Below, one piece after another: positions 1 through 64,000 of a stretch of DNA of 64,000 nucleotides; position 1 is the stretch's first letter, and the number at the start of each line of letters is the position of its first letter. A program made the translations under genes and the position numbers. Below the pieces are notes generated by a model. The model was given only the letters and a program-made list of their open reading frames with translations. It searched no databases and was not told the origin of the DNA. The stretch is taken from assembly GCF_009914755.1 (NCBI RefSeq), contig NC_060941.1; one strand, written 5' to 3'. Source of the DNA: the human T2T-CHM13v2.0 reference genome, Homo sapiens.

Positions 1-299
1 TTCTACAAAAAATGTCAAATAACAGTAATGACCACAAGGAACCCCTTCTGGCCCTAACTTTGGCAGTGCACTTGGAATAACTAGTATCACATAGTTACGA
101 CGTATGTGTATGCTTCACATGAATATAAACTCACTTCCCAAACAGTCTGCAATGGGAGTTTGAACGTTCTCTTTGAAGATAAAGTTGTTTATGACAATAT
201 GTGAAGCTTTGAAGTTTCTCAGTGATTGGGGATTTTTGTTTTCTTATTTCCTATTTCTAATTTTTTCAATTGTGGTCAAAGAATAGGGCCTGTATTATT

Positions 300-2211
<1,912 letters not shown>

Positions 2212-2220
2212 CTATGTTTA

Positions 2221-2760
2221 TTATTATTATTATTATTTTGCACTGGCGTTGGATTTTATTGCGAGAACAGACTAAAGAGAGCAATGTGTCAGAAGCGCTG
2301 CTCAGCCACAGCCTCTTGGGTGGCATGGGAACAGAGCGGACGCATTACGGAAACCCAGTTCTTGGGCAAAAGATAAGGAAGCGAAGGGCCTCACTGGAAA
2401 TCTCCTGGCTTCTGGGTGTCCAGGGTGGCTGTCCCAGGCAGGCGACGGTCTTCTTGGCGGCCAGGCTGCGTATGCGTCACGAGGAAGCCTCCAGATGGAG
2501 CGCGGCCGCCAAGGCGCAGTAGCAGGGCGACGACGCTCCGAGAGGTCCCCATCGTCAGACCCCTCTGGCTTCCATGGCGCGTCTTCAAACCCGGCCGATC
2601 CCGGCGAGTGTGGCGGCCGCGCAGCGCAGTGGCGAATTCGATCTTCTGGGTCTCCGGGTGGTTCCCACTGGGGCTCTCGCGCCGTCTCTCTGGAGCCAAA
2701 GGCCCCCCTCACACGGCTTTCGCCAGTGCATCGCTTTTCCCAGCGGAAGTTCACAGAGAC
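2221..2760 (-). other. Orphan CpG-rich unique segment with mRNA-like 3' end; probable processed retrocopy or single-exon transcript of unknown parent
   Basis: Two NotI sites (2502-2509, 2613-2620). Minus-strand AATAAA at 2255-2260 lies 15 nt before an (AAT)n A-rich tail at 2221-2239. An ETS-like ACTTCCG lies at the opposite end (2744-2750). Confidence 0.55.
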
Positions 2761-2799
2761 AGGGGGATTGAGAAGGTCTATTTTTTATTTGTCTTTTAA

Positions 2800-3725
<926 letters not shown>

Positions 3726-3813
3726 TTATGTTACTTGGTGCACGTTTTATTTTCTGGGGTCTTTCCCTTTTAGCAGTACAAAGAGATCCGTCGTGTTTCA
3801 TATAATTTTTTGA

Positions 3814-5793
<1,980 letters not shown>

Positions 5794-8785
5794 TCTTCAG
5801 TCAATTCTAAGTTTTTGCCTCCCCCTTTGCCCTGGGGTCCCAGCTAATGGTGTCAGCAGGGAGAGGGCTCTGATCTTGGTCGTTCTCGTTTTCTCTGCTG
5901 GTATCTGTAAAGATGGTCTCTGGCCCTATCGGGCATCATTTGCTGATTTCCGTTCTCACTGGATTCATTACTGCCCGTGTCCATCCCATCAGCATTCACC
6001 ATGAGGGCCCGCGGCCCACCTGGCCTCCTTGTTATACCATCCTGATCCTGAGCTTCATGTGGTCCCAGAACCCTCTCTCAGCCACTTCAATGGGAAACTG
6101 TGGGGAGGGGTTTGTCTCAGGCCCTCTCTGCCCAGACAAGCCACAGCAGCATGTCTCCTTACGTGTAGAGACATGAGGGTGTTCTGGGAGATGGTACCTC
6201 AGTGCCTTCACCAGGAAGTGCCTTCACCACTGCGCCCCTCTACTCCCTGAGCTCTGCAGTGCCCCTACTGCAGCCCAGACAACAGGGCTGGAGTGGGGAG
6301 GAGAGAGCCATCGTGTGATCAGTGTTTTTACTGAGGCAAGGACCTCAACTTTGAAGCTAGTATCCAAGACCTAGCTCCACTGGCTTCTCTTCATTTCTTC
6401 TGAAACATTCCTGCCCCAAGGACATCCTTGCTGCCACCTGCATTGGGGCGGGGCGGTATGACATGCTAGAGAAAGAAGCCTGGTTAACATTTACTAATCT
6501 AGCTTGGCACATCTTTTGCCCTGTTTTCAGGGTACTCCTAGTACAGACTGACACATGCCCGCCCCATAGCACCCTAGGGAAGTTTATGCTCCCAGTAATG
6601 AGTAGGGCAGAGCCAAGGTGGTGGATGAGGTTTTCTGAGGGTTGGTACTCAGCCCCTTCTGGGAGGGGAGACGATCCTGGTTGTAAACAATAGAAAACAA
6701 CCCTGGTTAACTATAGCCCAAAAATAATTTTCTGGAATGATGATGGATGGTTCATAGAGTCACAGGGTAAACTGGAACCAGCCTGACAAATTGGGCAGGA
6801 ACCCAGAAGGCTGGGAGGCAGAATCACAGGGAGGGTCTTATGAGGACAATCATGCCAACCTCACAACCATCACTGCCCTTTGATGGTGGCAGCTGGGACC
6901 CCAACATTAGAGGAGTGACACCTCAATGGTCCCAGCTTCTCAATAACCCTCAGTCAGTGTCAAAGTCCTAGGCAGGATGAACCAAGGCTGAGTTCCCAAG
7001 CACCCCCTGCAGGAATTGGATCTTTGGCCCCCTTAGGCTTCCATAGGGGGAACACTGCCTCCAGCCCATCTTGAGATTTGTATCCTCCCCTCTCGATTGG
7101 TATTTGGATGACAAGCAACTAAAATCAGCAAATGCACACATCTCTCTAATTTCCCTGAATGTGCATTTGCCAAGAGGCAGTTTCAAACCTGCCTCATTTG
7201 AGCAGTCTACTCAGAGTGCTGTTTGTTTATGCCACTCGGAGAGCTTGCCAAATACAGTGAAGTCATCTGAACAGCCTGAGCGCTTCCAGATAAATACATT
7301 GGCCTCCTTTCCATGGCCCCCATAGTAGCTAACATGTACTGAACAGTGGGCCAGGCACTGAGCTCAGCGCTCTACCTGGAGGATTGCCTTGGGCCTTACT
7401 GCCATTTTTCCAAGGAAGAGACTGAGGCCCAGTGGTTTACTAGCTTTCCCCAGTTCACACAGGTCTAGATGGGAATAACAGGGACTTGACCCCACACAGC
7501 CTGTCGGGCCCTGCTCCCTGGTGATCTAATGGAGCAGACGTTAAACCAATAACCACAGGATTACGTACGTGATTAAAAGGAGCACTGGAAAGGGAAAGAA
7601 CTGGGTAGGAGGAGGGAGGATGGCAGAGAAGACAATTCATAGGGGTGGGGTGGGTGGGGGTCCCGGGAAGGCCTCTGGAAGAACATTTAAGCTGTGACCC
7701 AAATGATGGATTTAGCCAGGCCAAGAGCGAGGGGAAAGAGGCAGTGGCAAGTACCGAGACCTCTGAGGCAGGAGAGAGGGGAATGTGTTCGGGGGATGAA
7801 AACAAGGGCCAATGCAGCGGGAGCAGAGGGAGCTGGGGATTTCTGGGTGGGGCCATCAGGCAGGGCCAGGCTGAGCCTTGGTGTTCTTCAGCTCAGAACC
7901 CCTCACCTCCTCTCACTGACCCCCACCCCATCCTCTGAGATCCGACCTCACAGCACAGTCAGATCCAACCTCTTCTCCCCACCTCCGCTGCGGCCACCCT
8001 AGTCTGATTATTGCAATATCCCCTCCCATTCCCACTGGTCTCCCTGCTTCTGCACCGCCCCCATATCTCTTCTTTCTCAGCAATAAAGTGATCCTTTTAG
8101 CATGGAAGTCAGAGCTTGCCAGGCCTCTGCTTCTCATTTTGCTTAGAGTAAGTGCCTAAGTCTTGCAATGGTCTACAAAGCCCTCCACAGTCTGGATCCC
8201 AGGAGCTCCTGCAACGTGGTCCCCTCTCTCACTTGGCTGTAGCCCCACTGGCCCTGTGCTCCTTCTCAAGTACACCAGGCAAGCCCCTATCTGGAAGGAG
8301 GGCCTTTGCACTGCCCGTTCCCTTGGCCCGGAATGTTCTTTCCTCACATATCCATGGGTCTCTCATCCTTCAGCAGGCCTGCCCGGGCATGTTCTCATAG
8401 TGGAGCTCAGGGCAAGAACAGATGGAGATGCTAAGCCCTCTTCTGCCTGCCTCCGGTCTGCTAACATCCTGCTGGCCACAGCAAGCACGTGGCTGAGCCC
8501 AGAGTCTGAGTGGGAGGGCACCAGGATGGTAGATGCACACGGTAAAGACACAGGGAGTAAAGCACTGGGGCCCTTGCACACATGATTACAGCCCCTTGAT
8601 CTGAGCTCCAAATCCCAGGCCTCCTCCTGCACAGCGACCTGCCACCATCAGTAACTCTCTCCACCAGCCACCATCCCATTTTCATTCAGCAAACATTTGT
8701 GGAGCACCCGCAGTGTGCAGGCCCTGTTCTAGACACTGTGAGGCAGCTGCACATAAAGTAGACGAAGGCCCTGCCCTTTTAAAGT

Positions 8786-9094
<309 letters not shown>

Positions 9095-9517
9095 CTAGTG
9101 CTATGTGAATCTCAGCAACAAGGAAGTGGGTCAGAAAGCAGCCAAATTAAAGCTTAATTATAACTCTATTTCTGTCCAGAACCTGACATGTGATTCTTGT
9201 TAACCCTGTGGGGATAGTTTCAGTGGCTGGAACAGAGTGAGCAAAGAAGAGAGAGGACTGTTAGTGGGTCGCAGGCAGGGAGGTGAGGCAATCTGAATGA
9301 TATTTCCCATAGGCCACCCCATGTGCAGACAGAACCTGGGTTGGAGAAGAGGAAGAAGGGAAGTGGGGAGTCCCCTTAGGAGGGTATTGCCATCGTCAAG
9401 GTGAGAGTTCGTGGTCGCCATGGTGGTCAGATTCAGGATGTACATTGAAGGGGGCCCAAATAGGATTCGCCAGTGCATTGGAGGAAAGGGAGGTAGGAGT
9501 CAAGAATGACTGACACT

Positions 9518-11362
<1,845 letters not shown>

Positions 11363-12182
11363 TCACTTTCTACCATTTGAGAGTTTCTGCTATGCAAAGA
11401 ATTTTCTTTGTGCTTCCTGGTGCTTTATCCTGCAAAGAATGGGAGAGTGAGGCCTGTGAAGGCTCATAAGCCAAAGTTCCCATCTGAGCTCTGCCACTGC
11501 ATGATGGGTGACCTCAGGTGATGTGTTCGTGTCCTTTGGGACAGCAAGAGTTAATATGGGGGAGCAATTTAGTTAAAAGAGATTTTGAAGAAGCTGAACT
11601 CAGACAATTGTGAGCAAGCTTCAGGGATGGTTCTGGTTATTGAGACAAGGAACAAGACGAATACTAGAACCTGCGCTGAGGCTGTGGCAGGCTACGGAGA
11701 AGAGGAGGCAATGATATCTGCTAGGAGAGTGTTGCATTATGGGGCTGAGGGACTGGGAGGGCCATGGGCATTCCTGGGGCTTCCAGTTTGGGCACTGGAG
11801 TGAATGATGGACTATTAACTGGGAGTGAGCACAGAAGGAGAAGCCAGCTCAGAGGGAAAAGGATCAGGTTCTGTTGAGGACACGAAGCGTGAGATGACTG
11901 GCAGATTTCTAGAAACACGGATGTGAAGTTGAGGAAGGAAGTTGGACCCATAAGTGCCCAGTCAGAAATCCTCAGGGCCTGGATGGTGCTTGTGCAGAGA
12001 ACGACCAGATGATAACTCCAGCTGTTTCCCTTTCCTTCTAGGGACACATCCAGAATACACTTTGGGCCAGGCACAGTGGCTCACGCCTGTAATCCTAATA
12101 CTTTAGGAGGTCAAGGCAGGCAGATCATTGGAGCCCAGGAGTTCGAGACCAGCCTGGCCAACGGGGCGAAAACCCGTCTCTA

Positions 12183-12690
<508 letters not shown>

Positions 12691-13806
12691 CTACTCTTCT
12701 CTCTCTCTTATTTGCTACCTGAATTCTGATATTCAGATCGCCTTTAGAAGCCACATGTTGAAAGTGGCACAGCCTCCCGTTGTCTGAGACACTGTAAGAA
12801 ACCCAGACAAGAAAACCAGATGGGGTGCAAGGAATCGGCGATTTCCGTTTCTTACAGCAGAAATGGAGGTCCCCCAATTCCTTGCCCCCATCCTCCTTTT
12901 ATGGAGTAAGAAATAAACCTGTATTGTGTTTAGCAACTGAAATTTGGGGGTGGGGTATCTCTTCCATAAGTTAGTGTTACTTTAACTAAGATAGAATTAG
13001 TACTAGGAGCGGGATATTGCCATAATGAAAATCGAAAATGTGTGGCATTGGTTTTGTAGTTGGGCAAGATAGTGAGAAAACCTTTGTCAGGGTTTGGAAA
13101 GATGGAGACCCATGCTAGGCAACGGCAAAACATTTGGTAAAATAGTTGCCTGAGATAAACAGGTCAGCTGTCCTCTGACCCTGTAGCTCTAAGGGAAGAA
13201 GTCATAAAGTACAGGCAGCACTTAACAAGGTCTCAGAAGAATAAGATGGGACCAGTGAGCACTGGCTGATTTGCAAGCAAAACTAAGATGAAATAGGGAC
13301 TCCCGGAATTTGGGGTATTGGTTAGGAACATTGACGGCTTCTAGATGCCAAACAGAAGGAAATCATAGCTTAAAGGCCTTTGAGCAGCAAAGGCCCATGA
13401 AGCCTCAACCTCAGGCAAGGTCAGAGTCAGGGAGTGTCCTTCCCCAGGCCTGAGAACCTCAAGATTGCCATCAGCACATCGAGAGAGAATGGCCGGAGGG
13501 CGGACAGCAGAAGAATCAGGCTGGAGAACTGTGTCTAACTGTGAATTTCGCACGTGGTTGCTGGCATCCAGAAATGACTGGAAGCAAGTAGAGGAGCCTT
13601 TTCAGATTTTCAGGGAACTGTATGTCAAATAAGCCATAAGCCTGAACTTCAAAAAATAAACAAATAAAAAAGAGAGAAAGTGTTTGAACTTTTGGGCCTT
13701 AAAACCACCTTGAGGCTGGATGTGGTGGCTGACGCCTATAATCCCAGCACTTTGAGAGGCTGAGGCATGTGGATCACCTGAGGTCAGGAGTTCGAGACCA
13801 GCCTTA

Positions 13807-14124
<318 letters not shown>

Positions 14125-14658
14125 TCAACGGTCGCTGCGAATGCGGCCTTGGAGCAACATGGCAAGACGACAGTGTGGAGGGCAGGGCTGGGAGCCATAG
14201 AGAAGAGGACAGGGCAATTCCTTCAAGGGTGGGGGCGCTCCCAGCACCCACCTGGCCAAATGGCATCATCGCTGTCATCAGAGCCTGCTTTGCATCTTCT
14301 GTTCTTCCCTTCTCTGAAGAGGATGTTGTCCTGTGCTTGCCCTATCTGCACCCCACCACTGGATCCGGAAGTGTGTTGTGTGTCTATACTGGGGTGGAGA
14401 AAGGAAGGACACGATAACTTGTTCTTTTAGGCATCGGTTTCCAGATCACAGGGAGTCACAGAGGACCTGGAGGAGAGAATCCTGTGTGTGCTGGAGATCC
14501 CGAACTGTGGCGGAGGCCCCAGGAGGCAGTGATGGTGTGGACTCAGCTGCCTCTCCGGGAAGCAGTGAGTGTGTTCCATGTGTAAGAGGAAGAGTGAAAT
14601 GGCTACTTAGTGGCTATTGGGCAACCCATGGCAGAGACTGGCTAGAGGCTTACGAACG

Positions 14659-15283
14659 CTGTCTTAGTCCATTTTGCATTGCTGTAAAGGAAACTGAGGC
14701 TGGTAATTTATAAAGAAAGAGGGGTGTTTGGCTCATGGTTCTTCAGGCAGTACAGGAAGCATGATACCAGCACCTGCATCTGGGGAAGGCCCCAGGAAGC
14801 TTCTACTCAGGGCCACAGGACAAGGGGGAGCAGGCACGCCACATGGCCAGAACGATGCCAGGCTCCTTTAAATAACCAGGCCGGGTGCAGTGGCTCACAC
14901 CTGTAATCCCAGCACTGTGGCCAAGGTAGGAGGATTGCTTCAGGCCAGAAGTTTGAGACCAGTCTGGGCAACATAGCAAGACGCCATCTCTAAAAAAAAA
15001 ATCAGGCTGGGCGCCGTGGCTCACACCTGTAATCCCAGCACTTTGGAGGGCCGAGGTGGGCAGATCACTTGAGGCCAGGAGTTCAAGGCCAGCCTGGCCA
15101 ACATGGTAAAACCTTGTCTCTACTAAAAATACAAAAATTAGCTGGGCATGGTGGCAGGCACCTGTAGTGCCAGATACTCAGGAGGGTGAGGCATGAAAAT
15201 CACTTGAACCCAGGAGGCAGAAGTTGTAGTGAGCCAAAACTGTGCCACTGCACTCCAGCCTAGGTGACAGAGTGAGACTCTGT

Positions 15284-15315
<32 letters not shown>

Positions 15316-15648
15316 GCCAGGTGTGGCGGTGTGGGCCTGCTCAGGAGGCTGAGGTGAGAGAATCACTTGAGCCTGGGAGGTGGAAGTTTCAGTGAGCCGT
15401 GATTGCACCACTGCACTCCAGCGTGGATGACAGAGTGAGACCCTGTCTCAAAAAAAAAAAACAGACAAAAACAAAGCACCCACATGAACTAATAGATTGA
15501 GAGCTCACTCATTACCATGGGGAGGGCACCAAGCCATTCCTGAGGGATCCACCCCTATGATGCAAACACCTCCCACCAGGCCCACTCCTAACACTGGGGC
15601 TCATATTTCAACATGAGATTTGGAGGGGCCAAACATCTAAGCTATATC
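14659..15648 (-). mobile_element. MSTB-like LTR split by nested Alus (14879-15465)
   Basis: tgtcttagtccattttgcattgctgtaaagg at the start; ...tttcaacatgagatttggagggg...tatatc at the end. Confidence 0.8.
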
Positions 15649-15711
15649 GAACGCCAGCCCCTCTACTGCCAGATGAACTGCTAGATCACATTCCCGACTT
15701 TCATTGCGTTA

Positions 15712-18170
<2,459 letters not shown>

Positions 18171-18244
18171 AAACACTATATATATATAATATAAAAATAT
18201 ATATGTACAGAGGCAAAGGCTTAAAAAATAATTTAAAAAGTATA

Positions 18245-18870
18245 TCTATATTTTTCCCAAACTAAAAAGGATGTGTCAATTGAGGCCAAGAGGATGCAAA
18301 CAATCCAAAGACCAAAAGCCTATTATTTAATTAACTTCCTTTCTTTGCTTGTTAGATGAGATTTGGATTTGATGTGTCTGTTTTCTTGGCCCTGGTCTGC
18401 TCATGAAAGCCTTCTACAGGGGGAAGCTGTGGGCAGGTTCCTATAGCGACTCTTTGGGAGAACTCTCACAGGGCTGAGTAATTGCTTAGTTCTGCCTGCT
18501 TCGTTCCCTTCTGCTTCATAGGTACTACAAAATAGTTGTTGTCCACAGTGGTGAGCCCCGCAGTGAGTGAAAACAAGTTCTGGAAGTTCAGTGTGCTGTC
18601 TTGGCACTGGTCCATGTCCTTCATTGTTATGTCTGCAGCCAGAGGGTCTTTTTGATTCTCCAAAAATCCAAGGAACTCCTTTCCCATGAGTACTTTCAGG
18701 CCCTCCTTCATTAAGTAGCCTTTATCCCCGGCAAATCTGTGAAACGTAAACAACACGGTTTCCATGGTGTGTTCCATTGGACTGGGGTTGTTCGTGAGAT
18801 CTGTTGAAACCTTGGCTGGAGGTGCGTTGTGGGCGCTTGGCAAGCTGGGCCTCAGGGCCCCTCGGGAAGG
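18245..18870 (-). pseudogene. Processed retrocopy of S100A10 (p11), with 5' UTR, CDS and 3' UTR
   Basis: The minus-strand ORF gives MEHTMETVLFTFHRFAGDKGYLMKEGLKVLMGKEFLGFLENQKDPLA...YFVVPMKQKGTK, collinear with S100A10 and intronless. The flanks resemble the S100A10 UTRs. The original start codon is lost and the stop is mutated TAG>CAG. Confidence 0.93.
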
Positions 18871-18894
18871 AGCAGTATTAAGAACTTGTTTTGC

Positions 18895-19164
18895 TATCTC
18901 AAGGACAAAAAAACAAACACCGCATGTTCTCACTCATAGGTGGGAATTGAACAATGAGAACACTTGGACACAGGAAGGGGAACATCACACACCGGAGCCT
19001 GTTGTGGGGTGGGGGGAGGGGGGAGGGATAGCATTAGGAGATATACCTAATGTAAATGACGAGTTAATGGGTGCAGCACACCAGCATGGCACATGTATAC
19101 ATATGTAACAAACCTGCACGTTGTGCACATGTACCCTAGAACTTAAAGTATTAAAAAAAAAAAA
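18895..19164 (+). mobile_element. 5'-truncated primate L1 (L1PA3/PA4-like) 3' end with poly(A) and 15-bp TSD
   Basis: Canonical L1 3' UTR (accgcatgttctcactcataggtgggaattg...gtaccctagaacttaaagta) followed by an A-tail. TSD AAGAACTTGTTTTGC at 18880-18894 and 19165-19179, with a TT|AAGA endonuclease site. Confidence 0.95.
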
Positions 19165-20204
19165 AAGAACTTGTTTTGCAAAGGAGCCCTGGGTCAGGCA
19201 CAGGGTCTGAGGCTGGCCTTGTGAGGGCCCCTTTCCTTGTGGGGACAGGCCACCACACCACACGGCAGATGCAGCTCAGGGCAAGATGCAAGGTGGCAGG
19301 ACCCAGGAGAGATGCTCAGTCCAAAGTGGAGCGGTGTTCAGGGGCTCTGGGCTGGGAGATTTACGTGGGGGTCTTAACTTCTTCAAGTCATGAACCCCTC
19401 TGAGAACAAGGCAAGAGCTAAGGCTTGAGAGCAATGTAGGCAGCCGTACGCGCTATTTCACTCCAGCCTCGGGGCTCTCATGGACCTCCTGAGGCTGGCC
19501 CGTGGGACCCAGGGAAAGAGCCTCGGCCTTGCAGAGTCTCTTACAACCTTGACTAGCTGCCTCCCACAACCCTGCTGGGATCACTACCTTACAAAGGAGG
19601 AAATAGATGCCATGTAGAACTTGCTTGGAGTCACACAGCTACAAGTGTGACGCCTGAATTTGAAGGCAGGTGTGTCTGACTGTCCTGTTCCCTTAGCGGT
19701 TCAGCACGGGGCCTCTTCAGCCGTCCCAAGGCATCCCCAACACAGAAGGCGTCTAGGGAAGGGGTCAGGGGAGGGTTCAGGGAGGAGGGGATGTCTGGGC
19801 TCAGCAGGTGGCATGGCCATGGGAGCCTCAGGGCTAGGGAGAACCCAAGGCTGGGAGAGAGGCAGGGCCTTGCTCAGGACGTGGCAGAGACAGGGGTGAG
19901 CTCAGGCGGAAGCCCGAGCTGTCAGGCAGCCCTGAGTGGCCGGAGCGGAGTGGTGGACCCAGGAGTGGGGAGACGCCTCATCCAGCAGCCCACGGTCTGT
20001 TTCCTTCTACCCCTGGATCAGGAGAGAGCAGGAGGCCTGACGTTAGCTAGACTTCCCTCTGCCTAGCATTGTCATTACTCAGCCTTTGCTTTTCTTGGCC
20101 TCACAAGCAAGGCTGGGGACAGGAACGAATATGACAGTGTCTCAATCACCATAGGGAGTCAGAGGCATTTCCCTCTAATCTGAGGCCTCCCCGTCTGAGG
20201 CCCT

Positions 20205-20670
20205 GTGTATTTGCTTCTAGAGCTGCCTTAACTAAGTACCACACACTAGGCAGCTGCAAACAACAGAAGGGTATTGCTTCACGGTTCTGGAGGCCAGGAG
20301 TCTGGAATTCAGGTGTGGACGGGCCTGCTCCCTCCAAGCCTGGAGGGGGAAGACTTCTTGCCTCTTTTCTGGCTTCCGGTGGTTGCCAGTCCTCCTGGCA
20401 GGCCCAGACTTGCGGCTGCCTCCCCGCAGTCTCCGCGTCTTCTTTCTTTCACACAGAGCAGGAGCATATGTCTGTCTCTCTGTCTCTTCTCTTCTTTCAT
20501 AAGGACACTAGTCCTATTGGATTAAGAACCCACCCTACACTCCAGTATGACCTCACCTTTGCTAATTTCATCTGCAACAATCCTATTTTCAAATACGTCA
20601 CATTCTGAGATACTAGGGGTTAGGTCTTGAGCATATCTTGTGATAGGAACATGGTCCTACCCATAACACC
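20205..20670 (-). mobile_element. MLT1B/C-like LTR
   Basis: gttctggaggccaggagtctggaattcaggtg...cataaggacactagtcctattggatta...cacattctgagatactagggg. Confidence 0.7.
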
Positions 20671-22164
20671 CTGTGGGGTAATTTACCTTTCCCTAAGAAG
20701 CTCTGACCCTGAACACCCTTGGACTGTGGCATCCCCACCCTCACACCGGCCTGCAGCAACCGCCGACCTGGCAGAGCCAGGAGCTGTGGGGGCTTTCACA
20801 GCCCATGCCTGGGTGACCAAATCCAGCTCCTACCACCAGAACCTTCCTTCCAGGGCGGCTTGTGAGTGGTGCCATGCTGGGAACACGCAGCACGCAGCTT
20901 AGGGCACCGGCTGCTGCCGCCAGCCTCCGGTTAATCTCCTCCAGCCTCAGCAAGAATGCAGCGGTGACAGGGGCTCTCAGGAAGGCAGGGAAGGAGGGGA
21001 GACCTGGTGCTTTTCTTTCAAGTGGAGAATTCTCCCCACGGATCTGCTCCAAGGTGTTAGCAGGGAGGGAGGGAGCCAGGTTTCCAGCCTGGGCTTCCTG
21101 ACCAACAGTCCCTGGCCAGCCACTGGGCCCTGGTGGAGGTGGCTGTGAGGCTGGGGTCAGGGAGGGGTGCAAAGCCCGCTCAGCTCTGGGCCAGGTTTCC
21201 AGCAGGAGGACCTAAGACAGCACTGAGTCAGCTCAAGCCCACCTCAGAGTCAGGCTGGCTTGGTCATTAATTCCCTCCTTTGCTCCACCAACATTCACCC
21301 AGTACTTATTACATAGCAGGGGCATGCGGACCGGGAGACCAAAGCAAAACAACAGGAGAGATGCTGAGGTCAGCCACACTCAGAGGAGGGGGCTTGGGGA
21401 AGGGCCCTGGATCTGGTTTGGAGAGGCAGGGAGCATTCTCCAGTGGGGACATGTTCCAGGTAGAGTGCATGCAAGTCAAAGGAACCGAGACCTGGAGACC
21501 CTGGGGCTCTCCGAGGGTGCCAGTCATCCCTCAGGAATGGGATGAGCCCCGATGCCAGGAAGGGCAAGCGCTGAGGCCAAGGACACAGGCAGGAGTCAGA
21601 CGACACGGCGTCTGTACCAGGGAGCTTGGGTTTAATCTTCTGAGCCACGGGACGGCACTGATGGGTTTTAAGCCGTGTAAAGACTTGATCCAATTTGTGA
21701 ATTGGATCATCCTGGCTGCAGTGGGCAAGCTGCTGGGGTGCCAGGAATTGTTTGGAAGTCATTGGTCCAACACATGGCAGTGGTGTGACCACCTGGGAGA
21801 ATGACCCCGCAGAGCAGACAAGTGGCCCAGGACGCACCTTTCGGAATGTCAGCATGGGGAGGGAAGGCCGGGAAGAGGAGCTGGTCAGAGAGAGTGTATA
21901 AGTGGCTGGAAGAGATAGAAAGTGGCCTTCAGAAGGCAGGCGGAGGATGGTTAGGGAAGATGGGATTGTCAGTAGCATCAGATGCAGCCAAGAAGTCAAG
22001 TGATGCAAGAACTGAATGTATCATTGGCTTTGGTGATTGGGAGGTGGCCTCCGTGAGTGCAGCGTGAAGGAGGTCGAAGCCAGCGGGCTTGCCACAGGCT
22101 GACAGGCAGCTGGAAACTTGTTCCTTGTGCACAGCAGTTATGAAGGCTGGGGAGCAGCCTTCTT

Positions 22165-22197
<33 letters not shown>

Positions 22198-22231
22198 GGA
22201 GGAAGAGGAGGAGGAGGAGGAGGGGGAAGAG
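22165..22231. repeat. Purine-only (GAG/GAA)n tract
   Basis: 67 consecutive purines. Confidence 0.95.
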
Positions 22232-23189
22232 CTGCTCCTGATCAAGTTCCCTTGGGCATTGCTGGCTGAGCAGGAGCTTCAGCTTGCAGCTGCTTTGGGA
22301 CCATTCACCCTGGATGGAAGCCTGAGTGAATCATTACCCCCAGGGTCTAAGGTGCTGCATTGTAGCAGCAAAGAGCCCCCATTATAACAGCACTCGGCTG
22401 ATGGCCTACTGCACGCCAGGCACTGAGCCAGGGCTTTGTGCACACTATTTCATCGAGTCCCGCACAGGGGCATTATAGCCTGGGTGCTGAGGTTCAGAGA
22501 GAGGTAAGTGACTTAAGCAAGAAGCTCTGCTAGTCAGTAGCAGAGAAGAGATGTGAAGCCAGGACGACCTGAACCCGAGGCTGTTTCAGCTTCATCCTGC
22601 TGTTGTCCTAACTCCTGGGAGATGTGGCTGAGAAGTTCTCTTTGGTCCTTGGCTGTTGGGTGGTAAGTGGTGGACAGGTGGCCATGCTTATCCAACCTGG
22701 GCCAGGAACTGGACTTCAGGTGGCTGGATCATTCATGGAGAGAGCGGCAGTGGCTAGGGTTGGCATGAGTCAAGGTAACAAATGGCCGATGCTGTCTTCT
22801 TGAGGGGTTCTCTGCTCTCAGGGTGGTGGTAGAACCGTGGAGGCAGTGGGATGCAGGTACCAGGGGGTTCACCTGGAATGAAATCCTTAGCCCTGGGACC
22901 CTAGATGGGCTCTCGGTCTGAGGTCAGGGTCAAGGGTCACAAGTGCTAGACAGGGTCCTCCATGATGGAAGGAGCCTCCAGAATCCTGGAGGGTAATTCA
23001 CAGTAGACTGTAGTAGCCCTCTGAGGAGTGAAGCTTTGAGTGGTGGCCATCTCTGGAGAGAAGGAGGGTACAGCTAGTGGAGTTGATGGTCTAGGACAGC
23101 CCAGTGTTCCCTAGCAGTCATCCTCTGAGGCTGCCACAATGGCTCCGTGATTTGGGAGCAGAGATGCTGCACACAGTTGACCCTCACAT

Positions 23190-23642
23190 CTATAGCAGCC
23201 ACAGCTGGATGGTGTGACAAGCATTGCTGGGTGCTCTCTTTTCATCTGGGCACACAGCAAGACTGTATGCCCAGCTTCTCTTGCAGTTAGATGTGGCCGT
23301 GAGATTGAGTTCCATCTCAGTGGAGGGAACAGTCTGATGAAATGTGACTGCTTTTCTAGGCCTGCCTGTAACTATAAAAGCCTTCCCCACTTCACCAGTT
23401 CTTCATGCCCTTTCCCCTTTCATTGCTGGATGTCAACATCCCAAGTGATCTTGGGAGCCATGTGTTGAAGGTGACAGATCCCGGGTAATTGAATACCTCT
23501 GTGGCAGAGAGCTCCTCCCCCAGCTCCAGGGACTGGGCCCACCTGTGACTGTTTATGTGAATGAGAATTCCACCTCACTACGCTTGTGCCATTATCATTC
23601 TCAGGCTTGTTTCTTGCAGCATTAACTGATCCTGTCTAATAC
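23190..23642 (+). mobile_element. Old MLT1 (J/K-like) LTR
   Basis: ttgcagttagatgtggccgtgagattgagttc...gccatgtgttgaag...ttgcagcattaactgatcctgtctaataca. Confidence 0.55.
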
Positions 23643-24134
23643 AGACAGCCACAAAGCCGTTAGGTCCTGAGATCTCTTAGCTTTCATCTCCGGCTATTCT
23701 GTATCTGTTCAGCAGTTTTGACTCCCCCTAGCCTGGAGCTGATGTGGAATTTGAACTCTCACGAGGCACAAGCCAAGTCATTTTCTTTGGATGATTATGT
23801 TCTGATGTGCTGATGTACCATCTTGGGGAGCCAGACCCTGTAAAGTGGTTCATCCCCCCGCTTTACTGTGGGTGTAATTGTGCCTGGGGTGTTGACCTCA
23901 GCTAGGACCAACTTTCTCCAAATAGACAGGGGCAGAGGTCACCTGTGCTGGCTTCCTGTTGCAATTTTATGTCCCCACCAGAGCACAAATAGCACTCCCC
24001 TAGGTGAAGTGGCTCAGGAACAAGGAGGACAGACAGAAATGGGTTTCTCAGCTCCTGGCAGCTCATGCTGCTACCAGGCCTTTCTCCTTCTCTAGGAGGC
24101 TGGCTGTGAGGCAGGAGGGGCAGAAAAAAGGTGA

Positions 24135-29521
<5,387 letters not shown>

Positions 29522-30090
29522 TCACTCAAAACTATATTATCATACTTCTTTTAGGCAGAGAAAATATTTCATTGTTTGTGTGTATATGCATCAAAAGCAC
29601 TAATAACTAAGACATTTAAAATATGCCATAATTTTAGAAACTCTGTTTTGAAATGTCTTGACTTTAAAAAATATACTGGGACCCTCAGAAAAGGGGAGTG
29701 GGCTGGGCCTTTTTTGGCTTCTGAGAGGTCCTGGCTGGTCCATGCCATGCGCCCATGGGAAGACTTCTCCACGCTGGCGCACTGATGACCATCACTAGGT
29801 GTCCTGTGCACCAAGTGAGACGGTCCCACAGGGGCTGGCCGGGCCTTCCCCAGCCACATCTGCACCACTATCCCAGCGACAACCTCAACAAAGATTCCTG
29901 GGTTCTTTCTGAGCCGCATAAGTCACCAACTCTGTCTTCTTCCCTTTCTTGCTCCCTTGCCCAACACATGCGCCTGAATCTCAAGCTCCAGAGAGTCTGC
30001 TGGTTGCCTGGGCACGGCCAGGGATCTGGGAAGATACTGAGGGAATCTCTAGCACACTAAAGCATGAGAACTTCTGCCTTAGGTACTGGG

Positions 30091-30131
30091 GGAGAGAGAG
30101 AGAGAGGGAGAGAGAGAGAGAGAGAAAGAGA
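30091..30131. repeat. (GA)n tract
   Basis: Read directly. Confidence 0.9.
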
Positions 30132-30659
30132 CCTCAACTTTGTGGACTCCAGCTCACACCAAGAGAGGCTAATCTGGGTGAACGGTAGCCCTTGTGGAAT
30201 GGGGCCAGGAGAGATCCTTCCTGCTGCTGTCTTGGAGTTGGGTGAACTTGGCAACGTTCTTTCAGTTCACTGGATCCCCTGTTCCTAGCCAGGTGACATT
30301 GATAGGTTCTCTGAGGGACCAAAATCCTGCTTGTAGGGTTGAGGTCAGTACTGTTGGGGCTGTGCACTTGTAGACTCGTGCCTTTCCAGGAGATAAAGGC
30401 ATCTGGAGCCAGAGCTACAGTCTGGATTGTGGGGGAACAGGAAAGAGTTCTCAGAGAAACAAGGCCGAGTGTCAGGCTCTGGTGGAATAAGGCTATTGAT
30501 AGTAGAATAAATAGGAATTTAGAAACCAGGAAGGGAGGTCAAGGCTGGTAGTTCAGAACGGAGGCTGTGAAAGTACCATGCAATCTGGAGGCCTGTTTAT
30601 ATGCAGAGCTTGCTGTGTGGCGCAGGAGCAGCTTTAGGGCTCTGAAAAGGAAGTTTTAA

Positions 30660-31715
<1,056 letters not shown>

Positions 31716-33437
31716 TAGCTAATTTTTTTTTGGTATTTTTTAGTAGAGATGGGGTTTCTTCATGTTGGTCAGGCTGGTCTCGAACTCCCGATCTTAGGTG
31801 ACCTTCCCGCCTCAGCCTCCCAAAGTGCTGGGATTACAGGCATGAGCCATTGCACCCGGCTGTGTGTATGTTTTCCTAGGCAGACTTGAGAGGACTTGGT
31901 GACTGGCTGGAAGGTGAAGAGAGGGAAAGAAGGTGGTCAGAGATAACTGATGAGTCTGCCTAAGGGACTTGGGGGACTTCACAAGATTCCAGGAGCATGG
32001 CTGACCCAATGCACACTGTATAGTTGCATGATTGCAAGTAACTGGGAAGGCAGTTTGGGTCTTAATTGCAAACACTTGCCCAGAAAAGACCAGCACGGCC
32101 GCAGCACAAGGAGCCTGAGTAAAGTGCCCCATCCAGGCTGGCCTTTGGGATCCTCTTGTCCTTGGTTCTCCTGGCTCTGTGTTGTCCACAGACCCTCCTG
32201 TCTGTTTTCAGTGGCCCGCACTGGGCAAGCACAGCACACACACTTCCTAGCCACCTGGCATTGATCTCCTACAGCCCCAGCCTCATCACTTGATTAGCCT
32301 CATCCACTGTGCTCTGACGTTCTGGGGGCTCTTCCTACCCCATCTGCAGGAGGCTGAGCATGGTAAAATATTTTCTCTCCCCTGCTGTGGCTTCCAGCCA
32401 CTGGACACTTCTCTGGGCTTTGTCTCTGCACCACTCCCAGCCATAGGAGGGGCTGTGTAGACCACCCTGACTTATGGCAGGAAGAGAACAACTTTCCAGT
32501 TGAGTGACAATCAAAAAGATCTCCTCCTTGTGCAGGGATCCATCAACTCCAAGTGAATCCCCTTCCCCCTCACCCACCCAGCACAACCCAAGCTTAACCA
32601 TTTCATACCCAGTGTATAGACCTGGTGACACTGTTCTGTGGGGCTTCATGGTGACTTCCTTCCTGATGGAGTGGAACAGGAGAGGGGCAACTCTGATGCT
32701 AAAACAAGCGTGGGGTGGAGAGAGGCTTGGAACAGTGATGAGGAACTAGAGCTTCTGCAAGGATGTGCAGAGTTGACAGAGGGACCTGAGGGCCACAGAC
32801 GGGGAGTGACAGAGCAAAGGGCAGCATAAAGCACCCGCAGAAAGATGAATCAGTGATGTGCTTGCATATATGAAACATTGCAAATTTGAAACCCTTCCTG
32901 GAGTAAGGGCAGGCCCAAGGTTGGTAAATGTAGCAGCTCTGTGACACCACCGAAAACTCATTTGGTTCCTTGTCCCCTTCGCCTCGTGCCTGTCCTCTTG
33001 GGCTGCTCACCTGGACTCAAGGACGGTTTCTTTTTTTTTTTTTTTTTTTTTTTTTGAGACAGGGTCTTGCTCTGTTGCACAGGCTGGAGTGCAGTGGTGC
33101 GATCTTGGCTCACTGTGCCTCCATCTCTCAATCTCCTGGGCTCAAGCAATCTTCCTACCTCAGCCTCCCAAGTAGCTGGGACTACAACACATACCACCAT
33201 GCTTAGCTGATGTTTGATGTTTTTTATTTTTTTGTAGAGACAGGGTCTCATTATGTCGCTGAGGTTGGTCTCAAACTCCTGAGCTCAAGCGATCCTTCTG
33301 CCTTGGGATTACAGTGCTGGGATTCCAGGCGTGAGCTGCCGCTCCTGGCCTCAGAGAGAGTTCCTATAGTTCCAGGCATCAGACCCTCAGACTCAGAGGC
33401 AAAGTGACACAACTGCCTTATTTTTTGTCTCCTTTTA

Positions 33438-33611
<174 letters not shown>

Positions 33612-33669
33612 TCAGGAGCTGAGATGGGAGGATCACTTGAACCCAAGAGGAGGGAGGAGTGGGGAGTGA

Positions 33670-34134
<465 letters not shown>

Positions 34135-34768
34135 TAAAACAATTAATTCATTTTTTCTTCTCCAACAAAAATGTGTGGCATTGTGGCCTGTGCTTTGCGT
34201 GCTGTTAGCTGTCACAGGACATGCTGATGAGGAAGGTGCATGCGATGCTGGCCCCTGCAGGGCGTATGTTCCAGTGGGAAACAGACAAGAACAAGCAATG
34301 GAGCAGTAGGTCTTGGCACAGATGAGGTGGCGAATACATATTTATTAAATAAAATAGAGACAGATATGGGAGCTCATAGGTGGTCAACAACCCAGTCCGA
34401 AGGTCGCAGAAGATTTCCTGGAGAAAGTGGTATCTGAACCAAGACCCAGCAGAGGTTAGAAGTCAGTGGCAGGAAAAACCCCCAGGGGTGGGTGAGAGTT
34501 TGGCGGATTCCAGGAACTGAAGGATGCCCAGTATGGCGTGGAACTGTGTCCAACAGGGCGAGGGGTGTGACACGGAGCTGGAGAAGTAGGCAGGAACCAG
34601 ATCAAGAGGACTTTTGAATGATGCTAACTAACGGCTGTTAGTGTAGGCATCCCTTCTGCTGACGGTATGCTCACTCTCATTCCTTTTCTAGTTCCAGCCA
34701 GGTAGTAGAAGAATTAGGAAGGGATGAGTCTTGAGTATTTATTATCTTCATGTGAGTAAAATTCATTA

Positions 34769-35118
34769 TAGATGGGTGAATGAGTGGATGGATAGATGAT
34801 AGATAGATAGGTAGGTAGATGATAGATACATAGATACATAGATAGATGCATAGATATATAGATTAGATAAATACATAGATTAGATAGATGATAGATTAGA
34901 TAGATAGATGACAGATAATAGGTAGATAATAGATGATAGGTGATAGATTAGATAGATAGATGATGGATAGACAGATGATAGATTAGATAGATAGATAATA
35001 GATAGATGATAGATTAGATAGATGAAGTATAGATGACAGATTAGATAGATAGATGATAGATAAGAGACAGATGATAGATAGATTAGATAGATGATGGATA
35101 GATAGATGATAGATTAGA

Positions 35119-35162
<44 letters not shown>
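34769..35162. repeat. Compound (GATA)n microsatellite, ~390 bp, ending in a pure (AGAT)10
   Basis: Read directly; the pure tract is 35121-35160. Confidence 0.97.
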
Positions 35163-35163
<1 letters not shown>

Positions 35164-37161
35164 ATAACTGCTGCAGCCATGTTGTGACCATGAGGAGAGA
35201 GACAAGGCAACATGGCCAGGAGGAGGTGGCAGCTCCCACAGAGAGGCCTGGTCACATCCATCATCTTGGAGCAGATCCCTGGGAGGAGGAGGAGAAGGAA
35301 GATGAAGCTAAGAGGCCCTGGGGTTGGTCCTCAGGGGAAGACTATGACTCCTGGTGACAGAGATGCTGGAGCCAGAGGGCAGAGGGATGAGTAGGGGAGC
35401 CAATCCCAGACAGGGCAATGGCATAATAAACTAATTCGTAACAAGCAAGACAGAGAGAAGACAGGCAACAGATATTTTAGAGGCACCACCAGTAGGATCT
35501 GGTGGCCTCTTGGATAGGGAGGAGGAAGAAAGGAGGATTCATAGATTTTCCTGCAATAAGGAATTTGCTGCTGAGTGCAGTGGTTCATGCCTGTAATCCC
35601 AGCACCTTGGGAGGCCAAGGCGGGTGACTCGCTTGGGCCCCAGAGTTTGAAACCAGCATGGGCGACCTGGCAAAACCCCATCTTTACAAAAAAATAGAAA
35701 AATTAGCTGGGTGTGGTGGTACGTGCCTGTAGTCCCAGCTATTTGGGAGGCTGAGGTGGGAGGATTACCTGAGTCCTAGTGAGTCGAGGCTGCAGTGAGC
35801 TTGCCTACACTAGATACTTCAGATAAGTGGAATCTTGCAGTCTTTGTCCTTTGTGTCTGACTTCTTTCACTTAGCATAATATTTTCAAGGTTCACCTATG
35901 TTGGCTGGATGTAGTGACTCATGCCTGCACTTTGAGAGGCTGAGAGGGAGGATCACTTGAGGCCGGGAGTTCAAGACCAGTCTGGGCAACATTGCAAGAC
36001 CACATCTCTACAAAAAAGAAAAGAAAATTAAAAAGGTTTCATCCCTGTTGTAGTATATATCAGAACTTCATTCCTTTTTAAGGCTAAATAATATTCCATT
36101 GTCTGGATATACCACATTTTGTTTATTCATTCATCCGTTGATGGACGCTTGAGTTGTTTCTCCCTATTGGCTCATTGTTGAAAGAAGCTTGGTACAGGTT
36201 GCCCCAAGTTTGACAACAAATCCTAAACAACCCTAAACATTTTCACGGCATTAGTAATATGAATTGCAAAGGTGAAAAAAAGTATTAAATTCTCATAATA
36301 AAAAGAAAAATAGAATTGATTATTTTTCTTTTTTTCTATAAAAATTCATATTACAAAATCATTATAATATGAAAAGGCAATCAAAGAGTAGGTAGTCAAA
36401 ATGTAGGAAGGAAAGGATTATAGTCAGGCAGTTAATTATAAGAATATTATGTTAATTTTCTAGATTTGCTGAGGTGGGTGTTATCAGTTTTTAAAAATGT
36501 GTAATTTGTGATTTTTTTCATATTCTAAAAACTTTAACGCACACTTTTACTTGTAAGTTTATATTATTTTTCATAAGGAGAGCCTGCCCATCTCCCAATA
36601 CTGTATAAGCTTTTGGCACTGCACCTGGATCCCCTCTGCCAACCCGGGGTCCACAACTCTGCCCTCCTCTATCCACTTCCTAGCAGCGTTAACCAAAGCA
36701 TGGCCACTTCCTCCTTCTCTAAGTGCTTTGTCTCCTTGCCTTCTGTGATTCCACCATCTCCTGGCTTTCCTCCTATTCACCGGCTGCTGGATTTCCTCTT
36801 CTTTGCTTGTTTCCTCCTTCTCTAGACCTCTAAATGTAGCAGTATCCTGGGCCTTGGGACAGGTCCTTTTCTTCACCCACCTGGTGACAGTGCCAAGGCC
36901 ATGGCTGTAAATATCTTTCTTTTGTTTTGAGGCAGGGTCTTGCTCTGTCACCCAGGCTGGAGTGCAGTGGCGTGGTCACAGCTCAACCTCTTGGGTTCAA
37001 GTGATTCTCCCACCTTAGCCTCCCAAGTAGCAGGTGCACACCACCAGGCCTGGCTAATATTTAAATATTTTTGTAGAGACGGAGTCTCACCTGAGGCTGC
37101 AGTGAGCAGCCTATCTCAAAAATAAATAAATAAAAAATTAGTATCTTTTTTTTTTTTTTGA

Positions 37162-37269
<108 letters not shown>

Positions 37270-38569
37270 TAGCTGGGATTACAGGTGCTCATCACCACAC
37301 CTGGCTAATTTTGTATATTTAGTAGAGATAGGCCATGTTGGCCAGGCTGGTCTTCAACTTCTGACCTCTGGTGATCTGCCCTCCTCAGCCTCCCAAACTG
37401 CTGGGATTATAGGCATGAGCCACTGTGCTCAGTCAAAAATTCACATCTTGAATTTAGCTTTGTCCAAATAGAATCTTCACTCCTCCCCTTTCCACACCTG
37501 TTCCTCCCCGCTTCTTCCTTGTCTCTGGAGCAGCACGGAATGGGTGTTCAACGTGGTTTGTTGATGGTCAATGGCTGGGAGGGACAGTGGTACTTCCTAT
37601 TTCTGAGGGCTATGGCCGCTGACCTGGTTTGGGGAACTGACTGCCCCTGGGCTAAACTTCTATACAGTTGCCTTTGGGTGGCCATTGGTGCCCAAGCCCT
37701 GGGCGTCCTCTTAGAGCCAGGGGACCATCTAAGCCTGAGCAATCATATCTGTTCTTTTAATTGCAGTCAAATGCATGTAATGTAAAATTTACCTGAAGTG
37801 GTAATTTTAAGTTGTACAGTTCAGTGGCATTTAGTCCATTCACAACATTGTGTGGCCATCACCATGATTTAGTTCTAGAATATCTTCACCATCCCAAAAG
37901 GAAACTTGTGACCTATCAGCAGGCCTCCCTACCCAATTCCCTGCTTCCCTCAGCCTGGCAACCATTAACCTGCTTTCTGTCTCTACCTATTTGCCTGTTC
38001 TGGACATTTCACATAAATGGAATCAATATGTGGGCTTCTGTGTCTGGCTTCTTTCACGTGGCATAATGTCTTCAAGGCTCATCACGTTGTAGTGTGTATC
38101 AGAACTTCCTTCTTTTATAAGGCTGAGTAATATTCCATTGTGTGGATGGACCACATTTCTATATTTGTTCTTGAAGGAAGTGGAAGGGAGTGGAGGCTCC
38201 ATGGCAGGGCAGGTATATGCTGGGGGCTGGAAAAATTCAACCAGGAGCACAACGATGCCAGCTCCTTGGGGTGTGGCTGGGGGTGCTGCAGCCCCTGAAT
38301 CATCTGTCAACCCCATCTGTGGTTTCCCACACCGTGGTGAAGGCTTGAGGTGAGTGCTGTAGGGCTGACAGCCACGGGGTCATTACGGGTGAGATTATCC
38401 AGCGTCCGAGCTTTCTGCCCTACAGCCCCACATTCTTTATGCCTCAGGCAGCTTCTTCAAACCTCCCCGCGGAGACAGGAGGTCCCCTCCTCGGTCAGGG
38501 GAGGGTGAGGGCTCCGTGCCCCACGGTGCCGCGGTCAGCAACACGGGTTGAGCCCACGCGGGGCTCCCC

Positions 38570-38585
38570 CCAGCAGGGGGCGCTG
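38570..38585 (+). promoter_or_regulatory. Candidate CTCF site
   Basis: CCAGCAGGGGGCGCTG matches the core consensus and lies in a locally CpG-rich patch. Confidence 0.6.
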
Positions 38586-39789
38586 AGACAAGTCGGGTTC
38601 CAGGGGCCTTTCTCCTACCAGGGCTGCTTGTGAATTTCTCCTACTTGGGCTGCTTGTGAATTTCCACCTTGCTGCGGTGTCTTCTTCCTCGGTTTACTTC
38701 ACACATATTTGAGTGAGGATTACTTGCCCTTGGGGAGTCTGGACGGCTCCCCAATTTTGGGATGCAGCTAGTGCTGTACTGGCCGCCTCATAACCACCCA
38801 GGGAGCGTGTGAAAAGGCAAATTCCTGGACATGATCCCAGTGGGACCAGGACAGAGTCCATGAGGCCTCCAGGTGATTCTCATGCCCAGGCTTGGGACTC
38901 CACACGGCCCTCCTTCAAGTTCACGATCTGCAGACACCAGGCTTCTGCCTTCTACGCTGCACCGTCTTGCTTGCGGGCTCATCTCTCCTTTTAATCAATC
39001 CATTCAGGTGAACCAACCACAGAGAAATGGCTTATTCTATGTTTACACCTGAAAAATATTCATTCATTCATTAGTTCAATAGAACTTTATAGAACGCCCT
39101 ATGCCAGGCACCAGATATACCTTGGTGAATAAGACACGGTTCCTGCCTTGAGGTCTGGCTGGGGAGGCGTGTCAATACATTCCAATGTGATGAATGCTAG
39201 GAAAAGCAAAACGCTACGATCAGCTCAGGGTGGGATCACAGAAGTGGATGCCTGGCTTACCTGGCTCGAATTTGGGGAATCACCAAGGAAGAGGTGATTT
39301 CTCAGTGGAGACTAGCAGGATGAGCAGGAAAATTCCCCGGGGACAGGAAGTCAGAAAGCAGAGAGCAGTGACAATTCTGGTGGGGGGCGGAGGGAAGCAG
39401 AGAACTGAACCAAAACATCATAATTTGGGCATAGGCATTTTAGCATTCTAGATTTTCTTTAAAATTCATGATTCAAGAGATAAAAATATAAGTTTGTTTC
39501 TAGATATATGACTAAGGTCTCAAAGAGAACTACTTCCCTAATTAGTCCACTATGGAAAGATGTATTCAGATTATTTACGGATAGGGGAAGGCCCTGCATA
39601 ACTTCTGTGTCAGTCTCCGGAATGGCTCATATGCAAATGGAGAAGGAATCACTGGATCTGGGTGGATGCCTTCTGGGGAACAGAGTTGTCTTTCGGTGTT
39701 CCAGGAGCTGCAGATACAACTTTGAAGGCAGTGGCTCGAAACCCTGGCTGCAAGTAAAAATCACCTGGGAGTTTTTTTTTAATTTTTAA

Positions 39790-40111
<322 letters not shown>

Positions 40112-41690
40112 TAAATCTACCACACATGGCAACCACTCTGGCAACTGATATATTAACTGTTTGGGGCTAGGGTGCAAGGTCTGGGTGGAAGGGGAAGCTT
40201 CTGTAAAGGAGATGAAGAAGAAGCTACCAGGGAAGTGGGTAGAAAGCCAGGAGAAAAAAGGTCACAACACAGATGTAGGGGGAGAGTGGTCAGGAAGGAG
40301 GATGTGGTCAACAGGTCACAAGCTGCAGAAAGGCAAGAAAACGAGGACTGGTTGTGTCATTTAGGGCCATGGTAGTCACTAGCAGCAGGTGACTTTAGCA
40401 GCAGGTGACTTTAGCAGCAGGCTTGTCAGCAAAGTGACGTGTGGGAGGCTGGATCACAGAGTTCAGGAGAATGAGTTCAGGGACTTGGGAGGTGAGAAAA
40501 TGGAGCCAGGATGCGGACTGACTTGGAAGGTAGAAAGAGGCAGGGCTGTTCATGGAGGGGGAATATGGGGTGGAAGGAATGATGTAATGATCTGTTGAGG
40601 ATAAGAGAGACATGAATGTGTATAAAGGTGGCAGGTATTTGGGAGACAGAAGGCGTAATTGATGGTATAAAGTTCCTAAGGAGGTGGAAAGAAAGGGAAG
40701 TGTTGGGATCCAACACATTGTTGGCAGCATTGACCTTAAATAGGAGGGACACCTCCTCAGTTGTAACAGGGTGGAAGGTGGAGAGGGTGTGGTGGGGGCA
40801 GGGTGGCTCATTTTACTTGGTGGGGGTCAAGAACATCCATCACTCAGAATTTACTCATGAATGCGGTGACTGGATTTTCAGAGGCACGTGGCCTTGATAG
40901 AGGCCTCTCTCTACGTCCCCTCTTTCTTTCACGTCTCCCTCGTGGCAGCCAGACCTGGAGGCACTGTCCCAGTGATGAGTTAGCTGGGGGAGTGTAGGGG
41001 CTGGCCACCCTTTCTTTCTGGCCCATCTTCTCCACCTGTGGCAGGACCCTTGGGGAAGGAAGCTGGAAGGTTGAAGCCTGGCCTAAGCCTAAGCCCCAGG
41101 GTTCATCAGGGTCTACTATACTAAGGGTCTCTGCATTGGGGGCAGGGCTCAGGCACCAAGATGACTCCCTCCCTGAGAAAACCCAGAGGGAAGGGGATAC
41201 TCGGGCATTGAGCCCTCACTCCAGCACCCTAACACCTTCTACCCTCAGTGGTGGGGTCTTTGCCTTTCTGATCCTCATGTACCTGAGGCCACAGTGGGCA
41301 GGTTGTACCTGCCCTGTGCCCTGCAGGCACAAAGGGGCTGGCTCCCTTGCATGGGCCCCCTCTTTATCCTCCAATTCCCTCCTGTTTTCCTTCTGCTGAC
41401 TCAGAGTTAGGAACAGAGCCTCTCCAAACTTTGGGAAGCACCTCTCCTGCCATCTACCATGGTGTCTGACTGCTGGACTTAGGGAGAGAAGCGCCTTCCC
41501 CCCGGCTCCTCACTGGCAGAAAGTCCTCCTGGTGGCTCCCGATGAATGAGCCTGGCCCATTTTCTGCCCATCCTCTGTACCCAGCAGTGCCCCCAATCAT
41601 TCCACCATGAAATGTGCAGTAGCTTTCTATCCCTCAACTATTTCATGCTCACTTGGCCCAAATGCGGACAGTCATGGGTTCTTCTGCTTT

Positions 41691-42836
<1,146 letters not shown>

Positions 42837-43920
42837 TCTGCTTGCTGCAAGCTAGAGCAGTGACTAATATATATTTTCTGTGGTCTACCTCTTCACTTAG
42901 CTACATACTGTTTTGTTGTTTCCCTCAAATCGCCACTCCCAAGATCAACCCAAAACAGAGTTCAAAGTGCAAAGCAAGCCTTTCTGAAATAGAAGGCAAA
43001 AATCAAAGCCTCCTTCCTGGTGGTGGTGTAGGCATGGGTGAGAGATTCTACCCTCTGAGTCCCACTTGGACTTGTGTGGACTCCCTCCTCTCCAGCCACC
43101 CTGGCTGTCTTCCAGTTCCTCCAATGCTCTGTGCCACCTCCCATCTCACAGCCTTTGCATATACTGTCCCCTCTTTGTCCAGCTAACTATGATTTATCCT
43201 TCAGGTCTCAGTATTGATGTCACTTCTTCTAGAAGCCCTTACCTGACCTTGCTTTTAATGGGAAATAGGGCTTTTACCCTCTAATGCTGTTCCCCTAGAA
43301 TCTGAGCTGGCCACATATTTGAAGTCTACTCCAGCCAACATTATGGTCTGGATCATAATCATGGTCTGTTTGCTTAGAGGCTACTGATGGTGCTTTCCTC
43401 TAAGCCCACACTCAAGACCCCTGTCATGAGCATTGCTAAGGGCACAGGCTTTGAGAAGAGCCCCAGATGTTCTATCTTATATCCTAAAGAGAATTCTGGC
43501 AGGATTCTTGTCTCTGCCTCCTGATTCGTCATGAGCAGTGAAGCTGAGCAGCTGAAACTGGTTTCCACCACAGTTCCCTCATGTCTATTCCATTTGTATA
43601 TTGCTCTACATTTTATTTTTTGTTTTTAAATAAATTTAAAAGAACTTTATTTTTATTTTTATTTATTATTTTTTTTTGTAGAGACAAGGGTTTCGCTATG
43701 TTGCCCAGGCTGGTCTCAAACTCTGGGCTCAAGTGATCCTCCTGCCTTGACCTCTCAAAGTGTTGGGATTGCAGGCGTGAGCCACTGCATCCAGCCTGTA
43801 TATTGCTCTGTAACAAACTATCCCAAAAGTTAGTGTATAAAACATTTTATTTGCTCATGATCCTATGGATCCGAAGTTTGGGCAGAGTTCAGCTGGGCTG
43901 TTCTTCTGCTCTATGTGATG

Positions 43921-43974
43921 TTAGGTTGGTGCAAAAGTAATTGTGGTTTTTGCCATTACTTTTAATGGCAAAAA
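43921..43974. mobile_element. MADE1 (Hsmar1-derived MITE), one TIR lost, inside an old MLT1 LTR (~43797-44375)
   Basis: TTAGGTTGGTGCAAAAGTAATTGTGGTTTTTGCCATTACTTTTAATGGCAAAAA matches the recalled MADE1 consensus. Confidence 0.85.
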
Positions 43975-45339
43975 TATTAGGGATCATTCATTCAACTACC
44001 TTATAGGAATCATTCATTTAACTACATAGCTGGTAGCTGGGCTAGGCTGGAAGGTCCAAGAAAATGCATTCACTTGTCTGGTATCTTGGTGCCCCTTCAT
44101 GGATCCACTAAGTATTTCTGTCTACGTGGCTAGCTGGGACTTCCTCATGACATGGTGGTCTTAGGGTAGCTGGACTTCTTACACAGTGCTGGCTTCTAAA
44201 GGAAACCTTCAAAGAGGGGCAAATGTGGAAGTCATGATCTTTAAAGCTTGACTTGGAAGTTATACTTCTGTTACATTCTGTTGGCCAAAGTCAATAGGAC
44301 CAGCCAGGTTGAAGGAAAGCCCATCTCTCTACTGAGGGAGCGGCAAAGAATTTGTGGCCATCTTTAATCCACCAGGATGCCTCATTTGGCACAGTTGAAC
44401 CAGAGATGAGAGCCTCAGGCTGCATTTGGAAGATCTTCCCATAGGAACACTCCCAGGGCTTATCCATAATTGCTTACTTTAAGGCTCGGAATTCTAACTT
44501 GAGTGCATGCCTTGTGGTCTGACCTATTCCTAGGCAAAGCAATGGCTTTCCCCTATCACCATCTTTATCTCATACATCTTATAACCCTTAAAACTGGTGT
44601 TCATGTGGAGAGTAAATAGTTTGGAGGCATCACCAAATACCAGCATGGGAGCATGAATTGGGCAACTCATGAAGACCTCAAACTCCTACTAAGGGCTTCC
44701 AACCACCAACATTGCTTCCACTCACAGTTTATGGGCCAGAACTAGTTACATGGCTTCAACCTAACTGCAAGGAAGGCTGGGAAATGTAGGGAGCACATGG
44801 GATGGTTGGAGTGCACAAATGGCCTCTGCCACATCTTCTCTTCCTGCCTTTGAATGTTGTCATGTGAGCACTTCCAGTGATGGCAGCCATCTTGTGACCA
44901 TGAGGAGAAGGTCAAGAGAATTCCAGGAAGGCTGACCTGAAGCCCTAGTGTTGTTGAGCTGCTGAACCAGCCGTGGTACTGCCCATTCTTGGACCCCTTG
45001 ACATGTGAGATACCTTGGGTGGGTGTTCCATTACTGTTTTTGCAGCCAAAAGAAACTCAATGGATGTAATGGTGAATGCTTTTAAGAAAATAAAACAGGG
45101 TGGAGTGTCATGTGACTTGGGGAGAGGGTGGCAAAAATCTAGGCGTGAGTGTGTGTGTAACAATGGACAAGGAAGTGAGGGAAGTCTTTGAATGAATAGA
45201 AAACACCACCATGGGAAGAGCTCTTTGGGCAGAAAGGACACATTACAAAGACCCTGAGGTGGCTGGGTGTGGTGGCTTACGCCTGTAATCCCAGCACTTT
45301 GGGAGGCCGAGGCGGGTGGATCACAAGATCAGGAGATCA

Positions 45340-45704
<365 letters not shown>

Positions 45705-46643
45705 TCAGAAAAGGCAGACTGTTGTAGATAAGGTCAGAGTTTGACATTTTAAAAGACAGATTTGCCTGGGTGCGGTGGCTCATGCCTGTCATCCCAGCAC
45801 TTTGTGAGACCAAGATAGGAGTATAGCTTGCGCCCAGGAGTTCAAGACCAGCCTGGGTAACATAATGAGACCATCTCTACAAAAAAAATTTAAAAATTAG
45901 CCAGGCATGGTGGCATGCACCTGTAGTCTCAGCTACTCAGGAGGCTGAAGTTGGGAGATCTCTTGAGCCTGGGAAGTCAAGGCTGCAGTGAGTCATAATT
46001 GTACTACTGCACACCAGCCTGGGTGACAAAGCAAGATCCTGTCTCAAAGAAAAAACAAACAAGCAAACAAGCAAATAAATAAAAACCAGATTTACTGATG
46101 TACAGCTGACAAACAATATACTGCACATGTTTAAAGTATACTCTTTTGGGTTAGTTTTCTTTCATTTAGTATAATTATTTTGAGATTCATCTGTATTATT
46201 GCATGTATGAGTAGCTTATTCCTTTTTATTGCTGAGTAGTATTCTATTGTATGGATACACTGCAATGTGTTTAAACATTCACCTTTGAAGTTGTTTGTAG
46301 TTTCTGGCAATGAAAAATAAAGCTGCTGTGAATATTCATGTTCAGGCCTTCTGTGAACACATCCTTTCATTTCTCTTGTGTAGACACCCAGGAGGGGAAT
46401 GGTAGAAGTGTTTAACTTCCCAATTTTTTAAGAAGCAAACTGATTTACCAAGTAATTGTACCATTTACAATGGTACCAAATGCACTCATTTTCCCAGGAA
46501 CAGTGTATGAGAGTTTCAGTTCTTCCACATCTTTGCCAACACTTAGTATGACCAGACTTTTAAATTTTAACCATTCTAATTAGTGTGTAATAATTTCTTA
46601 TTGTGTTTTCAATTTTTATTTCCCTGATGACTAATGATGTTGA

Positions 46644-46892
<249 letters not shown>

Positions 46893-47210
46893 TGATCCGC
46901 CTGCCTCAGCCTCCCAAAGTGCTAGAATTACAGTCATGAGCCACGGCATCCGGTCAATGTTAAATATCTTTTATTATAATTATTTACCATTCATATATCT
47001 TTTTTGGTGAAGTGTCTGTTAAAATATTCTGCCCATTTTTCACTGGGTTATTTATTTTCTTATTATTGAGTTTTGAGAGTTCTTACATATTCTGGATACA
47101 AGTTCTTTATCAGATACATGTTTTCCAAACACTTTCTGCCAATTTGTGGCTCGTCTTTTCTTTTTGTTTTTCTTTTCTCTTTTGAGACGGGGTCTTACTC
47201 CATCATCTGA

Positions 47211-47771
<561 letters not shown>

Positions 47772-48924
47772 TCATTGCCAAAATGAAGGTCACCTAGATT
47801 TTCTTTTGTGTTATCTTCCAGAAATGTTATAGTTTTGTGTTTTGCAATTAGCTCTTGATTCATTTTTAGTTAATTTTTGTGAAAGATGTAAAGGTCCATT
47901 ATGTCTAGACTTTTTTTTTTTTTTTTTTGCATATGGATGTCCACTTGGCCCAGCACCGTCTGTTGAAAAGACTATTCTTTCTCCATGGATTGCTTTTGCT
48001 CCTTTGTCAAAGACCTGTTGACTATATTTCTATGAGTCTATTTCTGGGCTCTGTATTCGGTTTCATTTATCTATATGTCTATTCTTTAACCAATACCATG
48101 TTGCCTTTATTTCTGCAGCTTAATATATAGTAAGTCTTGAAGTTGGGTAATGTCAGTCTTCCAACTTTATTTTCCTTCTTCAGGATTGTGTTAGCTCTTC
48201 TGGTTTTTTGCCTTTCCATATAAACTTTAGAATAATTTTGTTGAAGTCACAAAATAGTTTCCTGGGATTTTGATCAGGGTTGCAGTGAATCTATAGATCT
48301 AGTTGGGAAGAACTGACATCTTGACAATTTTGAATCTAATCTGATCTATAAACATGGAACATGTCGTTCTTCTTTTTTTTTTTTAATCTTGGCTCACTGC
48401 AGCCTCTGCCTCCAAGGTTCAAGTGATTCTCCTGCCTCAGCCTCCCAAGTAGCTGGAATTACAGGTGTGAGCCACCACACCTGGCTAATTTTTGTATTTT
48501 TAGTAGAGACAGGGTTTGCCATGTTGGCCAGGTTGGTCTCCAACTCCTAACCTCAGGTGATCCACCCACCTCATCCTCCCAAAGTGCTGGGATTATAGGC
48601 ATGAGCCACTGCACCCAGCTGGAACATGTCTTTCCATGTTTAGATTTTCTTTGGTTTCTTTTACCAGTTGTATAGTTTTTCTCGCATAGCTTTTATACAT
48701 ATTTTTAAAAGATGTACACGTTAAGTATTTTTTTACGTTAATGTAAATGGTTTCTGTTTAATTTCAAATTCCAATTGTTCATTGCTGATATAAAGGAAAG
48801 CAACTGACATTTGTATATTAACTGTGTATCCTGACACCTTGGCTTTTTAGATGATGACAATAGGAGCCCCCAAACCCTTGGCCTTGGGTTGTTCCTGACT
48901 TTCCCAAGTGATCTTCGACTTTTG

Positions 48925-49146
48925 GAATCTGCATGCAAAGGAAAGAAGGAGTTTCCCATACTTCTCCTTGGAATGGCCTGGCCCAAGCACAGCCTCCTTG
49001 GCCAAGGCCCCTGCCTCCATGGGACCCTGGCCTTTGGAAAGTAGAGGTGAGAGAGGAGGCCGCAGGTTTAGGAGACAGGGTGGGGGTGGGAGCCGCAGGT
49101 CTTGCCGGCTCTGCACGGATGGCCCTAGGAAAGTCACACCAGGTGG
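48925..49146 (+). repeat. Copy A of a ~220-bp inverted duplication of unique sequence
   Basis: Collinear with the reverse complement of 52648-52866. Confidence 0.88.
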
Positions 49147-49232
49147 ATGGAGTGCCTCACATATAGAAAGGGCAACTACGGTTTTGTGAAACTTTTGTTT
49201 CAGTTATTTACATGAATATGTGTACTGAATCA

Positions 49233-49544
<312 letters not shown>

Positions 49545-50034
49545 TCACTATGTGTTGCAGTCAAAACATTTGAAAGCCCCTGTCACAGAGGGGTTTTCTT
49601 CCCTAAGGATTACAGATTAGAGGTGGGCTCCGTTCAGCTCAGCGGGGGGCTCAGTACCTGCCTCCCAAAAGTTTGTCCCATGCCACCAGCACCTCTGGCC
49701 CTGTGGGGTGAATCAAAGCTCTCAGCAGCTGAGCTCAGTTCTCAACTGTTCTGACCACCCACATTCTACGGAGTGTCTTTACTTTGAGATCATCTTGACT
49801 CTCGGTTTCTGTTAAAGAGTAAAACAACAACAACCATAGCTTTTTTTTTTTAGATTTTTAAAGCACTGAGTCTGTCAACTCAGTGCTTAAAAAAGCACAG
49901 TTCTCAGAAAAGAGAACACACTTTGGAGAGGCAATTCATTGAGTATTTTTAGCAGGAACCTAAAAGGGGCAGCTCAGGGTAGTTGTGGCATTTAATTATG
50001 ACCAGGAGAGGCCATTGGAGAATTTTAGGCAGGT

Positions 50035-50523
50035 GTGTTCATTTCCTGGGGCTGCTAAACAAATGACCAGGAACTTGGTGGCTTAAAACAGCACACATTT
50101 ATTATCTGACAGTTCTGGAGGCTGGAGGTATGACACCACAGTGTTGGCAGGGCCACGCTCCCTCCAGAGGCTTTAGGGGAGAGTCCTTTTCCTCTTCCAG
50201 TTTCTGGGGGCTCAGGTGTTCCTGGGCTTGTGGGTGCATCGCTCTAATCTCTGCTTCTATCTGCACATGACTTTCCCGTCTTCTGTGTCTCGATTCTGTC
50301 TCTGCCTTTTATAAGGATACCCGTCATTGGATTTAGGGCCCTCCTCGGTAATCCAGCATGATCTCATCTCAAGATCCTTAATTTCATCTGCAAAGACCCT
50401 TTTCCCAAATCTCATCTGCAAAGACCCTTTTCCCAAGGTCACGGTCACTGTCTCTGTGGGTTAGAACATGGATATATTTGGCAGGGGTGGGGGGCTGGGG
50501 GGAGCACCACTCAACCCACTACA
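50035..50523 (-). mobile_element. MLT1C-like LTR with an internal 28-bp tandem duplication
   Basis: ggtggcttaaaacagcacacatttattatctgacagttctggaggctgg...; tcatctgcaaagacccttttcccaa occurs twice at ~50383-50435. Confidence 0.75.
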
Positions 50524-52647
50524 TTGAACATTTAAACTTTACCCGTATTTTACAACCCAGTTGCGGCTTTTGTTTTGTTTTGCTTTGTCATTTAAAGTCA
50601 GGAAGGCCTCCTGAAAGAAGTTGTTTCTGAAATCGGTCAGGAAGCAGTGGGCTGGGAGAAGACAGAGCAGGCCAGGGGTGAGAGAGTGTTTAGGACAGAG
50701 GACAATGTCTGTGTGAGGTGGAAGGGGGAGTACTGTGAGGAGCTCTTAAAGGTCTGAAAGCGCGATATGGCAGCCTCCAGAGTTTGAGAGTGAAAGGGAC
50801 AGATGGTAAGACCAGGGAAGTAAATGGAGGCAGAAGGTCACGGCAGTCCAGAACAATGCTTTGGCCTGCTCTTGAAGGCGTGGGGAAGCTGTCTTTAAGC
50901 CACAAGTCTTGGAATCATGATCAGTCAGAAAGAAACCTGTTTCTCATCCCTACTCCAGCTCACCCCCACACAGCCATTGGACATTTTGTTTTTATTTTTC
51001 ATTTTTATTTTTGAGTCAGGGTCTCGCTCTGTCACCTAGGCTGGAGCATGATGGCGTGACCTCGGCTCACCATGACCTTCTCCTCCCGGGTTCAAGTGAT
51101 TCTCATGCCTCAGCCTCCCAAGTAGCTGGGATTACAGGCACGCGCCACCACGCCCAGCTAATTTTTGTAATTTTAGTAGGGACGGGGTTTTACCATGTTG
51201 GCCAGGCTGGTCTCGAACTCCTGACCTCTGGTGACCTGCCCGCCTTGGCCTCCCAAAGTGCTGGGATTATAGGTGTGAGCCACTGCACCCAGCCTTCATT
51301 GGATATTTTGTATTGTTGGAATGAGAGTGAGGGGTGCAATTAGCTTTAGAGATGTTGTCCTTCTTTGCTCAGCAGCAAGCAGGGAAGCAGAGAGGCCCAA
51401 GAGTCTCACACCTTCTCATTTCCCTGTCATTCAAAGGGAGAAAGAAGGAAGGCAGGAGCTCCAGAGTGTGAAGAGTAGAGTAGCTGTGGAAACTTTTAGG
51501 GTGGGGGAGACCCGAGGGGGATAGAGGCCATGCCTCTGTTTGTGGTATTCCTACAGGCCTGGGAAGAGTGGAAACCCGCCCTCGCTGTGTCCCAGCAGAG
51601 CAGGGTGGTGGAGCCGGCCCCAGCCCCGCAGCCCCACAGCCTTGTGGCTTCTGCACTCTGGTGTTTGTCTTGGCTGAGAGCTCCACAGGGCTTTTTGAAG
51701 CTGATTCCATCAAGGCAAAGCTGGAGGAGTCAGGACATGGGATCACAGAAGAGGCAGCTGGAAGGGGCCTCAGATGGGGAAATAGAGGGGGTCCCACAGT
51801 GAGATGATGGCAAAGCAGGAAGAGAGCCCAGGGCTCCTGACTCCTTGCACAGTGCTCAAACCAAGACCATGTAGCTTCCCGAGTGGGTGAGGAGCCCGAG
51901 ACAGGCTCCAAATCTTCTAGGAAGACATTTGAATGCCAAAGGAGCCCAGAATTGTGCTGTCCCAGAGGTGCCTCCTCTTCTGGGTTCCTGACACAGAGAC
52001 TCCAGGACTCCAGATTCCAGGGGCTCACTGCACCTGTAGACCCCCCCGGGCCAGGCAAGGGTCTCCAAGGAGGCCTAGCTGGCCCGGGACACTGGGCCAT
52101 GCCCCACCCCTGACAACCCCATAATTCTCAGATCTGGATTCAGGACTGCCCTTGCTTTACCTCTCTGCTCAGTGAGGACCCTCCCGTGTCCTGTTCCACA
52201 CAGATGCAGATGGATCACGTGTCTCACAGCTGAAGGCCTCCCCCATCCGTCTCCACCATCTGCTGAGGCCCCATAATTATTCCAAGGCCCGGTGCAGCCT
52301 CACTCAGAGGGGAGAGTTCACGCGGTCCTGTAATGCAACCCAGGCCCGAGGCCGCGCGGGCAGGGGGTCCCAGCTGGGTAATGAGCCGCTGGCTTTATTG
52401 AATTCTCCGGCTTGAGTCTGACTAATCACTGCCTTTAGCCAAGGCAACCTGGGCTGCCATCTGAGCACCCTGGCTAGGACTTCCTTTCCTTCTCAGCACC
52501 CCAATTCCTGCCCCTCCTCCCCAAACATGTTTAAATGACCAAGATCAGAGCGGGAGGGGCTCCTGGGGGGCTGGTTTCCCCCCATCCATTTGGGAGAAAA
52601 TGTGGCTGGCTCAGATCTGGGGCCCAAGCAGGGTAGACCAGAATGGG

Positions 52648-52866
52648 CCGCTGGGGTGTACTTTGCTGGGGCCACCCTGTGCCGCGCCTGCAAGACCTGC
52701 AGCTCCCACCCCCACCCCATCTCCTAAACCTGCTGACGTCCCTATCACCTCCCCTTTCCGGAGGCCTGGGCCCCGCGGAGGGAGGGCCTTGGCCGAGGAG
52801 ACTGTGGTGTGGGCCAGGCCTTTCCAAGGAGAGGTGTAGGAAATGCCTTCCCTCCTTTGAGATTCT
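52648..52866 (-). repeat. Copy B of a ~220-bp inverted duplication of unique sequence
   Basis: Shared blocks include tctccttggaa.ggcctggccca and gcaggtttaggaga..gggtgggggtgggagc.gcaggtcttgc. Confidence 0.88.
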
Positions 52867-53003
52867 GCCCAGGCTTGGGCCCCACCCAATGTCATGGTCG
52901 TGCGAGAGCCAGCCCCAGGTCTCTCCCTCCTCTCTGTTCCCCAGCCCTGAGAGGACTCCCCACCAGCATTCACCATTCTTATCTCTGCATGCTGGCTTTC
53001 TAG

Positions 53004-53231
<228 letters not shown>

Positions 53232-56200
53232 TAGTAGAGACGGGGTTTCACCATGCTGGCCAAGCTGATCTCAAACTCCTGACCTCAGGTGATCTGCTCA
53301 CCTTGGCCTCCCAAAGAGTTAGGATTACAGGCATGAGCCACCATGCCTGGCCAGTTATTGGTTCCGATGTGCCCAGAACTTGGCACACAGTAGGTGCTCT
53401 AAAAAACCTTTGTGGAGAGAAATAGAGGGAGCAGGTGCAGTGTGAGGTAGGAGTGTGGGTGTGGGGTGTGCATAAGCCACGTGGCACCCAAGATACTCTT
53501 GTGGCACCTCTGTACCTCCCCATCGCGGCTGCTGGGGGCTGGCTGACTTGGGAAATGGTATCAGCTGTGCTGTCCCGTCAAGACCCTAGCGGCTCAGGAG
53601 TTGTTAATGTCAGGGTGAACCTGAGGTCAAGGGTCACTGAGAGTGACCTGGTGACCTCCTCCCACGGCTCCTAGAGCAGATTTGAACCCACCCTGGCAGT
53701 GTGAAGAATCCATGGTTCTCCACCCTGTGACAATGGTGGGGGATGGAGGGGCCCTTCCAAGATGGGGCCAAGCCCAGCCCTCTCTGACCTCTCATTCTGA
53801 GTAGCAGGAGAGCTGTGCCTGGTGTCCTTGGGGAAAGGGGAAAAGGCAGATCACGCCCGAGGCCAGGCCTCTGCTCAGGAGACCCAGCCCAGCCTCTGCT
53901 CCCAGTGGCCTGAGTGGAGGAGGCCCGGTGGACAGTGGGCATGTGCCACTGAGCCGCTCCCGCTGGGCCCACCTTCAGTACCGTGGGTTTGGTGAGGGTA
54001 GGGCCCACACCACCCACAGGGAAGAGTGTGAGGGACACAGAGTCAGACACACAGACACACCAAGAGGAGAGAGAGAAGGAGGCAGATCCAGAGCCAGTTC
54101 CAAGGGCCTCTGGGAGGGAGGAGAAGACTTCAAAGCGCTCCCAAACAGCTTATAAACAAGCCAGTGGGCGGGGCAGCCAGCATGGGCTGGGGGTCGCTTT
54201 CTGGAGGGGCTGGAAGCTTGCACGGGGTGTGTGGAGGCCATAGGCCCGGGGTGGGCAGGAGGAGGGCCCAGCCTAACCTCTCTGTGACTCGGTTTCCTCT
54301 CCCGCGCTAGGGAGCTCCCTCCTGGGGCTGCCGTGGGGTCAGCAGCAACGTGCAGGTGAAAACACTGTGTGGGCTCCAGGCCGATCAGATGTTATTTATT
54401 ATTCTGAGCTGTGTTTTGGTGGGAGACTTGGAAGGGCTGGAGGGAGAGTCAGAGTGCTTTGGGCTCCTCTCTTTCCCGATGCTGCTTTGAGAGTTCTCAG
54501 AGTAGAACGTCCAGGAATGGGGCCCGGGAAGGAGAAGTCCGTGGCTTGAGACAGGACCAGGCTGGGTGTGGGGGCTTTCTCCATCAGCCCCAGGAGTGGG
54601 GGTAGGATGGCCAAGCTTCCCCTGCCCTGCCGTGTGCCCCTCTCCTGCCCTCCTCAGCACCCCCCAACCTCTGCTCGGTGCCTCCCCTCCTCCGACCCCC
54701 TCTCATCTCTCCCACACCCTCTAATGGTCTCTTGGGACTGCCCAGAAATCGGCCTCCTCTCCTTGGATACTTGTCCTGGCCTAATGGGGCTGTGACAGTT
54801 TTTCTAAGTCCTGCTTATAAATGTGTCACTGTCCATGTCCCTTTGTGCTATCAAAGGAGGCTGCGCAAACCGCGTTTGTCCAAGGGCTGTGTGAAGGCCC
54901 CCGCGCGGAGCAGCTGGAACACGGGCTGATGAAATTACGGGGAATTCAAAGCAGCCGGCGTCGCCCGCTGTCTGGCTTCATTACGGGGACTGGCCTCGAA
55001 GGGAAGTTTATTCCAATAATTTAGAGGATTAGGATCTGACACCCTTCATTAGCGATTTGACATAAGCAGAAAAGACAGATCCTGCAGAATGGCCGCACAA
55101 CGGGAAGGGACCAGCTCAGGCGGGGAGAAGGCAGCACCCGCCCGGCTGGGAAGGGGAAGGGTCTGGGTGTGGAAGCGAGGGTCCCGTGGCCGTTTTACAG
55201 TCCTGTGAGATGGCGAGCTGTGTTCTTGAAGGGGAAAGTGGACGTGGGGAAGGAGCGGCCTGGGCTCAGGCCTCAGTTTCCTTAGCTGTAAAGCGAGATT
55301 ACCTTCAGGATCCCTTCCGTATCTGATGCGTGTGGGGGCCACTCCACCTACTGTCCCCGGGACACAGCAGCTCCTCAAGGCCCTTGTGGTTTGGCCTTGG
55401 AAAGGTACCTCTCTTTCGGGGCTCTATGTGCCTCCGCCCCCTACCCCCAGGATCGAGTGACCAACTCGAAAACACTCAGACTGCAGGCTGCTCTGTGGCA
55501 TTTTAGATAGAAGCCATTTGCTGCCAAATGGGGGAGGAATCGCCCCCAGCCCCTGGCAGCTTCTGGCTCTCTTCCCGGCCCCTCCACAAATATAGCCCCT
55601 GATGTTTCAAAAATTTCTTGTCCAGTCTGTGAAAACCAGAGTTTGGGCTGTGCCTTGACAGCAGTTCTGGCAGATGGATGGGGGAGGGGTGATTTTAAAA
55701 GGCCCCTGCCCACACCCAGCAAGCTGGTGTCCCTGTTTCCTGTACCGTGGTGGGGTAGCTGTGCGACATAGGCAGGTTGCTTAGCCTCTCTGTGCGTCCT
55801 TTCCTCCGATCTGAAATGGAGGTGCAGTTTGTTGTGAGGATTAAATGAGATGATGCGTTCAGAGAAGCCACACGTGTGAAGAGCCCAGTGCATCTGGCAG
55901 CTGGTACCACCAGGACTGCTCACTCTGTGCGACCTTGGACAAGTCGCTCGCCCTCTTCGACCACAGACCTTCTCCTTTGGGAAGTGGGGGAGGCCAGACA
56001 AGGCTGGCAGTCAGAAGGAGCTCACTGAAGAGCAGCCACTGTGGTCGTCAGCGAGGGCAGCTGGACTCCGGCACAATCCTGAGACACTGTGACCGCGGAG
56101 GTTTTCTCGGTGTGTCGATGGAAGAGGGAGGAATGTGATCCGTCCCAGCCGCCGGCGGGGCCAGAGCATATCTGGTATGTGTCTCTGGAATGATTTGGGG

Positions 56201-56796
56201 AAAATTAACTGAAGTTGGAACTTAAGACGCAAACTGCCCTGGACACAGAGATACAGAGCTGTCCGTGCGCACACCCCCCACAAAGGGCCGGGGCCGGGGT
56301 GGGAGTCGGCTTACAGGGCACAGCGCGGCGCAGGCCCGCCCTGGAATGGCCGTGAACTTGTTGTTTTTCCACGTCATTTGCTCTCAAATGTACTATCAAG
56401 CCGGGCGATGCTAACCCGGTGGCTGCAGGTCCCTCCTCGTAACAAGCGATTGTGTGTTCTTTAGAGGTGGCCAAAGGGGAGGAGGGGGCCCGGCCCCAAG
56501 GAGGTGGGGGAAAGGGAAACAAGCCCTCCTTCAGAGTGAGCTTGCGTGTCCTGGAGCCAGCTCCCCGCAAAGCACATGCCATTTCTGGCCCTTGAAGGGG
56601 TTAAAGGCCTCCTGGAGTCAAAAACAAGCAGGTGTCCCACCGTGCCAGATACGCTGCCTAAACTGCTTCCAGCTTCTTTTTTTTTTTTCCCCCCTTCTGC
56701 AATAAGTCTGTGATCAGCCACGGGACAGAGGCGCCAGCAGCCTGCCTGTGACAGGCATCAGGTTAGCTGGCTCCCACTCGGGTGGCGCGCCCAGGA

Positions 56797-56802
56797 TATA
56801 AA
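56797..56802 (+). promoter_or_regulatory. Candidate TATA box of WFIKKN2 in a GC/CpG-rich promoter region
   Basis: TATAAA lies in GC-rich context ~280 bp upstream of the ATG. I see no ATG between it and 57079. CpG is enriched over ~56250-56830. Confidence 0.65.
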
Positions 56803-57078
56803 TCCGGGCGCGGGCCCCTGCTGTGGCTCCTCTCCCTGCACACTCAGGAGAGGGAGCTTCCTTCTAAAGACCTTTCTTTTATCTGAAGCCGCACAGCCCG
56901 GCAGGCTGTGCTGACTTGGTGGAGGCAGCAGCGGCAGAGCAGCCTGAGCAGCAGCCTGAGCAGGAAACCTGCTGGGGTGGGGAGGGCAGGTGTCTGCAGC
57001 CCCTGAGAAGAAGGCCCTGGTGGGCCCCAGACCCTGGCATCGTTTCAGGGGAGGTCTCTAGCCGCCCCAGCCTGCACC

Positions 57079-57288
57079 ATGTGGGCCCCAAGGTGTCGCC
57101 GGTTCTGGTCTCGCTGGGAGCAGGTGGCAGCGCTGCTGCTGCTGCTGCTACTGCTCGGGGTGCCCCCGCGAAGCCTGGCGCTGCCGCCCATCCGCTATTC
57201 CCACGCCGGCATCTGCCCCAACGACATGAATCCCAACCTCTGGGTGGACGCACAGAGCACCTGCAGGCGGGAGTGTGAGACGGACCAG
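57079..57288 (+). CDS. WFIKKN2: WFIKKN2 coding exon 1: signal peptide and N-terminal half of the WAP domain (70 codons)
   Basis: Starts caccATGt and translates [70 protein letters not shown]. Ends at the consensus donor CAG|GTGAGT (57288|57289), phase 0. Confidence 0.97.
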
Positions 57289-57371
57289 GTGAGTGGGGTC
57301 CAGAGACCAGAGATGGACCACGTGAGCCTGTGAGTGACGGGGGTGGGAGCCGTCGGGGAGGGACTGTGTGG

Positions 57372-57956
57372 GAGTGTGAGGAGGACAACGTGAGTGGGGT
57401 CCAGAAGCCACAGTGTGAGGCGGACCAGGTGAGTGGTGTCCGGAAGCAGGAGTGTGAGATGGACCAGGTGAGTGGGATCCAGAAGCCACAGTGTGAGGCA
57501 GACCAGGTGAATGGGGTCCAGAAGCCGCAATGTGAGATGGACCAGGTGAGTGGTATCTAGAAGTGGGAGTGTGAGGTTGACCAGGTGAGTGGGGTCCAGA
57601 AGCCGGTGTGTGAGGCGGACCAGGTGAGTGGGGTCCAGAAGCCACAGTGTGAGATGGACCAGGTGAGTGGGGTCCAGAAGCCGCAATGTGAGATGGACCA
57701 GGTGAGTGGGATCTAGAAGTGGGAGTGTGAGGTGGACCAGGTGAGTGGGGTCCAGAAGCCACAGTGTGAGATGGACCAGGTGAGTGGGATCCAGAAGCTG
57801 GAGTGTGAGGCGGACCAGGTGAGTGGGATCTAGAAGTGGGAGTATGAGGTGGACCAGGTGAGTGGGGTCCAGAAGCCACAGTGTGAGATGGACCAGGTGA
57901 GTGGGATCCAGAAGCTGGAGTGTGAGGCGGACCAGGTGAGTGGGGTCCAGAAGCCA
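57372..57956 (+). repeat. 39-bp minisatellite, 15 units, in WFIKKN2 intron 1, derived from the exon1/intron1 junction
   Basis: Consensus (G/C)AGTGTGAG(AT/GC)GGACCAG|GTGAGTGGG(G/A)TCCAGAAGCCA. The GT dinucleotides recur exactly every 39 nt, from after 57389 to after 57935. Confidence 0.97.
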
Positions 57957-60189
57957 GAGATGGACCATATGAGCCTGTGAGTGATGGGGGTGGGAGCCAC
58001 AGGGTGGGGACCATGCAGGAGTGCCCTGCAGGTCCTAGGAAGGTGAAGGAACACAGGCCCCGTTCACCTGGAGAGAAACAGGGCACCATCCTGTCTATTA
58101 ACACCGAAGCCTGGAAGGAGAGGTGGGAGCGATGTCCCAGTTCATCAGGGACTGGAGCCCGAGGATTCCTCCTTCATGCGTGCTGAGGGCTACTGTGGCC
58201 AGCACCGTGCCGGGCATGTCGTGTGTGTTGGCATGACATGTCAGCATGGTGGGCATCAGCAGCCCATTCACAGGTGAGAGAGTGGACACAGAGCCAGGCA
58301 CGGAGGGCACAGTTGTCATGGCCAGTGAGGGAACGATGAGCTTGGAACTCATGTCTAACAAGAAAGCTTTGATTGCATTGGACTCCAGGCCACCTCCTCA
58401 GGAGTTTGGACCCTGAGCCTGAGAGAAGACCAGGCTGACGGCAGGCCAAGCAGGAGCAGCTCTGAATGGATCTCTGGTGTCCCTGGGAGGAAGGAGACCA
58501 CGTTTCAGCCTCCCAGCGTCCTTGGTCCTGCCTTCTGCTCTGTATCAGAGGGCACTGCTGCAGGGCAGGGCCAGTTCTCTTCTAGCTCCCGAGTCATTCC
58601 CGAGGGCCATTCCTGCCCACCCCCTCTGGGGCAACAGGCTGTGGGACCTACACCTGCTCCAGGCAGAGCTATTTCCTGCCCAGTCTGGCCAGCTCTGAGG
58701 GCAGCACGGAGTCTCCCAAGGCTCCAGATCCAGGCTGGGGCATCCCCAGGGAACACGAGAGACACTGGTTCCCCCATAGATGCCTGGTTACCCACAGGAG
58801 AGCAGAGGGCTGACCTGGAGAGGGTGGCCTCAACCTCACAGTGCCCAGGGACAATTCTTAGGCCTCCCAGGACAGATGCTCCCCTTGGGCAATGGTGGTG
58901 CCAAGTGAAAGGAAGATAAGAAGTCAGGAGGAGTGGTGGCTGCTCCCATCTGGCCAAGGTCACGCCATTAGTTGGCTACATTTGCAGGCACAGGCTGGCC
59001 TGATAAACCAGGTAGGGCTTGGGGATGGTGAGACTCTGGTGGATTTTGTGTGTCTTGGAGAGAAGGCACCTGTGGAAGGCTGGGTATCCAGACAGCCCTT
59101 GGGGACATTCTGGCCCCCTTACACAGAAGTGTTCTAAGGACCCCCTGTAGGTTCCCTGTGGCCAGAAGTACCTTCCCTCTGGTGCCCAAGGACCCAGGCT
59201 TTCATGGACCTCCAGGTCCTGAATGTCTTAGGGAATGGGATGAGGCTCAGGCCAAGGAGAAGGTTCTCCTGCTCCTACTCCCTCTCCTGCTCTCCATTCC
59301 CTGCGGGGTCTCTCTCCCTTAGACCCAGCTCTGAGAGCTGCCCATCCCTGTCCCAAAGCCTCCCCTGGTGTGGCCTAGAAGACTATGCCAAACAAGGGCT
59401 GCAAAACAAAGTCCCCATTCTGAGCCGAAACGGGTAGAACAGTAAACAAGTCAAGCAGGCAGGCTCCATGCAGCCAGGGTGGGGGGATATTTTCCCCCTC
59501 TTAGCTGATGTGGAATGTCAAAGAGGCTGAAATAAAAGTTGGAATGACAAGAGGCCAGCCCTAGTGGGGAGTAATTCACAGAGTTACTACCTGGTGGAGG
59601 ATTAGGAGCGTTGCCTGCCTGCCGAGTGGGTACGATGTGTTATTGTCGAAAACACCACATGAAATCCTTGTTTGTGTCAGCTCCAGGAGCATGTTGCTAA
59701 TTTCGAGGAATTAAACTAATGCTTTACGTGGCTCCACAGAATATCAGAGGGGATTACAGCCTGGCAAGTCCTCGCTGACGGCCTTGCTGACCTTTGCCAC
59801 ACAAGGGGACTTTTTTTCTTGTTGCTTTTCCGGTGAAAGGTCCCACACGGAGCTGATACCTGGGCCTGGCACAGCCTGTGGCTCTGAGACCTGGCGTGTG
59901 GGGCCCGTCACGCCTGCCCTGACTGTTGGCTGTGGATCAATCTGGGCCCTCTCACAGCCTCTGTTCCCCGTGTGTGTCGGTCTCCTTGAGGGGAGGAGAG
60001 GTGTGGATCACCTCGGATAAAGTCCCAGGAGCATTCCCCTCTTAACCTCTGATGCGATCTCTTCCAGTCAGCAAGGCATCCTCACTCCCATAGGAAAGAG
60101 ATGAAAGGCAGGCCTACTTGTTCAAGCTAGACCTCATTTGTGCTATATGATGCAGGAGAAAAAACTCCATTTCTCAATCCCTTCCACTG

Positions 60190-60500
60190 GAAGCTTGGAG
60201 CCTTGTTCTGCCACTTCCCGTCTCTGTGAACTTGGGCATCACCTCTCTGAGTCTCTGCAGTCTCATCTGTAAAATGGTTGTAGGAAAACTTTTAGAGTCT
60301 TTGGCCCACCCCTTCCTACCCTGCTAGCTGAGTGACCTTGGGAAAGTTACTTAGCCTCTCTGTGCCTCAGTCATCATCTGTGGAGTGGAGATAATGGCTA
60401 TACCCACCTCTGGCTTGTGATGAGCATAGCAAGCTCACAGATGTCAAAGTTCTTACACAGGGGCCTAGCATGTAGGAGATGCTACGTATGCATTCGTTAT
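60190..60500. mobile_element. MIR fragments in intron 1 (others at ~7325-7495, 22384-22580, 55770-55945)
   Basis: gtgaccttgggaaagttacttagcctctctgtgcctcagt...catctgt is the MIR core. Confidence 0.7.
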
Positions 60501-60633
60501 TATTTTCAAGTGTTTTGCTCCCACTAGATGGTGAGTACATGTTAGTTCTCCTCCCCACAAACCATGGGGTAGGATAGGGAGCCCCTCCTTTCCTCCTTCT
60601 CCCTGTTCAGGCCACTCTCTCTGGCTCTTTCAG

Positions 60634-62154
60634 GAGTGTGAGACCTATGAGAAGTGCTGCCCCAACGTATGTGGGACCAAGAGCTGCGTGGCGGCCCGCT
60701 ACATGGACGTGAAAGGGAAGAAGGGCCCAGTGGGCATGCCCAAGGAGGCCACATGTGACCACTTCATGTGTCTGCAGCAGGGCTCTGAGTGTGACATCTG
60801 GGATGGCCAGCCCGTGTGTAAGTGCAAAGACCGCTGTGAGAAGGAGCCCAGCTTTACCTGCGCCTCGGACGGCCTCACCTACTATAACCGCTGCTACATG
60901 GATGCCGAGGCCTGCTCCAAAGGCATCACACTGGCCGTTGTAACCTGCCGCTATCACTTCACCTGGCCCAACACCAGCCCCCCACCACCTGAGACCACCA
61001 TGCACCCCACCACAGCCTCCCCAGAGACCCCTGAGCTGGACATGGCGGCCCCTGCGCTGCTCAACAACCCTGTGCACCAGTCGGTCACCATGGGTGAGAC
61101 AGTGAGTTTCCTCTGTGATGTGGTGGGCCGGCCCCGGCCTGAGATCACCTGGGAGAAGCAGTTGGAGGATCGGGAGAATGTGGTCATGCGGCCCAACCAT
61201 GTGCGTGGCAACGTGGTGGTCACCAACATTGCCCAGCTGGTCATCTATAACGCCCAGCTGCAGGATGCTGGGATCTACACCTGCACGGCCCGGAACGTGG
61301 CTGGGGTCCTGAGGGCTGATTTCCCGCTGTCGGTGGTCAGGGGTCATCAGGCTGCAGCCACCTCAGAGAGCAGCCCCAATGGCACGGCTTTCCCGGCGGC
61401 CGAGTGCCTGAAGCCCCCAGACAGTGAGGACTGTGGCGAAGAGCAGACCCGCTGGCACTTCGATGCCCAGGCCAACAACTGCCTGACCTTCACCTTCGGC
61501 CACTGCCACCGTAACCTCAACCACTTTGAGACCTATGAGGCCTGCATGCTGGCCTGCATGAGCGGGCCGCTGGCCGCGTGCAGCCTGCCCGCCCTGCAGG
61601 GGCCCTGCAAAGCCTACGCGCCTCGCTGGGCTTACAACAGCCAGACGGGCCAGTGCCAGTCCTTTGTCTATGGTGGCTGCGAGGGCAATGGCAACAACTT
61701 TGAGAGCCGTGAGGCCTGTGAGGAGTCGTGCCCCTTCCCCAGGGGGAACCAGCGCTGTCGGGCCTGCAAGCCTCGGCAGAAGCTCGTTACCAGCTTCTGT
61801 CGCAGCGACTTTGTCATCCTGGGCCGAGTCTCTGAGCTGACCGAGGAGCCTGACTCGGGCCGCGCCCTGGTGACTGTGGATGAGGTCCTAAAGGATGAGA
61901 AAATGGGCCTCAAGTTCCTGGGCCAGGAGCCATTGGAGGTCACTCTGCTTCACGTGGACTGGGCATGCCCCTGCCCCAACGTGACCGTGAGCGAGATGCC
62001 GCTCATCATCATGGGGGAGGTGGACGGCGGCATGGCCATGCTGCGCCCCGATAGCTTTGTGGGCGCATCGAGTGCCCGCCGGGTCAGGAAGCTTCGTGAG
62101 GTCATGCACAAGAAGACCTGTGACGTCCTCAAGGAGTTTCTTGGCTTGCACTGA
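60634..62154 (+). CDS. WFIKKN2: WFIKKN2 coding exon 2: rest of WAP, follistatin/Kazal, Ig, Kunitz 1, Kunitz 2 and NTR domains (506 aa + stop)
   Basis: Polypyrimidine acceptor ctctctctggctctttcAG|GAGTGTGAG is in frame with ORF 60688..62154. Motifs seen: EKCCPNVCGTKSC (WAP), CASDGLTYYNRC (Kazal), DAGIYTC (Ig), FVYGGCEGNGNNF (Kunitz), FCRSDFVI (NTR). 70+506=576 aa, matching the recalled length of WFIKKN2. Confidence 0.97.
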   Translation, partial: ECETYEKCCPNVCGTKSCVAARYMDVKGKKGPVGMPKEATCDHFMCLQQGSECDIWDGQPVCKCKDRCEKEPSFTCASDGLTYYNRCYMDAEACSKGITLAVVTCRYHFTWPNTSPPPPETTMHPTTASPETPELDMAAPALLNNPVHQSVTMGETVSFLCDVVGRPRPEITWEKQLEDRENVVMRPNHVRGNVVVTNIAQLVIYNAQLQDAGIYTCTARNVAGVLRADFPLSVVRGHQAAATSESSPNGTAFPAAECLKPPDSEDCGEEQTRWHFDAQANNCLTFTFGHCHRNLNHFETYEACMLACMSGPLAACSLPALQGPCKAYAPRWAYNSQTGQCQSFVYGGCEGNGNNFESREACEESCPFPRGNQRCRACKPRQKLVTSFCRSDFVILGRVSELTEEPDSGRALVTVDEVLKDEKMGLKFLGQEPLEVTLLHVDWACPCPNVTVSEMPLIIMGEVDGGMAMLRPDSFVGASSARRVRKLREVMHKKTCDVLKEFLGLH

Positions 62155-63172
62155 AGCCCCCCACCCCTCCCTGCCCCCTCCCTGGCCTTCTTCCACCTAT
62201 CCACCCCAATGCCTCTCAGCAAACTGGGCGAGGTCAGATTAGACAGGCTTGGGACAGCAGGGAAACATCAACCGACGTGTCACAGAAAAAGCCACAGAAG
62301 GTCTCAGATCAGCATCTATTCTTTGGGTTCAATAAGGGGTTCATATCTTTTTTAGCTGAGGGGGACAAGAGGAGAAGTCAGTGGACACATGGAAGTTACT
62401 CGTGACCACCAGCTTGCTCAGATATTCTCCTCCTCCCCTCACTGGCCCCACACCCCTGGCTCTCCCAGTCACCCTCCCCTAGCCAGTCTCCCAGCAAGGG
62501 TTTAAGAGATGGCCGCTGTGTGCTGGTCACAGGAAGTGTTGAATGGATTGGCTTGCAAAGGGGGTAGGTGGGGAGAGATAGGAGGGCCCAGGGACTCATG
62601 GGACACCTTTCCCACAGCCTCCTCGATTGCTGTGAGCAGAGGCCACTCGGAGTTAGGGGCATGGGCAATAGCAAGCTGGCGGCAGAGTCCAGCCCAGCAT
62701 ATGACTTGCCCTGAATGGAAGCTGCTGAAACGGGTGCCTTTGGGTGGTGGTCGGCTTGCCTCTGAGGCCACCACGGCACCAGCAGAATACGTATTTCTTC
62801 TCCTTGGCTGCATTGGTTTGTCGATCTAGTTCAGTTCAACTCAGTGGATGTTCTCTGAATGCTTACTGGGTGCCAGGACCACAGAGAGATGTTAGTCACT
62901 GCCCAGTTCTTAGAGCCCCAACACAGATACCCTCATCCCAGGGCCCCCAGACACACCCCTCCGCTGGACTCACAACTGTCTGGAGTTTCTGTCTGATGGA
63001 TGGTGTGCTTTCATATGCCACTGGCTTCCTTGGACATAGATCAGACAAAAGCCCCGGGATCTGTTTGGTAGCAGGAGAAATGAAGGAAGATGAAAAAGCA
63101 GGCAGGGAAGGGGGTAGTAAAGGACTGAGAGAGGAGGGAGGTGGCTGGAGAAGGAAAAGGAACATTGCTCGA

Positions 63173-63188
63173 TGCTCCCATCTGGTGG
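63173..63188 (-). promoter_or_regulatory. Candidate reverse-oriented CTCF site in the WFIKKN2 3' UTR
   Basis: Reverse complement reads CCACCAGATGGGAGCA. Confidence 0.4.
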
Positions 63189-63462
63189 CGGCCTCAGGAA
63201 CCCACGGGAACCTGGAAGGAGGCTCTTTGTGAGACCTGGGCAAAGGATGGGGCAGCTCGTCGATGATTTTTTTGTGTTTCCAGGCTTCCTGTGTGATCCT
63301 GGCCCTCCGGCCGCTAGAGAGAGGATTGGGAAACCCCACTGTCAGCTCTGCATCTGCCCCCACTACCCTCCTCTGCCCTATTCTGTCCCTGCCCCTCCAA
63401 GCTGAAGAAGGTCCTTGTGGGGCGTCCTCATTTCTTCCTCAAATATAAGGAGGAAGATACCA

Positions 63463-63512
63463 ATTAAAAGCTCATAGTATCAACTGCCCTTCTTGTGTGA
63501 TTCGTTTGGGTT
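63463..63512 (+). terminator. WFIKKN2 polyadenylation signal (ATTAAA) with downstream GT-rich element; 3' UTR ~62155-63490
   Basis: ATTAAA at 63463-63468, then tcttgtgtgattcgtttgggtt at 63491-63512, then a G-rich tract. Confidence 0.7.
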
Positions 63513-64000
63513 ATGATGGGGGAGGGAGGGAGGTGGGTAGTGTCATTTGCTTTGGTGACCTTACAAGAGGGAAGTCTGGCCACTGGGAGCATCTTTGGGG
63601 GATGGAGAGATGCTGGTAATATGTGGGCCCCTTTTGCAGCTCCAAGGCCCCTTAACTGATGCTCAGCTCAGCTCCGTGAGTTAAGCTGAGGTCAGAGAGG
63701 TGAGGTGACTTGCCAAGAACACAAAGGCAGGAAGGGGTGGGTGGCCCAGCCCAGGTGTTCTGATCTGTAACCTGCTCTCACCCCAGCGTGACAGCACAGT
63801 TGGTCAGGTGCAGTGTCCAGACCCTTCCACCAATGGTGTCAAGTTCAGAGGCGAGAAGGTGGAGGAGATGGGAATGGAGCAGGCAAGGACAGCTGCCAGC
63901 TGTGACTCACTAGGGGGCCTCTAGGTGAGGCCTGGTCCCAGGAAGACTGTGTCAAAGCCCTAGGTAAGGTCAGGGTGTGGGGCTTGGTTCCCAGAATGGG

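What the first reader, a model, noticed from the sequence alone, without database searches (positions are those of the whole stretch)
57271..57956. Intron-1 minisatellite is a phased array of consensus 5' splice sites copied from WFIKKN2's own exon-1 donor
Seen: the 39-bp unit is the exon1/intron1 junction itself. Donor-type GTs follow positions 57389, 57428, 57467, 57506, 57545, 57584, 57623, 57662, 57701, 57740, 57779, 57818, 57857, 57896 and 57935. Thirteen are perfect CAG|GTGAGT, identical to the true donor and to the U1 consensus, and each is followed by a G-run. The flanking positions vary between units while the donor core is almost invariant. Extending exon 1 to any of them crosses the in-frame TGA at 57331-57333, giving an 84-aa truncated product and probably NMD. 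Inference: the array is a copy-number-tunable U1 sink or 'poison donor' rheostat for a secreted antagonist of GDF8/GDF11 (that protein function is established knowledge). Alternatively it boosts transcription or protects against premature polyadenylation through dense promoter-proximal U1 loading.
Basis: partly seen in the sequence, partly recalled or inferred. Interest (0 to 1): 0.88.

Follow-up and report, generated by a model that had tools for sequence, protein, structure and literature searches.

The report
WFIKKN2 intron-1 minisatellite repeating its splice donor
A 39-base repeat just inside the first intron of human WFIKKN2 was copied from the gene's own exon-1 splice junction and so carries 13 perfect extra splice-donor signals; this kind of repeat is already known from a few other human genes, where the extra donors are mostly unused.

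Summary
Window 57372-57956 is 15 in-register 39-bp units. Each has a donor-type GT at the listed position. Thirteen read CAG|GTGAGT, like the true exon-1 donor at 57288|57289. That 9-mer occurs nowhere else in the 64 kb. Read-through of exon 1 stops at TGA 57331-57333, after 84 aa.

The array is nested in an older ~101-bp duplication of the exon-1/intron-1 junction.

The claim that the donor core is specially conserved is not statistically supported (P=0.25). Phased arrays of the same perfect 9-mer recur in other human minisatellites: 3 of 9 other places counted hold more copies than the 14 here.

The architecture belongs to a known class of exon/intron-boundary minisatellites: F7 IVS7, IFI6, CBS, LMNB2 and PDGF. 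In those genes the reiterated donors are functional but silent, or only the first two are used.

My best reading is a duplication by-product whose donors ride out with the intron. A small leak would give transcripts with a premature stop that are degraded.

The "poison-donor/U1-sink rheostat" remains untested. It is not excluded, because perfect-consensus pseudo-sites did compete in F7 minigenes, and WFIKKN2 has a very strong cis-pQTL for which the passages I read name no causal variant. No paper linking WFIKKN2 to a VNTR was found.

The parts
56727..57288 (+). WFIKKN2 exon 1 (coding 57079-57288, 70 codons)
   Evidence: Hub annotation. The ATG at 57079 and the frame were read. The exon ends on a codon boundary.
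57286..57294 (+). Authentic exon-1 donor CAG|GTGAGT (cleavage after 57288)
   Evidence: It matches the consensus at 9 of 9 positions. U1 duplex energy is -13.3 kcal/mol, the same as every perfect array site.
57271..57371 (+). Copy 1 of an older ~101-bp duplication: the last 18 nt of exon 1 plus the first 83 nt of intron 1
   Evidence: 57267-57376 aligns without gaps to 57914-58023 at 94 of 110 identity. The first array donor lies 101 nt after the true donor.
57331..57333 (+). In-frame TGA that ends any read-through of exon 1 after 84 aa
   Evidence: Translation.
57372..57956 (+). 15 in-register 39-bp units, each with a donor-type site (13 perfect CAG|GTGAGT). There is a 117-bp higher-order period. 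14 of the 15 units are distinct in sequence.
57957..58023 (+). Remainder of copy 2 of the ~101-bp duplication, directly after the array
   Evidence: Alignment.
60634..60644 (+). First 11 nt of exon 2 (after acceptor ...ttcag|). They are identical to the first 11 nt of the segment that seeded the repeat unit (57271-57281).
   Evidence: This 11-mer occurs at only these two places on the + strand of the window.

Best explanation
The array is an exon/intron-boundary minisatellite and a by-product of duplication, not a purpose-built device. A ~101-bp segment spanning the WFIKKN2 exon-1 donor was first duplicated in tandem. The first 39 bp of the second copy then amplified to 15 units by unequal exchange or slippage. 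Every unit therefore inherited the perfect donor CAG|GTGAGT. In the pre-mRNA the authentic donor comes first, is nearest the cap and is equally perfect, so it is used for productive splicing to 60634, and the array leaves with the intron. U1 probably binds the copies transiently (inferred). Any minor use of an array donor gives an mRNA with a stop after 84 codons that still contains intact upstream 5' splice-site motifs. Such an mRNA would be retained in the nucleus and degraded, or removed by NMD. On this reading array length has at most a small effect on WFIKKN2 output. Shown here: the anatomy, the origin, the premature stop, and the lack of evidence for selection on the core. Inferred: which donor is used, U1 binding, and the fate of leak products.
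For: Origin by duplication: the unit is the junction itself, and the array is bracketed by a 110-bp direct repeat at 94 of 110 identity. Ongoing block duplication: units 11 and 14 are identical, and units 10/13, 5/9 and 7/15 each differ by 1. No sign of selection on the donor core: P=0.38 and 0.25. 25 of 55 minor-allele cells fall in 8 CpG-capable columns, and CpG o/e in the array is 0.15-0.22. The motif array is not unique: the triple-donor pattern gives 140 genome matches against 52 for the reversed control. The 100 listed matches fall in 16 places. Counts of the perfect 9-mer at 9 other places are 4-34, against 14 here. Precedent: the sections of Borensztajn 2006 that I read (PMC1557585) show that F7 pseudo-sites are functional but unused and that the most upstream site wins. 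The same paper lists LMNB2 and PDGF as using only the authentic site, and IFI6 and CBS as using only the first two pseudo-sites. The hub table gives exon 1 of the selected transcript NM_175575.6 as ending at 57288 and lists no exon that ends at an array donor. [quoted passage not shown]
Against: In the F7 minigenes, pseudo-sites mutated to CAG/gtgagt were used at about 70% and 90%, though against a weak authentic site with a consensus value of 74. The WFIKKN2 copies are all of that perfect type. Classical cis-competition work, which I recall but could not read (Eperon 1993; Hicks 2010, not held), favours the donor nearest the acceptor when several strong sites are occupied. That would favour 57935. 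Degraded products would not appear in annotation, so their absence from the hub table is weak evidence. WFIKKN2 has a very strong common cis-pQTL (rs11079936, p=6.9e-136), and the passages I read name no causal variant. No RNA-seq, U1 occupancy or population genotypes could be examined.
Confidence: 0.6

Rival explanations
1. Poison-donor rheostat. A substantial share of transcripts, depending on copy number, splices from array donors to 60634. This gives RNAs with a premature stop that are destroyed, so array length sets WFIKKN2 output.
For: All 13 copies match the true donor in the 9-mer and in computed U1 pairing (-13.3 kcal/mol). All lie at least 56 nt past the TGA, so NMD rules apply. Perfect pseudo-sites competed in F7 minigenes. 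A CBS boundary VNTR is reported, by title only, as associated with reduced enzyme activity (Lievers 2001, reference list). There is a strong cis-pQTL with no causal variant named in the passages I read.
Against: Natural boundary minisatellites use the authentic site, or at most the first two pseudo-sites. Here the first perfect copy is 140 nt downstream and the nearest copy is degenerate (AAC|GT). There is no statistical sign of selection on the core. No paper links WFIKKN2 with VNTR or sQTL (0 hits each). The hub table lists no exon ending at an array donor.
Confidence: 0.15
2. U1 loading platform. Dense promoter-proximal U1 binding on the nascent RNA boosts transcription or protects against premature cleavage and polyadenylation, without the sites being spliced.
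For: Fourteen perfect U1 target sites lie 560-1210 nt from the annotated start of exon 1 (56727). The general phenomena (telescripting, stimulation of transcription by a promoter-proximal 5' splice site) are established knowledge that I recall; I read nothing on them here.
Against: The only AATAAA/ATTAAA hexamers in intron 1 are at 59531 and 59710, at least 1.58 kb beyond the array. The intron is only 3.3 kb, so there is little nearby to suppress. The true donor already supplies a perfect site. Similar arrays exist elsewhere as plain minisatellites.
Confidence: 0.08
3. DNA-level element. The array acts through the DNA, either as a cluster of 15 CAGGTG E2-boxes (targets of E-proteins, ZEB and SNAI factors by established knowledge, recalled) or as a strongly G-skewed, R-loop-prone stretch just downstream of the promoter. 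The donor motif would be incidental.
For: 15 of the window's 117 CAGGTG sites lie in 57286-57938. GC skew is 0.46-0.51 across the array against 0.2 or less in most of the flanking sequence.
Against: Both properties follow automatically from repeating one unit. The array is not a CpG island (o/e 0.15-0.22). Units lack closely spaced G-runs, so classical G-quadruplexes are unlikely (my reading). No binding or chromatin data are available.
Confidence: 0.1

Closest known systems
F7 intron-7 37-bp VNTR (Borensztajn et al. 2006, PLoS Genet, PMC1557585; abstract, introduction, results section 9 and discussion read)
   Same: It is a minisatellite derived from an exon/intron boundary, so the authentic donor is followed by in-phase identical pseudo-donors. 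Use of most pseudo-sites would give a premature stop. It is polymorphic in unit number (5-9).
   Different: The F7 sites are weak (TGG/gtgggt, consensus value 74), while those in WFIKKN2 are perfect. The F7 array starts at the boundary itself, while here a 62-nt non-repeated remainder of the first 101-bp copy separates the boundary from the array. F7 involves an internal exon, WFIKKN2 a first exon. There are 15 units here. Polymorphism was not tested here.
IFI6 (6-16) intron-2 minisatellite (Turri 1995, as described in PMC1557585; the original is not held)
   Same: The authentic donor is followed by many reiterated pseudo-sites (25).
   Different: In IFI6 the two nearest pseudo-sites are used constitutively. 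Usage in WFIKKN2 is unknown, and any use would truncate the protein.
CBS exon-13/intron-13 31-bp VNTR (Yang 2000 and Lievers 2001; seen only as a description and reference titles)
   Same: It is a boundary VNTR with 15-20 units in which two pseudo-sites are used. One title reports association with reduced enzyme activity. This is the nearest precedent for a copy-number 'rheostat'.
   Different: It involves an internal exon of an enzyme gene. I did not read the papers, so effect sizes and mechanism are unverified.
LMNB2 (100-bp unit) and PDGF intron-4 (81-bp unit) boundary minisatellites (as listed in PMC1557585)
   Same: They have reiterated donors, and only the authentic one is used. This is the behaviour I predict for WFIKKN2.
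   Different: Their units are longer. I did not see their site strengths.
Nuclear surveillance of mRNAs with intact 5' splice-site motifs (Lee et al. 2022, RNA, PMC9074902; abstract read)
   Same: Any WFIKKN2 mRNA made from a downstream array donor would keep 1-14 intact upstream 5'SS motifs, which is the feature this pathway recognises.
   Different: This is a pathway, not a sequence family. Its application to WFIKKN2 is inference.

Membership tests
Exon/intron-boundary minisatellite with reiterated 5' pseudo-splice sites (F7, IFI6, CBS, LMNB2, PDGF class) | Tandem array of minisatellite-size units inside the intron | tested here: met
   39-bp x 14.9 copies, 83% matches; 15 in-register units.
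Exon/intron-boundary minisatellite with reiterated 5' pseudo-splice sites (F7, IFI6, CBS, LMNB2, PDGF class) | The first monomer spans the exon/intron boundary, so the unit contains the authentic donor | tested here: met
   The junction 39-mer (57271-57309) matches the unit consensus at 34 of 39 positions. There is a variation: the boundary copy belongs to a 101-bp parent unit, and the 39-bp array begins 84 nt into the intron.
Exon/intron-boundary minisatellite with reiterated 5' pseudo-splice sites (F7, IFI6, CBS, LMNB2, PDGF class) | [quoted passage not shown] | tested here: met
   13 of 15 are identical over the 9-mer.
Exon/intron-boundary minisatellite with reiterated 5' pseudo-splice sites (F7, IFI6, CBS, LMNB2, PDGF class) | Variable unit number between people (VNTR) | not testable with these tools
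   Only one human assembly is held. Near-identical unit pairs suggest recent turnover, which is indirect evidence.
Exon/intron-boundary minisatellite with reiterated 5' pseudo-splice sites (F7, IFI6, CBS, LMNB2, PDGF class) | Pseudo-sites silent, or only the most upstream ones used | not testable with these tools
   No RNA data. The hub table lists no exon that ends at an array donor.
NMD-coupled unproductive splicing ('poison' splice sites) | The alternative site gives a stop more than 50-55 nt upstream of the last exon junction | tested here: met
   TGA at 57331-57333; 56-602 nt from the stop to the junction for the 15 sites. The first site is borderline at 56 nt.
NMD-coupled unproductive splicing ('poison' splice sites) | The alternative site is actually used and its product rises when decay is blocked | not testable with these tools
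   No transcript data. 0 papers hold both WFIKKN2 and sQTL.
U1 telescripting / anti-polyadenylation element | A cryptic polyadenylation signal within the range protected by the U1 sites | tested here: not met
   The first AATAAA is at 59531 and the first ATTAAA at 59710, at least 1.58 kb beyond the array end. The roughly 1-kb protective range is recalled, not checked.
U1 telescripting / anti-polyadenylation element | U1 snRNP occupancy on the sites | not testable with these tools
   Only computed pairing is available: -13.3 kcal/mol for each perfect site.
PRDM9-hotspot-driven minisatellite | Presence of the 13-mer hotspot motif CCNCCNTNNCCNC (motif recalled) | tested here: not met
   0 of the 182 window matches at up to 1 mismatch fall between 57205 and 58814.

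The most novel reading that the evidence does not exclude
The number of 39-bp units is the causal variant, or a major contributor, behind the very strong common cis-pQTL of WFIKKN2, and through it the trans effect on circulating GDF8/GDF11. Longer arrays would divert more transcripts to perfect intronic donors. The products would be destroyed by nuclear 5'SS-motif surveillance and NMD. A minisatellite of splice donors would then act as a heritable dial on a myostatin antagonist.
Probability: 0.08. Interest if true: 0.75.

Novelty: new member of a known kind. Interest (0 to 1): 0.4.

Why it matters
WFIKKN2 binds GDF8 (myostatin) and GDF11. A common variant near the gene changes its plasma level (p=6.9e-136) and, through it, GDF11/8. 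A length-variable array of 13 perfect splice donors, starting 84 nt (first perfect donor 140 nt) beyond the only coding splice donor, is a plausible hidden variant that SNP-based studies would miss.

The locus is also a clean natural test of how the spliceosome chooses among identical sites. All 14 sites are perfect, and 14 of the 15 units differ in sequence, so reads can tell them apart. 'Most upstream wins' predicts 57288. The proximity rule predicts 57935. If the array is silent, as I expect, it is one more example of a class described since 1995 and is of modest interest.

Tried and rejected
- **RNA structure masking or presenting the donors:** the fold of 57250-58030 has z=-0.59, and 5 of 20 shuffles fold at least as well. 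Rejected.
- **Known RNA family:** 0 Rfam matches in 55500-61000.
- **Other genomic copies of the unit:** a 261-bp query from the array hit only the array itself, 4 offset matches. The tool skips simple repeats, so this is a lower bound.
- **PRDM9 hotspot motif:** none in or near the array.
- **Coding potential:**
  - The + frames have 3, 15 and 16 stops in the array.
  - The - strand has stop-free frames of 341 and 279 codons across it. I treat these as the trivial result of a stop-free 13-codon unit.
- **Selection on the donor core:** not significant.
- **Literature:**
  - WFIKKN2 + VNTR gave 0 papers.
  - WFIKKN2 + 'tandem repeat' gave 2 papers, both unrelated to judge by title and abstract.
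  - WFIKKN2 + sQTL gave 0 papers.
  - A five-term search with min_terms 2 was badly designed and uninformative.
- **Supplements:**
  - 'WFIKKN2' has 0 occurrences in the one held supplementary file of PMC11701250.
VNTR/SV-eQTL or pQTL tables that might list this locus were therefore not seen.
- **Papers and notes not available:** Turri 1995 and Hicks 2010 are not held. Earlier scan notes were not open.

Full report
**Observation**

The sequence is as described. Tandem Repeats Finder reports a 39-bp unit repeated 14.9 times at 57373-57955 (83% matches) and a 117-bp higher-order period. In register with the exon-1 junction, the array is 15 units spanning 57372-57956.

- Every one of the 15 listed positions is followed by GT.
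- 13 of the 15 read CAG|GTGAGT. The exceptions are the first unit (AAC|GTGAGT after 57389) and the fourth (CAG|GTGAAT after 57506).
- Including the true donor after 57288, the 64-kb window has 14 copies of CAGGTGAGT. All lie in 57271-57956 on the + strand, with none on the - strand.
- Extending exon 1 past its donor meets TGA at 57331-57333 after 84 codons.
- The 15 array donors lie 56-602 nt beyond that stop and would make first exons of 663-1209 nt.
- The computed pairing energy to the 5' end of U1 (motif recalled) is -13.3 kcal/mol for all 14 perfect sites.

**Anatomy and origin**

The 39-mer across the real junction differs from the unit consensus at 5 of 39 positions (my reading). The array is also nested in a larger, older repeat: 57267-57376 aligns without gaps to 57914-58023 at 94 of 110 identity. 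The first array donor lies exactly 101 nt after the true donor.

The simplest history has two steps. First, a ~101-bp tandem duplication spanned the exon-1 donor. Then the first 39 bp of the second copy were amplified.

The roughly 14.5% divergence of the outer repeat suggests the first step is old. I estimate tens of millions of years, using a recalled neutral rate; this is rough and inflated by CpG decay. In contrast, units 11 and 14 are identical, and units 10/13, 5/9 and 7/15 differ by one base. The array has therefore been turning over recently. That is indirect support for length polymorphism, which I could not test.

**Is the donor core under selection?**

The numbers do not support selection.

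- 3 of 9 core columns vary against 14 of 30 others (hypergeometric P=0.38; 0.058 without the degenerate first unit).
- Counting minimum substitution events gives 3 per 9 core columns against 18 per 30 others (binomial P=0.25; 0.057 without unit 1).
- The invariant block is wider than the donor (-6 to +8), and other blocks are equally invariant.
- 25 of the 55 minor-allele cells lie in 8 CpG-capable columns, in an array with CpG o/e of 0.15-0.22.
- The large counts at variable columns reflect a few differences copied along the 117-bp higher-order repeat.

I see no evidence beyond mutation bias and concerted evolution.

**Is such an array unusual in the genome?**

A search of the window's own assembly for three CAGGTGAGT spaced 25-55 nt apart found 140 matches (93 forward, 47 reverse), against 26+26 for the reversed-pattern control. 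The 100 listed matches fall in 16 places, one of which is this locus with 9 matches. The other 40 matches were not listed.

Loci were stored for 9 other places. Their counts of the perfect 9-mer per ~3-kb locus are 7, 13, 4, 15, 7, 7, 18, 8 and 34, against 14 here. Three of the nine exceed this locus.

Phased arrays of the consensus donor are therefore a recurrent by-product of G-rich human minisatellites. What is particular here is the position and sense: directly downstream of, and derived from, the gene's only coding splice donor. I could not tell whether the other arrays lie in genes.

**Other properties checked**

- The array RNA has no unusual predicted structure (z=-0.59).
- There is no Rfam match in 55500-61000.
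- No other copy of the unit was found in the genome (a lower bound).
- There is no PRDM9-type motif in or near the array.
- The only AATAAA/ATTAAA hexamers in intron 1 are at 59531 and 59710, at least 1.58 kb past the array. This weakens the anti-polyadenylation idea.
- The array is strongly G-skewed on the sense strand (0.46-0.51).
- It contains 15 of the window's 117 CAGGTG E-box motifs.
- Both of these last two properties follow from repeating one unit, but they allow DNA-level rival explanations.

**What is known**

Borensztajn et al. 2006 (PMC1557585; abstract, introduction, results section 9 and discussion read) describe exactly this class: minisatellites whose first monomer spans an exon/intron boundary, so that the donor is reiterated in the intron.

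- In F7 intron 7 (37-bp unit, 5-9 copies) the pseudo-sites are functional but silent. [quoted passage not shown]
- Pseudo-sites improved to a consensus value of 91 still did not compete.
- Only pseudo-sites made perfect (CAG/gtgagt) were used, at about 70% and 90%, and that was against a weak authentic site.
- The paper lists further members. IFI6/6-16 has 25 pseudo-sites, with the two nearest used. CBS intron 13 has 15-20 repeats, with two pseudo-sites used. LMNB2 and PDGF intron 4 use only the authentic site.
- For CBS I saw only reference titles. One reports association of the VNTR with reduced enzyme activity.

WFIKKN2 fits the class on the three sequence features I could test. It has two variations: the sites are all perfect, and a 62-nt non-repeated remainder of the first 101-bp copy lies between the boundary and the array.

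I found no paper connecting WFIKKN2 with a VNTR (0 hits), with sQTL (0 hits), or with a relevant tandem repeat (2 papers, unrelated by title and abstract). The one VNTR-catalogue supplement I could search has no occurrence of the gene name.

**Mechanism**

My best reading (0.6) is a passenger. The authentic donor is first, nearest the cap and as strong as any copy, so it is used, and the array is removed with the intron.

If a downstream copy is occasionally used, the mRNA carries a premature stop and also keeps intact upstream 5'SS motifs. According to the abstract of Lee et al. 2022 (PMC9074902), such motifs cause nuclear retention and decay through ZFC3H1 and U1-70K.

The rheostat reading (0.15) stays open for three reasons. 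The copies are perfect. The classical proximity rule (recalled, not read) would favour downstream sites. Sun et al. (bioRxiv 10.1101/134551; passages read) report a cis-pQTL for WFIKKN2 at p=6.9e-136 that fully mediates a GDF11/8 trans-pQTL, and those passages name no causal variant.

The U1-platform reading (0.08) and the DNA-level readings (0.1) have only circumstantial support.

**Verdict**

The structural interpretation is correct. The functional interpretation is untested, and most precedent is against it. This is a new member of a known kind, apparently undescribed for this gene in the searchable literature. Its interest is moderate: it offers a natural 14-way competition among identical perfect donors, and it is a candidate hidden variant at a strong pQTL locus.

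Noticed in passing
window 57271-57288 and 60634-60651: The last 18 nt of exon 1 (the segment that seeds the repeat unit) and the first 18 nt of exon 2 begin with the same 11-mer. This 11-mer occurs at only these two places on the + strand of the window. The spliced mRNA therefore carries an imperfect 18-nt tandem repeat (14 of 18 by my count), encoding ECETDQ/ECETYE, with the intron exactly between the two copies.
   Followed up: partly
window 57321|57322: A donor-like site CAC|GTGAGC lies 33 nt into the intron and upstream of the TGA. Its use would add 11 in-frame codons rather than truncate the protein. A second site, CCT|GTGAGT, follows 57329.
   Followed up: no
window 57148-58173 and 57195-58034, minus strand: Stop-free frames of 341 and 279 codons run antisense through the array. 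This is probably the trivial result of a 13-codon unit without stops. The translation is a Pro/Ser/Gly/His-rich repeat.
   Followed up: no
G000 places listed (for example loci L008, L014, L017, L028): Other human minisatellites with units of about 12-49 bp carry the perfect 9-mer CAGGTGAGT in every or nearly every unit (4-34 copies per ~3-kb locus). By their coordinates many lie near chromosome ends. I did not determine whether any sits in sense orientation inside a gene.
   Followed up: partly
window 57350-57950: The sense strand of the array has GC skew 0.46-0.51, far above most of the flanking sequence. It sits about 0.6-1.2 kb downstream of the annotated start of exon 1 (56727). That composition is associated with R-loop formation (recalled knowledge, untested here).
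   Followed up: no
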